A stretch of DNA of 64,000 nt from Pseudomonadota bacterium (GTDB lineage Bacteria; Pseudomonadota; Alphaproteobacteria; Caulobacterales; Caulobacteraceae). Position 1 is the stretch's first letter; every line of letters begins with the position of its first letter. The notes under the pieces were generated by a model, which did no database searches, was not told where the DNA came from, and saw only the letters and a list, made by a program, of their open reading frames with translations. The translations under genes were made by a program, and so were the position numbers. The DNA is taken from assembly GCA_049323595.1 (NCBI GenBank), contig JBMOOD010000001.1, positions 104,530-168,529 of the forward strand, given 5' to 3'. Shown here one piece after another: positions 1 through 64,000 of this stretch.

Positions 1-621
1 GCTGGGGAGGCTGTTCGATCCGGCCGTGACGTTGATCCAGACGTCGCCCGCCGTGGAACTGGCCGACGGATTGCCGGGGAAGTTCGCGAAGGCGGACGCG
101 CCGTTCTCGCCGTCGGTGTAGTTGGCGAAGAGGATGGAGGCGTTGTCGGAATAGGCGCCCTCGCCCGAGCTTCCGATGCCGACCCGCACAAAGGTGATGT
201 TTGCGACGTCGGACCAGGCCGCCATCGCCTGCTCGGCCTGGTAGATCTGCTGGGCGTTGAAGCGCTGGAAGCCCGTCGTGTCGCTCGGCATGCTCGCCGG
301 CGCCGTCGATCGGAAGGCGTAGGTGACGGTATAGGCCTGGCCCGCCACGCCGCCCCAACCCGGGTAGGGCTCCATGGTCGAGGGGTTGAAGCCGGTCATC
401 TGCAGGCCGGCGCGATCGATGGAGAAGCTGGGCTTGCCCTCGACGGCGCCGCTCGCGCGCTGGTCGGCGTTCAGATAGGCCTGGCCGGAGACGACATCCC
501 CCTCGCTGACCGAAACCGCCCCGGTGCAGACAGGGCAGGCGCAGCCGGTCCCCCCGCCAACAAAGAACCGGGTCGAAAAGTCCGCGGCATCGGAAGGGAT
601 CGGGGCAAGATCAGCGGGCAT
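1..621 (-). CDS. Serralysin-like M10B metalloprotease, N-terminal part (runs off the left edge)
   Basis: Translated by hand from ATG at 621: MPADLAP...VTYAFRST...FQRFNAQQIYQAEQAMAAWSDVANITFVRV...ILFANY...AFANFPG...GDVWIN, typical serralysin catalytic-domain motifs. Absent from the ORF track because no stop falls in the window. Confidence 0.85.
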   Translation of the reverse strand, partial: MPADLAPIPSDAADFSTRFFVGGGTGCACPVCTGAVSVSEGDVVSGQAYLNADQRASGAVEGKPSFSIDRAGLQMTGFNPSTMEPYPGWGGVAGQAYTVTYAFRSTAPASMPSDTTGFQRFNAQQIYQAEQAMAAWSDVANITFVRVGIGSSGEGAYSDNASILFANYTDGENGASAFANFPGNPSASSTAGDVWINVTAGSNSLPS

Positions 622-784
622 CTTTTCAACTCTACTAAGCCCATCCCCTTCAATCTGCTAAGAGAATGAGTGAATCGGCGCAATGCGCGCGGGTGTCGCG
701 TGTTGTGCGCGCTCTGGATGTACGGTCGGTGAACAAGCCGGGCTGCAAGACGCCGGCATTGAATTCCGCAGACCGCCTCTGCGC

Positions 785-1504
785 TCAGGCCGTGAGCCGC
801 TTCAGCGCCAGCGCATCGAGCGGCGCGGCGCTCTTCACGTCGTTGTCGAAGTAGGCGTAGACGTCGAGCCCCTCGGATCGCCAGGCGGCGATCCGCCGCG
901 CCCATCCGCGCAGGACGTCTTCGCCGTAGCGTCCGTGGTATCGGCCGCCGGGCCCGTGGCCGCGGACATAGACCCAGTTCGCGGTTACCTCCCAGGGGGC
1001 GGGGGCGTGATGATGGTCGGAGATGCACAGCGCCGCGTCGTACGCGGTCAGGAGGGCGAAGACCGTCGGGTCGTACCAGGACGGGTGACGGAACTCGACC
1101 GTATGACGCCCGGCCGGAAGGAGCCTGAGGAACTCGGCCAGGCGATCATCGTTGCGCCGGAGCTGGGGCGGAAGCTGAATGAGTGAGGGCCCGAGTTTCC
1201 CGCCCAGCGGCGCCATCCGGCCCCAGACCAACGCTACCGGCTCCTGGCAGTCCTTCAGCTTCTTGTTGTGGGTAATGAAGCGGCTGACTTTCCAGGCGAA
1301 CAGGAAGTCCGGCGGCGTCCGCTCGGCCCAGCCGGCCACCGCCGCTTCGGTGGGTAGCCGATAGAAGCTGGCGTTGATCTCGGCGGTGTCGAACTGCGTC
1401 GCATACCACCGGAGGAGGTCGCGCTCCTTCACCTCGCGCGGATAGAAGGGGCCGCGCCAGTCCCTGTAGCTCCAGCCCGAGCAGCCGATGCGAAGCTCGC
1501 CCAT
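785..1504 (-). CDS. DUF72 (YecE-like) TIM-barrel protein
   Basis: RIGCSGWSY, EINASFYRLP, FAWKVSRFITH, EFRHPSW, YVRGHG, YFDND motifs; start placed at MGELRIG. Confidence 0.9.
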   Translation of the reverse strand: MGELRIGCSGWSYRDWRGPFYPREVKERDLLRWYATQFDTAEINASFYRLPTEAAVAGWAERTPPDFLFAWKVSRFITHNKKLKDCQEPVALVWGRMAPLGGKLGPSLIQLPPQLRRNDDRLAEFLRLLPAGRHTVEFRHPSWYDPTVFALLTAYDAALCISDHHHAPAPWEVTANWVYVRGHGPGGRYHGRYGEDVLRGWARRIAAWRSEGLDVYAYFDNDVKSAAPLDALALKRLTA

Positions 1505-1626
1505 GGCCTGGGAAGCGTCGGAACGGCCGCGTGTTCCCGCGAAGGGTGCGTCGCTCAACCGCCGCGGAGTCGCTTCGGACGAGAAGTTCTGCTTTTGTTC
1601 GATCGCAAGAGTAGCAGGAGCGTCCC

Positions 1627-1842
1627 TTGGTGAAGATGAGCTATCCGGGTCTGGCGGACCCTCGCGCCGCGTTCGAGGCGCTTCGGCCCTTCCGCGCCGC
1701 CATCATCGACATGCGCTGCCGGTGCCGGCCATTCCACACCGACTATCTGGTCCTGGATGCGCTGGACAAGGCGCTGACCACCGCTGCCTTTCACTTCACG
1801 CGCGATCCGGAGTTCTATGCCGGCAGGCCGCACAGCTCGTAG
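1627..1842 (+). CDS. Small hypothetical protein (71 aa)
   Basis: AGGAG at 1616-1620, 6 nt before TTG; fills the intergenic gap. Confidence 0.6.
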   Translation: MVKMSYPGLADPRAAFEALRPFRAAIIDMRCRCRPFHTDYLVLDALDKALTTAAFHFTRDPEFYAGRPHSS

Positions 1843-1856
1843 GTCCGCAAACGGAG

Positions 1857-2357
1857 CTAGCGGATCTCCACCGCGTCGCCAGGACGGGCGGCGGCCAGCA
1901 GCGCCTCCAGGTCTTTGCGCTCGATCGCCACGCAGCCGTGGGTCGGCGGATAGCCGGGCCTGCACAGGTGCAGAAAGATCGCCGAGCCCATGCCGGCCAC
2001 AGGCGGATCGTCGTTGTGCCCGAGGACCACGATGATGTCGTAGACGCCTTCTTCGCGCCAAAGGCGTTCGGCGCTGGCGGGATAGGGCAGCTTCACATGG
2101 CGGTTGTATTCGGGATCCTCGGGGTCGTCGCACCAGCCGTCGTCCTCGGCCAGGGCCCGGACGCGCAGTTCGGTGGCCGGCGGCGGCCCCCGGTCGGGCC
2201 GGTAGAAGACCTCTCGGATCGGCCACACGCCCGCAGGCGAGGCGCCGTCGCCCTCGCGCTTCCGGGCCGCGGGCACGACCCCCGCCGGGCCCAGGGCGCA
2301 ACGGACCCGGCGTTCTCCCAGATCCAGCCAACCGTCGGCGGTGGCGGTGAAGATCAC
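1857..2357 (-). CDS. L,D-transpeptidase (YkuD) family protein
   Basis: GSAIFLH...THGCVA catalytic His/Cys motif. Confidence 0.88.
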   Translation of the reverse strand: MIFTATADGWLDLGERRVRCALGPAGVVPAARKREGDGASPAGVWPIREVFYRPDRGPPPATELRVRALAEDDGWCDDPEDPEYNRHVKLPYPASAERLWREEGVYDIIVVLGHNDDPPVAGMGSAIFLHLCRPGYPPTHGCVAIERKDLEALLAAARPGDAVEIR

Positions 2358-2422
2358 GGGAACTCCGGGGCCATCTGGCGAATCTCTTTGCGACGCACGT
2401 CCGACATGGTGTTTGTTGCCGC

Positions 2423-3106
2423 ATGGCTCAACGCAAGACCCTCCTCATCGTCGACGACGACCAGGACCTCCGCGGGGCGATCGCCGAGCAGTTGCAGGCC
2501 GAGGGTTTCGAGACCGTTGAGGCGGCCATGGCGGGCGAAGGCCTGCGCGCCGCCCGCGAGCAGAAGCCCGACCTCATCCTGCTGGACGTCGACCTCCCGG
2601 ACATGGATGGCCGCGAGGCCTGCCGGCGGCTGCGTCAGGACGGCCTGCAGACGCCGGTGATCATGCTGACGGCCGCGGCCGGCGACGAGGACACGGTCCA
2701 GGGGCTGGACGCCGGCGCCAACGACTACGTCACCAAGCCCTACAAGTTCGCCGTGCTGCTCGCGCGCATCCGGGCGCAGCTGCGGGACTACGAGCATTCC
2801 GAAGGCGCGATCTTCCGCCTGGGCGCCTATGAGTTCCGCCCCGCCGCCAAGGTTCTGGTGGACGAGAAGGGCAAGAAGATCCGGCTGACGGAGAAGGAGA
2901 CCAACATCCTGAAGTACCTCTATCGCGCCGGCGACAAGGCCGTGTCGCGCGAGGAGCTTCTGGCCGAGGTCTGGGGCTACAACGCCGGGGTCACCACGCA
3001 CACGCTGGAGACGCATGTCTACCGCCTGCGCCAGAAGATCGAGCCTGACCCGGCGAACGCGCGCCTGCTGCTGACGGAACAGGGCGGCTACCGGCTGGCG
3101 CCTTAG
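2423..3106 (+). CDS. cenR: OmpR-family orphan response regulator, probably CenR
   Basis: Receiver domain (IVDDD, LLDVDLPDMDG, KP) plus winged helix (LTEKE, VWGYNAGVTTHTLETHVYRLRQKIE); divergent from an L,D-transpeptidase. The cenR name is recalled similarity. Confidence 0.75.
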   Translation: MAQRKTLLIVDDDQDLRGAIAEQLQAEGFETVEAAMAGEGLRAAREQKPDLILLDVDLPDMDGREACRRLRQDGLQTPVIMLTAAAGDEDTVQGLDAGANDYVTKPYKFAVLLARIRAQLRDYEHSEGAIFRLGAYEFRPAAKVLVDEKGKKIRLTEKETNILKYLYRAGDKAVSREELLAEVWGYNAGVTTHTLETHVYRLRQKIEPDPANARLLLTEQGGYRLAP

Positions 3107-3112
3107 CTGCCC

Positions 3113-3388
3113 CTACTCCTCTTCCTCGAACCTGCCGGCGACCAGGGCGGCGAGCGCGTCGAGCGCCTCCTGCGCCTGTTCGCCCTCGGCCCGGATCTCG
3201 ATGCAGCAGCCCGGGGAAGCGGCCAGCATCATCAGGCCCATGATGGAGCGGGCGTCCACGGTCTGCCCGTCCTTCGAGACGCTGACTTCGGCGTCGAAGG
3301 CGGCGGCGAGCTTGACGAACTTCGCCGAGGCGCGCGCGTGCAGCCCCCGCTTGTTGACGATCTCGACGGTGCGGCAGGCTTCGCTCAG
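3113..3388 (-). CDS. ptsH: Phosphocarrier protein HPr (apparent CTG start)
   Basis: Hand translation: (L)SEACRTVEIVNKRGLHARASAKFVKLA...VDARSIMGLMMLAA...FEEEE*; contains the GLHAR phospho-His and SIMGL Ser motifs; no ATG/GTG/TTG upstream of GLHAR in frame. Confidence 0.9.
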   Translation of the reverse strand: MSEACRTVEIVNKRGLHARASAKFVKLAAAFDAEVSVSKDGQTVDARSIMGLMMLAASPGCCIEIRAEGEQAQEALDALAALVAGRFEEEE

Positions 3389-3793
3389 CTACTTCTCTCC
3401 GGCCAGGACGTAGGAGGCCACGGAGATGTACTTTCGCCCAGCTTCCTGCGCCGCCGCAACCGCATCCTCCAGGCTGACGCGATTGCGCACGGAGGCCAGC
3501 TTGATGAGCATGGGCAGGTTCAGTCCGGCGATCACCTCGGCCTTGGTCTGCTCCATCACCGAGATGGCAAGGTTGGAGGGCGTGCCGCCGAACATGTCCG
3601 TGAGCAGGACGACGCCCCGTCCGCTCTCTACGCGTCCGCAGGCCGCCAGGATGTCCTGGCGGCGACGCTCCATGTCGTCGTCCGGACCGATGCAGATCGC
3701 CTCCACGGCAGCCTGCGGCCCGACCACGTGTTCCATGGCGTAGATGAACTCTTGCGCCAGCCGGCCGTGAGTGACGATCACGAGGCCGATCAT
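3389..3793 (-). CDS. manX: PTS EIIA component, mannose/fructose family
   Basis: MIGLVIVTHG, LLTDMFGGTPSN, GLNLPML. Confidence 0.9.
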   Translation of the reverse strand: MIGLVIVTHGRLAQEFIYAMEHVVGPQAAVEAICIGPDDDMERRRQDILAACGRVESGRGVVLLTDMFGGTPSNLAISVMEQTKAEVIAGLNLPMLIKLASVRNRVSLEDAVAAAQEAGRKYISVASYVLAGEK

Positions 3794-3854
3794 GCCTGAC
3801 AATCCAAGGGTATCCCCACCCGCGGCCGGCGCCCCGAAGAAGGCGCGAGCGGAG

Positions 3855-4289
3855 CTAAATACGCTTGTTGTGCGCCGCGTCAAAGACCTCCAGCGCGCGA
3901 CTCAGTTTCGCAGGGGCCGAGATTTCGAAGGGATCTGCCGCCAGGAGTGGAAGCGACACCCCAAGGATCGCCTCGGTTGCGGGCTCGGGCATTCGCTCGG
4001 ACTGTCCGAGCCGCAGCGCCAGGACGATCTCGCAGAATGGAAGCGCGCCGGCGTCCAGCACGCCCACCCCGCGCACCTCGATGAGGCCCTGTATCGTGTC
4101 GGGAGCCCGCCCGTAGAGCCGCCCGGCGGACGTCCAGACCAGCACCCGGTCGTCGGCCACGAGCCGGAAGCCGTGGTCCATCGCCCGCAGCGCCAGATCG
4201 CTCTTGCCGGCTCCCGACGGGCCTTCGATCAGCACGCCGCGCCATGTCCCTTGGCTGCGCCTCGCAATGAGGCCGGCGTGGCGGATCAC
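3855..4289 (-). CDS. hprK: HPr kinase/phosphorylase (short alphaproteobacterial type)
   Basis: GVLIEGPSGAGKS Walker A, LVADDRV, GLIEVRGVG; GTG start overlaps the chvG stop. Confidence 0.9.
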   Translation of the reverse strand: MIRHAGLIARRSQGTWRGVLIEGPSGAGKSDLALRAMDHGFRLVADDRVLVWTSAGRLYGRAPDTIQGLIEVRGVGVLDAGALPFCEIVLALRLGQSERMPEPATEAILGVSLPLLAADPFEISAPAKLSRALEVFDAAHNKRI

Positions 4290-5887
4290 CGCGCCGCCGC
4301 CGGCAGCGAGAGGATGAACATGGCGCCCAGCACCTCGCCCTCGGCGCCCGTGCGGTTCTCGGCCCGCAGCGTGCCGCCGTGGGCCACGGCGATCTGCCGG
4401 GCGATCGAAAGGCCGAGCCCGGAATTGCCGCCGAACGCCGCGCCCTTGGGCCGCGAGGTATAGAAGCGCGCGAAGATGGTCTCGAGGTTCTCCGGCGGAA
4501 CGCCCGGCCCGTTGTCTGAGACCGTGACGATGGCCTCGCCCTTGACCCGGACCAGGCCGACGGAAACCACGTCCCCCGGCGGACTGAACGAGCGGGCATT
4601 GTCGATCAGGTTGCGCAGGATCTGGCCCAGCGGGCCCTCGCGGCCCATGACGTAGACGGCGTCCGCGCCCTGGTGCGGCGTGAATTCGACGGCGACCTCG
4701 CCCCGCTTCGCCGTGGCGCGATAGGTGGCCGCCACGTCGGCGATCAGGCGGCCGAGGTCGACCAGCTTCGGCTGGTCGCGGGAGAGTTCGGCGTCCAGGC
4801 GCGAGGCGTTGGAGATGTCGGTGACGAGGCGATCCAGCCGCTGGACATCGTTCTTGAGGATCCCCAGCAGGCGGTCGCGAGCCTGCGGCTCCTTCACCAG
4901 CTCCAGGGTCTCGACGGCTGAGCGCAGCGAGGTGAGGGGGTTGCGGATCTCGTGGGCCACGTCGGCGGCGAAGGCCTCGATCGCGTCCATCCGCTCGGAC
5001 AGCGAGTGGGTCATCGCCTCCAGGCTGCGGGTCAGGTCGCCCACCTCGTCGTCGCGCTTGGCCAGGTCGGGCAGGGAGATCGCCCTGGCGCGAGCCTGGC
5101 GCACGCGGTCGGCCGCGCGGGCGAGCCGCAGGACGGGCTGGGCGACCAGGCTGTTGAGCAGAAGGGACGAGGCCAGAGTCACCGAGATCGCGATCAGGAT
5201 GAAGGGCGCCAGGCTCGCGCGCTCCCGGGCGATGATCGCGTCCACGTCGCTGGCCTCCAGGGTCACGACCCCCAGAACCGCGCGCACGTGCCGTATGGGG
5301 ATGGACACCGACACCACGCGCTCGCCGCCATCGGACAGCCGCATGCCGGCCCATCGGCGGCCCTGGAGCGCCGTGGCCACCTCGCGGGAGAGTTCGGCCT
5401 GCACCTCCCCTGTGGTGGGCTTTGCGGCGCGGGGGATGAGGCTGAACCCACGATCCTCGCCGTCGCGCGCCCGGGCCGGCGGCAGCTCGCGGCGCTCGAC
5501 CTCGTCGGCGATCCAGTCGGAGTCGGCCACGAGGCGTCCCTCGCTGTCGAACAGCCGGGCCCGCTGGGCCCGCGGGTTCGACAGCGTCTGCAGGAGCTCG
5601 GTCGCCAGCGCCGCATCCATCTGGGGCTCGGGCTCGCCCACCGTGGCGGCCTGGTTCAGGATGCTGGCGATCAGCTCGCCCTGGGTCGACAGGCTGTCGA
5701 TGCGGGCATTCACCAGGCCCCGGCGCAGCTCGTTCAGAACCAGCGCCCCGGAGACCAGGATCGCCAGGCCCAACAGGTTCAGCGCCAGGATCAGGCGTCC
5801 GAGGCGCGATCCTGGGAGGCCGCGGTAGCGCCGACGGGCGGCGCGGTCGCCGCGCTCAGGATTCCCGGTATCGGTAGCCGACGCCAT
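4286..5887 (-). CDS. chvG: Sensor histidine kinase ChvG
   Basis: TM-sensor-HAMP-HisKA ([11 protein letters not shown])-HATPase (DNGPG, GLGLSI); chvI-chvG-hprK synteny. Confidence 0.92.
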
Positions 5888-6572
5888 AAAGGGTTTCGAT
5901 CGCGTCGAACTCAGGATCCACCTCGCGGAACTTCTTCCGCATGCGCTTGATGTGGCTGTCGATGGTGCGGTCATCGACATAGACCTGATCGTCGTAGGCC
6001 GCGTCCATGAGGTTGTCGCGGCTCTTCACGAATCCCGGACGCTGGGCCAGCGACTGCAGGAGCAGGAACTCGGTCACCGTCAGCTTCACGGGCTTGCCGT
6101 CCCAGAGGCTCTCGTGGCGCGCGGGATCGAGCGTGAGCTTGCCGCGCTTTAGCGCCCGTCCGGCCGCCTCGCCCGCGGCGGCGGGACCGGCCGCATCGTC
6201 GGCCTCGCCGCGGCCCGCCCGGCGCAGCACCGCCTTCACCCGCTCGATCAGCAGGCGCTGACTGAAGGGTTTGTGGATGTAGTCGTCGGCCCCGAGGTTG
6301 AAGCCCAGGATCTCGTCGATCTCCTCGTCTTTCGAGGTCAGGATGATCACGGGGATGTCCGAGGTGCGGCGCAGCCGGCGCAACACCTCCATGCCGTCCA
6401 TGCGCGGCATCTTCACGTCGAGGATCGCCACGTCCGGCGGGTCGTTCTCCAGCGCGGCGAGGCCCGCGGCCCCGTCGTAGTAGGCCTTGACCGTGTGGCC
6501 GTGACTCTCGAGCGCCAGGCTGACCGAGGTGACGATGTTCTCGTCGTCGTCGACGAGGGTGATCTTCGCCAT
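5856..6572 (-). CDS. chvI: Response regulator ChvI
   Basis: [10 protein letters not shown]...[10 protein letters not shown]...[15 protein letters not shown]...ETLYGVGY. Confidence 0.95.
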
Positions 6573-6692
6573 ATGAGGATGGAGTCTCCTTAACCGGTTT
6601 GCGCGAAGGTATTGAGCCTTCACCGTGGCCTCAATGGGGCCGCGGCGCGAGACGAAACAAAGTCAACGTGGCTTTAAGCTTGTTGGGAGAAC

Positions 6693-8432
6693 ATGGTTTC
6701 CCTCCGGGGGACCAATTTCATGAACGGCTCCAAGATCCACTTCGAGGTCTTCGTCAGGAGGACTCCGGGCGCGCCCTGGACGCTGGACCTCGCCACCGAG
6801 AACCGGAATCACGCCGTCGAGTCGGCCGAAGAGCGGATGAAGTCGGGCCGGGTGGCCGGCGTGAAGGTCACCAAGGAAGTCTTCGACGAGGAGACCCGCG
6901 AGTTCGACTCGGTCGTGATCCACAAGCTGGGCCAGACCGAACCGCCGAAGAAGGCCAGGCCGCAGCACGAGCCGCAGCCCCTCTGCGTGGCCCCCCAGGA
7001 CCTCTACACGCTGCACGCGCGCGAGCGGATCGGCCGCCTGCTCGAAGGCTGGCTGGAGCGGAACAGCGCCACGCCGTTCGAACTCCTGCACCGGCCGGAC
7101 CTGGTGGAAAAGCTGGAAGCGTCCGGCGTCGACCTGCAGCACGCGATCCAGAAGATCGCCGTCCCCGAGGCTCATGCCCGCTCGATGTCGGTGCACGAGC
7201 TGATGCGGATCTTCCAGACCCTCATCGAGCGCGCGGTCGAGCGGCTCCTAAAGGACTCTCGGAAGGGCGTGCTGCCCGATCTCGACAAGGAGGGGTTCAA
7301 GGCCGCCGCCGAACGCCTCGTCCAGGCGCCCGAGCGCGGCTATCTCCTCGGGGCGGGCGTCGCCGCCTCGATCGCGCCGGCGAAGTCCTGGTCCGACAAG
7401 GTCGAGCGCCTGATCGACCTGGCCGACGTCGCGCCGGCGAACGGCCCGGCGCGCGGCCTGGCGCTGTCCACGATCCAGCAGCCGCTGGCCGAGATCCTCG
7501 AAGCCAAGCCGGGCATCTCCGACCTGCTGGGCAGGGGGCGCGACCTGGGCGACAGCCTGGCGGCCATGACGCGCCTGGCGGCCTATGACTCCGTCGAGAT
7601 CCTGATCAGGGTGGAGCGCTCGGTCGGCGAGGTGATGCCGCAGCTCTCGCCGATCGCCGTGCGCCTGGCCCAGTGGCTGTCCGGCGAGGCCTTCAAGGAC
7701 GTGCGGTCCGCCCTGGCGCGGCGCATCCTGCGCGAACTCCAGGGCCCGCGGCGGCTCTGCCCGGGCGACGCCGCGCGCGAGATCGACGTGCTGCGCGCGC
7801 TCGCCATGTCGCTCACCGCGGCGGCCGGCAACCTTATGCCCCTCGAAGAGGTGCAGTCCGCCTTCGTGGTGCGTTCGAAGATGCTGGTCACCGGCGACTT
7901 CGTGGAGGCCTACCTCGGCCAGGGCATGTCGGCGCTCGAAGAGGTGGAGTCCCTCGTCTGGCTGACCGAAAACGTCATCGGCGCGGCCAACAAGCGGCAG
8001 GCGGGCGGGTGGCTCCGCGCCAACGTCAACTCTCTGCGCTTCGAGAAGGAGTTCACGAGCGGCGACGACAATCCCCTCAACCGCCTCCTGCAACTCGCCG
8101 CCCTGCATCGCTCGGTCGGCCGCTGCGGTCTGGCGCCCGAGGACTATGCTCCAATCCAGGAGAAGCTGGGCGACATCGGCGGCCTGATCGAAGGCCGCGG
8201 CAAGCTCACCCAGACCCTGGCCCGCGCCAACGCTCCCATCCTCCAGCGCCTGACGCTGCTGCTTCGGCTCGCCGCCGGCGAGGCGGCGCCCCTGGGACCC
8301 GCCGCGACGCGGGCGAAGCAGGAGGCGCTGAAGCTCTTCCGGCTGGACGAAACCCGCACCGAGCTTGCTTCCGCGCCGGACCAGATGCGCCAGGTCCGCG
8401 ACCTGATCCAGCAGGCGGGTCTGGCGGCCTAG
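6693..8432 (+). CDS. Large helical hypothetical protein (579 aa)
   Basis: Long ORF with host-like codon usage and GGGAG SD; no family recognised. Confidence 0.8.
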   Translation: MVSLRGTNFMNGSKIHFEVFVRRTPGAPWTLDLATENRNHAVESAEERMKSGRVAGVKVTKEVFDEETREFDSVVIHKLGQTEPPKKARPQHEPQPLCVAPQDLYTLHARERIGRLLEGWLERNSATPFELLHRPDLVEKLEASGVDLQHAIQKIAVPEAHARSMSVHELMRIFQTLIERAVERLLKDSRKGVLPDLDKEGFKAAAERLVQAPERGYLLGAGVAASIAPAKSWSDKVERLIDLADVAPANGPARGLALSTIQQPLAEILEAKPGISDLLGRGRDLGDSLAAMTRLAAYDSVEILIRVERSVGEVMPQLSPIAVRLAQWLSGEAFKDVRSALARRILRELQGPRRLCPGDAAREIDVLRALAMSLTAAAGNLMPLEEVQSAFVVRSKMLVTGDFVEAYLGQGMSALEEVESLVWLTENVIGAANKRQAGGWLRANVNSLRFEKEFTSGDDNPLNRLLQLAALHRSVGRCGLAPEDYAPIQEKLGDIGGLIEGRGKLTQTLARANAPILQRLTLLLRLAAGEAAPLGPAATRAKQEALKLFRLDETRTELASAPDQMRQVRDLIQQAGLAA

Positions 8433-9592
8433 AGGCCCAACGTTTCGCGCAGCGCGTCCACGACCCGCGCCACGTCGTCGTCGGCCATGCCCGGATAGAG
8501 CGGTAGCGAGAGACAGCGCGCATACCAGGCCTCCGCGCCCGGCAGGTCCAGATCGCCGTAGAGTCGCCGGTAGTAGGGCTGACGATGCACGGGGATGTAG
8601 TGCACCTGGCTGCCGACGCCCCGGGCCCTGAGGGCCTCCACCACCTCGAGCCGGGTCCGGCCGGCGGCCTCGAAGTCGATCAGGACGGTCATCAGGTGCA
8701 GCGCGGGGTCGCTCCACGCCGGGCGAGACGCGGGCCGCACGAGGGGCGCCAGGGGCCCCAGGGCCTCGAGATAGGCCGCCGCCAGCGCCCGCCGGCGCGC
8801 CACGAAGCGCGGCAGCTTAGCGAGCTGCGAAAGGCCCAGGGCGCAGAGGATGTCGGGCAGGCGGTAGTTGAAGCCGGGCTCCGGCATCTCGTACCACCAG
8901 GGCTCCGCCCCCGGCGGTCGCACCATGCCATGGGACCGCAGGATCCGCAGACGCTCGGCCAGGCCGGGATCGTTGGTCGCGACCATCCCGCCCTCGCCCG
9001 TGGCGATGGTCTTCACCGGGTGAAACGAGAAGGTCGCCATAGCCGAATGGCGCACATCGCCGATCGTTTCCGTCACATTGCCGAAGCTTGCCGTCGTTCC
9101 GAGGGCGTGCGGCGCGTCCTCGACGAGCACTGCGCCGGCGCTGCGGGCCAGCGCTTCCAGGCCCGGCAGGTCGCAGGCCTCGCCGCGCAGGTGCACGGGC
9201 AGGACGGCGCGCAGACGCCGGTCGCCCACCCGGTCAAGCGCCTGCGCCAGGGTCTGCGGCGTCATGAGCCCAGTCTCGGGATCCACGTCCGCGAAGACGA
9301 CGTCGGCGCCGACGTAGCGGGCGCAGTTGGCCGTCGCCAGGAAGGTGATGGAGGGGGCGATCACGGCGTCACCCGACCCGACCTCGAGGGCGAGCATGGC
9401 CAGGTGCAGGGCCGCCGTGCCGTTGGCGCAGGCCACGGCGTGCCGCGCGCCCACGGCCTCCGCGAACGCCCGCTCGAACGCCTCGACCGTCGGCCCCGTC
9501 GTCAGGAAATCGCCGCGCAGGGCCTCGGCCACCGCGGCGATGTCGTCGTCCTCGATGGTCTGGCGGCCGTAGGGGAGGACCGGTTCGACCAT
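8429..9592 (-). CDS. pseC: DegT/PseC aminotransferase (pseudaminic acid pathway; FlmB-like)
   Basis: LPYGRQTI, EDAPHALG, FSFHPVKTIATGEGGMV, GFNYRL. Confidence 0.9.
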   Translation of the reverse strand: MVEPVLPYGRQTIEDDDIAAVAEALRGDFLTTGPTVEAFERAFAEAVGARHAVACANGTAALHLAMLALEVGSGDAVIAPSITFLATANCARYVGADVVFADVDPETGLMTPQTLAQALDRVGDRRLRAVLPVHLRGEACDLPGLEALARSAGAVLVEDAPHALGTTASFGNVTETIGDVRHSAMATFSFHPVKTIATGEGGMVATNDPGLAERLRILRSHGMVRPPGAEPWWYEMPEPGFNYRLPDILCALGLSQLAKLPRFVARRRALAAAYLEALGPLAPLVRPASRPAWSDPALHLMTVLIDFEAAGRTRLEVVEALRARGVGSQVHYIPVHRQPYYRRLYGDLDLPGAEAWYARCLSLPLYPGMADDDVARVVDALRETLGL

Positions 9593-9593
9593 A

Positions 9594-10664
<1,071 letters not shown>

Positions 10665-10741
10665 CTATCCGAACAGTCGCCCCAAGGTGTCGCAGGCGCG
10701 CGTAAAGAGACCGCTAACCATGATCGAACAGGATCGAGGGG

Positions 10742-11140
10742 ATGCATCGCCGCCTGCTCCTCTCGCTCGCCGCCCTGGCCGCCGCGCCCGGAATCGCCCG
10801 TGCGGCCGGCGGCGGCGAGAAGAAGAAGTCGGGCGGCGGGTCCTACGTGGCGCTGGGCACGGTCCTCGGCACGACCATCCGCCGTGACGGACGCCGGGGG
10901 GTGCTCTCGGTCGAGTGCGGCCTGGACACGCCGGACAGCACGCTTCGGGAACGGGTGGAGCAGTCCGTGCCCCGGCTGCGGGCCGCCTACGCCCAGACCG
11001 TCCGCGCTTACGCCGCCGGGCTGGGGTTCGGCGACCTTCCGAACGTCGACTACATTGCCCGCCAGCTGCAGCAGCAGACCGACAGGGTCCTCGGACGACC
11101 CGGCGCGCGCCTGCTGCTGGGCGCGGTGGTTGTGAACTGA
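10742..11140 (+). CDS. Exported FliL-like protein
   Basis: RR-containing signal-like N-terminus, Gly/Lys linker, P-RLR-AY pattern reminiscent of FliL. Confidence 0.6.
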   Translation: MHRRLLLSLAALAAAPGIARAAGGGEKKKSGGGSYVALGTVLGTTIRRDGRRGVLSVECGLDTPDSTLRERVEQSVPRLRAAYAQTVRAYAAGLGFGDLPNVDYIARQLQQQTDRVLGRPGARLLLGAVVVN

Positions 11141-11141
11141 G

Positions 11142-11429
11142 CTAGCTGATCTCGTCCATGAACCGCGCCAGGGTCACGTCCAGCTCGCTGACCCCGTCGA
11201 CGTCGTGGGTGGCCAGGGTGACCTCCACCCGGTTGTAGACGTTGAACCATTCCGGATGATGGTCGAGCTTGTCGGCCATCAGCGCCACGCGGGTCATGAA
11301 ACCGAAGGCGGCGTTGAAGTCGGCGAACCTGAAGGTCTTAGAGATGGCGTCGCGGCCGCCTTCGACCTTCGACCAGCCGGACAGGCGCTGCAGCGCCGCC
11401 TCGGCGCCGATCTTCGCCGGCCGATTCAT
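11142..11429 (-). CDS. phhB: Pterin-4-alpha-carbinolamine dehydratase
   Basis: [11 protein letters not shown]...[21 protein letters not shown]. Confidence 0.92.
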
Positions 11430-12085
11430 GCGGTCTCCTCCGCGTCGAACTGGAGGCCCGTCGCCTTGGCGAGGTCGGCCAGGGTCTGGTCCACGTCGAC
11501 CACCTTGATCGCCTTCATGCCCAGGCCCGCCGCCGGCTTGCAGTTGATACCCAGGTCGTCGAGGTAGACACAGGCCTCGGGCCGCACGTCCAGCAGGTCG
11601 CACATCATCAGATAGATGCGCGGGTCCGGCTTGCGCACGCCCGCCTTGGAGCTTTCGATGATGGCGTCGAACAGCGGCATCACCTGGGCCATGGCGCCGG
11701 CCATCCGCTGACCCTCGTCCTGGCCGGGGCTGTGCTCGGAGACCACGTTGTTGGTGATGCAGCCCACCTTGAACTCGGCCTTGCAGGCCTTCAGCGCCGC
11801 CACCATCCGCGGGCGCAGCTGCCCCGAGAGCAGTGGCAGCACCTCGCGGCCCGGCACCGGATGGCCCAGCGCCGTCGACTCGGCGAGGAACAGTTCGTCG
11901 AACTTGAAGGTGTCGATCTCGTTGCGCTCGAACAGGGCCCAGGCGTTGTGGTCGGGGTTGGTCGCGTTGATGGTCCGGATGAAGTCCTTGGGCAGGCCCT
12001 TCTCGGCCTCGTAGCGATTGAACGCCTCGAACGGCGAGGAGGTGAACACCCCACCGAAATCCCAGATCACCGCCTCGATCGACAC
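11426..12085 (-). CDS. HAD-IA family hydrolase
   Basis: WDFGGVF motif [17 protein letters not shown]; AGGAG before GTG at 12085. Confidence 0.88.
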
Positions 12086-12157
12086 CGCGCGCTCCTGCAC
12101 CAAAACTTCGCGGCGCGGACGCTAGAGAGACGGGCCCGACCGTGCAAGTAAGGGCCG

Positions 12158-12526
12158 ATGCTTCCACACCGTTTCCCTCGGCCGGTCCGGATCGCCCTCT
12201 ACGCACTGGCCGCGCTCATCCTCCTGGTGCTTTGCGTCCTGCCGACGGAAGACCTGCCCGATCCCGGAACGGGGGACCGGTTCGAGCACACCGCCGCCTG
12301 GTTCGTGCTCACCGCGACCGGCTACGCGCTCGCGCCGCGCCGGATGTGGGCGATCCCGGCCTTCGCCCTCGCCTACGGCGTGGTTGTCGAGGTGATCCAG
12401 GGCGCTGCGCCCACCGGGCGGCACAGCGACCTGCTCGACTTCGTCGCCGACGCGGTGGGCGTGGCGATCGCCATCGGCCTCTACGGGCTGCTGCGGCTCA
12501 TCTCCTGGCGCCGTGAGGCGGCGTGA
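12158..12526 (+). CDS. VanZ-like membrane protein
   Basis: D-x-F-EH, EVIQG, D-x-x-D-x-x-AD-x-x-G motifs and hydrophobic helices. Confidence 0.75.
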
Positions 12527-14035
12527 CTACTCCGCAGGCGCGGTGACGATGGCGCCGGCCGGGGGCGACTGATGATCGCCGGGCGGCCGGACGGCCCGCG
12601 CCGCCCGCCGCTCCGCCAGCGCGGCTCGCGTCGCCTCGTAGCTCTGCCGGTTGATCCGGTACTGCGCGTAGAAGAACACGGCGATCAGCCCTGGAACGCC
12701 GGCGATGACCCCCTCCACGAACGCCAGGTCGCGGAGCACGGTCGGCGCGATCTCGCCAGGGGTGGCCTTCGCCGGGAAGTTGATGAAGGTGATCACGAAA
12801 CCGGCCAGCGCCGCGCCGATCGCCTGGTCCATCTTCGCCGCCAGCGCGCGCGTCGAGTAGAGGATCCCCTCCTGGCGGATGCCGTGCTTGAGCTCGTTCT
12901 GGTCGGCGATGTCCGCGAGGGCCGACATCACGCTGATCTGCAGGATGCTCACCGAGGCGTAGCCGACCGTGGCGAAGGCGATGAGGATCGCCAGCAGCCC
13001 GGGCGTGTCCGGCGTCAGCACGCCGAGGAGGCCGAGGATCAACGGCAGTCCCGGCACGATCGCATAGACCAGGCACGAGGCGATGATGGTGCGCTTCTTG
13101 TCGGCGCGGCCGTGCAGCATCGGCGCGAACCAGAAGGCGCCGAAGTAGCCCACGAAGCTGCCGATGATGAACAGGCTGAGCTGTTCGGAGTTGAGTTCCC
13201 AGTAGAAGGTGTTGACGTACATCCGCAGGGCCTCGCGCAGGCCCAGCATCAGCGAGAGGAAGAAGTAGGCGACCAGCAGCCAGACGTAGTTGACGTTGGT
13301 CAGCGCCTTGCCGACGTCCCGCATGAATTCCATCGGGCTGAATCCGGGCGCGCCCTCCTCCGGCTGGGGCAGGTGGGGGATGCGGTCCCGCGTGAACCAG
13401 GACGAGCTGAACAGGATGATGAGGACGGCCACCGAGAGCGAGAAGGCGTAGACCGGCCAGGGCTCCGGGTTGAGGACGCCGCGCGGATACTCCGGCGTCG
13501 AGGGGAAGAAGATCCGCAGCGCCAGGGTCGTGGTGAAGGCGGCGCCGGCCCAGAGGAAGAAGCTGTTGTAGGCCATCACCTTCGAGCGTTCGGTGTAGTG
13601 GCTCGACAGTTCCGCCCCCAACGCCAGGTGCGGGGTGTGGAAGAAGGTCATCGACTGGCGCAGCATCACGACCGAGACGCCGAACCAGACGAGCAGTCCG
13701 GTCTGGTCGAGGGACGCCGGCGGATTGAAGATCGCGTAGAGGCTCAGCGCGATCGGGAACGGCGCGGCCAGCATATAGGGGTGCCGGCGGCCCCACTTCG
13801 ACCGCGTCCGGTCCGACCAGGATCCCACAATGGGGTCGGAGAGCGCATCGAGGAACAGGCTGGCCGAGATGGCGAGCCCCGCCAGGTGGGCCGGAACGCC
13901 CAGTATTTGGTTGTAGAAGAGCAGCGCGAAGGACGAGACCGAATACAGCGCAATGGACTCCGCGGCGCTGCCGACCCCGAACGCGAACTTCGTCCGCAGG
14001 GGCAGGCGATCGCCCGCGCGCGCGACCTCACTCAT
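12527..14035 (-). CDS. MFS/GPH (melibiose-like) symporter
   Basis: DALSDPIVGSWSDRTRSKWGRRHPY, PHLALGAEL, LADIAD, about 12 TM segments. Confidence 0.88.
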   Translation of the reverse strand: MSEVARAGDRLPLRTKFAFGVGSAAESIALYSVSSFALLFYNQILGVPAHLAGLAISASLFLDALSDPIVGSWSDRTRSKWGRRHPYMLAAPFPIALSLYAIFNPPASLDQTGLLVWFGVSVVMLRQSMTFFHTPHLALGAELSSHYTERSKVMAYNSFFLWAGAAFTTTLALRIFFPSTPEYPRGVLNPEPWPVYAFSLSVAVLIILFSSSWFTRDRIPHLPQPEEGAPGFSPMEFMRDVGKALTNVNYVWLLVAYFFLSLMLGLREALRMYVNTFYWELNSEQLSLFIIGSFVGYFGAFWFAPMLHGRADKKRTIIASCLVYAIVPGLPLILGLLGVLTPDTPGLLAILIAFATVGYASVSILQISVMSALADIADQNELKHGIRQEGILYSTRALAAKMDQAIGAALAGFVITFINFPAKATPGEIAPTVLRDLAFVEGVIAGVPGLIAVFFYAQYRINRQSYEATRAALAERRAARAVRPPGDHQSPPAGAIVTAPAE

Positions 14036-14261
14036 GGCTTCCTCCAGGCGCTCTCGAAGGCGCTTTCCGTGAGGGAAGACCATCGCCTGGCGCCCGTCAA
14101 ATGAAACATACCCATATTTCGAGAATGAAACGTCGCGCGCCCGGCGCATGTCCGCACGCCTCTTATGTCGCGCGAAAAGCTGGTAGAAGGGGATCGGCCT
14201 GCCTAGAAGAGAGTTGATCGGCGGCAACTTCGCCCCCGACACCCTCGATGGTCGCACGTCC

Positions 14262-16625
14262 ATGCCTCAGACACGTCCCGCGCCCTCCGGCCACAATCGC
14301 CCTGACGACACCCGGCTGGCGGCGCTGCGGCGCATCGACGAGCGGCTGCGCTGGCTGGCGACCTGGACCATCCACAACGCCAACCACAACCGCGAGAGCC
14401 GCGACGGCCTGAAGGTGGGCGGACACCAGGCGTCCTGCGCGTCGATGACCGCGATCATGACGGCGCTCTACTTCCATGCGCTGAGGCCCGAGGACCGGGT
14501 GGCGGTGAAGCCGCACGCCAGTCCGGTGTTCCACGCCGCCCAGCACCTCATGGGCCGCCAGAGCCGCGACCAGCTCGAACGGTTCCGCAGCTTCGGCGGC
14601 GCCCAGTCCTATCCGTCGCGCACGAAGGACAAGGATGACGTGGACTTCTCGACGGGTTCCGTTGGCCTCGGCGTGGCGATCACCGCCTTCGCGTCGCTGG
14701 CGCAGGACTATCTCGAGGGCCACGGCCTGCTGGACCCGGCGCGCAAGGGCCGCTTCGTCGCCACCCTGGGCGACGCCGAGCTCGACGAGGGCAACATCTA
14801 CGAGTGCCTGATCGAGGCCTACAAGCACGACATCCGGAACTGCTGGTGGATCGTCGACTACAACCGGCAGAGCCTGGACGCCACCACGGCGGACCGGATG
14901 TTCGACCGGTTCGACGACATCTTCGAGACCGCCGGCTGGCGGGTCATCACGCTGAAATGGGGCAAGGCACAGCTCCGCGCCTTCGCCCGGCCCGGCGGCA
15001 AGGCGCTGCAGGCCTGGATCGAGGCCTGTCCCAACGCCGAGTTCGCGGCGCTGACCTTCCAGGGCGGAGCGGCCTGGCGCGAGCGGCTGATGCGCGACAT
15101 CGGCCGGCAGGCCGGCGTGCGCGCCCTGCTCGAGAGCTTCAGCGACGACGAACTCCACCAGCTCATGATCGGCCTGGGCGGCCACTGCCTGGAGACTCTG
15201 ATCGAGGCGTTCGACGCGGCCCAGGACGACACGCCGACGCTGTTCATCGCCTACACCGTCAAGGGCTTCGGCCTGCCGCTGCAGGGCCACAAGGACAACC
15301 ACGCCGGCCTGATGACCGCGGCCCAGGTCGAGACGGTCCGCCGGGCCCTCGGCGTGCCTGAGGGGCAGGAGTGGGATCCCCTCGCGGGCCTTCCGCACGA
15401 CGAGGTCGAAGCGGTGAAGGCCGCGATCGCCGAGGCGCCCTTCGCCCAGCCGGCGGACCGCCGCCTCGCCGCCGCGGCGATCCCGGTTCCCGCCCGGGCG
15501 GACTTCCCCTGCCCGGACGGCGCCGAGCAGTCCACCCAGGCCGCTTTCGGCCGCATCCTGCTGGACCTCGCCAAGAGCGACCACCCCCTTGCCGACCGGA
15601 TCGTCACGACGAGCCCGGACGTGACCGTCTCCACCAACCTCGGCGGCTTCGTGAACCAGCGGGGCCTGTTCCGCCGGCGCGCGACGGCCGACGTCTTCCG
15701 CGACGCCAAGATCCCCTCGCCCCAGAAGTGGGCGGGCGCCGCCGCCGGCCAGCACGTCGAACTGGGCATCGCCGAGCACAACCTGTTCCTGAACCTGGGC
15801 GCATTCGGCCTGACCGCCTCGCTGTTCGGCGAGCGGCTGCTGCCGATCGGGACGGTCTACGACCCCTTCATCAGCCGCGGCCTCGATGCCCTGAACTACG
15901 CCTGCTACCAGGACGCCCGGTTCATGCTGGTGGCCACGCCCAGCGGCCTGACGCTGGGCCCCGAGGGCGGCGCCCACCAGTCGATCTACACCCCGCTGAT
16001 CGGCATCGGCCAGCCGGGCCTGACCTACTTCGAGCCGGCCTTCGTGGACGAGCTCAGCGAGGTGATGCGCTGGTCGTTCCAGCACATGCAGGCCGAGGAC
16101 GGCGGTTCGGTCTACCTGCGGCTCACCACGCGCGCCCTGGCCCAACCGGAACGCCCGGATGACGCCTGGCGCGAACCGGCCCTGAAGGGCGGCTATTGGC
16201 TGCGCGAGCCGGCGCCGGGCTCCGAGGCCGCGATCGCCTTCTGCGGCGCCGTCGCGCCCGACGTGCTCGCAGCCGCCGACCAACTGGCCGAGGACATTCC
16301 GGGCCTTGGCGTGCTGAACGTCGTCTCGCCCGGCCTGCTGCACCGCGACTGGATGGCCGCCCGGCGGGCCCGCTGGACCGGCGGTGAGCGGCGCGCCAGC
16401 CACGCCGAGACGCTGCTGGCCCGCCTCGCGCCCGGCGCCGGACTGGTGACCGTCGTCGACGGCTCGCCCGCGACCCTGTCCTGGCTGGGCGGCGTGCTGG
16501 GCCAGCGGGTCAGCAGCCTGGGCCTCGACAGCTTCGGCCAGGTCGGCGACCTGACGGACCTCTACCGCCACTACCGCCTGGACGCCGAGGCGATCGTCGA
16601 GGCCTGCGCCGACCTGTTCCTGTGA
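14262..16625 (+). CDS. Transketolase-fold, AceE-like homodimeric 2-oxoacid dehydrogenase E1
   Basis: KVGGHQASCAS, STGSVGLG, GDAELDEGNIYE ThDP motif, GIAEHN, EGGAHQS. Confidence 0.85.
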   Translation: MPQTRPAPSGHNRPDDTRLAALRRIDERLRWLATWTIHNANHNRESRDGLKVGGHQASCASMTAIMTALYFHALRPEDRVAVKPHASPVFHAAQHLMGRQSRDQLERFRSFGGAQSYPSRTKDKDDVDFSTGSVGLGVAITAFASLAQDYLEGHGLLDPARKGRFVATLGDAELDEGNIYECLIEAYKHDIRNCWWIVDYNRQSLDATTADRMFDRFDDIFETAGWRVITLKWGKAQLRAFARPGGKALQAWIEACPNAEFAALTFQGGAAWRERLMRDIGRQAGVRALLESFSDDELHQLMIGLGGHCLETLIEAFDAAQDDTPTLFIAYTVKGFGLPLQGHKDNHAGLMTAAQVETVRRALGVPEGQEWDPLAGLPHDEVEAVKAAIAEAPFAQPADRRLAAAAIPVPARADFPCPDGAEQSTQAAFGRILLDLAKSDHPLADRIVTTSPDVTVSTNLGGFVNQRGLFRRRATADVFRDAKIPSPQKWAGAAAGQHVELGIAEHNLFLNLGAFGLTASLFGERLLPIGTVYDPFISRGLDALNYACYQDARFMLVATPSGLTLGPEGGAHQSIYTPLIGIGQPGLTYFEPAFVDELSEVMRWSFQHMQAEDGGSVYLRLTTRALAQPERPDDAWREPALKGGYWLREPAPGSEAAIAFCGAVAPDVLAAADQLAEDIPGLGVLNVVSPGLLHRDWMAARRARWTGGERRASHAETLLARLAPGAGLVTVVDGSPATLSWLGGVLGQRVSSLGLDSFGQVGDLTDLYRHYRLDAEAIVEACADLFL

Positions 16626-16693
16626 CCGACCGGGCGGCTCCGCCTGTCGCGTTCCACTTGACCGCGGCCGCGATTGCGTGACGCTTCCGGCGC

Positions 16694-17305
16694 ATGGCCC
16701 TGCTTGACTGGATCGCGCCGGAGAGCGGCCTTCGCGTGGAAGGCGAAGGCGTGCGTCTTCGTCCGCCCCGCGCCGCCGACTTCCCGGAATGGCGCGAGCT
16801 CAGGGCCCAGAGCCGGGCGTTCCTTCAGCCGTGGGAGCCGACCTGGCCCGCGGACGACCTCTCCCGCGCCGCGTTCCGTCGCCGCCTGATCGCCTATGCG
16901 CGCGACCGCGAGGCGGGCGTGGCCTATCCGTTCTTCGTGTTCCGGGCGTCGGACGACGCCCTGACCGGCGGCATCACCCTCTCCAACGTCCGCCGCGGCG
17001 TCGCCCAGATGGGCTCGATCGGCTACTGGTGCGGTCGGCCCTTCGCGCGCCAGGGCCTGACGCTCGGCGCTGTCCGCGCGGTCTCGGAGTTCGCCTTCCG
17101 CACGCTCGGCCTGCACCGGCTGGAAGCCGCCTGCATCCCGGAGAACGCACCGTCCCGGAGTCTGCTGCAGAAGGCGGGCTTCGAGGAGGAGGGATTCGCG
17201 CGGGCTTATCTTAAAATTAACGGCGCTTGGCGAGACCATGTCCTGTTCGGCCTGGTGACTCCGTACCGGGAGCGCGAGAGGCCGGACGAAGGGGTGTCGG
17301 TCTAG
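16694..17305 (+). CDS. rimJ: RimJ/RimL GNAT N-acetyltransferase
   Basis: FLQPWEP, GSIGYW, LHRLEAACIPEN, EGFARAYLKINGAWRDH. Confidence 0.85.
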   Translation: MALLDWIAPESGLRVEGEGVRLRPPRAADFPEWRELRAQSRAFLQPWEPTWPADDLSRAAFRRRLIAYARDREAGVAYPFFVFRASDDALTGGITLSNVRRGVAQMGSIGYWCGRPFARQGLTLGAVRAVSEFAFRTLGLHRLEAACIPENAPSRSLLQKAGFEEEGFARAYLKINGAWRDHVLFGLVTPYRERERPDEGVSV

Positions 17306-17347
17306 CTTCCGACGCCTCCCGACACGGGCTCGATTCTCAAGGACCGG

Positions 17348-19006
17348 ATGGCCAACGAGCGCTGGATGTGGGACGCGACGGCCACCCTGGAGGCCCTCGG
17401 CGCAGCCGAGGTCGCGCTCTGGGTGTGGGAGCCGGAGAAGGACCGACTGCGGCTCACCGGGGCGACCCGCGCGCTGGGCCTGGGTCCCCTTGCGCCTGAC
17501 TGCTCGTCCGCCGCCTTCCGCGCCCTGGCCCTGCCGCAGGACCGGGCCCTGGCCGACGACGTGCTGCGGGTGCAGGAGCCGGGCGGCGAGGTCGCGGTGC
17601 GCCTGCGCCTGCGCGGCGGCGCGCCCTGCGTCTGGCGCGGCGTCTGGCTGGAGGAGGGCCTGCGCGCAGCCGGCGTCGTCGCCGCCGAGGTGCGGTTCGC
17701 CGCTTCCGGCGTGGACCATCTCACCGGACTCGTCGACCGCCGCAGCTTCATCAACATCGCCCGCGAGCGCCTCCAGGCGCCGGGCCAGCACGAGCTCATC
17801 GTGGCCGACCTCGACCGGCTGCGGCGGCTCAACGAAGCCCTGGGGCACGAACGCGCTGACCTGGTGCTGGCCGCGCTGGGTTCGCGCCTGGCCGCCGCCT
17901 TCCCGCCCGGCGCGTTGCTGGCGCGGATCGGCGAGGACGAGTTCGCCGCCCTCGCGCCCGTCAGCGACTCCCCCGGCGCCGAGACCCTGCGCCAGGCGCT
18001 GGAGCAGCCGCTGCGCGTCGCCGGCTTCGACATCCATCCGACGTTGTCCATCGGCGCGGTCGAGGCGCCGGGCGGCGAGGACGCGCCCGAGGCGGCCGAG
18101 CTGCTGCGCCGCGCCGAGCTGGCGGTGGAGGCGGCCAAGAGCAACGGCCGCGGCGGGGCGGCCGCCTATGGCCGCAGCCTGGAGACCGACGGCCTCTCGC
18201 GCCTGGCGCTGGAGGGCGACCTGAAAGGCGCCCTGCGGCGCGGCGAACTGATGCCGTTCTACCAGCCGATCGTGCGCCTCTCGACCGGCGCCCTGTCCGG
18301 CTTCGAGGCCCTGGTCCGCTGGCGGCACCCCCGCCGCGGCCTGCTGATGCCCGAGCAGTTCCTGCCGCTCTGCGACGAGATGGGGCTAATGCCCGAAGTC
18401 GGCGCCATGATGATGCGCGAGGCGGCCAATCAGCTGGCGGCCTGGCGCAAGCGACATCGCGCCGCTGGCGAGCTGACCGTGGCGGTCAACCTCTCCACCG
18501 GCGAGATCGACCGGCCAGACCTGGTGGCCGACGTCACCGCGATCCGCCGGGAGACCGGCCTGCCGCCCGGCGCGCTGAAGTTGGAGGTGACCGAGAGCGA
18601 CGTCATGCGCGACCCGGACCGCGCGGCCGTGGTGCTGCGGGCGCTGCGCGCCGCCGGCGCCGCCCTGGCGCTGGACGACTTCGGCACGGGATTCTCCTCG
18701 CTCAGCTACCTGACCCGCCTGCCCTTCGACACCCTGAAGATCGACCGCTACTTCGTGCGCACCATGGCCACCAACGAGGGCTCGGTGAAGATCGTCTCGT
18801 CGGTCGTGAAGCTGGGGCAAGACCTCGACCTGGAGGTGGTGGCCGAGGGGGTGGAGAACGCCGGCATGGCCCGCCACCTGCTCTCGCTCGGCTGCGACTA
18901 CGGCCAGGGCTTCGGCTATGCGCCGGCCCTGTCGGCCCAGGAGGCCGAGGTCTATCTCAACGAGAGCTACGTCGATGGGGCCGCACCCGTGAAGGCCCGC
19001 GGCTAG
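17348..19006 (+). CDS. pdeA: GGDEF(GEDEF)-EAL c-di-GMP phosphodiesterase, PdeA-like
   Basis: Degenerate ARIGEDEF motif; EAL domain with EALVRW, LEVTES, LDDFGTGFSSL, KIDR, VAEGVE. Confidence 0.8.
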   Translation: MANERWMWDATATLEALGAAEVALWVWEPEKDRLRLTGATRALGLGPLAPDCSSAAFRALALPQDRALADDVLRVQEPGGEVAVRLRLRGGAPCVWRGVWLEEGLRAAGVVAAEVRFAASGVDHLTGLVDRRSFINIARERLQAPGQHELIVADLDRLRRLNEALGHERADLVLAALGSRLAAAFPPGALLARIGEDEFAALAPVSDSPGAETLRQALEQPLRVAGFDIHPTLSIGAVEAPGGEDAPEAAELLRRAELAVEAAKSNGRGGAAAYGRSLETDGLSRLALEGDLKGALRRGELMPFYQPIVRLSTGALSGFEALVRWRHPRRGLLMPEQFLPLCDEMGLMPEVGAMMMREAANQLAAWRKRHRAAGELTVAVNLSTGEIDRPDLVADVTAIRRETGLPPGALKLEVTESDVMRDPDRAAVVLRALRAAGAALALDDFGTGFSSLSYLTRLPFDTLKIDRYFVRTMATNEGSVKIVSSVVKLGQDLDLEVVAEGVENAGMARHLLSLGCDYGQGFGYAPALSAQEAEVYLNESYVDGAAPVKARG

Positions 19007-19575
19007 GCTCGGCCGGCCTCGCTGGACAGAAACTTGGGATCGATCCCCAGCTTGCCGAGGGCGCGGGCCCACTTGGTCTCGTAGTCGTCGTCGAAGACCA
19101 GGGCCTCGTCGGCGTCCACCGTCAGCCAGACGTTCTCGCGGATCTCGCGCTCCAGCTGGCCGGCGCCCCAGCCGGAATAGCCCAGCGCCAGTATGGCCCT
19201 GCGCGGATGGCCGCCGCCTTCGCCCATCGCCTCCAACACCTCGCGGGTGGTGGTGAGCGCCAGGCCTCCCTCCACGTCGACGCTGAACTCGGCGTGATAG
19301 TCGTCGGTGTGCAGCACGAAGCCGCGCTCGACCTCCACCGGCCCGCCCATCAGAACGAGGTCGTCCTCAAGCTCCGGCGTGGTCTTGATCTCCAGCCGCT
19401 CCAGGAGGTCCGGGACGGTCAGGCCCTCCACCGGGCGGTTCACGGCGATGCCCATGGCGTGCTGGGGATCATGGGCGCAGACGAGGATGACCGACCGCTC
19501 AAAGCGCGGGTCGCCGATGCCCGGCATGGCGATCAGGAGCTGGCCTGAGAGAAAACCGCCTTCCATGCCGCTCAA
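19003..19575 (-). CDS. yqgE: YqgE/AlgH family protein
   Basis: LLIAMP, GGPVE...GFVLH, LGYSGWGAGQLERE...W. Confidence 0.93.
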   Translation of the reverse strand: MSGMEGGFLSGQLLIAMPGIGDPRFERSVILVCAHDPQHAMGIAVNRPVEGLTVPDLLERLEIKTTPELEDDLVLMGGPVEVERGFVLHTDDYHAEFSVDVEGGLALTTTREVLEAMGEGGGHPRRAILALGYSGWGAGQLEREIRENVWLTVDADEALVFDDDYETKWARALGKLGIDPKFLSSEAGRA

Positions 19576-19688
19576 GATTCAGCCCGAAGGTGACGACTTC
19601 AAGGGCCGCGTGCGCAGGTGTCGCGGAAACGAGTTACGGTCGGCCGACTTATCCCCTATCTCGGCTCCACAACGCGGAAGGAGACCCC

Positions 19689-20171
19689 ATGACGATCAAG
19701 GTTGGCGACAAGCTCCCCAATGTGACCCTGACCCAGGCGACCTCGGAAGGGCCGCGACCGGTCCAGTCCGAGGACTTCTTCAAGGGCAAGACGGTGGCGC
19801 TGTTCGCGGTGCCGGGCGCCTTCACCCCCACCTGCTCGGCCAAGCACCTGCCAGGCTTCAAGCAGGCCGCGCCCGACCTCAGGAAGAAGGGCGTCGATAC
19901 GATCGCCTGCGTCTCGGTCAACGACGCCTTCGTGATGCGCGCGTGGGGCGAGGACCAGGCGGTGGGCGACGACATCGTCATGCTGGCCGACGGCAACGGC
20001 GACTTCACCAAGGCCATCGGCCTCGAGATGGACGCCAGCAAGTTCGGCATGGGCCCGCGCTCGCAGCGCTACTCCATGATCGTCAAGGACGGCGTGGTGA
20101 AGGAGCTCAACGTCGAGCAGGGCGGTGAGTTCAAGGTCTCCGCCGCCGACTACATGCTGGCGCAGCTCTGA
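19689..20171 (+). CDS. Peroxiredoxin (Prx5/type II)
   Basis: VPGAFTPTCSAKHLP, SVNDAFVM, RSQRYSM. Confidence 0.93.
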   Translation: MTIKVGDKLPNVTLTQATSEGPRPVQSEDFFKGKTVALFAVPGAFTPTCSAKHLPGFKQAAPDLRKKGVDTIACVSVNDAFVMRAWGEDQAVGDDIVMLADGNGDFTKAIGLEMDASKFGMGPRSQRYSMIVKDGVVKELNVEQGGEFKVSAADYMLAQL

Positions 20172-20247
20172 GGACCTGGGGCGGAGCCGCGGCGCGGCGA
20201 CCGCCCCTCCTCCGTGCTCCTCCGGCCCGTCGGGGGATCCAGGCGCG

Positions 20248-20597
20248 CTACAACCGCAGGCCCAGGCGAGGGCCGCCCCATGTCATCGCCAGGTACAGCG
20301 CGATCGTGAGCAGGCAACCGCAGCCCAGAGCCGGCCAGAAGTGGACGCCCTTTCGCAACAGAAGCGGAACGAGCAGGAACATCGGCAGCGACGGAAGCAC
20401 GAACCAGAAGGTGGCCTCCGCATGCGCCGCCAGTCGTGGCGCGTCAGCCGTATCGCGCCACAGCCAGATCATGCCCAGGATTGAAACCAAGGGCAGGGAG
20501 GCGATCAGCGCGCCGAAGCCGGGGCTGCGCTTGGCCACCTCCGACACGACGGCGATGATGACGCCCGAGATCAGCGCCTTGGCGATCAGATAGCCCA

Positions 20598-20598
<1 letters not shown>
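20248..20598 (-). CDS. DUF3147-like membrane protein
   Basis: KALISGVIIAVVSEVAKR...GALIASLPLVS; start overlaps the czcA stop. Confidence 0.75.
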
Positions 20599-25016
<4,418 letters not shown>

Positions 25017-25017
<1 letters not shown>

Positions 25018-26315
25018 CAGCGGGTCTCCGCTTGGGTCTGGGCGACCAGCCCGGCATGGCGGCCGGTCAGGCGATCGAGGACGGCAAGGTCGAGGTGGTG
25101 CTGGCGCAGCACGGCGATGCGGCGCGCGCGGGCGTCGAACAGCGCCTTTTCGGCATTGGCGACGTCGGAATACTGGAACCCGCCCCGGGCGAAGCCGGCG
25201 CGGACCTGTTCCACCGTCCGGATCGCGAGCGGGATCACCTCGTCCCGAATACGCTCGGACTCCCGGGCGCTGGCGTTCAGGCGGGCGAGGAGCGCGGCGA
25301 CCTGCCGGGCGCGGACCAGCCGCGCGGCCTCCAACTCGGCCTCGGCGGCGGTGCGTTCGGCCTGGGCGCGCTCGACGCCGGCGCGGTTGGTGTCGTAGCG
25401 GCGAAGCGGGATAGAGCCGCCCACCACGAGGGCCACCTCGTCGCCCTGCCCAAAGTAGCGGACGCCGGCCCGCACGGTCGGGTCGGCGACCGCCCGCGCC
25501 TGCTCGACCCGCACGGCCGCCAGCGCCGCGTCGCGCTCCGCGGCCATCAGCTGCAGGTCGGGTACGAGGATGTCGCCGTCGGGGATCGTCGGGGCGGCGA
25601 CCTCGAAGAAGGCCGTCACATCCAGCGTGAAATCCGGCGCGCCGCCCCAATAGGCGGCCAGCGCCGCCTTGGCCGCCTGCGCCGCCGCCTGCGCCTGGTC
25701 GCGATCGATGGCGGCCTGGGCGACCAGGGCTTCGGCGTGGCTGCCGGCGAACAGCGGGTCGCGAGCGCTCTTCACGCGCCGGGTCACGTCCTTGGCCGAG
25801 TCCTCAAGCGAGATCAGCCGCGCCTGGGCGATCAGCAGCTCGGCCTCGGCGGCCAGCGCCTCGCCGTAGGCGATCTCGGCGTCGCGCAGGTGATCGAGTC
25901 CCCGCACTGCGCCCCGCAGGCGGGCGACCTCCAAGTGGGCGCGGGCGAGGCCGGTGCGCGCCGCCCTCTTGCCGCCCCGCTCGAGGGTCTGTTCGTAGCT
26001 GACCGTCGCCTCGGTGCGGTCGAACACCGAATAGGCGCCCGAGCCGGCGAAGTTCTCCAGTTCGACGCCCAGCGACGGGTTGGGCCGGACGCCGGCCTGG
26101 CGGACGGCCGCCTCGCCTGCGGCGATTCGGGCGTCGACGACGGCGCGGCGGGGATCGTAGGCGGCCGCGCGGGCGAGCGCCTGCTGGAGGCTCAAGCCGG
26201 GCGGTTCAGTCTGGGCTGGGGCTCCGGGCGCGGCCAGCAGGCTCGCGCACAGGGCTGCGGACGCAAGCCAGGCGCGGAGGCGCGCAGGCCGGCGGACGCC
26301 GGATGGAGCAGGCAT
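25017..26315 (-). CDS. czcC: CzcC/TolC outer-membrane factor
   Basis: Signal peptide, RPNPSLGVELENF, two OEP helical repeats; position in the CBA operon. Confidence 0.9.
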
Positions 26316-26366
26316 GGATTAGGTCTCGCGGACAGGCGTGAAAGGGCGCCCGCGCGGCGCGGGCGT

Positions 26367-26801
26367 TCAGGCGAGGATCGCGAGGGGTCTGGGCGGGCGT
26401 TCCAGCCCGCCGGGCCGGACGCCCTTCGGGTTCGCTTCGCCCGGCTCGGCGCCGGAGGGGGCGCTTGCGAGATGGGCGGCCTCGACAGTCACGGAGCCTC
26501 CCGGCGCGCCCACCGGCGCATCCGCGTGATGGTGGTGACCCGCGCCTGGCGTCGCGTCCGAGGCATCGCCAGGGCCCTGGCCGTCGGCCTCATCGTCAGC
26601 ATGGACGTGAGCCGCCGCGTCGATGGCGCAATCATCCACGGAGACGAAGCTCAGGGAGACGCCATGTTCGTGGACCACGCCCATCTCGTGCTGCGCGTGG
26701 TCGACGACGCTTGTGGCCGAAGCCGCGGCGAACACCATGGCCAACGCGACGCAGAGCATCGCGAGCATCGTCTGCACTGGTGATCGCGCGGACCGTCCCA
26801 C
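26367..26801 (-). CDS. His/Asp-rich exported protein upstream of czcCBA (CzcI-like position)
   Basis: Signal/TM N-terminus; HAQHE, HEH, HVH, HHHH clusters; ends LERPPR. Confidence 0.65.
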   Translation of the reverse strand: MGRSARSPVQTMLAMLCVALAMVFAAASATSVVDHAQHEMGVVHEHGVSLSFVSVDDCAIDAAAHVHADDEADGQGPGDASDATPGAGHHHHADAPVGAPGGSVTVEAAHLASAPSGAEPGEANPKGVRPGGLERPPRPLAILA

Positions 26802-26828
26802 GGGCGCATCGTTATGGCGGCGGCGGCG

Positions 26829-27443
26829 TCAAGGCAAGGCGGCGCCGCCGCGCGGAAACGGCCGGCTGAGGAACCGTGACCCTGCCTCCCCGAACCGCCA
26901 CGGCTTTTCCGCCGCCTTGGTGATGCCGATGCGCGGGCCGGCGACGATCCCCCGCGCCTCGCCCTGGCGCAGGTCGAAGGGCGGCCGGTCCAGCGCCATC
27001 CCGTCGTGCTCGCGGGTGACGGCCAGGGCCTGGCAGAGCTTGCCGGGACCGGAGCAGAGGGCGCGGGGGTCGGTGAGGCCGCGGCGCTCGGCCATCACCT
27101 CCAGGCCGTGGAGCGGCTCGATCGCCCGGATCAGGACGGCCGAGCCCTCGCCGGCCTCGCCCGAGACGAAGTTCATGCACCAGTGGATGCCGTAGGAGCG
27201 ATAGACGTAGACGTGGGCCGGCGGGCCGAACATCACCCGGTTGCGCGGCGTCGGACCGGGGAAGCTGTGCGAGGCGGGGTCCTCCTGATGGTAGGCCTCG
27301 GTCTCGACGATGCGGCCGCCGACCCCGCCGACGTAGATCTCCCCGCCGATCAGATCGCGGGCCACCTCGGTGGGGTGGCGCGTCCAGAAGTCTTGACGGG
27401 CCGGTTTCGAAGGTGGGGAATGGCGCGGAAGCAAGAGAGACAT
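26829..27443 (-). CDS. mpg: DNA-3-methyladenine glycosylase (AAG/MPG type)
   Basis: [42 protein letters not shown]; exact start uncertain. Confidence 0.92.
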
Positions 27444-27460
27444 CCTGGGGAGGATGCGCC

Positions 27461-28642
27461 ATGGCGTACGTCGAAGGCCAGACCGTGCACGACGCCGACA
27501 GCCACATCATGGAGCTGCCGGGCACGATCAACCGCTATCTCGATCCGAAATTCCGCGACGCCTTCGCGGCGAAGACGGGCAAGGACGAGCTGACGCCCGA
27601 GCGGTTCGTCCGCGCCGCCGAGCTGCAGCGGGATCCCGAGTTCCGCGCCGGGGCCGAAGCCAACATCCTCCTGCGCAAGAACTACGAGGCGCTGGGCGCC
27701 TTCATCGCCGAGGACCGGCCGGCGACCCTGGACCACCTGGGCTTTGCCTCGCAGCTGGTCTTCACCACCGCCTGCCTTTCGAACTTCGGCCTGGAGCAGA
27801 TGGGCGAGGTGGAGCTGGCCCTCGAGGCGGCGCGCGCCCACAACCGCATGATGGCCGAGTTCTGTTCGGTGGACCGGCGCCTCCTGGCCACCGGCTATGT
27901 GCCGCTGGTGGACCGGGCGCGAGCGCCGGAGATCGCGCGCGAGGCCATCGCGCTGGGCGCCAAGGGGCTGGTCGTGCCCTCGCGCCACCCGCCGGGCTTC
28001 TCGCCCAGCCACCGGGAGCTGGACCCGCTGTGGGCGGTGGCTGAGGAGGCCGGCCTGCCGATCCTGTTTCACGTGGGCGGCGAGGAGAAGATGCACCGGG
28101 ACTACCTGGAGAACGGCCTGCCCTACGTGAAGGACTTCCACGGCGGGGACGAGAATTTCACCTCCCTGACCTTCATGGCGATCCCGCTGTCGATCTGGCA
28201 GACGTTGTCCGCCCTGGTCATCGACGGGGTGTTCGACCGCTTCCCGCGGCTGAAGTTCGGGGCGATCGAACTGGGCGCCTCATGGCTGCCCAGCCTGATG
28301 AAGTTCCTGGATTCCGGCTGCGCGGCCTTCGGGCGGGAGGAGCGGCTGCAGAAGCTTTCCGCCAGACCGTCCGAGATCCTGCGCCGGCAGTTGCGGGTGA
28401 CGCCCTACCCGCACGAGGACGTGGCCTGGATCATGGCCAATTCCGGCGAGGAGATGGTGCTGTTCTCGTCCGACTTCCCGCACGTCGAGGGCGGGCGCAA
28501 TCCGCTGAAGCGGTTCAACGAGAGCCTGGCGGGCGCGAGCGAGGGAGCCAGGCGCGCCTTCTATCGCGACAACTTCATCGACCTGATGGGCAAGGGGCTC
28601 GACCCGGCCCTGCACGACGTGGTGTCGCTGCAGGCGGCGTAG
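27461..28642 (+). CDS. Amidohydrolase_2 family protein
   Basis: DADSH, FHVGG, ELGASW, FSSDFPH. Confidence 0.88.
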
Positions 28643-28651
28643 AGGACCCGC

Positions 28652-30394
28652 TCATCCCGCCAGTGCGGCGGCCTCGGTGGCTTCGAGGTCGGCGGCGCCG
28701 TCGGTGAGGCCGTCGGCGAGACCGGGCGCCAGGCTGAGCACCTGGCCGGCGTAGAGCCGGGCGAGCGCGCCCTTGCTCGCCAGCCAGGGATCGTCCGAGC
28801 CGGCGGCCGCCAGGGCCTGCCGCCCCAGGATCCAGCCTCCGATCACGTCGCCCGACAGCTTCAGGAAGGGCGTCGCGGCGCTGAGCGCGGCGGCGTTGTC
28901 GGCGCCTACCAGCCAGTCCGTCGCCCGCTCCAGGGCGGCGACGCCGGCCGCGAGACGGCGGCCCACCGGCGCGAGCTCGGCGGTCTCGGTGAGCATTTCG
29001 GCCGTGAGCGCCATCTCGGCGCAGAGGCCCTTCAGCGTCTCGCCGCCGTTGGCGCGCACCTTGCGGCCCATCAGGTCGATCGCCTGGATGCCGTTGGTCC
29101 CTTCGTAGATCGGAGCGATGCGGGCGTCGCGGTAGTGCTGGGCGGCGCCGGTCTCCTCGATGAACCCCATGCCGCCGTGCACCTGGACGCCGGCGGAGGC
29201 GACCTCCACGCCCACGTCGGTGGACCAGGCCTTGGCGATGGGGGTGAGCAGCTCCTGGCGGGCCTTGGCGGCGGCGCGCTCGTCCTCGCTCTCGGCCAGG
29301 CGGGCGAGATCGGCCAGGACGCCGGTGGTCAGGCAGATGCCGCGGGCCGCCTCGATCCTGGCCTTCATCAGCGCCAGGGTGCGGCGCACGTCGGGGTGGC
29401 CGTAGATGGTCCCGTCGGCGCCCCACAGCGCCCGGCCCTGCTTGCGCTCCTGGCTGAAAGCGAGCGCCTGCTGGAAGGCGCGTTCGGCGATGGCGACGCC
29501 CTGGACGCCGACCTGCAGGCGCGCGGCGTTCATCATGACGAACATGTGCGCCAGGCCCTGGCCCAGCTCCCCCACCAGCTCGGCCTTGGCGTCCTCATAG
29601 ACCATGACGCAGGTGGGCGAGCCGTGGATGCCCAGCTTGTGCTCGATGGAGGCCGGCCGGAAGTCGTTGCGGCCGCCCAGCGAGCCGTCGTCCTTCACCT
29701 CGAACTTGTTGGCCAGGAACAGGCTGATGCCCTTGATCCCGGGAGGGGCGTCCGGCGTGCGGGCGATGATCAGGTGGCAGATGTTGTCGGCGGCGTCGTG
29801 GTCGCCCCAGGTGATGAAGATCTTCTGGCCCGAGAGCAGATAGCCCCCCTGCCCGTCCGGCCTTGCGATGGCCGTGAGCGCGGCGAGGTCCGATCCCGCC
29901 TGGGGCTCGGTCAGGCACATGGCCCCGGTCCACTCGCCGGAGACCAGCTTGGGCAGGACGAGACGCTTCTGCCGTTCGGTGCCGTGCAGCGTCAGGGCCT
30001 CGATGGCGCCCTGGGTCAGCATCGGGCAGAGGCCGAAGGCCATGTTGGCGGCGTGGACCATCTCGAACACCGCCAGCTCCATGGCCTTGGAGAGCCCCTG
30101 GCCGCCGTGCTCGGCCGGCGCGGACAGCGAGTTCCAGCCCTGCTCGACGAAGTGGCGGTATGCCTCCGCGAAGCCCGGCGCGGCGGTGACCTTGCCGTTC
30201 TCGTAACGCGCGCCTTCGAGATCGCCTTTGCGGTTCAGCGGCGCGAGCTCGTTGTCGGCGAAGGCGCCGGCGGACTCGAGCACGGCCTGCACCGTGTCCT
30301 CGTCCAGGTCGGGATAGGCGCGCGCCAGCAGCTCGCTGTGGCCGAGGGTCTTGAGCGCAAAAGCCAGGTCGCGGACAGGGGCGCGGAAGGTCAT
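28652..30394 (-). CDS. Acyl-CoA dehydrogenase
   Basis: MCLTEPQAGSD, GQKIFITWG, KLGIHGSPT, HGGMGF, IYEGTNGIQ. Confidence 0.93.
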   Translation of the reverse strand: MTFRAPVRDLAFALKTLGHSELLARAYPDLDEDTVQAVLESAGAFADNELAPLNRKGDLEGARYENGKVTAAPGFAEAYRHFVEQGWNSLSAPAEHGGQGLSKAMELAVFEMVHAANMAFGLCPMLTQGAIEALTLHGTERQKRLVLPKLVSGEWTGAMCLTEPQAGSDLAALTAIARPDGQGGYLLSGQKIFITWGDHDAADNICHLIIARTPDAPPGIKGISLFLANKFEVKDDGSLGGRNDFRPASIEHKLGIHGSPTCVMVYEDAKAELVGELGQGLAHMFVMMNAARLQVGVQGVAIAERAFQQALAFSQERKQGRALWGADGTIYGHPDVRRTLALMKARIEAARGICLTTGVLADLARLAESEDERAAAKARQELLTPIAKAWSTDVGVEVASAGVQVHGGMGFIEETGAAQHYRDARIAPIYEGTNGIQAIDLMGRKVRANGGETLKGLCAEMALTAEMLTETAELAPVGRRLAAGVAALERATDWLVGADNAAALSAATPFLKLSGDVIGGWILGRQALAAAGSDDPWLASKGALARLYAGQVLSLAPGLADGLTDGAADLEATEAAALAG

Positions 30395-30500
30395 GGAGGA
30401 GCCTCGTTCGGTGTCGGCGGCTTTCTAGAGGGTCGAGGCGCGCGGCGAAAGCGACCGCAGGACTTGCCCTCGCGATCAAGCAGAGGTCCCGTAGGCTCAG

Positions 30501-31094
30501 ATGCTTCCCCGACGAACACTCCTGCTGGCGCTTTCGGCCATGGCGGCGAGCCCCGCCCGCGCCACCGAGCCCAAGCGCGACCCCGCCCAGGCGCCTGCGG
30601 GGCGCTATCGGCTGGATCCGCGTCGGGCGAGCCTGCGCGTGCGCATGCCCGTCCTGGGCGGCCTCTATACCTATGGCCTTAGCTTCCTGACATTGTCGGG
30701 CGGCTTCACCCACGACCCAGCGGACTGGCGACGGACGCGCGTGACGATCGTCATCGATCCCCGGTCCGCCGCGGCGGAGCCCGCCGCCGTCGCGCGCGCC
30801 CTGGTCAAGGACCTCGAGCCCGAGCGCTTCCCCGAGATCCGCTTTGAGAGCCGCAGCGCGGCCCTGGACGCCGACGGCCGCGGAACGCTGGCCGGCGACC
30901 TGACCATGCACGGGGTGACCCGGCCGATCGTCCTGGACGTGGCGTTCAAGGGCTTCACGGGCGGCGCCACGGGTGCGCGGCTCGGCTTCTCGGGCGCAGG
31001 GCGCGTGCGGCGCTCGGACTTCGGCCTCTCGGTGGGCCGCCCGTTCGCCGACGCCGCCGAGATCGTCTTCGACGTCGAGTTCGTGCGGACGTAG
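30501..31094 (+). CDS. YceI-like lipid/polyisoprenoid-binding protein
   Basis: Twin-Arg signal, FPEIRFES, GDLTMHGVTRP, RSDFG. Confidence 0.85.
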   Translation: MLPRRTLLLALSAMAASPARATEPKRDPAQAPAGRYRLDPRRASLRVRMPVLGGLYTYGLSFLTLSGGFTHDPADWRRTRVTIVIDPRSAAAEPAAVARALVKDLEPERFPEIRFESRSAALDADGRGTLAGDLTMHGVTRPIVLDVAFKGFTGGATGARLGFSGAGRVRRSDFGLSVGRPFADAAEIVFDVEFVRT

Positions 31095-31129
31095 GCGCGA
31101 GCCCCTCGCCGGTGTAACGAGCCGCCAGC

Positions 31130-32059
31130 ATGGCGGACTTGACGAAGATGGCAGGCGTGACGGAGGCGGCCGCGGCCTTGCGGGCGGGCCGGCTCGTCCT
31201 CATGCCGACAGAAACGGTCTACGGCCTGGCGGCCGACGCGGCCAATGCGTGGGCCGTGGCGGCCGTCTACGAGGCGAAGGGCCGGCCGGCCTTCAACCCC
31301 CTGATCGCCCACGTGGCCGACGTGGAGATGGCGCGGCGGATCGCTGTCTTCGACGACCGCGCCGAGGCGCTGGCCGCGCGCTTCTGGCCGGGCGCATTGA
31401 CCCTGGTGCTCCCCGTCCGCGACGGCGAGGCGGTCTGCGACCTGGCGCGGGCGGGCCTGGACACGGTGGCCGTCCGCGCCCCGGCCCATCCCCTGGCCCA
31501 CGCCCTGATCGAAGCGTTCGGCGGACCGGTGGTGGCGCCCTCCGCCAACCGCTCCGGCCGGCCCAGTCCCACGACCCTGGCCGACGCCCTGGACGAGACC
31601 GGCGAAGCGGCGGCCGCGGCGCTGGATGGCGGGCCCTGCGCCATCGGCCTGGAGTCCACGGTCGTGGCCCTGCTGGACGCGCCGCGCCTGCTGCGGCCAG
31701 GCGCAGTGACGCGGGCCGAGATCGAGGCGGTGGTGGGCCCCCTCACCGAGGCCGAGGCCGACGCCAAGCGCTCCCCCGGCCGCCTCACCCGCCACTACGC
31801 GCCGAACGCGCCTGTGCGGATGGGCGTGACCGCGCCCGCGCCGGGCGAGGCGTGGCTATCGTTTGGGCCGCAGGGGACCGGGCCGTTCAACCTCAGCCCG
31901 ACCGGCGACCTCGCCGAGGCGGCAGCCAACCTCTTCGCCTACCTGCGCGCCGCTGACCGGACGCAGACGACGGGAATCGCGGTCGCGCCGATCCCCGACG
32001 AGGGCCTGGGCGAGGCGATCAACGACCGCCTGAAGCGGGCGGCGGGGTTTGTGGGCTAG
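31130..32059 (+). CDS. sua5: L-threonylcarbamoyladenylate synthase (Sua5/TsaC)
   Basis: PTETVYGL, KGRPAFNPLI, APSANRSG, GLESTV, SPG...HYAP. Confidence 0.93.
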   Translation: MADLTKMAGVTEAAAALRAGRLVLMPTETVYGLAADAANAWAVAAVYEAKGRPAFNPLIAHVADVEMARRIAVFDDRAEALAARFWPGALTLVLPVRDGEAVCDLARAGLDTVAVRAPAHPLAHALIEAFGGPVVAPSANRSGRPSPTTLADALDETGEAAAAALDGGPCAIGLESTVVALLDAPRLLRPGAVTRAEIEAVVGPLTEAEADAKRSPGRLTRHYAPNAPVRMGVTAPAPGEAWLSFGPQGTGPFNLSPTGDLAEAAANLFAYLRAADRTQTTGIAVAPIPDEGLGEAINDRLKRAAGFVG

Positions 32060-32082
32060 CGCCCTCGGACTAAAGTATTCGC

Positions 32083-33492
32083 ATGACCGCCCCCGTCCCC
32101 GCCGATGTGATCTCCCGCCTGAAGTCCGTGCTGGGCGAGGGCGGCTGGAGCGACGACGCCGAGCGGATCGCGCCCAAGCTGGTGGAATGGCGCGACCGCT
32201 GGGTAGGCCAGACGCCTTTTCTCGCGCTGCCCAGAACCACGCAGGAGGTGGCCGCCGTCGTCGGCGTCTGCTTCGAGGCGGGCCAGCCGATCACCATCCA
32301 GGGCGGCAACACCGGTCTGGTGGGCGGCCAGATCCCCCAGGGCGAGATCCTGCTGTCCACCGAGCGGCTGAAGGCGATCCGGGAGGTGGACGCCTTCGAC
32401 GACGCGCTGATCGCCGAGGCCGGCGTGACGCTGTCCGAGGTCCATGCGGCGGCCGCGGGCGTGCGGCGACGGTTCCCCGTCGGCCTGGCGTCCGAGGGCA
32501 CGGCCACGGTCGGCGGGATCGTCTCGACGAACGCGGGCGGCACGCAAGTGCTGCGCTACGGCATGACCCGCAGCCTCGTACTGGGCCTGGAGGCGGTGCT
32601 GCCCAACGGCGAGGTCTGGAACGGACTGAAGCGCCTGCGCAAGGACAACACCGGCTATGACCTCAAGCAGCTTCTGATCGGCGCCGAGGGCACCCTGGGC
32701 GTCGTGACGGCCGCGGCGCTGAAGCTCTATCCCGTCATGGCCTCGCGCGCGGTGGCGATGATCGGGGTCGGAACGCCCGCCGACGCCATCCGGCTGCTGG
32801 CCGAGGCCAAGGACGAGACGGGCGGCGCGGTCGAGGCCTTCGAGCTCATGGGTCGGCTCGGGATCGACTTCGCGCTCAGGAACATCGCCGGGACGCGGGA
32901 TCCCCTGGGCGCGCCGCACCCGTGGTACGTGCTGGCCGAGTTCGCCTCGGGCGAGCCGGGCTCGGCGGAGGCGGCGATGGAACGGTTCCTGGCGGCGGGC
33001 CTGCAGGCCGGGCTGGTCCGCGACGCCGTGGTCGCCCAGACCGAGACCCAGGCCAGGGCCCTGTGGGCGATCCGCGAGAACCAGTCCCCGGCGCAGAAGC
33101 CCGAGGGCGCCACCTGGAAGCACGACATCGCCGTGCCGGTGAGCCAGGTGGCCGCCTTCCTCGAGGAGGCGACCGCCGCCATGCAGGCGTTCGCGCCCGG
33201 CGCGCGCATCGCCGCCTTCGGCCACGTGGGCGACGGCAACATCCACTACGACGTCCTGCGGCCGGACGGCGGCTCGGACGCGGAGCATTCGGCGCGGCGC
33301 GATCAGGGCTCGCGCATCGTGCACGACATTGTTGCGAAGCTGGGCGGCTCGATCAGCGCCGAGCACGGCCTGGGCGCCATGAAGACGGCCGAGGGCGCCC
33401 GCTATAAGAGCCCGGTCGAACTAGACATGCAGCGGGCGATCCGCCGCGCGCTCGACCCAAAACGCATCCTGAATCCGCGGGTGCTGTTCTGA
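32083..33492 (+). CDS. FAD-linked oxidase (D-2-hydroxyacid dehydrogenase-like)
   Basis: QGGNTGLVGG, LRKDNTGYDL, GHVGDGNIH, SISAEHGLG. Confidence 0.9.
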   Translation: MTAPVPADVISRLKSVLGEGGWSDDAERIAPKLVEWRDRWVGQTPFLALPRTTQEVAAVVGVCFEAGQPITIQGGNTGLVGGQIPQGEILLSTERLKAIREVDAFDDALIAEAGVTLSEVHAAAAGVRRRFPVGLASEGTATVGGIVSTNAGGTQVLRYGMTRSLVLGLEAVLPNGEVWNGLKRLRKDNTGYDLKQLLIGAEGTLGVVTAAALKLYPVMASRAVAMIGVGTPADAIRLLAEAKDETGGAVEAFELMGRLGIDFALRNIAGTRDPLGAPHPWYVLAEFASGEPGSAEAAMERFLAAGLQAGLVRDAVVAQTETQARALWAIRENQSPAQKPEGATWKHDIAVPVSQVAAFLEEATAAMQAFAPGARIAAFGHVGDGNIHYDVLRPDGGSDAEHSARRDQGSRIVHDIVAKLGGSISAEHGLGAMKTAEGARYKSPVELDMQRAIRRALDPKRILNPRVLF

Positions 33493-33533
33493 GAGGTCGG
33501 CGCCTGCCATCGCGTCCTCGCTCCCAACTTGAA

Positions 33534-33656
33534 CGTCATGGCCCGGCTTGTCCGGGCCATCCATAGACGCGGCGTGCGAGGCGAGCCGGGTCGATTCCGC
33601 AGCCTTCCTTGCGCGACCGGTGTCTATGGGTCGCCCGGACAAGCCGGGCGATGACG
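33534..33656. repeat. CGTC-type REP-like palindrome doublet
   Basis: cgtcatggcccggcttgtccgggccatccatagac and an inverted copy ending ...cccggacaagccgggcgatgacg. Confidence 0.85.
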
Positions 33657-33742
33657 GTCGGAAGGAGGCGATGCCATGCCTCCACGCTGCATTGCAGCAA
33701 AGCATCTTGGCGCGGCGGGCGGCGGCGCTTAAGAGACGCGTG

Positions 33743-34543
33743 ATGCTGATCGTGCTCTCTCCGGCCAAGGCGCTGAATTTCGACGCCGCCCCGGAGTCCG
33801 CGCCGCTGACCCTGCCGCAGCTGGCGGACCAGACCGCAGAACTCGCCAGGACGACGCGGAAACTCCGCACGGCCGACCTCAAGCGGATGATGTCGCTCTC
33901 CGACAGCCTGGCGCAGCTCAACCGCGAGCGGTTCCAGGCCTTCGATCCCGAGAGCGACGATGGGCTGCAGGCGGCCTTCGCGTTCAACGGCGACGTCTAT
34001 CTCGGGCTGCGCGCCCGCGAGCTCGACCGGAAGGCGCTGGCCTGGGCGCAGGACCATGTGCGGATCCTGTCGGGCCTCTACGGCGTGCTGCGGCCCCTCG
34101 ACGCCATCCAGCCCTACCGGCTGGAGATGGGGGTGCGGATCAAGACGCCGCGGGGCGCGAGCCTCTACGACTTCTGGGGCCCGCGCATCGCCGAGGCGCT
34201 GAACGCGGCGGCGGAGGGCCACAAGGATCGCACCCTCGTGAACTGCGCCAGCGGCGAATACTTCGGCGCCGTCGACCGCGCCGCCCTCAAGCTTCCCGTC
34301 GTCTCCTGCCGCTTCCTGGAGGAGAAGGACGGCGAGGCGCGGATCATCTCCTTCTTCGCCAAGCGGGCGCGGGGGGCGATGGCCCGCTACGCCATCGACC
34401 ATCGCATAGAGCGCGCCGCCGACCTTCGGAGCTTCGACCGCGACGGCTACGCCTTCCAGGCGCAGCTTTCGTCCGACGAGGAATATGTGTTCACCCGGCC
34501 GCAGCCGCCGCCCGTGGCCGCCGCCCGCAGCAAGGGCGCCTGA
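33743..34543 (+). CDS. yaaA: Peroxide-stress protein YaaA
   Basis: MLIVLSPAK, ILSGLYGVLRPLDAIQPYRLEMG, AKRARG. Confidence 0.93.
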   Translation: MLIVLSPAKALNFDAAPESAPLTLPQLADQTAELARTTRKLRTADLKRMMSLSDSLAQLNRERFQAFDPESDDGLQAAFAFNGDVYLGLRARELDRKALAWAQDHVRILSGLYGVLRPLDAIQPYRLEMGVRIKTPRGASLYDFWGPRIAEALNAAAEGHKDRTLVNCASGEYFGAVDRAALKLPVVSCRFLEEKDGEARIISFFAKRARGAMARYAIDHRIERAADLRSFDRDGYAFQAQLSSDEEYVFTRPQPPPVAAARSKGA

Positions 34544-34545
34544 CC

Positions 34546-35343
<798 letters not shown>

Positions 35344-35411
35344 CCTCGCGTCACGGTTTTCAACGATAACCTACGGCGCCATCCTGCCCCGAAATCTCGG
35401 GAGGACGGCCG

Positions 35412-36395
35412 ATGGCCCTGCACACCAAGCTCTGCGATCTGTTGGGGGTGAAGCACCCGATCATGCTGGCCGGCATGGGCGGGGTGTCCTACGCCGAGCT
35501 CGTGGCGGCCGTCTCCAACGCCGGCGGCTACGGCGTCCTCGGCATGGCGGGCACCGGACCTGACTTCATCCGCGATCAGATGCGGCAGGTGAAGACGCTC
35601 ACCGACAAGCCCTTCGGCGTCGACCTGCTGGCGGCCTCGCCGGAGAGCCTGACGGCCTCGGTCGACGTGATCATCGAGGAGGGCGCCTCCAGCTTCGTGG
35701 CCGGCCTGGGCGTGCCCATGCCGATCCTGGAGAAGCTCAAGAAGGCCGGGCTGAAGGTGATGGTGGTCTGCGGGGCGGTGAAGCACGCGGTGAAGGCCGA
35801 GCAGGCCGGCTGCGACGCGGTCATCTGCCAGGGCGGCGAGGGCGGCGGCCACACCGGCCTCGTCGGCACCATGCCCCTGGTCGCCCAGGCGGTGGAGGCG
35901 GTGAAGATCCCCGTGGTGGCCGCGGGCGGCCTCTACGACGGGCGCGGCCTGGCGGCGGCGCTCAGCCTGGGCGCGGTCGGGGTCTGGATGGGCACCCGGT
36001 TCATCGCCAGCCAGGAAGCCCACGCCGGACAGATGTACCGCGACACCATCGTCCAGGCGTCGGACGAGGACACCGTGCGGACCCGCTGCTACTCGGGCAA
36101 GCCCATGCGGGTGAAGAAGAACCCTTATGTGGAAGATTGGGAGCGGCGGCCTCAGGACATCCAACCCTTCCCCCACCAGGCCATCCTGTCCAGCCGTGCG
36201 GGCGTGATGGGCGGCATCGGTGGCCAGATCGAGGGGCTGGACGCGGACCGCTCGTGCTTCGCCATGGGCCAGTCCGCGGGCGGCGTGCACGAGGTCCTGC
36301 CGGCCGGCGAGATCGTGGCGCGGCTCATGGCCGAGGCCGAGGCCGCGATCGACCGCGTCGTGGCGATCCGGGGACGGTCCGCCGTTCCGGCCTGA
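35412..36395 (+). CDS. Nitronate monooxygenase/FabK-like flavoprotein
   Basis: QGGEGGGH, PVVAAGG, GVWMGTRF. Confidence 0.88.
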   Translation: MALHTKLCDLLGVKHPIMLAGMGGVSYAELVAAVSNAGGYGVLGMAGTGPDFIRDQMRQVKTLTDKPFGVDLLAASPESLTASVDVIIEEGASSFVAGLGVPMPILEKLKKAGLKVMVVCGAVKHAVKAEQAGCDAVICQGGEGGGHTGLVGTMPLVAQAVEAVKIPVVAAGGLYDGRGLAAALSLGAVGVWMGTRFIASQEAHAGQMYRDTIVQASDEDTVRTRCYSGKPMRVKKNPYVEDWERRPQDIQPFPHQAILSSRAGVMGGIGGQIEGLDADRSCFAMGQSAGGVHEVLPAGEIVARLMAEAEAAIDRVVAIRGRSAVPA

Positions 36396-36400
36396 ATCGC

Positions 36401-36904
36401 CTAGGCGGCGTTGGCCAGGTAGGCGACGGGGTCGCGGACGAAGCCCGACGCCTCGCCCAGGCATCCCTGCCAGGCCGCCAGGTGCAGCATCGCGCTGTCG
36501 CGCGTATCGGACTTGACCAGCAGCGCCGCGTAGATGGCGTGGGCCCGCCCGCCCTTGTCCTGGTAGATGCGGCAGAAGACGGACGTCTGGTTGAAGCCGT
36601 TGATCTGGGCCAGGGTCGGCGAGCCTTCCAGCAAGCTGTCGAACAGGGCCGCCTGGCAGGCGCGCCCCTGGGCGTTGCAGCCAGCGAACTGGACCGAGAA
36701 GTTGGCCGCGGCCGACGTGACCGTGACGAACACCGAGTCGCCGTCCTTGCGATCGGTGCGAACCTGCGCCCCCGCCTCGCCGACAAGCCCCATCAGGCCC
36801 TGCGGGTTCTGGGCGTCGAAGGCGGCGGTCGCCGGAGCCTTCTGGGCCGGAGCCGCGGCCACGCACAGCGCGGCGGCGGGGAGGATGAAAAGGCGTCGCA
36901 TCAT
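36401..36904 (-). CDS. Exported YbjN-like protein
   Basis: Signal peptide; INGFNQTSVFCR pattern; Cys pair. Confidence 0.6.
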   Translation of the reverse strand: MMRRLFILPAAALCVAAAPAQKAPATAAFDAQNPQGLMGLVGEAGAQVRTDRKDGDSVFVTVTSAAANFSVQFAGCNAQGRACQAALFDSLLEGSPTLAQINGFNQTSVFCRIYQDKGGRAHAIYAALLVKSDTRDSAMLHLAAWQGCLGEASGFVRDPVAYLANAA

Positions 36905-37007
36905 GGTCCCGGCCTAACAGACGAAAGGGCGCGGCGCGAGCAGCGCGCTCTGGCGCGACAAGGCGACGCTCTCTATCGTCACGGTTGCGAACAACGGAGA
37001 CTCTCCC

Positions 37008-37385
37008 ATGAAGCGGGCGGCGTGGCTGGCGATGATCTGCGGAACCGCCTTGGCGAGCGCGGCGGCCGCCCAGGACGTGAACGCATCCCAGGACTGCGGC
37101 GACACCCGCGGGACGGTGGCGTCCTGCGCCGATCCCGGCCGCCGGTCGACCCTGGCGGACGGCTTTGCGCCGCGGCCGACCGAAATGGACAGCTTCGTCC
37201 GCAAGGGTGATCGCGCCCGCACGCTCAGCGCCGGAGGCGAAGCGCGCGACCGGGTCGAACTGGAGCGCCGCATCAACGCCGAGCTGGCGGCTGGAAACTG
37301 CGAGGCGGCCGAGGACCTCGCCCGCGACCACGGATTCCACGGCGCCGCCGGACGCATCCGCCGCATGTGCAAGTCGAGCCAGTAG
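37008..37385 (+). CDS. Small secreted hypothetical protein
   Basis: Signal peptide with AAA-Q cleavage; GGAG SD; Cys pairs. Confidence 0.6.
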   Translation: MKRAAWLAMICGTALASAAAAQDVNASQDCGDTRGTVASCADPGRRSTLADGFAPRPTEMDSFVRKGDRARTLSAGGEARDRVELERRINAELAAGNCEAAEDLARDHGFHGAAGRIRRMCKSSQ

Positions 37386-37488
37386 ACCACCTTCCGCGCA
37401 GCGACGCAGGTCGCCCGGCGATCCGATTTCCGTCGCGGAACGGCCCGGACGGGCATAAGCTTGACCGCGTCTTGGGGAGGGTGCGCTG

Positions 37489-38460
37489 ATGGATATGGGA
37501 ATGACCGTCGCTGCGGTGTTCCTGGTGCTGGCCGTGGTCGTGGCCTTCGGGGCCATCAAGATCGTGCCGCAGGGTCGTGAGTTCACCGTCGAGCGCTTTG
37601 GCCGCTACACGCGCACGCTGAAGCCCGGGATCAGCTTCCTGACGCCGTTCGTCGAGGGCGTCGGCCGGCGCGTGAACATGATGGAGCAGGTCCTGGACGT
37701 GCCGCGCCAGGAGGTGATCACCAAGGACAACGCCGTGGTCCAGGTGGACGGCATCGTTTTCATCCAGGTGATGGACGCCGCGGCGGCCGCCTACCGGGTC
37801 GACAACCTGAACTACGCCATCCAGCAGCTGGCCATGACGAACCTGCGGACGGTCGTGGGCTCGATGGAGCTGGACGAGGTGCTGAGCCAGCGCGACGCCA
37901 TCAATACGCGCCTCCTGGACGTGATCGACCAGGCCACCACGCCGTGGGGCGTCAAGGTGGCGCGCATCGAGATCAAGGACCTGCAGCCGCCGCCGGACAT
38001 CACCGCCGCCATGGCCCGCCAGATGAAGGCCGAGCGCGAACGGCGTGCGGTGATCACCGAGGCCGACGGCGAGAAGTCGGCCGCCATCGCCCGCGCCGAG
38101 GGCGCCAAGCAGGCGGCCATCCTGGAGGCCGAGGGCCGCCGCGAGGCGGCCTTCCGCGACGCCGAGGCCCGCGAGCGCGAGGCGGAGGCCGAGGCCAAGG
38201 CCACGACCATGGTCTCCGAGGCGATCGCCCGCGGCGACGTCAACGCCATCAACTACTTCGTCGCCCAGAAGTACGTGGACGCCTTCGCCGAACTGGCGCG
38301 GAGCCCGCAGCAGAAGACGGTCATCGTTCCGGCGGAAATGGGCGCCCTGGTGGGCACCGTCGGCGGGATCGGCGAGCTGGTGAAGGCGATCGGCGCCGAG
38401 GGCCCTCCGCCCCGCCCGCCGGCGCGCGGCCGCGGCGGCGTGCCGCAGACCGGAACCTGA
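37489..38460 (+). CDS. qmcA: SPFH/stomatin-like protein (QmcA)
   Basis: VERFGRY, QEVITKDN, QMKAERERRA. Confidence 0.92.
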   Translation: MDMGMTVAAVFLVLAVVVAFGAIKIVPQGREFTVERFGRYTRTLKPGISFLTPFVEGVGRRVNMMEQVLDVPRQEVITKDNAVVQVDGIVFIQVMDAAAAAYRVDNLNYAIQQLAMTNLRTVVGSMELDEVLSQRDAINTRLLDVIDQATTPWGVKVARIEIKDLQPPPDITAAMARQMKAERERRAVITEADGEKSAAIARAEGAKQAAILEAEGRREAAFRDAEAREREAEAEAKATTMVSEAIARGDVNAINYFVAQKYVDAFAELARSPQQKTVIVPAEMGALVGTVGGIGELVKAIGAEGPPPRPPARGRGGVPQTGT

Positions 38461-38463
38461 GCC

Positions 38464-38922
38464 ATGGACACCATCGCGGGCCTCTATGCGAACCAGCCCT
38501 TCTGGGTCTGGGCCGCGCTCGCCGCCGCCCTGCTGGCCATCGAGGTCATGACGGGGTCGGGCTGGCTCCTGTGGGCGGCCGCCTCCGCGGCGGCCACCGG
38601 CGCGGTCGTGGCCTTCCTGGACGCCAACGTCCCCACCGCGCTCCTGCTGTTCGCCGCGCTGACGATCGCCTCGACCCTGCTGGCCCGCCGCTACCTGCCG
38701 CGCTCGGTCCCGGCCGCCGCTGGGGACATCAACGACAACGTCGCCCGGCTGATCGGACACCGGGGTGCGGCGGTGGGCGACTTCCCGGGCCGCGCCGGGC
38801 GCGTCTTCATCGACGGCAAGGAGTGGGCCGCCGAGCTCGCGGAGGGCCAGGGGCTGGAGGCCGGGGCCACGGTGGAGGTGGTCGGCGTCAGCGGCGCCGT
38901 GCTCACTGTCCGGCGCGCCTGA
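38464..38922 (+). CDS. NfeD-like (YbbJ) partner protein
   Basis: TM helices plus GRVFIDGKEWAA OB fold; adjacent to the SPFH gene. Confidence 0.88.
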   Translation: MDTIAGLYANQPFWVWAALAAALLAIEVMTGSGWLLWAAASAAATGAVVAFLDANVPTALLLFAALTIASTLLARRYLPRSVPAAAGDINDNVARLIGHRGAAVGDFPGRAGRVFIDGKEWAAELAEGQGLEAGATVEVVGVSGAVLTVRRA

Positions 38923-39089
38923 GGCCCTGCGGCGAGTCGCCGCAATCGGTCGTTGAGGAGCGAAGCTCGTCCTAACCCCTTGGAAGAAGGCCACAGTTCG
39001 GCCGGGTTCGCCCCCTAGCTTGACCCGCGAGGGATCGCGGCGCTTATTCGCCCCGCGAATTCACGACCCAGGGTCACGACCAGGAGAAG

Positions 39090-40412
39090 ATGACGGTGAG
39101 AACGCCTAGAGCAATCGGGCTGGCGATGGCGCTGGCGGCGGCCATGATGCTGCCGGCCGCGGCGGTGTCGCAGGGCAAGAAGGGTGCGGAGATCTCCGAG
39201 AAGTCCCGCAAGCAGGGCATGGAGGAAGCGCCCGCCGTGCTGCAGGCGGCCAACATCCCCTGCCAGGTTTCCGATGCGCGCCTGATCGGCCAGGACCGCA
39301 AGACCAAGACGTCCTACTACGAAGTCGCCTGCGCCCCCGGGACGATGGGCTTCGTGCTGCAGAAGCCGGCCGAAGGCGCCATCACGGCCTACACCTGCAT
39401 CGAGGCCAACACCCCGCCCGGTCCCGACCAGCCGCCGGCGGCGCCGTGCCTGCTGCCCGGCAACGCCGATCCCAAGGCCACGCTCCAGCCGCTGATGAAG
39501 CAGGCCGGGGTTGAGTGCCTGCCGCAACAGGCCCGCGGCATCGGCCAGACCAAGACCAGCACCTACATGGAAGTCGCCTGTCAGGAGGGTCCCGGCTACA
39601 TCGTCGTCGCCGGCGTGCCGTTCGACAGCAGCAAGCCCGTCCAGGCGCAGAACTGCCTGATGTACGACGACGCCGACACCAACATCAAATGCACGCTGAG
39701 CGACAAGGCCACGCGCATGGCGGTGATGGACAAGTACGTGGCGGCCGCGAACAACGGCTGCGTCATCAAAGACCGCCGCTTCGTCGGCATGTCGAAGGAT
39801 GGCTCGACCTTCTACGAGGCCTCGTGCCAGGACGGGAAGGGCTACATCTACAAGGTGGCCGGCGGCGCGCTCGCCGACACCTACGAGTGCTCCAAGGCCT
39901 CGCAGATCCTGGGCGGCTGCACCCTGACCGACGCTCGCCAGGCGCAGACCGAGCAGGCGGCCCTCTACACGAAGCTCGCCTCCGAGGCCGGCATGGCCTG
40001 CGACGTCGACAAGTACGCGCTGTTCCCGGTGAACGAGCCGGGCCGTGAGGTCGTCGAGCTGGTCTGCAAGGACGGCTCGGGCGCCATCGGCATCTTCCAG
40101 GCCGGCCAGAAGGGCCAGGTGGTCGACTGCGGCCGCGCGCCGGTGGCGGGCTTCAAGTGCTCGCTGTCGGATGCGGCCCGCGGCTACGCCAATCTGACCA
40201 AGGACCTGCACAAGTTCGACTACAAGTCCTGCGACGTCTCCAACACCCGCGTCATCGGCAAGAACGACGCCGGCAACACCTTCATGGAGGTGGCCTGCGC
40301 CGACGGGCTGAAGGGCTATGTGATCGAGTACCAGAGCAAGCCGACCATCAACGCCGTGAAGGCCATCGGCTGCGCCTTCGCCGGCAACTGCAAGCTGCCC
40401 GGCAACACCTGA
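39090..40412 (+). CDS. Secreted cysteine-rich five-repeat protein
   Basis: Signal peptide; 20 Cys arranged as five ~80-aa units. Confidence 0.85.
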   Translation: MTVRTPRAIGLAMALAAAMMLPAAAVSQGKKGAEISEKSRKQGMEEAPAVLQAANIPCQVSDARLIGQDRKTKTSYYEVACAPGTMGFVLQKPAEGAITAYTCIEANTPPGPDQPPAAPCLLPGNADPKATLQPLMKQAGVECLPQQARGIGQTKTSTYMEVACQEGPGYIVVAGVPFDSSKPVQAQNCLMYDDADTNIKCTLSDKATRMAVMDKYVAAANNGCVIKDRRFVGMSKDGSTFYEASCQDGKGYIYKVAGGALADTYECSKASQILGGCTLTDARQAQTEQAALYTKLASEAGMACDVDKYALFPVNEPGREVVELVCKDGSGAIGIFQAGQKGQVVDCGRAPVAGFKCSLSDAARGYANLTKDLHKFDYKSCDVSNTRVIGKNDAGNTFMEVACADGLKGYVIEYQSKPTINAVKAIGCAFAGNCKLPGNT

Positions 40413-40438
40413 TCCGGACGGCAGGACCGTACGGTCGG

Positions 40439-40472
40439 AGGCCCGCGGAGCGATCCGCGGGCCTTCTTCTTT
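40439..40472 (+). terminator. Rho-independent terminator
   Basis: aggcccgcgga-GCGA-tccgcgggcct followed by tcttcttt. Confidence 0.8.
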
Positions 40473-40536
40473 CCGGCTTGCCGGACGCCGCGGCAGGGTG
40501 GCGAGGGTGCCGCCGCAACCCGAGGAGAGTACTGCG

Positions 40537-40824
40537 ATGCCGGCCTATGTGATCTTCATCAAGAACAAGACGCACGACGCCGAGGAGCTGAAAGTCTACA
40601 GCCAGAAGGCGGGGGCGGCCCGCGGCGACCACCAGATCAAGCCGCTGGCCTTCTACGGCCCCCTGGAGGTGCTGGAGGGCGATCCCGCCGAGGGCGTGGT
40701 CCTGATCGAGTTCCCCGACAAGGCTGCGGCGAAAGCCTGGTACGACAGCCCCGCCTACCAGGAGGCCAAGCAGCACCGCCTCAAGGGCGCCGACTACCGG
40801 GTGATCCTGGCCGAGGGCCTCTAG
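40537..40824 (+). CDS. DUF1330 family protein
   Basis: MPAYVI...EVLEG...VLIEFP...AWYDSPAYQ. Confidence 0.9.
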   Translation: MPAYVIFIKNKTHDAEELKVYSQKAGAARGDHQIKPLAFYGPLEVLEGDPAEGVVLIEFPDKAAAKAWYDSPAYQEAKQHRLKGADYRVILAEGL

Positions 40825-40937
40825 AGCGCGATCCGCAAAAGTGGAAACCGGTTCTGCGATCAGATCGCGCTCAAGCTTGTGATTTAGAGCCCTTTTTGTC
40901 CCGCTCAAACGATTCCGTTTGAACGGGAAAGGCTCTA
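40822..40937. repeat. CIR/RIME-like 116-bp double-palindrome intergenic element
   Basis: TAGAGC...GCTCTA ends; two internal palindromes; GATTC at 40911-40915 in the loop of the second. Confidence 0.75.
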
Positions 40938-40944
40938 GGGCCCG

Positions 40945-42486
40945 TCAGATCTTCGCCTCGATGAACATCGGGCCCTTCTGGGCCATGGCGGCGGCGAAGG
41001 CCTTCTCGAAGTCTTCGCCGGTCGCACAGCTCACCGCCGGCAGGCCGAGGCCCTTAGCCACTGGGACCCAGTCGATGTTGGGATCGCCCAGGTCCAGCAG
41101 CTTCTTGGCCGAGGGCCCGGCCTTGCCCGCGCCGGTGCGCTCCATCTCCACGTTCAGGATCCGGTACGTGTAGTTGGCGAAGACCACGACGGTGACGTCC
41201 AGGTTTTCGCGCGCCATCGTCCACAGGGCCTGGACCGTGTACATCGCCGCGCCGTCGCCGTTGAGGCTCAGCACCTTGCGGTCCGGGGCGGCCACGGCGG
41301 CGCCGATGGCCAGCGGCAGGCCGATCCCGATCGCGCCGCCGGTCAGCGCCAGCACCTCGTGCGGACGCGCCTTCGCGGTCCCGGCGGCGACGCCGGCCCC
41401 GGAGGTCACCGCATCGTCGCAGATGATCGCGCCCTCGGGCACGTGCCGGGCGATCGAGGCGCCGACGGCATAGGCCGTGAGCTTGCCCGTCGGTCCCGCC
41501 TCGGGCAGTTCGAGCGACTGTACGGCCCCCGACTTCGGCGCGCCCAGGGCGTCGGCCAGGGCCGCGAGGCCCGCCACGGAATCCTCGGCCCGCTGCGACA
41601 GCGTCAGCGTCGCGCAGCCCTCGGGGACCAGGACGCTGGGCCGGTTCGGATAGGCGAAGAAGGCGACCGGCGTGGTCGTCCCGGCGAAGACCATCAGGTC
41701 GACGCCCTCGAGCTCGGCCAGCGCCATCTCGCCGAAGTACTGCATCTTCTTCGGCGCGAAGGTCCCGGCGCCGCGCGGCTGGCGGGCGACGAAGGTGTCC
41801 GTATAGACCGTGACGCCGGCGGCCTCGAGCCGCGCGGCTTCCTTCAGCGCCTCGGCGCGGCAAGCCTGGCCGCCCAGCAGGACGACCGGCTTCTTCGCCG
41901 CCTTGATGGCCTTGGCCGCGGCTTCGACGGCGGAGCCCGCCGGCGCCGGCCGCACCGGCTTCTGGGCCAGGACGGTCTCGCCCTTGGCCGGCAGCCAGGC
42001 CGCGTCGGCCGGCAGGATCAGGCTGACCGGGCCGCCGGGCGGGCCGAAGCTGGCGGCCACGGCCTCGGCGGCGAGGCCCGCGACGCTGTCGGGCGTGTCG
42101 GCCGACTTCACCCAGATGGAGTTCGGCTTCACCAGCGTGGCGATGTCGGAGTTCAGCGGCGCGTCGTACTGGCGATGATAGGTCGCGTGGTCGCCGATCA
42201 CGTTGACGATCGGCGTGAAGGCCCGCCGCGCGTTGTGCAGGTTGGCCACGCCGTTGCCGTAGCCGGGGCCCAGGTGCAGCAGGGTGCAGGCGGGCCGGTC
42301 GGCGATGCGGCCGTAGCCATCCGCCGCGCCGGTGGCCACGCCCTCGAACTGGCACAGCACCGGACGCATCGCCGGCACGCCGTCGAGGGCGGCCACGAAC
42401 TGCATCTCGGACGTGCCGGGATTTGCGAAGCAGGCGGTGACCTCGTTGGCCACCAGGGTCGAGATCAGGGCGTCGGCGCCGTTCAT
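40945..42486 (-). CDS. ThDP-dependent acetolactate-synthase-like enzyme
   Basis: FANPGTSEM, EGVATGAADGY, LHLGPG, GDGAAMYT...N. Confidence 0.9.
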   Translation of the reverse strand: MNGADALISTLVANEVTACFANPGTSEMQFVAALDGVPAMRPVLCQFEGVATGAADGYGRIADRPACTLLHLGPGYGNGVANLHNARRAFTPIVNVIGDHATYHRQYDAPLNSDIATLVKPNSIWVKSADTPDSVAGLAAEAVAASFGPPGGPVSLILPADAAWLPAKGETVLAQKPVRPAPAGSAVEAAAKAIKAAKKPVVLLGGQACRAEALKEAARLEAAGVTVYTDTFVARQPRGAGTFAPKKMQYFGEMALAELEGVDLMVFAGTTTPVAFFAYPNRPSVLVPEGCATLTLSQRAEDSVAGLAALADALGAPKSGAVQSLELPEAGPTGKLTAYAVGASIARHVPEGAIICDDAVTSGAGVAAGTAKARPHEVLALTGGAIGIGLPLAIGAAVAAPDRKVLSLNGDGAAMYTVQALWTMARENLDVTVVVFANYTYRILNVEMERTGAGKAGPSAKKLLDLGDPNIDWVPVAKGLGLPAVSCATGEDFEKAFAAAMAQKGPMFIEAKI

Positions 42487-44264
42487 TCAAACACCATCAC
42501 GTCAGAGGGGGCGGGGTCGGCGAACAGCCGCTCTACGGCGGCGGCGCGCAGGGTGCGGGCGAGGCTCTGGGCGATATAGCCCTTGTCGGTGATTTCGCCC
42601 GCGCCGGCGTCGGGCGGGCCCTCCAGGACCAGGGCCCGGGCGATCCGCCCGCCCGATCCCTTGGCGCGGGCGTTGAACGCCGCGATCCCCTTGTGGACGT
42701 CGGCGGCGATGCGGTCGGGAGCCATCGTCGGATTGGGGTAGAGGAGCAGGCCGACGGCCTGGCCGTTCTCGCCGCAGACCACGGCGTCGGTCACCGCGTC
42801 GCCGATCTCTCCGATCGCGCCGATGCGCAGCTCGCCGACCATGACGAAGGTGCCGGACGCCAGTTTGAAATTCTCCGAGAGGCGCCCGTCGTAGATCATC
42901 CCCGCCTTGGGATCTTCCGGATCGACGAAGCGGGCGGCGTCGCCCACGCGGTAGAACCCCTCCTCGTCGAAGGCCGCGGCCGAGGCCTCCGGCCGGCCCA
43001 GGTAGCCGGGCGTCACCTGCGGACCCTTGACCCGGAACTCCAGCTTGCCGGCCTCGGGAACCAGCCGCACCGACGTGCCCGGCAGAGGCGCGCCGATCAT
43101 GCCCATACGGGTGTTCGGCCAATGCACATTGCAGGCCGTCGGGCCTGTCTCGGTGGCGCCGTAGCCCGAGCCGAAGCTGATCCTTTCGCCGACGGTGCGG
43201 ACCGCCACGGCCTGGATCCGGTCGGCCGTCGCCTGACCCAGGGCCGCGCCCCCGTACTGCAGGAGCCGAACGCGGGAGAAGAACGCCCGCGCCAGGCCCT
43301 CGTCCTTCTCCAGCTCCTCGGCGAACAGCATCCAGGCGGCCGGGACCATGTTCTGGTAGGTGGGCGCAACCTCCCGCAGGTTCCTGACCGTCTCGCCGAA
43401 TTTCGCCGCCGTGGGCTGGCCGGCGTCGATGTAGAGCGAGCCGCCGCGGTGGGCCGAGTAGTGCAGGATCGCGTTGGCGCCGAGGCTGTGGCTCCACGGC
43501 GCCGAATGGACCATCACCAGCGGGTCGGCGGGGTCGGCGAAACAGGCGGTGATCTGGGCCGCGTTGGTGCTCATGCCGCGGTGCGTGTTGATGACCGCCT
43601 TGGGCAGGCCGGTCGAACCGGACGTGAGCAGGTACTTGGCGTGCTGGTCGGGCGTGGCCGTCGGCGGGGCGGATCCCTTGCCATAGAGGTCGGCCAGCGC
43701 CACGTCGCCGGATCTCGGATTGATCGCGGCGATCACGGGAAGTCCGGCGAGCGCCGGGGCGCCGAGCCCGTCGGCGAACAGCGCGGCGTCCTCCGTATAG
43801 ACGGCGGCGGGGTTCAGGGCCTCGCAGGCGTGGGCGAGCCGGCCAAGGTTGGCGCCGGGCAGGCCGTACTGCGACGAAACCGGCGCCACCGGCAGGCCCT
43901 GGCCCATGGCGGCATAGGCGATCAGGGCATGGTCGATCGCATTGCGGCTCAGGATCATCAGGGGCCGCTCGCCGACGATCCCCAGGTCGCGAAGACCGGC
44001 GGCCAGCTCGGCGATCCGCTGCCAGGCCTCGGCGAAGTTCACGGTGCGCCAGCCGTCTCCGGAACGCTCCGCCAGCCAGATCCGGTCGGGCGCCGCAGCC
44101 GCCCAGTGGGCCAGCGCCGAGGTGGCCGTCAGATGCTCCGTCGAGAACGGCGTCGGATTGGTGAGCACGAACTCGCCGCCGGGCCGTTCGTCGACCTCGA
44201 GCCGCCGCGGCGCATAGCGCGGGTCGCGGATCGGCGCGGTCGAGAGCTTGAGTTCGGCGTCCAT
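42483..44264 (-). CDS. Feruloyl-CoA-synthetase-like acyl-CoA ligase
   Basis: TSGSTGLPK, YGATET, GFYRVGD, GRLSENFKL, GEITDKG. Confidence 0.88.
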   Translation of the reverse strand: MDAELKLSTAPIRDPRYAPRRLEVDERPGGEFVLTNPTPFSTEHLTATSALAHWAAAAPDRIWLAERSGDGWRTVNFAEAWQRIAELAAGLRDLGIVGERPLMILSRNAIDHALIAYAAMGQGLPVAPVSSQYGLPGANLGRLAHACEALNPAAVYTEDAALFADGLGAPALAGLPVIAAINPRSGDVALADLYGKGSAPPTATPDQHAKYLLTSGSTGLPKAVINTHRGMSTNAAQITACFADPADPLVMVHSAPWSHSLGANAILHYSAHRGGSLYIDAGQPTAAKFGETVRNLREVAPTYQNMVPAAWMLFAEELEKDEGLARAFFSRVRLLQYGGAALGQATADRIQAVAVRTVGERISFGSGYGATETGPTACNVHWPNTRMGMIGAPLPGTSVRLVPEAGKLEFRVKGPQVTPGYLGRPEASAAAFDEEGFYRVGDAARFVDPEDPKAGMIYDGRLSENFKLASGTFVMVGELRIGAIGEIGDAVTDAVVCGENGQAVGLLLYPNPTMAPDRIAADVHKGIAAFNARAKGSGGRIARALVLEGPPDAGAGEITDKGYIAQSLARTLRAAAVERLFADPAPSDVMVFE

Positions 44265-44350
44265 GGCCTGTGAGGGTTACGGGCGCGCGGCCCGAAAGGG
44301 AAGCCCTGGTCCCCGCTGATGGGCCTTCGCCGGATTCCCGATGGACTCTC

Positions 44351-44392
44351 ATATCCGGTCGGTTATATATCGAATCATAACTCATGAGCTAT
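44351..44392 (+). promoter_or_regulatory. Two imperfect ATAACC-N4-GGTTAT palindromes (likely ArsR operators)
   Basis: ATATCC-ggtc-GGTTAT (44351-44366) and ATAACT-catg-AGCTAT (44377-44392). Confidence 0.6.
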
Positions 44393-44725
44393 CAATTGCC
44401 GCCGGCGCTCCCCCACGACGTTCTCTTCCGAACCCTCGCCGATCCGACCCGGCGAGCGCTGTTCGAGCGGCTGTGCCGAGACGGCGAACTGACCGTGGGG
44501 GCCCTGACCGCCGAGGCCGGCATCTCCCAGCCCGCCGTCTCCAAGCACCTAGCGGTGTTGAAGCGGGCCGGCCTGGTGCGCGACCGCCACGCGGGCCGCC
44601 AGACGCACTACAGCGCGCAGCTCGGCGCCCTGGCGCCGCTGGTCGACTGGACCAGCCAGATGGCGGGCTTCTGGGAAGGACGGTTCGACGGACTCGAAGA
44701 CCTGCTCCGACGGATGGACCAATGA
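44384..44725 (+). CDS. ArsR/SmtB family regulator
   Basis: LADPTRR, SQPAVSKHL, R-x-GR-x-x-x-Y; alternative TTG start at 44396. Confidence 0.9.
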   Translation: MSYQLPPALPHDVLFRTLADPTRRALFERLCRDGELTVGALTAEAGISQPAVSKHLAVLKRAGLVRDRHAGRQTHYSAQLGALAPLVDWTSQMAGFWEGRFDGLEDLLRRMDQ

Positions 44726-45150
44726 ACCGCCCCGAAACCGAGACCCGCACCGTCGTCGTCGAGCGGGAGTTCGCGCACCCCCCGGAAAAGCTCTGGCGGG
44801 CGCTGACCCAGCCGCACCTGATCGCCGAGTGGCTGATGAAGAACGACTTCGCGCCGGTCGTAGGTCACCGCTTCAGCCTGCGCGGCGACTGGGGCGGCGT
44901 GCTGGACTGCGAGGTGATGGCGATCGAGCCGAACCGGACGCTGGCCTACACCTGGAACTTCGCAAACGAGGATCCCGCCTTCGCCCTGGAGAGCGTCGTG
45001 ACCTTCACGCTGACGCCCACCCCGTCGGGCACGTTCCTCAGGATGGAGCAATCGGGGTTCCGGCCGGGCCAGAAGCAGGCTTACGGTGGCGCTCACGCCG
45101 GCTGGAAGCAGTTCTTCTCGAACCTGGAAACGGTGCTGGCGCGAGACTGA
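44722..45150 (+). CDS. SRPBCC (AHSA1-like) protein
   Basis: PPEKLWRALT...EW, VTFTL...LRMEQSGF...GW. Confidence 0.9.
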   Translation: MNRPETETRTVVVEREFAHPPEKLWRALTQPHLIAEWLMKNDFAPVVGHRFSLRGDWGGVLDCEVMAIEPNRTLAYTWNFANEDPAFALESVVTFTLTPTPSGTFLRMEQSGFRPGQKQAYGGAHAGWKQFFSNLETVLARD

Positions 45151-45189
45151 CGCGCGCCCGCCCCGGTCTCATGAAATAGGGAGGTCGCA

Positions 45190-45405
45190 TTGAACTGGAA
45201 CAACCTCGTCCGGCAGGTCCACCGCTGGCTGTCCGTGGCGTTCACGCTGGGATTCGTGGTCAACCTCGTCTTCGCGGTCAGCGGCGGCCAACCGGCGACA
45301 TGGCTCTACTTCCTGGCGCTCGTCCCGCTCTTCCTGCTCCTGCCGACGGGGCTCTACCTGTTCGCCCTGCCCTACGCCGCCCGGCTGGGCGGCGGAAAGG
45401 CGTGA
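45190..45405 (+). CDS. Small two-TM membrane protein (PepSY-TM-like)
   Basis: RQVHRWLS; GGGAGG SD; two hydrophobic helices. Confidence 0.75.
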   Translation: MNWNNLVRQVHRWLSVAFTLGFVVNLVFAVSGGQPATWLYFLALVPLFLLLPTGLYLFALPYAARLGGGKA

Positions 45406-45410
45406 CGGCC

Positions 45411-45956
45411 ATGGCGGGCGCGCATACGTCGACCTTCCGGGCGCGGGGCGCTTGCGGGGGGCTCCTCGCCGCCGCGCTCCTCGCGCTGGCGCCGTCGGCC
45501 GTCCAGGCGCAGGCGCCGCCGCCGAAACCCGCGCCCTGCGACACGCCGCAGCATCGCCAGTTCGACTTCTGGGTCGGCCGCTGGCAGGTCTCGCCGACCG
45601 GCCAGGATCGGGTCGTCGCCGAGAGCCTGATCGAGAAGCTCTACAACGGCTGCGGCATCCGCGAGAACTGGATGCCGAAGAACGGCCAGACGGGCGGCAG
45701 CCTCAATATCTACCTGCCCGCCGAGAAGGCCTGGAAACAGACCTGGATCGACAGCGCCGGCACACGCGCCGACTTCACCGGCGGCTGGAACGGCGAGGCC
45801 ATGGTGCTGACCGGCGTCTGGGGCGGGCCGCTGGTGCGCATGACCTATACCCCGAACCCGGACGGCTCGGTCCGCCAGCTCGGGGAGCAGTCGACGGACG
45901 GCGGCAGGACCTGGGGCCCCAGCTTCGACTTCACCTACCGCCGGGCGGGCCCTTAG
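45411..45956 (+). CDS. Secreted beta-barrel hypothetical protein (DUF1579-like)
   Basis: Signal peptide; FDFWVGRW, WKQTWID, STDGGRTW. Confidence 0.75.
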   Translation: MAGAHTSTFRARGACGGLLAAALLALAPSAVQAQAPPPKPAPCDTPQHRQFDFWVGRWQVSPTGQDRVVAESLIEKLYNGCGIRENWMPKNGQTGGSLNIYLPAEKAWKQTWIDSAGTRADFTGGWNGEAMVLTGVWGGPLVRMTYTPNPDGSVRQLGEQSTDGGRTWGPSFDFTYRRAGP

Positions 45957-47071
45957 ACCCTGAGCGGCATCAGGATGTACTGGACGTCCGCGTCGCCCGG
46001 ATCCAGCACCAGGGCCGGGTCGTTCGGGCCGCCGAAGCGCAGCTCCATGGTCTCGCCCGAGATCTGGTCGGTGATGTCCAGCAGGTAGCGGGCGTTGAAC
46101 GACAGCTCGAAGGCCTCGCCGTCGTAGTCGATCTCCAGCTCCTCGACGGCCTGGCCGGCCTCCATGTTGCGGACGGTCAGCACCACCTTGCCCGCCTCGA
46201 TGGCCATGCGCACCGAGCGGCTCTTCTCGGCCGAGATCGTGGCCACGCGGTCGACCGCCTGGGCGAACAGCTTGGCGTCGACCATCACGATCCGGGTGTT
46301 GTCCTTGGGGATGACCCGCGCGTAGTCGGGGAAGTTGCCGTCGATCACCTTCGAGGTGAGCGCCGCGCCGTTCATCTCCAGGCGCACCTTCTGCGGGCTG
46401 ATCTGCAGGTCCACCGTCTCGCCCGCGTCGTCCAGCAGGCGGCGCAGCTCGCCGATCGTCTTGCGCGGGACGATCACGCCCGGCGCGCCGGCGGCGCCTT
46501 CCGGCGCGGGCATGTCGGCAAGGGCCAGGCGCGATCCGTCCGTCGCCACCGCCCGCAGGCGCGGCGCGCCGTCGACGATCACCGTGTGGACGTAGAGGCC
46601 ATTCAGATAGTAGCGCGTCTCCTCCGCCGAGATGGCGAAGCGGGTCTTGTCGATCAGTCGGATGAGGTCGTTCACGTCCACGCTCATGGCGCCCGAGAAG
46701 CCCTCGGCCGACATCACCGGGAAGTCGCCGGCCGGCAGCACCGGCAGGTTGAAGCGCGAGCGGCCGGCCGCCACGGTCAGGCGCGGATCCTCGCCGGTGA
46801 AGCTGAGCGAGACGTCGGCGCCCTCGGGCAGCTTGCGGACGATCTCATAGAGGGTGTGGGCCGGCGCCGTGATCTGGCCGCCCTGGTCCACCTGGGCCAT
46901 GGCCTCGTCGACGATCTCCATGTCGAGGTCGGTGGCCGAGAAGGTCAGGCGGTCCCGGTCGGCCGACAGGAGCACGTTCGACAGGATCGGGATCGTGTTC
47001 CGGCGCTCCACCGCGCTCTGCACGTGCCCAAGCGCCTTCAGCAATGCGGCGCGTTCGATCGTCAGCTTCAT
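45953..47071 (-). CDS. dnaN: DNA polymerase III beta sliding clamp
   Basis: VERRNTIPILSN, ATDLD, ETRYYLNG, ATDG, LMPLRV. Confidence 0.97.
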   Translation of the reverse strand: MKLTIERAALLKALGHVQSAVERRNTIPILSNVLLSADRDRLTFSATDLDMEIVDEAMAQVDQGGQITAPAHTLYEIVRKLPEGADVSLSFTGEDPRLTVAAGRSRFNLPVLPAGDFPVMSAEGFSGAMSVDVNDLIRLIDKTRFAISAEETRYYLNGLYVHTVIVDGAPRLRAVATDGSRLALADMPAPEGAAGAPGVIVPRKTIGELRRLLDDAGETVDLQISPQKVRLEMNGAALTSKVIDGNFPDYARVIPKDNTRIVMVDAKLFAQAVDRVATISAEKSRSVRMAIEAGKVVLTVRNMEAGQAVEELEIDYDGEAFELSFNARYLLDITDQISGETMELRFGGPNDPALVLDPGDADVQYILMPLRV

Positions 47072-47241
47072 TCCAGGTCCCGGCTCGCCAATCGCACGCC
47101 CCCGATCCGCCCGATGCCGAATCAGCCGTGTCCACGTGCGCCCCGAAGGGAGGGGACCACGGACATTAGCGATTTCGTAAGCGTGTGAAAGCCCGCAGCG
47201 CCGCCGTTCGACGCCTTATCCACGGAGGACGCTACGGAACG

Positions 47242-47844
47242 TCAGGCGCGCGTGTCCACCGACCCGCCGGAACCCTCGGCCTCGCCCGACGCGTACGGGT
47301 TCGCGCCGCCGCCGTCGGGCTTCGGCGTGGACGCCGCCTTGGCCGCCACTACGACCATGGCCGGGCGCACCAGTCGGCCCAGGAGTTCGTAGCCCGGCTG
47401 CAGCACCTGGATGATCCCGCCCGGCTCCACGTCGGACGCCGGCTGCTCCATCATCGCCTGGTGCTTGTGGGGATCGAACTTCTCGCCCTTGGGCGGATCG
47501 ATCTTCTTCAGGCCGTTGCTGTCGAAGGCGGTCTGCAGCGCCTTGGACGTCATCTCGACGCCGACGACGAAGTTCTTCACGGCGTCCTCGCCCCCTTGCG
47601 GGGCGGCGGCCAGCGCGCGGTCGAAGTTGTCGGCCACGCCGAGCAGGTCGCGGGCGAACTTGGTGATGGCGTAGGCGCGCGCGTCGTTCGTCTCGCGCTC
47701 GGCCCGGCGCTTGGTGTTCTCGGCTTCGGCGGCGTAGCGGAGCACCTGCTCCTTCAGCGCCTGGATCTCCGCCAGCAGGGCGGGGGCGTCGACGTCGACG
47801 CCGTCCGTCGGCTCCTGGTCGGCGGAGGTGTTCTCTTCGGACAT
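47242..47844 (-). CDS. grpE: Nucleotide exchange factor GrpE
   Basis: AEAENTKRR, FDPHKHQA, GYELLGRLVRPAMV. Confidence 0.96.
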   Translation of the reverse strand: MSEENTSADQEPTDGVDVDAPALLAEIQALKEQVLRYAAEAENTKRRAERETNDARAYAITKFARDLLGVADNFDRALAAAPQGGEDAVKNFVVGVEMTSKALQTAFDSNGLKKIDPPKGEKFDPHKHQAMMEQPASDVEPGGIIQVLQPGYELLGRLVRPAMVVVAAKAASTPKPDGGGANPYASGEAEGSGGSVDTRA

Positions 47845-47860
47845 CTTCTCTTCGTGACCC

Positions 47861-48976
47861 TTAGACGTTCATCACCTGGCCAAGCACGCGGGCGGTGTAG
47901 TCCACCAACGGAATGACCCGGGCATAGTTCAGGCGGGCGGGACCGATGACGCCGATCGCGCCCACCACCTTCTGCGAGCCCGTCATATAGGGCGCCGCGA
48001 TCACAGCGGAACCCGAAAGGGAAAAGAGCCGCGTCTCCGCCCCGATGAAGATGCGCACGCCCTCGCCGTCGCGGACCCCGTCCAGGAGCTGGATCAGCTG
48101 CTCCTTCTGCTCCAGGTCCTCGAACAGCGAACGGACCCGTTCCAGGTCCTCCAGCGCCTCGCGGTCCTCCAGGAGGTTGGCGCGGCCGCGGACGATCAGC
48201 GCCCGGTCCTCGCCCTCGCCGCCGCCCCAGGCCGCCAGCCCATCCTCCACTAGGCGCGCGGCGCTGTCGTTGAGCTCGCGGCGCGCGCGGTCCAGCTCGG
48301 CGCGAAGGTCGGTCTTGGCCTCCGCCAGGGTGCGGCCGCGCATCCGGGCGTTCAGGAAGTTGGACGCCTCCTGCAGCGCCGACGGCGTGACGCCGACCGG
48401 CAGGCGGATCAGCCGGTTCTCCACCGTGCCGTCGTCGAAGACCATGATCGCCAGCGTCCGGTCGCCGGAAAGCGAGACGAACTCCACATGGGTGACGCCG
48501 GCGTCCCGCATCGGCGTGACGACCACTCCCGCGCCGCCGGCCAGGCCCGACAGGATCGACGAGGCCTCGTTCAGCGCGTCCTCGTAGTTGCGGCCGTGCG
48601 CCAGGAGGCGGGCCTCGATGGACCGGCGCTCCTCCTCGGCGACGTCGCCCACCTCCAGAAGGCCGTCGACGAACAGCCGCAGACCCGCATGCGTCGGCAG
48701 CCGCCCGGCGCTGACGTGCGGCGCGCCTAGCAGGCCCAGCTGCGTCAGGTCCTGCATGGTGTTGCGGATGGACGCCGGCGACAGCGAGACGCCGCCCTTC
48801 GACAGGGTGCGCGAGCCCACCGGCTCCCCGGTCTCCAGATAGCTTTCCACGATGCGGCGGAAGATGTCGCGGGCGCGTGCGTCCATGTCGGCGAGCGAGG
48901 GCCCGCGGGCGAACATCGATGGTGTCACGGCGTGCGGGGGTCTTTCCTCTGCGGCCATGGACTGGACCTTCTGCAT
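47861..48976 (-). CDS. hrcA: Heat-inducible transcription repressor HrcA (start may lie further downstream)
   Basis: [38 protein letters not shown]. Confidence 0.95.
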
Positions 48977-48980
48977 CTAG

Positions 48981-49007
48981 GATAAGCGCGGGCTTTCCCG
49001 GCGCAAG
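48981..49007 (-). promoter_or_regulatory. RpoH-type promoter for hrcA-grpE
   Basis: Minus strand CTTG-N17-CTTATC, matching the alphaproteobacterial sigma32 consensus. Confidence 0.6.
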
Positions 49008-49031
49008 CCGCCGCCACGTGAGTTCCCGCCC

Positions 49032-49748
49032 ATGCGACCATCCGACCGCGCGCCCGACCTGCTGCGACCCGTGACGCTGGAGACCGGCGTCACCCGCTAC
49101 GCCGAGGGATCCTGCCTGGCGACCTTTGGCCACACCAAGGTGCTGGTGACCGCCAGCCTGGAGGAAGGCGTGCCCGGGTTCCTGCGCGGCAAGGGCCAGG
49201 GCTGGGTCACCGCCGAGTACGGCATGCTGCCCAGAGCCACCCACACCCGCGGCCGGCGCGAGGCCGCCGCCGGCAAGCAGAGCGGCCGCACCCAGGAGAT
49301 CCAGCGCCTGATCGGCCGCTCCATGCGCGCCATCGTCGACCTGAAGGCCCTGGGCGAGCGCCAGATCACCATCGACTGCGACGTGCTGCAGGCCGACGGC
49401 GGCACGCGCACGGCCTCGATCACCGGCGCCTGGGTCGCCCTGCGCCTCGCCACGAAGTACCTGCTGGACGAGGGCGTGATCGCTCAGGACCCGATCCTCG
49501 ACCAGGTGGCGGCGATCAGCTGCGGCATCTTCGCCGGCACGCCGGTGCTGGACCTCGACTACGAGGAGGATTCCAACGCCGAGGCCGACGCCAACTTCGT
49601 GCTCACCGGGACCGGCGACATCGTCGAGGTCCAGGCCACCGGCGAGAAGCGCGGCTTCTCCCAGGCCGAGTTCGACGCCCTGTTCAGCCTCGCCCGCAAG
49701 GGTATCGGCGAGCTCTGCGCCATGCAGCGGACGGCGGCGGGGGGCTGA
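49032..49748 (+). CDS. rph: Ribonuclease PH
   Basis: [37 protein letters not shown]. Confidence 0.97.
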
Positions 49749-49775
49749 GAGACGCGAGCGTCCCCGCAACAGCCT

Positions 49776-49867
49776 CGTCATCCCGGCCGGAGCGCAGCGG
49801 AGAGCCGGGACCCAGAGTCCGCTGCTCCTGGGTCCCGGATCGGCCTTTCAGGCCGTCCGGGATGACG
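49776..49867. repeat. CGTC-type REP-like palindrome doublet
   Basis: cgtcatcccggcc...gccgggaccc / gggtcccggatcggcctttcaggccgtccgggatgacg. Confidence 0.85.
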
Positions 49868-49894
49868 GGGCTGGTGGGCGCGGCCCGGCCAGCG

Positions 49895-50791
49895 TCACAC
49901 CTCCTTCAGCACCTCGGCCAGCATCCGCCCCTCGGCGCGGCGGTTCGAGCCGGCGCGCCAGGCGACGACGATCTCGCGCGACGGGTGATCGGCGTCGATT
50001 GGGCGGACCTCCACGTGCGCGCTTCGCGCCAGACCGGCGTTCACCGCCATCTGGGGCAGGAAGCTCACCCCCAGGCCCGAGCTCACCATCTGCACCAGGG
50101 TCGGCAGGGAGGTGGCGGCGAACGGCTCCTCGCCGGAGGCCATCCGCGGCGGGTTCAGCCGGCAGGTGGCCAGGGCGTGCTCGCGCAGGCAGTGGCCGTC
50201 CTCGAGCAGGATCATGTTCTCCCGCTCCAGCGCCTCGGGGGAGGCGGACTTGAACCGCGCCAGCGGGTGATCGGCGGGCAGGGCGGCCATCAGCTCGTCG
50301 TCGGCCACATGTGCCCACTCCAGCCCGCCCACGTCGAACGGCAGCGCGATGAGGGCCGCATCCAGCCGGCCCGCCTTCAGTTCGGCGATCAGCCGGTGCG
50401 TCAGGTCCTCCCGCAGGAACAGGCGCAGCTTCGGAAAGCGCTGTTTCAGCAGCGGCAGGGCGCCCGGCAGCAGGAACGGGGCGATGGTCGGGATCACGCC
50501 CAGGCGAAAGCGACCGGTCAGCGGCTGGCCTACGTTCTTGGCCGCCTCGACCAGCTCCTCGGCCTCGTTGAGGATCACGGTGGCGCGGCGCAGGGCCTCC
50601 TCGCCTATGGGGGTCAGGATGACGCCGGTGCGCGCCCGGTCCACCACCGGCCCGCCGAGCGTCCGCTCCAGTTCCTGGATCCCGGCCGAGAGCGTGGGCT
50701 GGGTGACGTGCGCCGCCTCCGCCGCCTTGCCGAAGGCGCCGTGCTCGGCCAGCAGCTTCAGGTACTGCAGCTGTCGGATGGTGGGCAGCAT
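49895..50791 (-). CDS. oxyR: OxyR-type LysR regulator
   Basis: LLEDGHCLREHALATC (CxxxxxxxxC redox pair), ATSLPTL, GVIPTIAPFLLP. Confidence 0.9.
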   Translation of the reverse strand: MLPTIRQLQYLKLLAEHGAFGKAAEAAHVTQPTLSAGIQELERTLGGPVVDRARTGVILTPIGEEALRRATVILNEAEELVEAAKNVGQPLTGRFRLGVIPTIAPFLLPGALPLLKQRFPKLRLFLREDLTHRLIAELKAGRLDAALIALPFDVGGLEWAHVADDELMAALPADHPLARFKSASPEALERENMILLEDGHCLREHALATCRLNPPRMASGEEPFAATSLPTLVQMVSSGLGVSFLPQMAVNAGLARSAHVEVRPIDADHPSREIVVAWRAGSNRRAEGRMLAEVLKEV

Positions 50792-50828
50792 GCGCCGGAC
50801 TCCACGCCCCCCGCGGGCCGGCCTCTAT

Positions 50829-50865
50829 ATAGGCCCTGTCTATGAAATTTTCAAAAGCAATCGAT
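50829..50865. promoter_or_regulatory. OxyR binding box
   Basis: ATAG-N7-CTAT-N7-TCAA-N7-CGAT versus consensus ATAG-N7-CTAT-N7-ATAG-N7-CTAT. Confidence 0.75.
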
Positions 50866-50893
50866 TGGTCTTTTGAAGTCCGGACGCCTATCT

Positions 50894-51020
50894 CCCCGGC
50901 AAGGCTCGGCGTCCCTCCGGCGCCGCAGTCCCACTGACGGCTGCGTCCGCACACACGCAGCCTCGGTCCTGGCCGGGGGCGCTCCCATCTCTCCCCCCAA
51001 GGGGGCGCCTCCGGCCTTCT
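50894..51020 (+). ncRNA. Candidate OxyR-regulated structured sRNA
   Basis: Four hairpins with C-rich loops, no credible ORF, directly downstream of the OxyR box. Confidence 0.4.
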
Positions 51021-51040
51021 CATCGCGACACACAGCACGC

Positions 51041-51150
51041 CGTCATCCCGGCCGAAGAGCCGGGACCCTGGGGCAATCAAGCGCGCCCTGCATTCTGAAC
51101 CGAGGAGCGCCGGGTTCCTGGATCGGCCTTGCAGGCCGTCCGGGATGACG
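51041..51150. repeat. CGTC-type REP-like palindrome doublet
   Basis: cgtcatcccggccgaagagccgggaccc...ggatcggccttgcaggccgtccgggatgacg. Confidence 0.85.
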
Positions 51151-51175
51151 GCCCGGGGGTTGGGACTTCGCGACC

Positions 51176-52627
51176 CTACTCCAGCGACGCGGCCAGCCGC
51201 GCCACGCCGGCGTCCATGCTTCGCGCCGGGAAGCCGGTGAACCCCAGGAGGAGCCCCTGCCGCGGCGCGGCGTCGTGGTAGAGCGGACTGATCGCCCGGG
51301 CGAGCAAGCCTCGGGCCGCCGCCGCCGCTTCCACGGCCAGGTCCGAGCGGCCGTCCTTCAGGTAGGCGATCAGGTGCATGCCCTGGTCCGGGACGTCGGG
51401 CTCCAGTACGTCGCCCAGGCGCCGCGCCAGGGCCTCGGCGAGGGCGTCGCGCTGGGCCTTGTAGGCGATGCGGCGGCGACGGATGTGCGCGGCGAACTGG
51501 CCGCTTTCCATGAAATCCACCGCGATGGCCTGGGTCAGGCTCGGCGGCTGCCGGTCCGCCAGGCGGCGAAGGGTCGCGAAGGCCTCGGCCAGCGGCCGCG
51601 GCGCCACCAGGTAGCCGAGGCGCAAGCCCGGGAAGAGCGCCTTGTTGAGGGTGCCCACGTAGATCACCCGCTCGCCCCCATCCAGGCCCTGCAGCGACGG
51701 CAGGGGCGCGCCGGCGTAGCGGAACTCCGAGGCGTAGTCGTCCTCCAGGATCCAGGCGCCCGCCGCCCGCGCCCAGGCGATCAGCTCCAGCCGCCGGCCC
51801 ATCGAGAGCGCGACGCCCAGCGGGAACTGGTGCGACGGGGTGACGAAGGCCGCCCGCGCGTTCGGCGCCCGGTCGATCCCGGCCTGGACCACCAGGCCCG
51901 CCCGGTCCACGGGGACCGCGCACAGCCTCGCCCCCGCCGCCGTCAGCGCATGCCAGGTGGAGGCGTAGCCAGGGTCCTCCAGCCACACTTCGTCGCCGGG
52001 CTTCAGCAACAGGCGTACGGCCAGGTCCACCGCATGCTGGGCGCCGGTGGTGACGATCACCTGCTCGGGTTCGCAGACCACCCCGCGGGCGGCGCGCAGG
52101 TAGTCGGCCACGGCCGCGCGCAGCCGGGGATCGCCCGCGGCGTCCGAATAGCCGAAGTGCGCCGGGCCAAGATGGCGCAGCGCGCGGCGGGTCGAGGCCG
52201 ACCAGGCGTCCAGGGCGCGCGCATCCATCAGGGTGCGGCCGTTGGAAAAGGCCTGCGGCTCGGTCGAGATCGGCGGGGCCGGGAAGCCGGCCAGCTCGCG
52301 GGCGCGCGGCGGGAGGGCTGGCGGATCCAGCACCGGCGTCGGCGCCGGCGCGGCGACATCCAGCACCCCGGACAGGTCCTGCGAGACATAGGTGCCCGAG
52401 CCGGTCCGCCCCTCGGCGTAGCCTTCGGCCAGGAGCTGGTCGTAGGCGGCCACCACCGAGGCGCGCGCCACCCCGAGCATCCTCGCCAGGTCACGGCTCG
52501 ACGGCAGCCGTCCGCCCGGCTTGAGCGCGCCGGCGTGGATCGCGGCGCGGACCTGGTCGTAGACCTGCCGGATGACCGGACGCCCCGGCTCGGGGGCGGA
52601 CCAGGGATAGACGTCGGCCCAGCTCAT
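51176..52627 (-). CDS. MocR/GabR family regulator (GntR wHTH plus PLP aminotransferase domain)
   Basis: GRLPSSRDLA, EDPGY, TPSHQFP, EDDYASEF, GTLNKALFPGLRLGY. Confidence 0.93.
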   Translation of the reverse strand: MSWADVYPWSAPEPGRPVIRQVYDQVRAAIHAGALKPGGRLPSSRDLARMLGVARASVVAAYDQLLAEGYAEGRTGSGTYVSQDLSGVLDVAAPAPTPVLDPPALPPRARELAGFPAPPISTEPQAFSNGRTLMDARALDAWSASTRRALRHLGPAHFGYSDAAGDPRLRAAVADYLRAARGVVCEPEQVIVTTGAQHAVDLAVRLLLKPGDEVWLEDPGYASTWHALTAAGARLCAVPVDRAGLVVQAGIDRAPNARAAFVTPSHQFPLGVALSMGRRLELIAWARAAGAWILEDDYASEFRYAGAPLPSLQGLDGGERVIYVGTLNKALFPGLRLGYLVAPRPLAEAFATLRRLADRQPPSLTQAIAVDFMESGQFAAHIRRRRIAYKAQRDALAEALARRLGDVLEPDVPDQGMHLIAYLKDGRSDLAVEAAAAARGLLARAISPLYHDAAPRQGLLLGFTGFPARSMDAGVARLAASLE

Positions 52628-52637
52628 GGCGCCTCGA

Positions 52638-52682
52638 GTGGTCTGCTTCAGCGCACATGAATGGACCTGTCTGGCAGACCAC
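52638..52682. promoter_or_regulatory. Putative MocR operator (direct plus inverted TGGWCY motifs)
   Basis: GTGGTCTGC (52638-46), TGGACC (52662-67), GCAGACCAC (52674-82). Confidence 0.6.
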
Positions 52683-52719
52683 GCAAGGCGTAGCTGGCGG
52701 CTTCGAAAGGAGCTTCGCC

Positions 52720-52908
52720 GTGACCTCCAGATCCACCCCCTCCCCGCTCAGCCAGTGGGCGGTCACGACGCTCGCCTACGCCGTGGCCGTCGCCCTGACG
52801 GCGCTCTGCCTCGCGCCCACCATCCTGGCGCCCCTGCCGTTGTCCGTGCTCGCGCCTGAGCCGCAGGCGGTGGTGGCCCGGACGCCCCTTGCGGAGACCG
52901 CCCCATGA
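52720..52908 (+). CDS. Small single-TM protein (62 aa)
   Basis: AAAGGAG SD before GTG at 52720; hydrophobic stretch; ATGA overlap with the next gene. Confidence 0.5.
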   Translation: MTSRSTPSPLSQWAVTTLAYAVAVALTALCLAPTILAPLPLSVLAPEPQAVVARTPLAETAP

Positions 52909-53630
52909 GCCCGCCCGCCGACGGCGCCGCCGCCTTCACGCCGACGCCGCGCTCGAAGGTGCGCCGGCGGCCACAGCGCGCGGCCTACGACGAGGCCGCC
53001 GTCTATGCGATCCTCGACGCGGGCGTGATGGCGCATGTGGGCTACCAGATCGACGGCCAGCCGTTCGTCACGCCGACAGCGTACTGGCGCGAGGGACGCA
53101 AGCTCTACTGGCACGGCGCCGCCGCCAGCCGGATGCTCGAGACCGTGGGCCAGGGCGTCCCGGTCTGCGTGACGGTCAGCTTCCTCGACGGCTTCGTGGT
53201 CGGCCGCTCCGGCTTCATCCACTCGCTGAACTACCGCTCGGTGATGGCCTTTGGACGGGCCCGCCGCATCACCGACCTGGACGAGGTCCGCACGGCGCTC
53301 GACGCCTTCATCGACCGCCTCTACGCCGGCCGCTCGGTCAAGCTGCGCCCGGCCACCGAGGCCGAGCTGAAGCAGGTGGCCCTGGTCGAGATGGAGATCG
53401 AGGAGGCGTCCGCGAAGGTGCGCGACACCGGGGTCGCCGACCTGCCGGCCGATCACGGCTGGGCGGCCTGGTGCGGCGTCTTCCCCGTGCAGACCCGCAT
53501 CGGCGCGGCCCTGCCGCAGCCCGGCATGGGCGGCGGCCCGCCGACCGCCGACCTCGCCCCCTACCGCGAAGGCGCCCGCCTGGACGAGGCCCTGACAGCC
53601 GCGGCCCGCGCATCGATCGCCGCCCCGTAG
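52905..53630 (+). CDS. Pyridoxamine 5'-phosphate oxidase-like (NimA family) flavin-binding protein
   Basis: RAAYD...ILD, PFVTPTAY, YWHG, SLNYRSVMAFG. Confidence 0.88.
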   Translation: MSPPADGAAAFTPTPRSKVRRRPQRAAYDEAAVYAILDAGVMAHVGYQIDGQPFVTPTAYWREGRKLYWHGAAASRMLETVGQGVPVCVTVSFLDGFVVGRSGFIHSLNYRSVMAFGRARRITDLDEVRTALDAFIDRLYAGRSVKLRPATEAELKQVALVEMEIEEASAKVRDTGVADLPADHGWAAWCGVFPVQTRIGAALPQPGMGGGPPTADLAPYREGARLDEALTAAARASIAAP

Positions 53631-53636
53631 CCGCCC

Positions 53637-53734
53637 AGCGCCCCCTCCACCCCTTCGGGGGAGGAACTCGGCGCGCTTGGTTCCTCCCCCGCGCCAGCGG
53701 GGGAGGGGGACCCCGAAGGGGTGGAGGGAGCGCT
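53637..53734. repeat. C/G-run palindromic intergenic repeat
   Basis: 24-bp outer inverted repeats (23/24) at 53637-53660 and 53711-53734 enclosing a ttcctccccc/gggggagg hairpin. Confidence 0.8.
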
Positions 53735-53741
53735 GCCACAC

Positions 53742-54275
53742 CTAGGGCGTCGGCTTGCCGGTCTCCACGTAGCGCTTCAGCCGCTCCCACTGGACGTTCA
53801 GCACCATGTCCACGCCCTCGGCGCCCTTGGTGACGAAGTCGCGCGCGCCGCCGACGTTGTAGGTGATGGTCACCTCGGTCCCGCCGTCCTTGGGCTTGAG
53901 GTGGAAGAACAGGGCGCCCGTCACGCCCTCGTCCTGCAGCGGGCCCAGGGCGGCGCTGACACGCAGCATGCCCTGCTCGGGCCAGGCGAGTTCAACGACG
54001 CCATGGCGCACGCTGCCCCCGCCCGGGATGGTCTCGCACCAGCAGGCGTCCGCCTGCAGCGCCATGCTCATGTTGGCGGCCTTGCCGGAATAGGTGTGGT
54101 CGTCGTCCCACCAGCGGCCGACCTCGCCCAGCGCCGCATAGACCTTGGCCGGCGGGGCCTCGATCTGCTGGACCGTCTTCATCCGCACCCAGCCGTCGCC
54201 CCGCTCCACGACGGCGGCGTTGGCGGCGCCGGAAACGCTCAGTGCGGCGATGGCCGCCAGAACCGCGATCCGCAT
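53742..54275 (-). CDS. Secreted SRPBCC/START-like protein
   Basis: Signal peptide; APPAKVYAALGEVGRWW; terminal helix QWERLKRYVE. Confidence 0.8.
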   Translation of the reverse strand: MRIAVLAAIAALSVSGAANAAVVERGDGWVRMKTVQQIEAPPAKVYAALGEVGRWWDDDHTYSGKAANMSMALQADACWCETIPGGGSVRHGVVELAWPEQGMLRVSAALGPLQDEGVTGALFFHLKPKDGGTEVTITYNVGGARDFVTKGAEGVDMVLNVQWERLKRYVETGKPTP

Positions 54276-54288
54276 GGGATCCTCCCCC

Positions 54289-55140
54289 TCAAGCCTTCTC
54301 GAAGCTAAGCGGGCCGCCCCAGAAAGTCTCTACCAGGCTATTCTGCGCACCGGGCTCGCCCGTCGTGAGGAAGCGGCGGACGGCGCCGGTCCCGGCATCG
54401 AACTCCGGATGGCGCTCCAGGTAGCGGGCGAGGGCGTCGGCGGTGGCCTCGGGCTGGCGGATCAGCGGCGTGCCCGGCGGCAGGGCCGCCTGGAACAGGT
54501 CGGCCACGATCTCGTAGTGCGTGCAGCCCAGGATCGCCCGGTCCGGCGCGCGGCCGATGCGGGTGGTCAGCGCCTTCACGTGGTTCTGGACCACCTGGGC
54601 CAGCTCCTCGCGGGGCGCGTTCTGTTCGATCATCCGCGCCAGTTCCGGGCACGGCTCGGAGAAGACGGCGACGTCCTGGCGGCGCTTGTCGATCTCGATC
54701 TCGTAGACCCGGCTGTTCGTCGTGGCGGGCGTGGAGAAGACTCCCAGGATGTCCAGCTTCTCCACCTTGTCGCCGCGCCGCTCGGCCTCGTGCTCCCAGG
54801 GCAGCCCCGTCGCCGCCTCGATGGTCGGCACCACGATGCCCAGGACGTTCAGCGCCCGCCCCTGCTCGCGCCGGTAGGCCGGCAGCCAGGTCTGCTGCAG
54901 CCGCCGCAGCGCCACGCTGGCCGCGGTGTTGCAGGCCAGCACGACGAGGTCGCAGCCTTCCTCGAACAGCCGCACGCACCCGGCCCTGGTCAGCTCGACG
55001 ATCTCCTCGCCGGGCCGGCCGCCATAGGGGGCGTTGGCCTGGTCGGCCAGGTAGATGAAGTCCGCCTTGGGGAACCGGTCCACCAGCCGGTGGTGGACGG
55101 TAAGGCCCCCCACCCCGGAATCGAACACGCCGATGCTCAT
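54289..55140 (-). CDS. murI: Glutamate racemase
   Basis: GVFDSGVGGLT, LACNTA, LGCTHY. Confidence 0.95.
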   Translation of the reverse strand: MSIGVFDSGVGGLTVHHRLVDRFPKADFIYLADQANAPYGGRPGEEIVELTRAGCVRLFEEGCDLVVLACNTAASVALRRLQQTWLPAYRREQGRALNVLGIVVPTIEAATGLPWEHEAERRGDKVEKLDILGVFSTPATTNSRVYEIEIDKRRQDVAVFSEPCPELARMIEQNAPREELAQVVQNHVKALTTRIGRAPDRAILGCTHYEIVADLFQAALPPGTPLIRQPEATADALARYLERHPEFDAGTGAVRRFLTTGEPGAQNSLVETFWGGPLSFEKA

Positions 55141-55183
55141 GTACGGGTGTTAGCGAGGGTCGCGAGGGCTGTCGACGGGCGCC

Positions 55184-55582
55184 TCAGCGCCAGGCCTGGC
55201 CTGCCTTGATGATCCTCGGCGTCTGCACGAGACCTGCGACATCGCCATTGGCCGTGCGGCATGCGGCGACGCCGCCGTTGAGCGCCGGGTTGAAGCGGCA
55301 CGTGACATCCTGGCCGAAGCTGGCCGCCATCAGGGCGCCGCGCGCCCGATCCATATCTTCCGCGAGACTCGCGTCGGTGACCCGCAACTCGACCCAGTCC
55401 CGCGGATCGGGGCTCAGCGCCACGCAGATCCGCTCGCCATCGGGAACATGCAGGACGGGCCCACGGATCTCGGCGGTGTCGGCCGGGAGTTCGCCCCGGC
55501 AGACGCTGGCCTCAGCCGCGCCGGCGACGGCGAGCCCTGCGGCCAGGGCGACCGCGCATCCGATGTGCCTGAGCATCTGCAT
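55184..55582 (-). CDS. Secreted hypothetical protein, possibly a degenerate thermonuclease OB-fold
   Basis: Signal peptide; VLHVPDGERICV resembles the SNase V-x-DGDT strand. Confidence 0.6.
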   Translation of the reverse strand: MQMLRHIGCAVALAAGLAVAGAAEASVCRGELPADTAEIRGPVLHVPDGERICVALSPDPRDWVELRVTDASLAEDMDRARGALMAASFGQDVTCRFNPALNGGVAACRTANGDVAGLVQTPRIIKAGQAWR

Positions 55583-55671
55583 TCTTCCCACGCTAGCGAA
55601 GAGAACCCCCAGGGGGCATTCGGGTTCTCTCCCTACGTACGGATACGTAGGCGCGGGCCGCGCGGACGACC

Positions 55672-56211
55672 TCAGGACGCAAACAGGTCGGCCTGCGCCG
55701 CGGCCTTGGCGCCCTCGATCGCCAGCAGCTTGAGCTTGGTGTTCACCCCGCCGCGGGCCGAAAACCCGCCGGGCTTGCCGCCGGCCGCCGTCACGCGGTG
55801 GCAGGGCACGACGATCGGCCACGGGTTCTTCCCCAACGCCTGGCCCACGTCGCGGGCCAAAAGCTTGTCGCCCAGCTTCTCGGCGATCTCGCCATAGGTC
55901 AGGGTTTCGCCCGGCGGGATCGCGCGGGCGATCTCGTAGACGCGGGCATGGAACTCCGGCGTCCGCGACAGGTCGAGGGGCGCGGCCGACAGATCGGCCT
56001 TTTCGCCCAGCATGAGGGCCTGGATGCCCGCCACGGTCGGCCGGAGTCCTTCCGGGACCTCGGCCTCGCTCGCATCCGGGAAACGGCGCAGGAAGCTGCG
56101 CCGATTGTTCTCGGCGTCGCGCTCGGGCAGGTGGCAGGCGACGAGTCCGGCGTCGTTCCAGGCGATACCGGCCGTGCCGATGGCGGTGTCGAAGAGGGCG
56201 AATTGGGTCAT
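55672..56211 (-). CDS. ogt: Methylated-DNA-protein-cysteine methyltransferase
   Basis: IPPGETLTYG, NPWPIVVPCHRV, KLKLLAIEG. Confidence 0.94.
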   Translation of the reverse strand: MTQFALFDTAIGTAGIAWNDAGLVACHLPERDAENNRRSFLRRFPDASEAEVPEGLRPTVAGIQALMLGEKADLSAAPLDLSRTPEFHARVYEIARAIPPGETLTYGEIAEKLGDKLLARDVGQALGKNPWPIVVPCHRVTAAGGKPGGFSARGGVNTKLKLLAIEGAKAAAQADLFAS

Positions 56212-56281
56212 GCCGCCAAGATAGCGCCGGTCGCCCATTACCGCTGGCGGCTTTCGGACATCTACCGGAGCTGAAGCCCCG

Positions 56282-56740
56282 TCAGCTCGCCCCGGTCGAG
56301 CCGAACCCGCCCGCGCCGCGCGCGGTCTCGTCCAGGCTCGCGACCTCGGACCACCGCGCCTGCACGACGGGCGCGATCACCAGCTGGGCGATGCGGTCGC
56401 CGCGCCGGATCGTGAAGTCCTCTTCGCCCAGGTTCACCAGGATCACCTTCACCTCGCCGCGGTAGTCGGCGTCGACGGTGCCGGGCGTGTTCAGGCAGGT
56501 GATCCCGCTCTTCAGGGCGAGGCCCGAGCGCGGCCGCACCTGGGCCTCGAAGCCGGGCGGCAGGGCGAAGGCGAAGCCGGTCGGCACGGCGTGCCGCGAC
56601 CCCGGATGCAGCACGAACGGCTCCTCGTCGGGCACGGCGGCCCGCAGGTCCATCCCCGCCGCGAGGGCGGTCTCGTAGGCCGGCAGCGGCAGGTCCTCGG
56701 CGTGCGGCAGACGGGTGATCGGGACGACGGGGGCGGTCAC
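56282..56740 (-). CDS. dut: dUTP diphosphatase
   Basis: [30 protein letters not shown]. Confidence 0.97.
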
Positions 56741-56752
56741 GAGAACTCCCTC

Positions 56753-57946
56753 CTACGAGAACTCAGCGGCGATGCGGGCGGCGAGCCGGCGGGCGACCTC
56801 GCCCTTGGCCATGCGGTCCCATCGCTCGATTCCGCCCTTCGAGACTATGGCGACGGCGTTCTCGTCGCCGCCCATGGTTCCTTCGACGCTGACGTCGTTG
56901 GCCACGATCCAGTCGCAGCCCTTGCGGTCCAGCTTGGCCTTGGCGTGCGCCTCGACGTCGTTGGTCTCGGCCGCGAAGCCCACCACCAGCCGGGGACGCT
57001 TCGCCGCCTTCGACAGCGTCGCCAGGATGTCGGGGTTCTCCACCAGGCTGATCGTCGGCGGGCCGCCAGCGCCCTTCTTGATCTTCTGGCCGTTCAGGCT
57101 TTCGGGCCGCCAGTCGGCGACGGCGGCCACGCAGATGGCGATGTCCGCCGGCAGCGCCGCCTCGCAGGCGGCCAGCATCTCGCGCGCCGTCTCCACGTCC
57201 ACCCGGCGCACGCCGGTGGGGGCGGCCAGCGCCGTGGGCCCGCTCACCAGGGTCACCTCCGCGCCCAGCGCCGCCAGGGCCCCTGCGATCGCATAGCCCT
57301 GCTTGCCCGACGAGCGGTTGGTGATCAGGCGCACGGGGTCGATCGGCTCGGCGGTCGGTCCCGCTGTCACCACCGCCCGCTTGCCCGCCAGCGGCCGGGC
57401 CGCAACGCCCGCCAGCGCGGCCTGGATCGCCTCCAGGATCGCGGGCGGCTCAGCCATGCGCCCAGGTCCGTACTCGCCGCAGGCCATGGCGCCCTCGTCC
57501 GGCCCGACGAACAGGACGCCGTCCGCCTGGAGCTGCCTGAGGTTCCGTTGCGTGGCCGGGTGCTCCCACATGCGCACGTTCATGGCCGGCGCCATCAGCA
57601 CGGGCTTGTCGGTGGCCAGCAGGGTCGTCGACGCCAGGTCCCCGGCCAGACCGTTCGCCGCCTTGGCCATCAGGTCGGCCGTGGCGGGGGCGACCACCAC
57701 GAGGTCCGCCGATCGCGACAGCTCGATGTGGCCCATCTCGGCCTCGTCGGTCAGGTCGAACAGCTCGGAATAGACCCTGTCCTCGGCCAGGGCCGAGAGG
57801 CTGAGCGGCGTGACGAACTGGGCGCCGGCCCGGGTCAGGATCGGCCGCACGGCGATCCCTGCCTTCCGGGCGAGCCGGGTCAGCTCGAGCGCCTTGTAGG
57901 CCGCGATCCCGCCGCCGACGATGAGGAGGATCCGCTGTTCGCTCAC
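56753..57946 (-). CDS. coaBC: Bifunctional CoaBC (Dfp)
   Basis: GGIAAYK, APATAD, APAMN, EPIDPVR...NRSSGKQG, VGFAAET. Confidence 0.96.
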   Translation of the reverse strand: MSEQRILLIVGGGIAAYKALELTRLARKAGIAVRPILTRAGAQFVTPLSLSALAEDRVYSELFDLTDEAEMGHIELSRSADLVVVAPATADLMAKAANGLAGDLASTTLLATDKPVLMAPAMNVRMWEHPATQRNLRQLQADGVLFVGPDEGAMACGEYGPGRMAEPPAILEAIQAALAGVAARPLAGKRAVVTAGPTAEPIDPVRLITNRSSGKQGYAIAGALAALGAEVTLVSGPTALAAPTGVRRVDVETAREMLAACEAALPADIAICVAAVADWRPESLNGQKIKKGAGGPPTISLVENPDILATLSKAAKRPRLVVGFAAETNDVEAHAKAKLDRKGCDWIVANDVSVEGTMGGDENAVAIVSKGGIERWDRMAKGEVARRLAARIAAEFS

Positions 57947-58151
57947 GCCCGGCCGCCCTGACTGTTGCGGGCCACGATGTAGGCCATCGGAGGGGACTCG
58001 ACAAGGTGATTATCCCCTAGACGCATGTACGTCCTGACTCCACACCCCCAAAGCTTCCGGATTGCCTATCAGCTGAGTCGGGTTTCGCGTTTGTTCACAC
58101 AAGCCCACAAGACCTCTTGCGAATCCCCCTAGGGGGCGCTATCTGGCGAGC

Positions 58152-58688
58152 ATGACCGGAAGCGAGAGCGCCATTTTGACGCCCGACCAAGTCCGAGACC
58201 TCGTCTCGGAAGTGACGCGCGCGCGAGAGGAAAAGCGCAGGGCTGACGCCCGGCTCGAAGAGGCGGAGCGTCGGTTGAGCGCCCTAGAGGTGCTTATTGG
58301 AACGAGGCGCATCGAAGAGATCGTCGGGGCCACCAAGGCCGTGCCCGTGCCCACCCCTACCCACGCCGCGCTTAGGGGTGGCAACGCCTCGGCCGCGCAG
58401 GCGGCGAACCAGGGCGTTGAGGTTGCGTGGACGGACTGGATCGTTGAGCAGGTGACGGCCTTTGGCGGCCAGGCCACGTCTCAGATGCTTGTGGATGCCG
58501 CCCGCGCCGACCCGCGCGTCAGCGATCGGTTCAAGCGCACGCCGAACGGCTATTACAACGCCGTGTCCCGCGTCCTCGGGCGCGAGCAGATCAAGAAGGT
58601 TGGCCGGATTCTGGCGTTGCCGAATGTTGAAGTGTCGGAGCCCGGAAGCGGCGAGGCCTCCCCGAAGGGAGGCCCGCTATTCAACTAG
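58152..58688 (+). CDS. IS passenger protein: N-terminal coiled coil plus helical (wHTH-like) C-terminal domain
   Basis: 178-aa ORF inside the IRs; heptad-rich EVTRAREEKRRADARLEEAERRLSALE. Confidence 0.7.
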   Translation: MTGSESAILTPDQVRDLVSEVTRAREEKRRADARLEEAERRLSALEVLIGTRRIEEIVGATKAVPVPTPTHAALRGGNASAAQAANQGVEVAWTDWIVEQVTAFGGQATSQMLVDAARADPRVSDRFKRTPNGYYNAVSRVLGREQIKKVGRILALPNVEVSEPGSGEASPKGGPLFN

Positions 58689-58692
58689 ATAT

Positions 58693-58768
58693 GGGGACGG
58701 AGGGCCGGTGCCCAGGAACGATTTGCAGCGTCTCCCCCAGGGGTTCGACTCCCCCCGTCTCCACACCA
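58693..58768 (+). ncRNA. Non-canonical tRNA-Ala-like RNA carried by the IS
   Basis: Acceptor GGGGACG/CGTCTCC with G3.U70 and A73; D-arm GGGC-CGGT-GCCC; bulged stem with loop ATTTGCAG; T-arm GGGG-TTCGACT-CCCC; 3' tail ACACCA. Confidence 0.7.
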
Positions 58769-58978
58769 TTTCCCGTCTCGGAGGCCATTGCTTGGCGGCA
58801 ACCTCCGGGACATTCCAACAGGGGCCAAGGGCCCTGCTAGGAGCACCCCATGTGGCAAGCCGTCAGATTAGACTAGACGCCCTATGAGGCCAGCGCCGCG
58901 CCGGACTATGTTCGGCGCGGCGATTGGCGTAAGATAGAGACCGTGTGGAATCTGTCAATAGACTCAGAGGGTTAAACC

Positions 58979-59182
58979 GTGGCGACGCCGGAGCGCTTAA
59001 CCCTGAAAAAGGCGTTGAAATCCGGGCGGTTAGACGAGTTCATCGCCCAAGCTGAGCGCGAGGGCGTCGGCCCCGTTTCCGAGGCCGACTTTGACCGCGC
59101 CGTCCGCCGATTGGCTACACAGCGCCAATCAGCAGATCGAACATCGCGTTCTCCATCTGACGATGGTTCGAGCGGAACGTGA
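58979..59182 (+). CDS. IS-associated small protein, convergent with and overlapping the transposase 3' end
   Basis: GAGGG SD before GTG; 67 aa; 68-bp antisense overlap with tnp. Confidence 0.6.
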   Translation: MATPERLTLKKALKSGRLDEFIAQAEREGVGPVSEADFDRAVRRLATQRQSADRTSRSPSDDGSSGT

Positions 59183-59990
59183 ACTCGCCGAGATAGCGGT
59201 CCATGTACTTCGCCGAGACGTGAATGTGTGTCGACTTCACCGACCGCTTGAACAGGCTCCAGAAGCCCTCCAGCGTGTTCGTGTGGTGAGCCTTCCCGCC
59301 CTCGTAGCGAACCCACTCCTCTTGCGAGTGGTTCACCCGGCCGTGCTCGTAGCCGTACTTGGTCAGTAAGTTGTAGCCCGCGTGTTCGTCGGTCGAGATC
59401 GTGGCGCCCGGCTCCACGTTCTCCAGCACGAAGCCTTTGAGGGTGGTCATCTTCGCGTCGGGAACAACCTGGGTGACCTTGCGCCCGCCGCGCACGGCCA
59501 GACCGGCGACGACCGTCTTGTTGCTGTCAGTCGCTCGCCCGCGTTTACCGCCCTTGATCCGGCCGCCAACATACGTCTCGTCCGCCTCAAGGTGGCCCGC
59601 CAGCGCTTCGAAGCCGTCCGCGCGGGCCATGAGGATGCGGATTTGTTGGCCCATCCGCCACGCGGTCTTGTAGGTCACGCCAAGCTGGCGTTGCAGCTCC
59701 TTGCCGCTCACGCCGTGGCGCGTCGTGACGAACAGATAGATCGCGTAGAACCACAGCGTCAGCGGCGTGCGGGTGTCCTGAAAGACCGTCCCGGCGCACG
59801 GATAGACGTGATCGCCACAGTGAGCGCAGGCGTAGGCCGGACGGTTCGCCAGACGGTGGAACGTGGCGTCGACAACGCCGCACTTCCGGCACGTGTGACG
59901 CAGGCCGTACCGCACTTCCATCACGTGCTGGAGGCACGCGGCGTCATCGGGGAAGCGCTTGAAGAACTCTCTGACGGTGAACTTCGGCAT
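59115..59990 (-). CDS. IS1595-family DDE transposase
   Basis: Zn-ribbon CRKC...CAHC, HTH (GVSGKELQRQLGVTYKTAW), catalytic EADETY / STDE / NTLEGFW, YLGEF; intact frame. Confidence 0.95.
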   Translation of the reverse strand: MPKFTVREFFKRFPDDAACLQHVMEVRYGLRHTCRKCGVVDATFHRLANRPAYACAHCGDHVYPCAGTVFQDTRTPLTLWFYAIYLFVTTRHGVSGKELQRQLGVTYKTAWRMGQQIRILMARADGFEALAGHLEADETYVGGRIKGGKRGRATDSNKTVVAGLAVRGGRKVTQVVPDAKMTTLKGFVLENVEPGATISTDEHAGYNLLTKYGYEHGRVNHSQEEWVRYEGGKAHHTNTLEGFWSLFKRSVKSTHIHVSAKYMDRYLGEFTFRSNHRQMENAMFDLLIGAV

Positions 59991-60013
59991 CGGTCGGCCC
60001 TCTCTATGAGCCG

Positions 60014-60042
60014 ATAATGCCCTTTCGTTCTACTTGCGTCAA
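60014..60042 (-). promoter_or_regulatory. Transposase promoter with the -35 inside the IR
   Basis: Minus strand TTGACG (60042-60037)-N17-CATTAT (60019-60014). Confidence 0.65.
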
Positions 60043-60117
60043 GGGGATAGTCACCCTCGACAAACCGCCCAGGTTGTGTTCCTTCTTTGTTCCAAGCTCG
60101 ACCTTTGGAGACCAGGT

Positions 60118-60672
60118 ATGGCTGGAACGAGGATTTGGCTGATGGCGGCCGCGGCGGCCCTGGCCCTCAGCGCATGCGACAACGGCCCGTCGGCGGTCCA
60201 GCCGACCCAGGCGGCCGGGACCCAGATGGCCGAGGCGCCGGGGGCGACCCGACCTTCATCTGTGGACGGGTCCTCCCAGACGGATCACCGCGATGACCCG
60301 GTGAAGCTGGTGGATGGTCGGCCCATGTGGTCCGCCAGCCGCCGCTACTCGGCCGAGGAGAACGCCCAGCGCGCCTTCGACCGCAACGGCGAGGCCTTTG
60401 GCGCCGCCAGCGTCGATGACTTCGTGAGAAAGGCCCACGCCTTCGTGGAGAAGCCGCCGCAGGGCGCCCTGACGCTCACACGGCCCAACGGCGACACCCT
60501 GATCTACGACCCGAAGGCCAACATCTTCGCCGTCGCCAGCAAGGCCGGCGCGCCGCGCACCATGTTCAAGCCGGACGAGGGCATGGCCTACTGGGAGGAA
60601 CAGAAGGCGCGCGAAGCCCGCCGCCAGCAGGCCAGCAGCCGCCGCAGCCGCGAGGACGACGAGGAGGCCTAG
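60118..60672 (+). CDS. Lipoprotein with a CdiA/pyocin-like (tRNase-fold) C-terminal domain
   Basis: LALSAC lipobox; KPPQGALTLTRPNGDTLIYDP..NIFAV...GAPRTMFKPDEGMAYW. Confidence 0.75.
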   Translation: MAGTRIWLMAAAAALALSACDNGPSAVQPTQAAGTQMAEAPGATRPSSVDGSSQTDHRDDPVKLVDGRPMWSASRRYSAEENAQRAFDRNGEAFGAASVDDFVRKAHAFVEKPPQGALTLTRPNGDTLIYDPKANIFAVASKAGAPRTMFKPDEGMAYWEEQKAREARRQQASSRRSREDDEEA

Positions 60673-62162
60673 GCCAGCAGCTGACCCAGCCAGAAGGCGG
60701 CCAGGGCGGCGCCGACGCCAAGGGCGAACCAGAGGACGGGCGGGTGATCCCGGTCGACCTCGGCCTTCACCTCGACCGGCGGGTCGACGAGGCGGGCGAG
60801 ATTGCGGATCGCGGCCTCCGCTTCGCCGGCCAGCTGCCTGACCCGGCTGACCGGCGACAGCTCGCGGGCGATCCAGCGGCGGACCACGGGCTCGGAAGCG
60901 GCCCAGATGTCGTGTTCCGGGTCTATCCGCCGGGCCACGCCCTCGACGGTCATCATGGTCTTCTGCAGCAGCACAAGCTCGGGCCGAAGGCGCATGTCGA
61001 AGAGGGCGGTGATCTCGAAGAGCTGAGTCAACACCCGGCTCATGGCCACGGCGTTGGCGGCCCGTCCGAACACCGGCTCGCCCACCGCCCGGAGCGCCTG
61101 GGCGAAGGCCGCGACGCTGTGATGGGCCGGGACATAGCCGGCGTCAAAGTGCACCTGGGCCACCCGCTGGTAGTCGCGCTGCAGGAAGCCCCACAGGATC
61201 TCGGCGAGGTAGCGGCGCTCCACCACGCCCAGGCGGCCCATGATCCCGAAGTCCACCGCGCAGAGCCGGTCCGGCGCCGCGGCGAACAGGTTGCCCTCGT
61301 GCAGGTCCGCGTGGAACACCCCGTGGTCCAGCGCCTGCGCCAGGAAGGCCCGGGTCAGGTTGTCGGCCAGCGCCTTGCGGTCCAGCCCCGGCTGCTCCAG
61401 CGCCGCCGCATCGGACAGCGGCAGCCCCTCGGCCCAGGTCATGGTCAGCACCCGCTTGCCGACCCCGTCCCAGATCACCTTGGGCGCGGACATGTAGCCG
61501 TCCTTGGCCATGACCTCGGCCAGCTCGTCGGCGCCGGCCGCCTCCATCCGGAGATCCAGCTCGAGCTCGGTGGACCGGATCACCGTGGCCGAGAACTTGC
61601 GCGGCTCCAGCCTGCGCAGCGGGGGCGCCCAGCGCTCCAGCAGCCGCGCCGCCAATTCCAGCACCGCCGCGTCCGCCGCCACCCGCCGCTCGATCCCCGG
61701 GCGAAGCACCTTCACCGCCGCGGGCCGCCCGTCCAGAAGCTCGGCGCGATGCGCCTGGGCGAGCGATGCGGCCGCCACCGGCTCGCCGAAGCTGGCGAAC
61801 AGGGCCTCCACCGGCCGGCCAAGCTCCTGGGCCACCATCGCCCGGGCCTCCGCCGTCGGGAAGGGTGGCAGGCGGTCCTTCAAACGGCCCAGATCCTCGG
61901 CGAAGGTCCGCCCGAAGATGTCGCCGCGCGTCGAAAGCAGCTGCCCCAGCTTGACCGCCACGGGCCCCAGGCCCTCCAGCGACCGCGCCAGCCGCTCGCC
62001 GGGTCGCCCCGACCGCTCGCTCGCGAACAGCCGCAGGAAACGCGCCGCCGTCGCGACCGTCGGCGAGTACCAGGCTTCGAGCTCCCGCGGCAGCAGGGCG
62101 TCGTTGCGGACCAGCGTCCACCCGGCGCCGACCAGCCGCGCGAAAGCGCCCAAGGAGGCCAT
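60669..62162 (-). CDS. ubiB: UbiB (ABC1 kinase-like)
   Basis: [46 protein letters not shown]. Confidence 0.95.
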
Positions 62163-62166
62163 GCGT

Positions 62167-62925
62167 CTAGATCGCCCGCCCGGTGTGCAGCGCCGCGACG
62201 CCGCCGGAATAGTTCGTCCAGCCCACCTGGCCAAACCCTGCCTCGGCGATCATCGCCGCGAACCGCTTCTGGTCGGGAAAGCGTCGGATGCTCTCCACGA
62301 GGTACTGGTAGGACTCCCGGTCGTTCGCCACCCGCGCCCCGATCTCGGGGATCACCTTGAACGAATAGGCGTCGTAGGCGGCGCGCAGAGCCTCGGTCAC
62401 CGGACGCGAGAACTCAAGGCAGAGGAACCGCCCGCCCGGCTTCAGTACGCGACGAGCCTCCTTCAGCGCGGCCGGAATGTCCGTGACGTTGCGGATGCCG
62501 AAGCTGATCACATAGGCGTCCGCGACCCCGTCGGGCAGCGGCAGCCGCTGCGCATCGCCGACCGCCCAGCAGATCTCGGGCAGGCCACCGCGCTCGATGC
62601 CGGCGGCGATCATCTCGGCGTTGTAGTCGACGACGAACACCTGGGCGTCCGGACCGCCGCGACGCTCCTGCGCCCGCCGGGCCAGCTTGGCGAAACGGCG
62701 GGCCATGTCGCCCGTGCCGCCCGCGCAGTCGACGATCACCTCGCCGGGCTGGGGATTGAGCCGTGCGGCGACGGCGTCCTTCCAGAGCCGGTGCACACCC
62801 GCGCTCATCAGGTCGTTCATCAGGTCGTAGCGGCGCGCGACGCGATCGAAGACGCCGCGAACCAGCCCAGGCTTCTCCGAAGCGTCCACGTCGCGGAAGC
62901 CGAAGGTGGCGGAAGGTCCCGTCAT
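62167..62925 (-). CDS. ubiE: UbiE/MenG methyltransferase
   Basis: [47 protein letters not shown]. Confidence 0.96.
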
Positions 62926-62985
62926 GCGGCTGCTCTTACAGGCCAACCCCTTGGCGCGCCAGCGACGGCGTGCCATCCCGGCGCC

Positions 62986-63849
62986 ATGCCCGAGCTTCCC
63001 GAAGTCGAGACGGTGCGCGGCGGCCTCGCGCCCGTCTTGGAGGGCCGCCGGCTGGCCCGCGTCGAGGCCCGACGGCCCGACCTGCGCTTCCCCCTGCCGC
63101 CGAACTTCGTCCAGGTCCTGACCGGCGCCACGGTCGAACGCCTGGAACGCCGCGCCAAGTATCTGCTGGCCCGCCTGGACCGAGAGGACACGCTGGTCAT
63201 GCACCTGGGGATGAGCGGTCGCTTCGAGATCGCCCGCCCGGACGGCGAAGAGCGGCCCGGCCAATTCCACTACGCTCCGGATCCCGACCCGAAGCACGCC
63301 CACATCGTCTTCGAGACCGACGCGGGAACGCGGGTGACCTACTACGACCCCCGCCGTTTCGGCTACATGGCCCTGGTGAACACGGCGACCCTCGATCTGC
63401 ACCCCTGGTTCGCCGGCCTGGGCCCCGAACCCCTCTCGGACGATTTCGACGCCGGGCGTCTGAGCGCCGCCTTCGCCGGCCGAAAGCAGGGCCCCAAGAC
63501 CCTGCTGCTCGACCAGCGCATCGTCGCCGGCCTGGGCAACATCTACGTGTGCGAGGCCTTGAACCGCGCCCGCATCTCCCCCTTCCGCGCCGCGGGATCC
63601 ATCTCGCGGCCGCGCCTCGAACGGCTCGTCGCCGCGATCAAGGCGGTGCTGACCGAGGCCATCGCCGCCGGCGGCTCCACCCTGCGCGACTACGCCCAGA
63701 CCGACGGCGCCCTCGGCTATTTCCAGCATAGCTTCCGCACCTACGACCGCGAGGGCCAGCCCTGCCGCAACGACGGCTGCGGCGGCGTCATCGCCCGCCG
63801 CGTCCAGGCCGGACGCTCCACCTTCTACTGCCCCGTGTGCCAGAGATGA
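62986..63849 (+). CDS. mutM: Formamidopyrimidine-DNA glycosylase
   Basis: [24 protein letters not shown]-terminal Zn finger CRNDGC...FYCPVCQ. Confidence 0.97.
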
Positions 63850-64000
63850 GATCGCTCCTCGCCGGCCTGGCCGCCGCCCTCGCCCTGGCCGTCCCCGCTT
63901 GGGCCGAGCCGCCCGTCTGGATCGTGAGGGACGCCGATTCCGAAATGGTGCTGTTCGGCTCGATACACGTCCTGCCGCCGGGACTGGACTGGGCGCCGGA
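63846..64000 (+). CDS. TraB/GumN family protein, N-terminal part (runs off the right edge)
   Basis: Signal peptide then [23 protein letters not shown]. Confidence 0.8.

Follow-up and report, generated by a model that had tools for sequence, protein, structure and literature searches.

In a Phenylobacterium genome, the region divergent from oxyR holds a candidate small RNA that can be identified with high confidence, from sequence comparison, as the relic of an OxyR-controlled ahpC-ahpD peroxidase operon that has lost both coding sequences, because its elements match those of the operon in related species and ahpC and ahpD are gone from the genome. The predicted non-coding RNA occupies ~120 nt on the plus strand (50900-51020) of the window, the 64,000-nt stretch of DNA that was analysed (GCA_049323595.1, JBMOOD010000001.1:104530-168529); we infer both of its ends, the 5′ end at 6-9 nt past the -10 element and the 3′ end just past the last hairpin. 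The host is a Phenylobacterium species, the genus of all of the closest OxyR relatives in public genomes. We consider it fairly probable that the relic, descended from the ahpCD operon, now functions as an sRNA under OxyR control that is analogous but not homologous to OxyS, and this predicted peroxide-induced regulatory RNA has probably arisen by the route taken by OxyS in E. coli, but independently. A sequence-only reading of the same DNA had already proposed an OxyR-box promoter driving a structured RNA of ~120 nt analogous to OxyS; the comparative data support that proposal, which had missed the origin of the RNA as a stump of ahpC-ahpD. The support comes from the recurrence of promoter and hairpins in 15 species, from covariation, from a bias toward the sense strand and from a conserved footprint that runs from the promoter to the last hairpin.

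The oxyR gene (ORF call, 49895-50791, minus strand) encodes a LysR-type peroxide sensor of 298 amino acids and is transcribed divergently from the candidate. The best NCBIfam match of its product is OxyR (NF008361, 215 bits), at a score below the enterobacterial equivalog cut-off, and the translation retains both redox cysteines in the motif GHCLREHALATC. The OxyR operator (50829-50865) reads ATAG-N7-CTAT-N7-TCAA-N7-CGAT, with tetramers at 50829-50832, 50840-50843, 50851-50854 and 50862-50865; relative to ATAG-N7-CTAT-N7-ATAG-N7-CTAT, two tetramers are perfect and two are degenerate (TCAA and CGAT), with exact 7-nt spacings, and the four-tetramer layout is present in nearly all of the loci displayed, across all three locus states defined below. 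The last tetramer overlaps the -35 element of the divergent promoter, the former ahpC promoter (50865-50893, plus strand), which consists of TTGGTC at 50865-50870, a 17-nt spacer and the -10 element CTATCT at 50888-50893. Each of these operator and promoter elements had been described from the sequence alone, and each is found where that reading placed it. A promoter scan of the candidate with an E. coli-type consensus called nothing; by our own reading, the candidate promoter resembles the Caulobacter sigma-73 consensus, TTGACgS / GCTANAWC.

The statement that no protein gene lies divergent from oxyR also holds. The next gene is a convergent PdxR/MocR-type PLP-dependent regulator (ORF, 51176-52627, minus strand; NCBIfam PdxR, 409 bits against a cut-off of 320), which in operon-bearing relatives sits in synteny just beyond ahpD, and ATG, GTG and TTG occur zero times in 50894-51026. 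The sole ORF crossing the region (50873-51148, 91 aa, TTG start) is rich in Arg, Pro, Ala and Gly, a composition of off-frame type, and a small-protein reading was dropped because the RNA stretch has no start codon.

Folding of the sense strand of 50894-51026 yields three hairpins with a free energy of -75 kcal/mol and a z-score of -5.5, which was reached by 0 of 200 shuffles, and its antisense has a z-score of -1.3. HP1 (50903-50930, plus strand) is the former ahpC 5′-leader hairpin, with arms CGGCG (50907-50911) and CGCCG (50921-50925) and the loop CCUCC (50914-50918). HP2 (50933-50967, plus strand) spans the ahpC stop codon in relatives and has arms GGCTGCGT (50939-50946) and ACGCAGCC (50955-50962) enclosing the loop CCGCACAC (50947-50954). 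HP3 (50971-51016, plus strand) is the former ahpC-ahpD intercistronic hairpin, with arms GGCCGGGGGCGC (50971-50982) and GCGCCTCCGGCC (51005-51016) and a 14-nt loop, AUCUCUCCCCCCAA (50987-51000). The stems are essentially unbroken at 11, 13 and 16 bp, respectively, with one G.U pair in HP3. Directly 3′ of HP3 lies TTCT (51017-51020), the start of a weak pyrimidine tail, UUCUCAUC (51017-51024, plus strand), preceded by the strong 16-bp stem, and a terminator consensus scan of the candidate called none. The hairpins listed in the sequence-only reading agree with this fold in the three strong hairpins, their arms and the TTCT tail; a fourth, cagt/actg, is absent from the minimum-energy fold, in which its bases extend HP1 and HP2. 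The exposure of C-rich loops is likewise reproduced by the fold, with CCUCC in HP1 and the large C-rich loop in HP3. Loops of this type are rare: of 224 strong hairpins in the genome, 6 carry five consecutive C or five consecutive G in the loop; two other strong hairpins with C/G-run loops, at G000 C15:224036-224073 (TCGGGGGGCTTGAGGGAG) and C22:55234-55261 (CTCCCCCA), could be further C-rich-loop RNAs or terminators.

The origin of these elements is apparent from 80 related Phenylobacterium oxyR loci, which together with the window form a comparison set of 81 sources. Three states were distinguished: an operon state in 37 of the 80 loci, a stump state in 14 (15 with the window) and an empty state, with only the operator left, in 29. 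The locus L022, whose OxyR is 90% identical to that of the window, has ahpC and ahpD in the interval from oxyR to the MocR-type gene; NCBIfam recognises its AhpD with a score above the cut-off and gives AhpC as the best match for its peroxiredoxin. This operon begins with the same operator, -35 and -10 elements, followed by a leader hairpin with the loop CCUCCCC, the Shine-Dalgarno sequence AAGGAG and ahpC, and continues with a hairpin spanning the stop codon (loop GCACACC), a hairpin with a long C-rich loop and a U-rich tail, and then ahpD. HP1, HP2 and HP3 correspond to the leader, stop-codon and intercistronic hairpins of L022, and the ahpC leaders of relatives in general place a hairpin, usually with the loop CCUCCCC, at the same distance from the -10 element and ahead of AAGGAG. 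A vestige of ahpC itself persists at 50926-50949 (plus strand), comprising the last ~7 codons and the stop codon (cagtcccactgacggctgcgtcc, compared with gagaccctgaaggccgcgtaa in L022), and in the model-based alignment A4 the window's ACTGACGGCTGCGTCC lines up with the end of ahpC in relatives (CTGAAGGCCGCGTAA in L022). HP2 of the window reads gcgTCCgcacac where L022 has gcgTAAgcacac, and is closer to gcgTCCcacac of L028. A search of the window's genome found no ahpD and no ahpC orthologue, the nearest peroxiredoxin being only 39% identical to AhpC. By these comparisons, each part of the candidate is homologous to a part of the relatives' operon, and ahpC and ahpD have been lost from this genome. 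The reverse order of events, with the stump as the ancestral state, was rejected: the last codons and the stop codon of ahpC lie within HP2, HP3 stands between two genes, and a transition from stump to operon would need two precisely placed insertions.

Variation among the loci extends beyond the three states. Five operon loci (L024, L027, L028, L033 and L037) have an extra hairpin of ~55-90 nt between the ahpC stop codon and HP2, indicating that the HP2-HP3 module can already stand free of coding sequence; in L028 (163-339) this hairpin is flanked by duplicated ctgaaggccgc, with HP2 lacking the stop codon, and it may have come from a small tandem duplication or from an insertion that duplicated its target site. 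Six others (L047, L064, L065, L068, L072 and L077) keep the operon with a different spacer hairpin between ahpC and ahpD that lacks a C-rich loop and is missed by the covariance model, so the module is replaceable even while the operon is kept. A fourth arrangement occurs in Phenylobacterium deserti YIM 73061 (L076, 2356-2868), where an AhpD-like gene 63% identical to AhpD of L022 is directly divergent from oxyR, without ahpC and without any of the hairpins. On the other side of oxyR, rph and hrcA (47861-49748 of the window) are neighbours only here and are absent within 3 kb in the 80 related loci, and the L022 genes on the side of oxyR away from the slot recur in at most one other locus; the neighbourhood of oxyR is thus highly rearranged across the genus.

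HP2 and HP3 were built into a covariance model, R2, which hits 44 of the 81 sources exactly once each, always on the strand divergent from oxyR, and these matches comprise all 15 stump loci, 29 operon loci and none of the empty loci. An earlier model, R1, is single-copy in 40 of 151 Phenylobacterium genomes and elsewhere in the same order gave nothing credible, with two weak matches in L107 and L108. The L108 match was rejected as a terminator unrelated to the candidate, placed after a 188-aa ORF and bearing a C-rich loop of 20 nt (cauccccucccccucccucg on the minus strand); it belongs to another family of the order (L108, 1500-1600) and falls between a 283-aa ORF and the convergent 188-aa ORF, which by eye resemble a uracil-DNA-glycosylase-family protein and a hemerythrin-like protein, respectively.

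The synteny and covariation check upstream of oxyR that had been suggested with the sequence-only reading was run on the 80 related loci, and it reveals a locus conserved in 15 species with covarying hairpins. In the R2 alignment 93.3% of cells pair, compared with ~46% when the partners are slid by 1-3 columns, and compensatory changes occur in 19 of 24 pairs, with a covariation score of 0.49 against 0.17 in shuffles; because the model guided the alignment and the sequences share ancestry, these numbers overstate independence and the shuffle controls are inflated by kinship. HP3 is the best-conserved helix, with 99.2% of cells paired and compensatory changes in 9 of 12 pairs, and HP2 shows such changes in 7 of 7 outer-helix and 2 of 4 inner-helix pairs; the sister loci L042 and L044 differ in HP2 by a compensatory U-A to C-G double change. 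RNAalifold finds HP3 independently on a plain MAFFT alignment (10 of 13 pairs compensatory), and plain MAFFT alignments of the full-length RNA (A1) and the leader hairpin (A5) yield little or nothing with the same program, as differences in stem length shift the alignments out of register. For HP1 the evidence therefore consists of per-sequence folds, which give the same three-hairpin layout in all 15 stump RNAs.

The most serious alternative to a functional RNA is an inert relic, in which ahpCD was deleted recently, the hairpins have not yet decayed and any transcript is functionless noise. The absence of the whole unit from 29 of 81 loci, which indicates that it is dispensable in many species, is in keeping with such a history, as are the apparent relaxation of the U-tail and of the HP1 loop in stump loci, the -10 elements without CTA in 2 of the 15 stump loci, and the lack of a close stump-bearing relative of the window by which the loss could be dated. 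Nevertheless, the pairing in stump loci equals that in operon loci (93.7% and 93.1%, respectively), with compensatory changes in 16 of 24 pairs in the stump loci alone, and the window's own unbroken stems and fold score do not suggest decay. A contrast is provided by a clade composed entirely of stump loci (L040, L053, L056 and L059), in which four-fold degenerate sites of oxyR have diverged to 52-64% identity while HP2 and HP3 remain 81-89% identical. Across this clade the operator, -35 and -10 elements are invariant and the 17-nt spacer is scrambled; HP2 and HP3 are nearly invariant, loops included, and the 3′ limit of the conserved stretch coincides exactly with that of HP3, beyond which the flank has diverged. 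Taken together, these data make the inert relic an unlikely explanation.

A further alternative, which we regard as slightly less likely again, is that the locus acts only as an insulator, with the promoter locked in place by its overlap with the operator, HP3 (with HP2) blocking antisense read-through into the neighbouring gene, and the RNA itself without a role. This would suit the strong conservation of HP3, the U-rich tract that follows it in the operon state in the manner of a leaky intra-operon terminator, and the convergent gene, which ends soon past HP3 in every stump locus (within ~50 nt in most, ~160 nt in the window). The -10 element, however, lies outside the operator and is conserved all the same: at a fixed distance, 35 of 37 operon loci have CTATC and 13 of 15 stump loci have CTA, and the empty loci have no such motif. 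An unwanted transcript would be ended more simply by loss of the -10 element, as has occurred in the empty loci. The loops are also conserved along with the stems, with CACAC or ACACC in the HP2 loop of 25 of 29 operon and 10 of 15 stump loci, and with the HP3 loop containing CUCCCCCC and at least four consecutive C in all 15 stump loci. Finally, decay has affected the very U-tract that termination would require, the U count in the 8 nt past HP3 averaging 2.3 in stump loci and 4.3 in operon loci (Mann-Whitney p = 4e-5, for samples that are not independent).

That the candidate is a DNA-level or protein-binding element unrelated to transcription, for instance one bound by a nucleoid or recombination protein or one belonging to a repeat family, is very improbable, for although a dispersed REP-like inverted repeat adjoins it at ~51035-51165, the candidate itself (50880-51030) is single-copy in its genome by BLAST and covariance model, its compensatory changes keep pairing rather than sequence, and both the G.U pairs and the fold z-scores favour one strand. 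In the stump loci 24 G.U cells would be C.A mismatches on the other strand, and the mean fold z-score is about -4.3 for sense and -2.1 for antisense, with sense better in 14 of 15. A dispersed genomic repeat, which the sequence-only reading had named as its refutation, is also contradicted by the single copy per genome, always beside oxyR. The adjoining inverted repeat (gccgtcatcccggcc ... ggccgtccgggatgacggc, 51035-51165) is large, lies past HP3 and before the MocR-type gene, and has the appearance of a REP/MITE-type element; it is present at this site only in this genome and gives a weak Rfam CC0196 match. Its 3′ half (51107-51160), outside the candidate, has 17 other matches in the genome and more in relatives, and similar elements adjoin the OxyR box directly in L078 and L080.

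The specificity of the matches, the covariation, the pairing in stump loci alone, the strand bias, the contrast in rates and the retention of the promoter argue that selection maintains the promoter and transcript after loss of the coding sequences, and that the loop sequences matter in addition to the stems. As the best module identity of the window to another stump locus is 0.76 and no close stump-bearing relative is present in the set, selection in the window's own genome is deduced by homology. The three hairpins differ in their conservation. The HP1 leader has an identity of 0.47-0.51 among stump loci compared with 0.58-0.61 among operon loci, and its C-rich loop is often lost in the stump state, a pattern that fits a past role as a cis-acting anti-Shine-Dalgarno element for ahpC. 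This lower conservation suggests that HP2-HP3 is the functional core and that HP1 is now only a 5′ cap.

The stump state does not form a single lineage. In the OxyR tree, the stump loci make up no fewer than seven groups with operon loci placed between them, and the starred branches force at least two changes, and a single stump clade is rejected by the AU test (lnL difference 90, p = 0.0013). Both the phylogeny and the test are based on OxyR, one 298-aa protein, because the far side of oxyR is not syntenic across loci, and recombination at the locus could mimic the result. The gap between HP1 and HP2 is only ~0-10 nt in every stump locus. Several lineages thus ended with the same three hairpins and nothing between them, as would be expected from deletional erosion down to selected parts; under the alternative history, a single old origin would mean long maintenance. 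Function is therefore supported by either history.

Erosion of the operon left four parts, namely the operator with the ahpC promoter, HP1, the last ahpC codons within HP2, and HP3, and in the mechanism proposed for the OxyR-dependent sRNA these would constitute a compact transcription unit of ~120 nt. Oxidised OxyR would still fire the promoter as it would for ahpC, and a stable RNA would accumulate under peroxide stress, with HP1, a few bases from the 5′ end, protecting that end and HP3 defining and stabilising the 3′ end. The RNA would most likely act in trans, through pairing of its conserved, single-stranded loops (CUCCCCCC in HP3 and CACAC in HP2) with G-rich or Shine-Dalgarno regions of mRNAs, to which the C-rich loop is complementary. 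In the window's genome, the one in which it was counted, GGGGGGAG occurs 93 times, and in 22 cases an ORF of at least 60 codons begins shortly downstream, a count that we take only as a lead. A pairing between the HP3 loop and a G-run in the oxyR leader was considered and dropped, as the run is not conserved in L026. Given the weaker U-tract and the lack of a consensus terminator, termination and Hfq binding may be poor. A more tentative version of the proposal, to which we give roughly a one-in-three place in our thinking, is that HP2-HP3 was already a trans-acting OxyR-dependent riboregulator inside the ahpC mRNA, as a 3′-end or intercistronic fragment, and was freed more than once upon loss of ahpCD. 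If this version is right, the genus would contain all three stages of the OxyS route, before, after and gone, still segregating; if the RNA is inert, the locus is still a clean case of gene loss leaving structured debris.

Among known RNAs, none of the Rfam families accounts for the candidate. A cmscan of 50000-52000 with E-values up to 10, a check that had been proposed together with the sequence-only reading, returned no family at its gathering score, and the matches to Scr3202, CRISPR-DR21, 6C and CC0196 (E-values of 1.7-9.7) were dismissed as chance-level. The 6C RNA of Actinobacteria (RF01066) is a hairpin with a C-rich loop, from which the family takes its name; it differs from the candidate in phylum, context and regulation, and its match here (20.3 bits against a gathering score of 47, E = 9.7, half of the model covered) is at the level of chance. 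A literature search found no paper reporting an sRNA at this oxyR locus in either Phenylobacterium or Caulobacterales. In the operon state HP3 resembles a leaky intra-operon terminator downstream of ahpC, such as that in the E. coli ahpC-ahpF spacer: it has ahpC on one side and the gene of the reductase partner on the other, and a U-rich tract follows the hairpin, a layout expected for an attenuator that sets ahpC above ahpD. In contrast to such terminators, HP3 outlives both genes, keeps a C-rich loop of 12-18 nt that a terminator does not need, and loses its U-tract.

The CcsR and alpha-r14 'cuckoo' RNAs (CcsR1, RF02791; NfeR1) share with the candidate hairpins that expose C-rich anti-Shine-Dalgarno loops. 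CcsR and NfeR1 are alphaproteobacterial and linked to stress, and the CcsR RNAs are cut from an mRNA 3′ UTR (PMC8034643, PMC10746234). The CcsR nonamer CCUCCUCCC is found exactly in the HP3 loop of only some relatives (L040, L056 and L059). Where CCUCCUCCC would be expected in each loop of a CcsR RNA, the window has CCUCC in HP1, CCGCACAC in HP2 and AUCUCUCCCCCCAA in HP3, the loops to be compared with CcsR being CCUCC and CUCUCCCCCC. The CcsR1 model gives no match in the window and weak, sub-threshold scores in L091 (26.3 bits) and L022 (20.4 bits) against a gathering score of 65.3. The candidate also differs in having an OxyR box in its promoter, in the lack by eye of an RpoHI/HII-type promoter and in the lack of an adjacent DUF1127 gene.

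The closest parallel is OxyS. As shown by Krieger et al. (2022, PMC8825220), it took the place of a peroxiredoxin-glutaredoxin gene that lay divergent from oxyR, and its sequence comes from the final ~65 nt of that coding sequence together with the 3′ UTR and terminator of the gene, by which it remained in the OxyR regulon. Like OxyS (RF00035), the candidate is divergent from oxyR behind a shared OxyR operator, has a length of ~110-120 nt with three hairpins, fills the slot of an OxyR-controlled peroxidase gene and is built from the 3′ end of an mRNA; since the RNA is built from the 3′ end of the mRNA of an OxyR-controlled peroxidase, membership of the OxyR regulon would be inherited in the same way. 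The OxyS model finds no match in 50000-52000 at E-values up to 10, and the two RNAs have no homology in sequence or structure. Their likeness is one of analogy rather than common descent because the parent peroxidases are of different types, the candidate's being an AhpC-type peroxiredoxin partnered with AhpD instead of a peroxiredoxin-glutaredoxin hybrid, and in another bacterial class. Unlike OxyS, the candidate also keeps the 5′-leader hairpin of its parent and has C-rich loops, and its operon, stump and empty states coexist in one genus, where the stump state is not monophyletic on the OxyR tree.

How sRNAs are born and enter existing regulons is an open question; birth from an mRNA has been worked out chiefly for OxyS, and the locus described here would be an independent replicate of an OxyS-type birth in another bacterial class. 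Cultured strains exist both for the stump state (Phenylobacterium sp. J426, VNQ135 and J367) and for the operon state (CCH9-H3), so it can be tested here whether the 3′ fragment was already a regulator before gene loss and whether OxyR control was simply inherited. Besides these strains, the advantages over OxyS are that the parent, product and empty states are all found among close relatives and that each part of the product maps to an element of the parent mRNA.

Follow-up and report, generated by a model that had tools for sequence, protein, structure and literature searches.

Insertion sequences are usually thought to be free of cargo or to carry protein-coding passengers. A 2,051-bp unit at positions 58,005 to 60,055 of a 64,000-nucleotide window (the whole stretch of alphaproteobacterial DNA that we analyzed) raises the question of what else they can carry, as the first-pass annotation had described it as an IS1595-family element loaded with a tRNA-like RNA and two unknown proteins. 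We find every feature claimed for this unit in its place, revise which of them are cargo, and weigh what the RNA might do.

The element and its core genes

The unit is bounded by 25-bp terminal inverted repeats at 58,005–58,029 on the forward strand (GGTGATTATCCCCTAGACGCATGTA) and 60,031–60,055 on the reverse strand, which are complementary at 22 of 25 positions and form the longest inverted repeat of the region. A perfect 8-bp target-site duplication, CTCGACAA, abuts them at 57,997–58,004 and 60,056–60,063. The first-pass annotation had proposed looking for the empty site, and at least eight species of the same genus have contiguous flanks with a single CTCGACAA; the element inserted after its host species split from its sampled congeners. 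Its ends (GGTGATTATCCCC… and GGTGACTATCCCC…) are of the GGnnatTAT type and recur in relatives, and the end consensus GAyTATCCCCTTGACGCA is the same at the boundaries of related elements. Within the host genome the element is present in one copy, and a search of a plasmid collection returned similarity to the transposase only, without the cargo.

The intact transposase gene (59,115–59,990, reverse strand, 291 amino acids) encodes a DDE enzyme of the ISXO2/IS1595 type with an N-terminal zinc ribbon, with Pfam matches to DDE_Tnp_IS1595 (PF12762, 2.9e-39) and Zn_ribbon_IS1595 (PF12760, 1e-8), and 90 of 401 genomes of the class have a homologue. Upstream of it, at 60,014–60,042 on the same strand and partly within the right inverted repeat, a consensus scan found a promoter-like site, TTGACG-17-CATTAT. 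IS1595 transporter insertion sequences, with ISNwi1 and ISNwi1+ groups, were reportedly described as carrying passenger genes by Siguier, Gagnevin and Chandler in 2009. Our element resembles them in its single DDE transposase with zinc ribbon, its GGnnatTAT-type ends and 8-bp duplication, and its extra genes between one inverted repeat and the transposase 3' end. The transposase domains, ends, duplication and empty site bear out the earlier assignment: this is an intact IS1595-family (ISNwi1-like, GGnnatTAT-end) transporter insertion sequence. It differs from the described elements in that its passenger combines a regulator gene with a structured tRNA-like RNA instead of being a protein-coding accessory gene, and in a conserved ORF of 55–67 amino acids over the transposase 3' end, which we did not find in the published family description.

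In the window this ORF encodes 67 amino acids (58,979–59,182, forward strand, …RLTLKKALKSGRLDEFIAQAE…), is convergent with the transposase gene and overlaps its 3' end. Homologous ORFs of 55–67 amino acids occupy the same position in loci with different passengers (L132, L134, L145–L149 and L152), and further homologues are found in L003, L006 and L008. Searches of Pfam, NCBIfam, PADLOC and PDB sequences returned no named family. The ORF had been counted as cargo, an assignment that its retention in relatives with entirely different passengers overturns; it is a conserved core gene of this IS1595 subgroup and not a passenger.

The passenger and its recurrence

The true cargo is a two-part cassette: a winged helix-turn-helix (wHTH) gene and a structured RNA of about 230 nt comprising a cloverleaf (hereafter the head) and a tail of hairpin, linker, Shine-Dalgarno sequence, micro-ORF and closing hairpins. 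The gene (58,152–58,688, forward strand) encodes a protein of 178 amino acids in which a disordered linker joins an N-terminal coiled coil to a C-terminal wHTH domain, an architecture drawn from the ORF list, an alignment of 15 cassette-linked homologues, an AF2 model and Foldseek. The model contains a helix at residues 11–59 and a wHTH at 93–155 (pLDDT >90) with the H-β-H-H-β-β order of the winged-helix fold. Foldseek returned winged-helix domains only, none with E <0.001, and the Pfam and PDB matches are weak, all of them winged-helix; no single Pfam family is assigned, nor did Pfam, NCBIfam, PADLOC or PDB sequence searches give the protein a named family. Even so, alignment, database matches, model and structural search agree on a coiled coil and a winged helix, and "unknown protein" no longer describes it.

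The protein family spans 274 clusters at E ≤1e-10. More distant members are found with no tRNA-like head beside them, and the RNA is therefore not a strict requirement of the protein. Some of these distant members adjoin a PBECR3/PBECR2 nuclease gene within an IS1595 element (L203/L204), others lie between hsdS and an Abi_2 gene in a type I restriction-modification operon (L208/L209), and one member gave weak AbiEi matches. Such neighborhoods would suit a defense or counter-defense device in which the tRNA look-alike acts as decoy, sensor or antitoxin for tRNA-directed nucleases, for example anticodon nucleases, PBECR or HEPN RNases. However, the nuclease-linked homologues are the ones without a head, neither the window element nor any other head-bearing copy contains a nuclease or toxin gene, and the window protein matches no PADLOC model. 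We regard this account as very unlikely. The functions suggested in the first-pass annotation, namely an RNA antitoxin, a tRNase decoy and translational control of transposition, gain no support here.

DNA similarity first matched the cassette in three other genera with identical gene order, and collection-wide scans yielded 33 distinct true copies, those from named genomes all being alphaproteobacterial. Chance matches in the motif scans, which were ordinary tRNAs with a chance motif (about 40 of 54 in genomes and about 24 of 49 in metagenomes), served as negative controls: an IS1595 transposase is present at 17 of 33 cassette loci versus 0 of 66 control loci. The first-pass annotation had proposed testing whether the cloverleaf and the two ORFs co-occur in divergent copies; the RNA and its upstream ORF do so, alongside transposases only 32–68% identical. 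The cassette is found in three gene arrangements, with the insertion-sequence genes convergent in 9 copies and co-directional in 5, and also with the transposase upstream; some copies have no transposase within 0.9–7.4 kb downstream. Four copies (L074, L100, L098 and L119) are bounded by inverted repeats with their own target duplications, and one of these, L119, is a transposase-less element of 1,046 bp that holds the cassette only. This cassette-only derivative has itself transposed.

Of 29 close relatives of the transposase, 27 have no cassette; in these, other ORFs fill its slot and the small core ORF is retained. Because most close relatives thus carry other cargo, the cassette is an optional passenger rather than a component of the transposition machinery. 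L006, considered as a cargo-less comparator, was set aside as its element is truncated on the left, and the survey of 29 relatives was used instead. We found no published description of the cassette in the searchable literature and no Rfam family above threshold, in keeping with the earlier suggestion of an undescribed module.

The cloverleaf and its tail

The head is a 71-nt cloverleaf derived from tRNA-Ala (58,693–58,763, forward strand), delineated by a partial Rfam tmRNA match, covariation and a consensus fold. G1 lies 4 nt past the TAG stop of the wHTH gene. The acceptor stem has 7 bp with G3:U70 and discriminator A73, the D arm is short (3–4 bp with a 4-nt loop), the variable region has 3 nt, and the T arm, GGGGTTCGACTCCCC, is normal, with a stem of 5 positions; the 3' third resembles the host tRNA-Ala. 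Standard tools do not recognize this RNA. ARAGORN called no tRNA in the window and rejected 26 of 33 heads overall, Rfam offered no family above threshold for the cargo RNA, its tmRNA model matching the head acceptor and T arm only (28.7 bits, E 3e-9, gathering score 47), and folded on its own the sequence does not outperform shuffles (z −0.37). The reality of the head is therefore a matter of comparative evidence, and that evidence is strong. In 19 distinct sequences every acceptor pair is kept (100%), and both nucleotides change at 5:68, 6:67 and 7:66; the combined covariation score of acceptor and T stems was reached by none of 500 shuffles and collapsed in slid registers. The consensus fold recovers the D, anticodon-like and T stems and shows compensatory changes in them (5 of 6 pairs in the anticodon-like stem). 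Covariation, for which the first-pass annotation had proposed building a covariance model, is strong and supports the acceptor, D, anticodon and T stems.

These stems bear directly on whether the head is a decaying tRNA-Ala pseudogene with flanking junk, captured once and hitch-hiking without function. Its likeness to the host tRNA-Ala, its rejection by ARAGORN and the large deletion of the head in L008 are what such decay would leave. Yet compensatory changes keep every stem across 33 distinct copies, identity nucleotides are invariant, the tail architecture persists over unrelated stem sequences, and the cassette sits in backbones whose transposases are only 32–38% identical. Because the stems covary, we consider this explanation close to refuted; the aligned copies have diverged too far to be very recent descendants of one sequence.

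The window head carries G3:U70, A73, G2:C71 and G4:C69, the identity set of tRNA-Ala, and G3:U70 with A73 is found in 24 of 33 heads. All 19 distinct aligned heads begin GGGG, with G1–G3 and their partners invariant and G4:C69 in 18. Not every head is of the alanine type: eight are tRNAs with a long variable arm, mostly G73 and serine-like, some with ordinary 7-nt loops, and L198 and L199, found through the protein, have G5·U68 and U73 in place of the alanine-type set. A single "alanine mimic" mechanism may therefore not fit the whole family.

The anticodon-like arm is a bulged 6-bp stem with an 8-nt loop, AUUUGCAG. All 11 window-type heads share this geometry, departing from the canonical 5-bp stem, 7-nt loop and U33, and in some sister loops no register offers a U33. 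This arm bears on whether the heads are working decoders with non-cognate or four-base anticodons that AlaRS or SerRS charges and that, like allo-tRNAs, insert alanine or serine at other codons, stops or quadruplets, with the winged-helix protein repressing a potentially toxic tRNA and the whole forming a conditional recoder or addiction module. The window-type loop has the N-U-NNNN-A-N format of known frameshift-suppressor loops. In favor of decoding, the head identities are exactly alanine and serine-like, the two for which the synthetase ignores the anticodon, and several heads have canonical CU-NNN-AA loops with anticodons UUA (reading UAA), CCA, CAA, UAU, GCA and GGA. [quoted passage not shown] The cassette heads share with these allo-tRNAs and irregular tRNAs an irregular cloverleaf, Ala/Ser identity, freely varying anticodon loops and the suspected mobile-element or toxin-antitoxin tie (Mukai 2017, PMC5389517). 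They differ in an acceptor/T geometry of 7/5 instead of 8/4 or 9/3, in the lack of a long variable arm in window-type heads, in alphaproteobacterial hosts versus mainly acidobacteria or clostridia, and in a fixed partnership with a wHTH gene and translated tail that is not in Mukai 2017 (PMC5389517).

Decoding is hard to reconcile with the bulged 6-bp stem of the window head and the sister loops without U33. Moreover, the window loop holds UGC, the cognate alanine anticodon, which as a triplet reader would recode nothing, while the element has no need of a GCA decoder and head anticodons do not match codons of their own micro-ORFs in most copies. We consider decoding clearly unlikely, and a mimic of tRNA likelier since the anticodon arm departs from decoding geometry. 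Two narrower ideas were also rejected: codon supply, with the UGC loop reading GCA, for this copy, in which GCA accounts for 1 of 57 alanine codons across the element's three ORFs, and a match of the head anticodon to a codon or stop of its own micro-ORF or wHTH gene, which gave no consistent pattern.

The order given by the first-pass annotation (178-amino-acid ORF, tRNA-like RNA, hairpin, Shine-Dalgarno-led micro-ORF, hairpin, 67-amino-acid ORF) is correct. In the folds of 32 copies the tail has a common architecture with unrelated stem sequences. Its 5' part (58,764–58,849, forward strand) consists of a spacer of about 11 nt, a long hairpin 1 (58,775–58,811) that is present in all copies with unrelated sequences, a CA-rich linker, a short hairpin 2 (58,819–58,836) and a Shine-Dalgarno sequence AGGAG (58,839–58,843). 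The micro-ORF follows 7 nt later (58,850–58,876, forward strand; ATG TGG CAA GCC GTC AGA TTA GAC TAG, encoding MWQAVRLD*). In a frame comparison it opens MWQ (Met-Trp-Gln) and starts with ATG or GTG, and frame 1 closes after 6–15 codons in every copy that extends as far as a stop. Conservation of the Shine-Dalgarno sequence and of TGTGGCAA is partly imposed by the search patterns; the tail motif is also present in loci found independently of motif scans, through the transposase (L128) or the wHTH protein (L198 and L199). The cargo RNA is closed by a very stable hairpin (58,889–58,928, forward strand), identified as an inverted repeat and by folding, which lacks a T-run here. In other copies its counterpart is probably an intrinsic terminator, with a T-run after the hairpin in L005, L058, L083, L098, L119 and L088.

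Two further ideas about the tail failed. A "tmRNA-like tag" in frame 3 from GCA fails to close consistently, and its C-terminus is not conserved. Antisense pairing between the head variable arm and its own tail gave cognate duplex energies no better than non-cognate ones (permutation p = 0.80), and a YUUGC:GCAAR covariation apparent in three copies fails in L058, L062, L050 and L056.

The tail also invites a cis-acting explanation, in which the cloverleaf is only a signal for RNase P/RNase Z processing and stability and the micro-ORF and hairpins form an attenuator. In convergent copies the attenuator would gate read-through to the small core ORF and on, in antisense, into the transposase gene; in co-directional ones it would gate entry into the transposase gene itself. 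Transposition would thereby be coupled to the translation state of the cell. A strong Shine-Dalgarno sequence, a short closed ORF, a hairpin near its stop codon and then a terminator-like hairpin are the expected parts, and the cassette lies directly upstream of the insertion-sequence genes in the 9 convergent and 5 co-directional copies. In 10 copies the wHTH stop is only 2–10 nt from G1, where a terminating ribosome would overlap the acceptor stem. A candidate promoter-like site on the transposase strand (58,931–58,958, TTGACA-16-TATCTT, 10 of 12 consensus positions) is directed antisense into the cargo RNA, and L003 has a similar TTGACA-16-CATTAT at the same place, read by eye. Against a purely regulatory leader, RNase P needs none of G3:U70, A73 or G1–G4, yet these are invariant in alanine-type heads, and the folds show no alternative antiterminator pairing. 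The opposite orientations would also yield opposite regulatory signs, and the cassette occurs with an upstream transposase, in a transposase-less element and with no transposase found within 0.9–7.4 kb downstream. On this evidence we judge the explanation unlikely.

A proposed regulated tRNA mimic and its relation to known RNAs

The account toward which we lean, with somewhat better than even confidence, is that of a mobile cassette whose winged-helix regulator controls a tRNA mimic that is processed and can be charged with alanine. One transcript, started ahead of the winged-helix gene, would cover the cassette, and the winged-helix protein would probably repress or tune the promoter of that transcript. 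RNase P and 3' processing enzymes would then excise the cloverleaf, parting the protein mRNA from the leader RNA, and the released RNA of about 72 nt would receive alanine. A role as tRNA mimic seems more probable than ordinary decoding, with AlaRS, EF-Tu, the ribosome or tRNA-directed enzymes as possible partners, and the translated leader would tie production or stability of the cloverleaf RNA to ribosome traffic. Against this account, the sigma-70 consensus scan found no promoter on the cargo strand, and the single-transcript model is complicated by the 7 copies in which a terminator-like hairpin parts the protein gene from the head. More tentatively, and as a possibility that we doubt on balance, the cassette may represent a new class of RNA cargo acting on the host translation apparatus, composed of a synthetase-chargeable tRNA mimic, a translated leader and its own winged-helix regulator. 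It could then serve as a conditional mis-decoder or frameshifter, as a modulator directed at the ribosome or AlaRS, or as the RNA half of an addiction system.

Several known RNAs share parts of this arrangement. The tmRNA family RF00023, the sole Rfam family to match the cargo RNA and that below threshold, has a similar tRNA-like domain, with a 7-bp acceptor starting GGGG, G3:U70, discriminator A, a GGUUCGAnUCC T arm and a short frame nearby. In contrast to tmRNA (RF00023 and alpha_tmRNA RF01849), the cassette RNA has a cloverleaf of about 57–60 nt between its acceptor strands and no tag frame or pseudoknots, and its short ORF lies downstream with its own Shine-Dalgarno sequence and start codon and no degradation-tag ending. 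The host genome has a normal two-piece tmRNA elsewhere, on contig 26.

The tRNA–mRNA co-transcripts and tRNA 3'-external-transcribed-spacer RNAs such as 3'ETS-leuZ are processed by RNase P/E; they are encoded on the chromosome behind genuine tRNAs and work through base pairing. The proposed release of a functional RNA from just 3' of a tRNA by the tRNA-processing machinery is similar, whereas the cassette "tRNA" is irregular and its trailer has a strong Shine-Dalgarno sequence and a micro-ORF. The 3' tRNA-like structures of TYMV and BMV close the genomes of eukaryotic RNA viruses and have pseudoknotted acceptor stems. They too place a tRNA mimic chargeable by a host synthetase (as we predict here) on the mRNA of a selfish element, but the cassette is cargo of a bacterial DNA transposon and its plain cloverleaf lies between two coding units. 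Type III (ToxIN-like) toxin-antitoxin systems pair a tandem-repeat antitoxin RNA with a neighboring endoribonuclease toxin gene; the element has no direct-repeat array and none of its ORFs has a nuclease domain.

On the most conservative reading, the locus provides a new RNA family backed by covariation, a small core gene conserved in an IS1595 subgroup and a non-autonomous, cargo-only derivative. The passenger of this insertion sequence is a structured RNA that has kept the recognition nucleotides of tRNA-Ala and lost normal decoding geometry, and in at least 33 distinct copies, moved by divergent transposases, such a tRNA-like RNA is always accompanied by a small DNA-binding protein and a tiny reading frame. 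If the RNA is charged and active, the cassette would be a mobile means to interfere with or read out host translation, and would give the "irregular" alanine and serine tRNAs of metagenomes a natural context. Should it indeed act on the translation apparatus, it would make the element a transposon able to sense or manipulate translation.

The window element and its insertion site

The element at 58005-60055 belongs to the IS1595 family, and every defining feature that could be tested is present in it. Its left terminal inverted repeat (IR), GGTGATTATCCCCTAGACGCATGTA (58005-58029, plus strand), and the inverted partner at 60031-60055 match at 22 of 25 positions and form the longest inverted repeat of the region. 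The target duplication CTCGACAA lies on both sides, and the 291-aa transposase ORF (59115-59990, minus strand) contains an IS1595 DDE domain (2.9e-39) and an IS1595 zinc ribbon (1e-8), so the repeats, duplication and intact transposase described in the first-pass annotation are real. The element is single-copy in its own genome. We fused both flanks with a single CTCGACAA and compared this query against same-genus genomes; the empty site sought by that annotation, flanked by a coaBC-like gene and a lipoprotein gene, is present in at least eight of them, which match exactly and without interruption. Because those species keep the uninterrupted site, the insertion is younger than the split from them.

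We also observed four IS1595 elements in this one intergenic region: the window element (57947-60130) and those at the related loci L058/L091 (4395-8575), L203/L204 (812-5453) and L006 (2480-3077). Their transposases share 32-68% identity, and their IRs fall into two types. The insertion points of the window element and L006 nearly coincide (CTCGACAA / CTCTGGACAA), and the L091 and L203 insertions lie about 35 bp beyond them, with target-site duplications GTAAAG and GTTAAAG. The region is either an insertion hotspot or the site of an old insertion with cargo turnover. Separately, a strong sigma-70-like site, TTGACA-16-TATCTT, lies just 3' of the cargo RNA (58931-58958, minus strand), directed antisense into it; visual inspection of two related loci, L003 and L106, showed a similar promoter-like site at the corresponding position.

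Spread and mobility of the cassette

Among 400 genomes of the class we took the 29 loci whose transposases are most closely related to the window's, a choice made without reference to the RNA; with the window's own locus added, 20 of the 30 have recognisable IRs. All 19 IR-bounded relatives carry cargo within the 1.5-2.4 kb between their IRs, and the cargo ORF differs in nearly every one. The window's 67-aa ORF (58979-59182, plus strand), previously claimed as cargo, proves instead to be a core gene of this IS subgroup, because it belongs to a family of 55-67-aa ORFs (motif …L(S/T)L(E/K)EA(R/L)K(S/E)G(R/K)L(D/E)(Q/E)F…) that adjoin and overlap the 3' end of the transposase gene in at least eight relatives with other cargo. 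The winged-helix (wHTH)-plus-RNA cassette occurs at two of the 30 loci, the window's own and L128. The cassette moves between IS1595 backbones, transposition does not depend on it, and the IS1595 element carrying it is otherwise ordinary. Two close transposase homologues, at L138 (G539:C44) and L152 (G499:C3), each contain a single in-frame TAG or TAA.

By DNA similarity, the RNA segment also turned up in three further genera of the same bacterial family. These loci repeat the order of a ~160-aa ORF, cloverleaf, hairpin, AGGAG-N7-(A/G)TG TGG CAA, small ORF and convergent IS1595 transposase, confirming the suspected co-occurrence of cloverleaf and upstream ORF in divergent copies. Transposases are 32-38% and upstream ORFs 13-20% identical to those of the window, and the RNA is the best-conserved part. 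All GTDB species genomes and the JGI metagenomes were then scanned for a T-loop and SD/TGTGGCAA spaced as in these loci. The scan mostly hit ordinary tRNAs with a chance motif downstream, which served as negative controls, and it yielded 33 distinct true copies. Those from named genomes are all alphaproteobacterial (Caulobacter, Caulobacteraceae, Sphingomonadaceae, Bradyrhizobium, Rhodopseudomonas, Breoghania, Acetobacteraceae and Rhodospirillales). As the scan pattern imposed the SD and TGTGGCAA, the tail motif was sought by other routes: L128, found solely via its transposase, has AAGGAG-N7-ATG TGG CAA GCC GTC behind a different head subtype, and L198 and L199/L200, found solely by searching with an upstream-protein profile, share the tail.

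The transposase HMM matches 17 of the 33 true-copy loci and none of 66 chance-hit loci; many of the 16 unmatched loci have too little flanking sequence to judge. Among the 16 complete copies with a match the transposase is convergent downstream in nine (including the head-truncated L008), co-directional downstream in five and upstream in two. Three cassette elements have target duplications of their own: L074 (3,273 bp; CTCAGGAT), L100 (GTCGTGAC) and L098, where it is a 9-bp direct repeat, GTTCATGCT. The 1,046-bp element L119 (1533-2578 of metagenome contig Ga0181350_1000026) ends in IRs of the GGCGATATG type, and the 8-bp duplication at its flanks, ATCCTTTT, is perfect. It lacks a transposase and contains nothing but the wHTH gene, the tRNA-like RNA and that RNA's tail. 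L119 is thus a non-autonomous, MITE-like, cargo-only derivative, and it has been mobilised. Given elements with their own duplications and this cargo-only form, the cassette is genuine mobile cargo, and its wHTH gene, head and tail travel together. At the cassette locus L054 (oriented sub-region 1642-2493), a 283-aa ORF 3' of the cassette resembles by eye an IS1-family rather than an IS1595 transposase (…DEAWSFCYAK…).

The tRNA-like head and its tail

For the window head (58693-58763, plus strand), single-sequence evidence for a cloverleaf is weak: ARAGORN called no tRNA in the window, the head folds no better than shuffled sequence, and the Rfam tmRNA model aligned the acceptor stem and T arm alone (28.7 bits, E 3e-9, short of the gathering score, 47). 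G1-G7 pair with C66-C72, including a G3:U70 wobble, and the head also has discriminator A73 and the T arm GGGGTTCGACTCCCC; together these features are those of alanine identity. Comparison across copies was more informative. Twenty-four of 33 heads, 68-74 nt long, combine G3:U70 and A73 with a perfect acceptor stem of 7 bp. In the 19 distinct Ala-type sequences the acceptor helix is 100% paired, with two-sided changes at pairs 5:68, 6:67 and 7:66 (in 11, 6 and 4 sequences), invariant G1-G3 with U70, and pair 4:69 altered once, to G·U. The covariation score was reached by none of 500 shuffles, and slid registers collapse. The RNA stems are under selection, as is the alanine identity set in most copies; that the cassette is functionless debris we consider barely credible.

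In window-type heads the D stem is 3-4 bp long and its 4-nt loop reads YGGU. Their anticodon-like stem, of 6 bp, has a conserved bulge, shows compensatory changes in five of its six pairs and closes on the 8-nt loop A-N-N-U-G-C-A-R. Another Ala-type subtype has a YCCACC loop and no D stem. Since host tRNA-Ala(CGC) is nearly the same in sequence as the 3' third of the window head, the heads look like remodelled tRNA-Ala genes. The host draft assembly holds 49 tRNA genes, with tRNA-Ala(UGC) and tRNA-Ile(GAU) absent, presumably because the rRNA operon that normally holds both was not assembled.

Eight heads are long-variable-arm tRNAs, mostly with G73 (serine-like). Several of these pass ARAGORN, with scattered anticodons that include UUA, which would read the UAA stop. 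Some well-formed long-arm or Ala-type heads (L037, L113, L054; L052, L064, L085, L110) have anticodons UUA, CAA, CCA or UAU and could, on paper, be Ser- or Ala-inserting suppressor or missense tRNAs. That the heads in general are true mis-decoding or frameshifting tRNAs, restrained by the wHTH regulator, strikes us as quite unlikely.

The order of the tail is constant in every copy. A ~10-nt spacer leads to a long hairpin whose sequence is wholly different from copy to copy, then a CA-rich, single-stranded linker (CAACCCCAAC) and, in most copies, a short second hairpin. A strong SD, reaching AAGGAGGUG at its fullest, precedes a micro-ORF of 6-15 codons in frame 1 that starts M/V-W-Q and has a stop wherever the sequence reaches far enough. 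A small hairpin near this stop is followed by a very stable closing hairpin, with a T-run after it in many copies. Short in every case, the micro-ORF has an excellent ribosome-binding site. A purely cis-regulatory RNA, acting as leader or attenuator for the IS genes, is in our estimate a rather doubtful account of this arrangement. A matched antisense RNA reading was tested and not supported.

The wHTH protein and the standing of the cassette

The 178-aa ORF family combines an N-terminal coiled coil with a C-terminal winged helix that is alignable across 15 cassette-linked members, whose Pfam and PDB matches are weak and mutually different, all to winged-helix families. AlphaFold models the window protein as a helix (11-59) joined through a disordered linker to a confidently predicted H-β-H-H-β-β domain, for which Foldseek returned winged-helix matches only, all weak. 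At a cut-off of E<=1e-10, a profile search with the family recovered 274 representative clusters. The C-terminus of many cassette wHTH proteins is a short acidic-hydrophobic tail (…SEEEEAV, …ELMEMLS, …DDLEGLLS, …SHEEAI, …FSEEGLV) that could be a docking or degradation motif; the window protein ends in …GGPLFN. At L072, a Bradyrhizobium locus (oriented sub-region 61-1200), the ORF 5' of the head is 379 aa long, with a coiled-coil N-terminus and, by eye, a tyrosine-integrase-type region.

At L203/L204 (1423-3736) an IS1595 transposase and a head-less wHTH homologue are followed by a 133-aa PBECR3/PBECR2 nuclease gene (Barnase/EndoU/colicin E5-D/RelE-like) as cargo, and at L208/L209 (548-4309) a head-less wHTH-family gene is flanked by hsdS and an Abi_2 (AbiD/F-type) gene in a type I restriction-modification operon. 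Such distant homologues beside a PBECR nuclease or Abi_2 gene are the sole support for a defence or decoy role of the cassette, which we judge highly improbable, as these homologues lack the tRNA-like head.

We lean modestly towards a composite reading, a recurrent cassette whose RNA would act as a charged mimic, and place more weight on the description than on the mechanism. Transcription would begin upstream of the wHTH gene; the head would be excised by RNase P and 3' processing, then charged by AlaRS; and, because its anticodon arm is non-canonical, it would act as a mimic rather than a routine decoder. The wHTH protein would regulate the unit.

The window RNA differs from a canonical tRNA in being gene-finder-negative, with an 8-nt loop on a bulged 6-bp stem. 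Unlike a tmRNA it scores below threshold and has no enclosed tag frame, and the host's real two-piece tmRNA sits on another contig. It differs from an allo-tRNA in Mukai's sense in its 7/5 geometry and lack of a long variable arm, and it is not of the type III antitoxin kind. A literature search returned no published description of this cassette. The cassette is a real, recurrent RNA-plus-protein passenger, and it relates to two known kinds, transporter IS elements and irregular Ala/Ser tRNA-like RNAs; related phenomena have been glimpsed before.

What the first reader, a model, noticed from the sequence alone, without database searches (positions are those of the whole stretch)
58691..58768. 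Non-canonical tRNA-Ala mimic: G3.U70, 4-nt D-loop, 8-nt anticodon-like loop, ACACCA end
Seen: acceptor G58693-G58699 pairs with C58756-C58762, including G3.U70, followed by discriminator A. The D-stem is GGGC/GCCC with loop CGGT, which keeps the GG used for the elbow contact. GGA-ACG/CGT-C-TCC forms a stem with one bulge around the 8-nt loop ATTTGCAG. The T-arm is GGGG-TTCGACT-CCCC with an A49xC65 mismatch. Established: G3.U70 plus A73 is the AlaRS identity set, TTTGCA is the tRNA-Ala(UGC) loop, and 8-nt loops promote +1 frameshifting. An alternative register (58692-58700 with 58755-58763) gives a 9/4 acceptor/T fold using the encoded terminal CCA. U8 is absent. Inference: it may be chargeable but not a normal decoder, so it could act as a decoy, frameshift suppressor, tmRNA-TLD mimic, or RNase P/Z processing signal.
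Basis: partly seen in the sequence, partly recalled or inferred. Interest (0 to 1): 0.9.

Follow-up and report, generated by a model that had tools for sequence, protein, structure and literature searches.

The report
Transposon-borne alanine-type tRNA-like RNA
The odd "tRNA-Ala mimic" is real: it is a conserved, tRNA-shaped RNA carried as cargo inside a jumping gene (an IS1595-family insertion sequence), it keeps the marks that the alanine-charging and tRNA-processing enzymes read but not a working anticodon loop, and I found no published description of it.

Summary
The cloverleaf at 58693-58768 is drawn correctly. It falls just below detector thresholds: ARAGORN calls it at 95% stringency, and Rfam tmRNA gives 28.7 bits against a gathering score of 47. 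It is not the host tmRNA, which is an intact permuted ssrA on another contig, and it is not a host tRNA.

It lies inside a sharply bounded 2,051-bp IS1595-family insertion sequence (58005-60055) with 25-nt inverted repeats and the 8-bp target duplication CTCGACAA. Six same-genus relatives have the empty site.

Eleven clear homologues turned up in four alphaproteobacterial families and two metagenomes; most loci long enough to show it have an IS1595 transposase nearby. All keep a fully paired 7-bp acceptor stem (8 different sequences). G1-C72, G2-C71, G3.U70, A73 and C74 are invariant, as are the D-loop GG and the T-loop. The anticodon-like loop drifts (8-9 nt, U33 lost, UGC lost in some).

The element is the 5' domain of a conserved RNA module of about 175 nt that follows a variable small helical protein gene.

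Best reading: a tRNA-Ala-derived RNA handled by the host tRNA machinery (RNase P cut, probably alanylation) that punctuates the cargo transcript. It is not an ordinary decoder. Frameshift-suppressor, own-decoder, tmRNA and dead-relic readings are disfavoured. No transcript data could be obtained.

The parts
57997..58004 (.). Left copy of the 8-bp target-site duplication CTCGACAA
   Evidence: Identical 8-mer abuts both inverted repeats. 8 bp is the usual length for the IS1595 family (own knowledge).
58005..58029 (+). Left terminal inverted repeat of the IS (GGTGATTATCCCCTAGACGCATGTA)
   Evidence: 25 nt, 88% complementary to 60031-60055. Similar ends (GGGGATTATCCCC...) flank the related IS on plasmid CP122394.
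58152..58688 (+). ORF178, a cargo protein with a long N-terminal helix and a poorly resolved helical C-terminal domain
   Evidence: GC3 is 0.80. No Pfam or NCBIfam family. One homologue among 5.8 billion proteins. AlphaFold is confident only for helix 11-49. Proteins in the same position in other members have a similar layout but unrelated sequence.
58650..58678 (+). Hairpin 0, a GC-rich stem-loop ending 14 nt before G1 and overlapping the 3' end of ORF178
   Evidence: -24.2 kcal/mol; only 1.2% of local 45-nt windows are as stable. A comparable hairpin precedes G1 in all 11 members, with a median rank of 0.03.
58693..58763 (+). tRNA-like cloverleaf, G1 to discriminator A73: acceptor 58693-58699/58756-58762 with G3.U70; D hairpin 58702-58713; anticodon-like arm 58715-58735 with the 8-nt loop ATTTGCAG; T-arm 58740-58754
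   Evidence: covariation.
58764..58768 (+). 3' tail CACCA (giving A-CA-CCA in place of A-CCA)
   Evidence: Family tails are ACACC(A/T) in 6 members, ACTCCA in 1, ACCAC in 2, ACCTAC in 1 and ACTTTG in 1. Only A73-C74 is invariant.
58775..58811 (+). Hairpin 1, a long imperfect stem-loop
   Evidence: Folds. A 10-bp consensus stem, with several pairs changed on both sides in 8 members.
58821..58835 (+). Hairpin 2 (GGGGCC-AAG-GGCCCT)
   Evidence: Conserved in sequence and structure in 8 members.
58839..58876 (+). Shine-Dalgarno-like AGGAG, 6-nt spacer, and mini-ORF ATG TGG CAA GCC GTC AGA TTA GAC TAG (MWQAVRLD*)
   Evidence: AGGAG-N6-8-(A/G)TGTG is invariant in 8 members. The mini-ORFs are 6-8 codons long, with variable sequence after codon 4.
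58894..58922 (+). Hairpin 3 (13-bp stem, 92% complementary)
   Evidence: Inverted repeat I18. An analogous GC hairpin occurs in L063, L011 and L150.
58979..59182 (+). ORF67, a small protein gene converging on the transposase gene and overlapping its 3' end by 68 nt
   Evidence: A homologous small ORF in the same place in the related IS of plasmid CP122394 (read by eye). No family match.
59115..59990 (-). IS1595-family DDE transposase, 291 aa, uninterrupted
   Evidence: Pfam DDE_Tnp_IS1595 at 135 bits and Zn_ribbon_IS1595. NCBIfam NF033547 at 199 bits against a cut-off of 75.
60031..60055 (+). Right terminal inverted repeat, containing a promoter-like site for the transposase (60042-60014, minus strand)
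60056..60063 (.). Right copy of the target-site duplication CTCGACAA
   Evidence: The joined flanks match as one uninterrupted stretch in six same-genus genomes.

Best explanation
The element is a functional RNA derived from tRNA-Ala. It is fixed cargo of a lineage of IS1595-family insertion sequences in Alphaproteobacteria.

It is transcribed together with the small protein gene in front of it, since there is no room for a promoter of its own. It forms the 5' domain of a conserved structured RNA of about 175 nt: tRNA-like element, hairpin 1, hairpin 2, then a ribosome-binding-site-like AGGAG with a mini-ORF.

It keeps exactly the parts of a tRNA that host enzymes read: the coaxial acceptor/T-arm minihelix, the D-loop GG and T-loop elbow, and the alanine identity set (G1-C72, G2-C71, G3.U70, A73).

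The most likely mechanism is as follows. RNase P cuts at G1. This leaves the upstream mRNA ending in protective hairpin 0 and separates it from the downstream RNA. The 3' side is then cut in the U-rich trailer and trimmed, or repaired by the CCA-adding enzyme. The released tRNA-like RNA is probably charged with alanine.

It is not an ordinary decoder, because the anticodon-like loop is free to drift.

Shown here: the fold, its conservation and covariation, the IS context, and the modular conservation. Inferred: co-transcription, RNase P cleavage, alanylation, and the biological purpose.
For: (1) IS cargo. Inverted repeats and an 8-bp duplication bracket the element. The transposase is above curated cut-offs. 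The empty site is present in 6 relatives, and the IS is absent from the other same-genus genomes searched (36, further ones).

(2) Eleven members score 61-94 bits with model R2, against 25-48 bits for genuine tRNA-Ala genes. An IS1595 transposase lies within the fetched locus in 7 of the 11, and also in the divergent L070.

(3) Covariation. The acceptor is paired in 77 of 77 cells, with pairs 4-7 changed on both sides across 8 stem sequences. The T stem is paired in 44 of 44 cells. The covariation score is 0.470 against 0.145 in shuffles (0 of 500) and at most 0.138 for slid partners. RNAalifold gives the same fold, with 13 of 20 pairs compensatory.

(4) G3.U70 is invariant in 11 of 11, although a single U-to-C change would strengthen the stem and the neighbouring pairs were replaced repeatedly. 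This points to selection on the wobble pair itself. A73, C74, the D-loop GG and the T-loop TTCGA are also invariant.

(5) The transposases of members are only about 30-35% identical and the upstream ORFs are unrelated. Yet nucleotide similarity starts within about 5 nt of G1 and runs to about +170. The RNA module is the conserved core.

(6) A stable hairpin precedes G1 in all members (median local rank 0.03). The stop codon lies 4-6 nt before G1 in 5 members. Position -1 is U in 7 of 11 (read from the alignment; the RNase P preference for U at -1 is from my own knowledge). A U-rich trailer follows the tail.
Against:
- Folding energy alone is unremarkable (z = -0.6).
- Most members do not encode CCA at positions 74-76 (ACACCA and similar). 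All 42 genuine host tRNAs do encode it, and the host has no canonical RNase Z. A chargeable 3' end therefore needs trimming plus CCA repair, which is assumed and not shown.
- A pure RNase P signal would not need G3.U70 or an anticodon-like arm, so processing may not be the whole function.
- The distance from stop codon to G1 is not uniform (4 to 153 nt). In L155 the upstream ORF seems to read through the element.
- Only 11 sequences were used, some closely related, and the alignment was fitted to the model, which flatters the pair counts.
Confidence: 0.55

Rival explanations
1. It is an alanine-charged, non-decoding tRNA-like RNA with a job of its own in trans. Examples are a minimal tmRNA-like or alanine-tailing ribosome-rescue factor, an alanine donor for a non-ribosomal transferase, or a sensor of charging status that couples transposon activity to the cell's translational state. 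Processing would then be only its maturation route.
For: The invariant AlaRS identity set goes beyond what RNase P needs. Rfam's tmRNA model is the best-scoring family. The D region is reduced as in tmRNA tRNA-like domains. A mini-ORF is always nearby.
Against: An anticodon-like arm occupies the position where SmpB would stand in for the missing arm. No mRNA-like domain or pseudoknots lie between the two halves. The mini-ORF has its own AGGAG and ATG and shows no conserved degradation-tag-like end. The host ssrA is intact with tag ANDNFAEEVRLAA. No partner transferase or SmpB-like gene is in the IS. The 3' end is non-canonical in most members.
Confidence: 0.17
2. It is a working decoder: a tRNA-Ala(UGC) with an expanded loop. 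It would act as a +1 frameshift suppressor at GCA-N, or as the element's private decoder for codons placed in its own genes, as earlier scan notes proposed for other tRNAs carried by IS1595 elements.
For: In six members the loop is the canonical tRNA-Ala(UGC) loop Y-U-UGC-A plus one extra 5' base. Earlier notes report IS1595 cargo tRNAs with matching codons in their transposases.
Against: Four members have 9-nt loops with U33 replaced by A. Two of these have UCC in place of UGC, and L155 has an unrelated 13-nt loop. The transposase and ORF178 are uninterrupted, so no frameshift is required. No GCA, CAA or other rare codon occupies a conserved column in 9 aligned transposases, and GCA counts are 0-4 per gene. 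U8 and a normal D-loop are absent. The analogous bold reading for another family was later rated 10/100.
Confidence: 0.07
3. It is a neutral relic: a tRNA-Ala gene, or a tRNA 3' fragment left by an integration event, that an ancestral IS captured and that is slowly decaying with no function.
For: The T-arm and 3' acceptor strand are 93% identical over 27 nt to the host tRNA-Ala(CGC). The D and anticodon regions are degenerate. The genome holds another truncated tRNA-Ala remnant, L004.
Against: Acceptor and T stems stay perfectly paired through repeated double substitutions, and G.U never becomes G-C. The element survives across ISs whose transposases are only about 30-35% identical and whose neighbouring ORFs are unrecognisably different. 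It includes a matching 5' acceptor strand, which attachment-site remnants lack. It always sits at the same place in the cargo.
Confidence: 0.05
4. It works at the DNA level, as a recombination or cassette-exchange site at which different upstream cargo genes are swapped, or as a target for another mobile element.
For: The homology breakpoint between members coincides with the 5' edge of the element. tRNA genes are classic integration targets (own knowledge).
Against: No recombinase other than the DDE transposase is in the IS. Conservation follows RNA pairing rules on the + strand, including an invariant G.U, which would be A.C on the other strand. The T-loop and D-loop tertiary-contact bases are conserved, which has no meaning for DNA.
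Confidence: 0.04

Closest known systems
Canonical bacterial tRNA-Ala(UGC) (Rfam RF00005)
   Same: Cloverleaf with a 7-bp acceptor stem, G3.U70, A73, G1-C72 and G2-C71. T-loop TTCGAnT and D-loop GG. In six members the loop core is Y-U-UGC-A. This is the probable evolutionary source.
   Different: D-loop of 3-4 nt (a normal one has roughly twice that, from my own knowledge). No U8. Bulged 6-bp anticodon stem with an 8-9-nt loop that drifts across the family. T stem mostly 4 bp. No CCA at positions 74-76 in most members. Below ARAGORN and Rfam thresholds. Sits inside an IS directly behind a protein gene.
tmRNA tRNA-like domain (Rfam RF00023; permuted alpha_tmRNA RF01849)
   Same: Alanine-type acceptor with G3.U70, canonical T-arm and reduced D region. 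It is the best-scoring Rfam family (28.7 bits).
   Different: The two halves are contiguous, with 34 nt between them where the model has about 314 positions. There is no tag reading frame or pseudoknots inside, and an anticodon-like arm is present. It is not permuted as the host's real ssrA is. The score is below the gathering score of 47.
tRNA-like 3'-end processing modules such as MALAT1/mascRNA, and tRNA 'punctuation' of polycistronic transcripts (own knowledge)
   Same: A tRNA-shaped structure embedded in a longer transcript, preceded by a stabilising structure. It would be cut by RNase P to define the end of the upstream RNA and release a small tRNA-like RNA.
   Different: Those examples are eukaryotic or organellar. 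Here the module is bacterial and transposon-borne, keeps an aminoacylation identity set, and processing has not been demonstrated.
Irregular tRNAs linked to mobile elements: allo-tRNAs (Mukai et al. 2017, PMC5389517), and the odd tRNAs carried by IS1595 elements noted earlier in this scan (e1-2468452 and others)
   Same: Non-canonical tRNA-shaped genes found next to transposases. [quoted passage not shown] Earlier notes report an alanine-type G3:U70 minihelix as IS1595 cargo.
   Different: Allo-tRNAs have 8/4 or 9/3 acceptor/T geometry and Ser or Leu identity; this family is 7/4-5 with Ala identity. The earlier-noted Ala-type element is 67 nt, lacks an arm, and shares no detectable sequence with this one. 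The codon-matching idea attached to those notes is not supported here.
IS1595-family insertion sequences with passenger genes
   Same: DDE transposase with an N-terminal zinc ribbon, terminal inverted repeats, 8-bp duplication, and extra cargo between one end and the transposase gene.
   Different: I found no description of a conserved structured RNA or tRNA-like cargo in the literature available here.

Membership tests
Canonical tRNA (RF00005 / ARAGORN) | 7-bp acceptor stem, discriminator base, and T-arm with a TPsiC-type 7-nt loop | tested here: met
   the acceptor is paired in 77 of 77 cells and the T-loop TTCGAnT is invariant.
Canonical tRNA (RF00005 / ARAGORN) | Normal D-arm (loop about twice as long as here, U8, A14) and a 5-bp anticodon stem with a 7-nt loop, U33 and purine 37 | tested here: not met
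   D-loop of 3-4 nt and G at position 8. Loop of 8-9 nt or more, with U33 lost in four members.
Canonical tRNA (RF00005 / ARAGORN) | Score above detector thresholds | tested here: not met
   ARAGORN at default settings and Rfam at gathering thresholds give nothing. ARAGORN calls it only at 95% threshold or lower.
tmRNA (RF00023 / RF01849) | tRNA-like domain with G3.U70 and a T-arm | tested here: met
   the alignment covers model positions 1-12 and 340-374.
tmRNA (RF00023 / RF01849) | mRNA-like domain with a tag reading frame and pseudoknots between the two halves of the tRNA-like domain (or the permuted two-piece layout of Alphaproteobacteria), with a score above gathering | tested here: not met
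   34 nt where the model has 314 positions; 28.7 bits against 47. The real permuted ssrA scores 239 bits elsewhere in the genome.
IS1595-family insertion sequence (the carrier) | DDE transposase of the family with an N-terminal zinc ribbon | tested here: met
   Pfam PF12762 at 135 bits and PF12760 at 35.5 bits; NCBIfam NF033547 at 199 bits against a cut-off of 75.
IS1595-family insertion sequence (the carrier) | Terminal inverted repeats, 8-bp target duplication, and an empty site in relatives | tested here: met
AlaRS substrate (alanine identity set) | G3.U70 wobble pair, A73, G1-C72 and G2-C71 in a 7-bp acceptor helix | tested here: met
   Invariant in 11 of 11 members while pairs 4-7 vary. 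The composition of the identity set is from my own knowledge and from review PMC9976931, which I saw only in a search list and did not read.
AlaRS substrate (alanine identity set) | Free single-stranded N73-CCA 3' end | tested here: inconclusive
   Encoded as ACCA only in L153 and L185; the others have ACACCA, ACTCCA and similar. The host has no canonical RNase Z. A chargeable end would need exonuclease trimming plus CCA repair.
AlaRS substrate (alanine identity set) | Actual aminoacylation | not testable with these tools
   Needs an in vitro charging assay or an acid-urea Northern blot.
RNase P substrate | Coaxial acceptor/T-arm helix of about 12 bp, an intact D-loop/T-loop elbow, and a single-stranded 5' leader | tested here: met
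   7 + 4-5 bp, D-loop GG and T-loop invariant, 3-14 nt unpaired before G1, U at -1 in 7 of 11. This is a sequence-level test only.
RNase P substrate | Cleavage at G1 | not testable with these tools
Needs RACE or an in vitro assay.
allo-tRNA (Mukai et al. 2017) | 8/4 or 9/3 acceptor/T-stem geometry | tested here: not met
   The extra pairs of the 9/4 register are not conserved: position -1 is T, C, A or G, and position 8 does not pair with position 65 in subgroup B.

The most novel reading that the evidence does not exclude
A lineage of bacterial DNA transposons carries its own alanine-accepting tRNA mimic. In this reading the charged RNA does not decode but acts in trans. One possibility is that it enters stalled or terminating ribosomes as a minimal, transposon-encoded rescue or alanine-tailing factor. 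Another is that it reports the cell's alanine-charging or translational state to the element through the adjacent mini-ORF and hairpins, so that the transposon tunes its own expression to host physiology. Together with the other IS1595-borne odd tRNAs seen in this scan, this would make 'tRNA-shaped cargo' a general and so far undescribed feature of this IS family.
Probability: 0.1. Interest if true: 0.9.

Novelty: new variant of a known kind. Interest (0 to 1): 0.66.

Why it matters
tRNA-shaped RNAs that are not decoders are few and have been instructive: tmRNA, mascRNA, viral tRNA-like structures and Y-RNA-like modules. In the papers I could search, bacterial insertion sequences are described as carrying protein cargo; I found no mention of a conserved structured RNA.

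Here a tRNA-Ala derivative is kept under clear purifying selection, on exactly the features read by RNase P, the CCA-adding enzyme and AlaRS. It sits inside a DNA transposon, across ISs that have otherwise diverged almost beyond recognition.

If it is processed, it is a compact natural 'RNA punctuation' device that a mobile element uses to split one transcript into parts with different fates. If it is charged, it is a mobile alanine-accepting RNA of unknown use.

Either way it is an unannotated RNA family that standard tRNA and Rfam pipelines miss, and it can be tested directly with simple assays in laboratory Caulobacter or E. coli strains.

Tried and rejected
- Fragment or duplicate of the host tmRNA: rejected. 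The host ssrA is a complete permuted gene on contig 26 with a different sequence.
- Integration-site remnant of tRNA-Ala(CGC): rejected. The element is on the opposite strand, 92 kb away, has a matching 5' acceptor strand with a compensatory 5:68 change, and lies inside the IS inverted repeats.
- +1 frameshift suppressor: all IS ORFs are intact, and the loop length is not conserved.
- 'Own decoder' or codon-locked transposase, a lead from earlier scan notes: no conserved GCA, CAA or rare-codon column.
- Loop-to-mini-ORF base pairing: only 4-5 nt, at different positions in the two subgroups, so I judged it chance (by eye).
- Tail CACC pairing with the D-loop GGUG: does not covary (by eye).
- ORF178 function: one homologue only; no Pfam or NCBIfam family. 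The AlphaFold single-sequence model was too poor for a fold search. A profile of the C-terminal domains gave only non-significant winged-helix-type hits in the PDB.
- Plasmid collection search with the RNA module: no match.
- L069 and L146 (candidate-phyla-type MAGs) look similar but score within the tRNA-Ala background and have no IS context, so they are left unassigned.
Full report
OBSERVATION.
- GGGGACG (58693-58699) pairs with CGTCTCC (58756-58762), including G58695.T58760 (G3.U70), and is followed by A58763 and CACCA.
- The D hairpin is GGGC-CGGT-GCCC.
- The anticodon-like arm is GGA-ACG / ATTTGCAG / CGT-C-TCC.
- The T-arm is GGGG-TTCGACT-CCCC, with A.C at the fifth pair.
- Position 8 is G, not U.

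RNAfold returns this cloverleaf as the minimum-free-energy structure, but the energy is ordinary for such a GC-rich sequence (z = -0.6). Folding energy alone therefore proves nothing. Default ARAGORN and Rfam at gathering thresholds report nothing in the whole window. With its threshold lowered by 5%, ARAGORN calls 58693-58764 as 'tRNA-?(Gln|Ala)(ttgc)' with an 8-nt loop. In a permissive Rfam scan the best family is tmRNA at 28.7 bits (gathering score 47). It aligns only the 5' acceptor strand and the T-arm plus 3' acceptor strand, with about 314 model positions deleted.

NOT THE HOST tmRNA OR A HOST tRNA. The genome is a 70% GC alphaproteobacterium in 37 contigs. It has a complete permuted two-piece ssrA on another contig (239 bits, tag ANDNFAEEVRLAA). 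It also has an ordinary tRNA set. tRNA-Ala(UGC) and tRNA-Ile are missing from the assembly, presumably because they lie in rRNA operons that did not assemble. The element's last 27 nt are 93% identical to the 3' end of host tRNA-Ala(CGC). That gene lies 92 kb away on the opposite strand. The acceptor pair 5:68 differs on both sides, C-G in the tRNA and A-T in the element.

IT IS CARGO OF AN INSERTION SEQUENCE. The element sits in a stretch of about 2.4 kb with lower GC, between coaBC-dut and ubiB-ubiE. Inverted repeats of 25 nt (88% complementary) at 58005-58029 and 60031-60055 are each abutted by the 8-mer CTCGACAA. Between them lie:
- ORF178 (58152-58688, + strand);
- the tRNA-like element;
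- several hairpins;
- a mini-ORF;
- ORF67;
- on the other strand, an uninterrupted IS1595-family transposase (Pfam 135 bits; NCBIfam 199 bits against a cut-off of 75).

The IS is present once in the genome. It is absent from the other same-genus genomes searched (36, further ones). The two flanks, joined with one copy of the 8-mer, match as one uninterrupted stretch in six same-genus genomes. This is therefore a precise and probably recent insertion of a 2,051-bp IS.

A FAMILY OF HOMOLOGUES. ORF178 has a single homologue among 5.8 billion proteins. On that 1-kb metagenomic contig (L011) the same kind of element follows the stop codon by 4 nt, but its acceptor stem is GGGGCGC/GCGCTCC.

Pattern scans added L063, from a Caulobacteraceae MAG, and L150, from a metagenome. 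Covariance models built from these (R1 and R2) were run over about 1,200 genomes of the order, class and family. They found L153, L154, L155, L182, L183, L184 and L185.

With R2 the eleven members score 61-94 bits, while genuine tRNA-Ala genes score 25-48 bits. Hit rates were 3 in 400 (order sample), 1 in 400 (class sample) and 4 in 400 (family sample, which overlaps the order sample), so the element is rare. An IS1595-type transposase lies within the fetched locus in 7 of 11. In three of the other four (L011, L150, L153), the short contig or locus may simply end before one. L154 sits next to a transposase of another family. L070 is more divergent (46 bits) but also has an IS1595 transposase 0.9 kb away.

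COVARIATION. On the model-guided alignment of the 11 members, 92.1% of cells are standard pairs, against 74.3% in shuffles (0 of 500 shuffles reach it).
- 14 of 21 pairs show changes on both sides.
- The covariation score is 0.470, against 0.145 in shuffles and at most 0.138 when partners are slid by 1-3 columns.
- The acceptor stem is paired in 77 of 77 cells with eight different sequences. Pairs 1-3 (G-C, G-C, G.U) never vary; pairs 4-7 each show double changes.
- The T stem is paired in 44 of 44 cells, with two pairs changed on both sides.
- RNAalifold, which predicts its own structure, returns the same cloverleaf, with 13 of 20 pairs compensatory.

Caveats: there are only 11 sequences, some are close relatives, and the alignment was fitted to the model.

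WHAT IS AND IS NOT CONSERVED. Invariant:
- G1-C72, G2-C71, G3.U70, A73 and C74;
- GG in the 3-4-nt D-loop;
- TTCGA in the T-loop.

Variable:
- The anticodon-like loop. Six members have A-Y-U-U-G-C-A-N, which is the tRNA-Ala(UGC) loop plus one extra 5' base. Four have 9-nt loops of the form N-CUAU-(G/C)-CAC, with U33 replaced by A and, in two of them, UCC in place of UGC. L155 has an unrelated 13-nt loop.
- The 3' tail: ACACC(A/T) in 6 members, ACTCCA in 1, ACCAC in 2, ACCTAC in 1 and ACTTTG in 1.

A single U70-to-C change would strengthen the stem, yet it never occurs, although the neighbouring pairs were replaced repeatedly. I read this as selection on the G.U wobble itself. G3.U70 is the main determinant for alanyl-tRNA synthetase (established knowledge). 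The conserved parts are those read by RNase P, the CCA-adding enzyme and AlaRS. The part needed for decoding is not conserved.

THE ELEMENT IS PART OF A LARGER MODULE. Between members, nucleotide similarity starts within about 5 nt of G1 and runs to about +170. The upstream protein genes do not match at all, except in window/L011 and L153/L185, and the transposases are only about 30-35% identical.

The conserved core comprises:
- the tRNA-like element;
- hairpin 1, a 10-bp stem with several double changes;
- hairpin 2, GGGGCC-AAA-GGCCCC;
- an invariant AGGAG-N6-8-(A/G)TGTG that opens a mini-ORF of 6-8 codons, such as MWQAVRLD*, MWQAHRR*, MCYAAA* and MCYAVS*.

Upstream of G1 every member has a stable hairpin. 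It is more stable than local 45-nt windows, with a median rank of 0.03. In the window this hairpin overlaps the last codons of ORF178.

The upstream proteins share a layout but not sequence: a long N-terminal helix followed by one or two small helical domains. AlphaFold is confident only for helix 11-49 of ORF178. Pfam and PDB searches give only weak winged-helix-type hints, so 'winged helix' is an inference.

RIVAL IDEAS TESTED.
- Frameshift suppressor or private decoder. The transposase, ORF178 and ORF67 are intact, so no frameshift is needed. In 9 aligned transposases no GCA, CAA or other rare codon sits at a conserved column, and L063 has no CAA at all. Earlier notes of this scan describe other IS1595 elements with odd tRNA cargo and propose codon matching. 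One such claim was later rated 10/100. I tested the idea here and found no support.
- tmRNA. There is no internal mRNA-like domain, an anticodon-like arm is present, and the host ssrA is intact.
- Dead relic. This is contradicted by the covariation and by survival across highly diverged ISs.
- DNA-level site. The conservation follows RNA pairing rules on the + strand, including the invariant G.U.

THE 3' END PROBLEM. All 42 genuine host tRNA genes encode CCA, and the host has no canonical RNase Z (best hit 60 bits against a cut-off of 293). Host tRNA 3' ends are therefore presumably matured by exonucleases. Most members do not have CCA at positions 74-76, and only A73-C74 is invariant. A chargeable end would require trimming back to A73 or C74, followed by repair by the CCA-adding enzyme. 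That is plausible but unshown. It is the main weakness of the 'alanylated' inference.

MECHANISM PROPOSED.
- Shown: a conserved tRNA-shaped RNA with the alanine identity set; its position in IS1595 cargo; and the modular conservation.
- Inferred: (i) it is co-transcribed with the upstream ORF, since only 3-14 unpaired nt separate hairpin 0 from G1 and no promoter fits there; (ii) RNase P cuts at G1, leaving the upstream mRNA with hairpin 0 as a 3' protector and separating it from the downstream hairpin and mini-ORF RNA; (iii) the 3' side is cut in the U-rich trailer and trimmed; (iv) the released RNA is alanylated.
- I cannot say whether the purpose is only transcript punctuation or also a trans-acting role for the charged RNA.

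COMPARISON AND NOVELTY. The element works like a tRNA-derived processing module of the mascRNA type or of tRNA punctuation, with a tmRNA-like identity set. It fails the membership tests for canonical tRNA, tmRNA and allo-tRNA.

I found no description of structured-RNA or tRNA-like cargo in IS1595 elements in the searchable literature. Mukai et al. [quoted passage not shown] Earlier notes of this scan suggest that tRNA-shaped cargo recurs in IS1595 elements of several phyla. The present family shares no sequence with them.

I rate it a new variant of a known kind.

LIMITS.
- The family is small.
- The function of the protein partners is unknown.

Noticed in passing
window 58839-58876; same position in L063, L011, L150, L153, L183, L184, L185, L155 and L012: A conserved AGGAG-N6-8-ATG/GTG mini-ORF of 6-8 codons follows the hairpins. 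Its first four codons are conserved within subgroups (MWQA or MCYA) and the rest varies. A possible 2-bp hairpin around the start codon changes C-G to G-C between subgroups, which also switches codon 2 from TGG to TGC. This suggests RNA-level rather than peptide-level constraint.
   Followed up: partly
window 58958-58931 (minus strand): A good sigma-70-like promoter match (TTGACA-16-TATCTT, 10 of 12) points leftwards and would drive transcription antisense to hairpin 3, the mini-ORF and the tRNA-like element. About 0.3 such matches are expected by chance in this region.
   Followed up: no
window 58979-59182: ORF67 converges on the transposase gene and overlaps its 3' end by 68 nt. A homologous small ORF sits in the same place in the related IS on Geminicoccaceae plasmid CP122394 (L012). 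Other members carry a different small basic ORF here, sometimes on the other strand.
   Followed up: partly
L012 (CP122394.1, about 916-3442 in locus coordinates): This related IS1595 element has similar inverted repeats, a helical ORF198, a borderline Cas2/VapD-like ORF107 (23.5 bits against a cut-off of 23.8) and the mini-ORF (MRQTALLG*). It has no tRNA-like element, only a T-arm-like hairpin CTTGG-TTCCACT-CCAAG in its place.
   Followed up: partly
own genome, contig 20: 41080-41131 (L004 1501-1552): A 52-nt stretch, GGGGCCC...AAGAGGTCAGCGGTTCGACTCCGCTTAGCTCCACCA, followed by a terminator-like hairpin. It looks like the 3' half of a tRNA-Ala(GGC), probably a remnant left at an integration site.
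   Followed up: no
own genome (whole): ARAGORN misses the permuted ssrA that Rfam finds at 239 bits on contig 26. Seven over-long ARAGORN tRNA calls without CCA look like false positives. tRNA-Ala(UGC) and tRNA-Ile are absent from the assembly, presumably because rRNA operons did not assemble.
   Followed up: partly
L069 4158-4234 and L146 2435-2509: Two MAG contigs (a Parcubacteria-group bacterium, and another whose title was not listed) carry stand-alone G3.U70 tRNA-like genes with the same short D hairpin (4-nt loop NGGT), an irregular anticodon arm and an ACACC tail, but no transposase nearby. They score within the tRNA-Ala background, so their relationship to this family is open.
   Followed up: partly
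L155 (G153 contig 1: 150163-150245 and upstream): In this member the upstream helical-protein ORF appears to read through the whole tRNA-like element instead of stopping before it, and the transposase lies upstream on the same strand. It is either a real variant or a frame error in the assembly.
   Followed up: no
window 60056-60672: The IS inserted about 55 nt upstream of the likely true start (ATG 60118) of a putative lipoprotein gene (signal LALSAC). The inverted repeat, with its outward-adjacent sequence, may affect that gene's expression.
   Followed up: no
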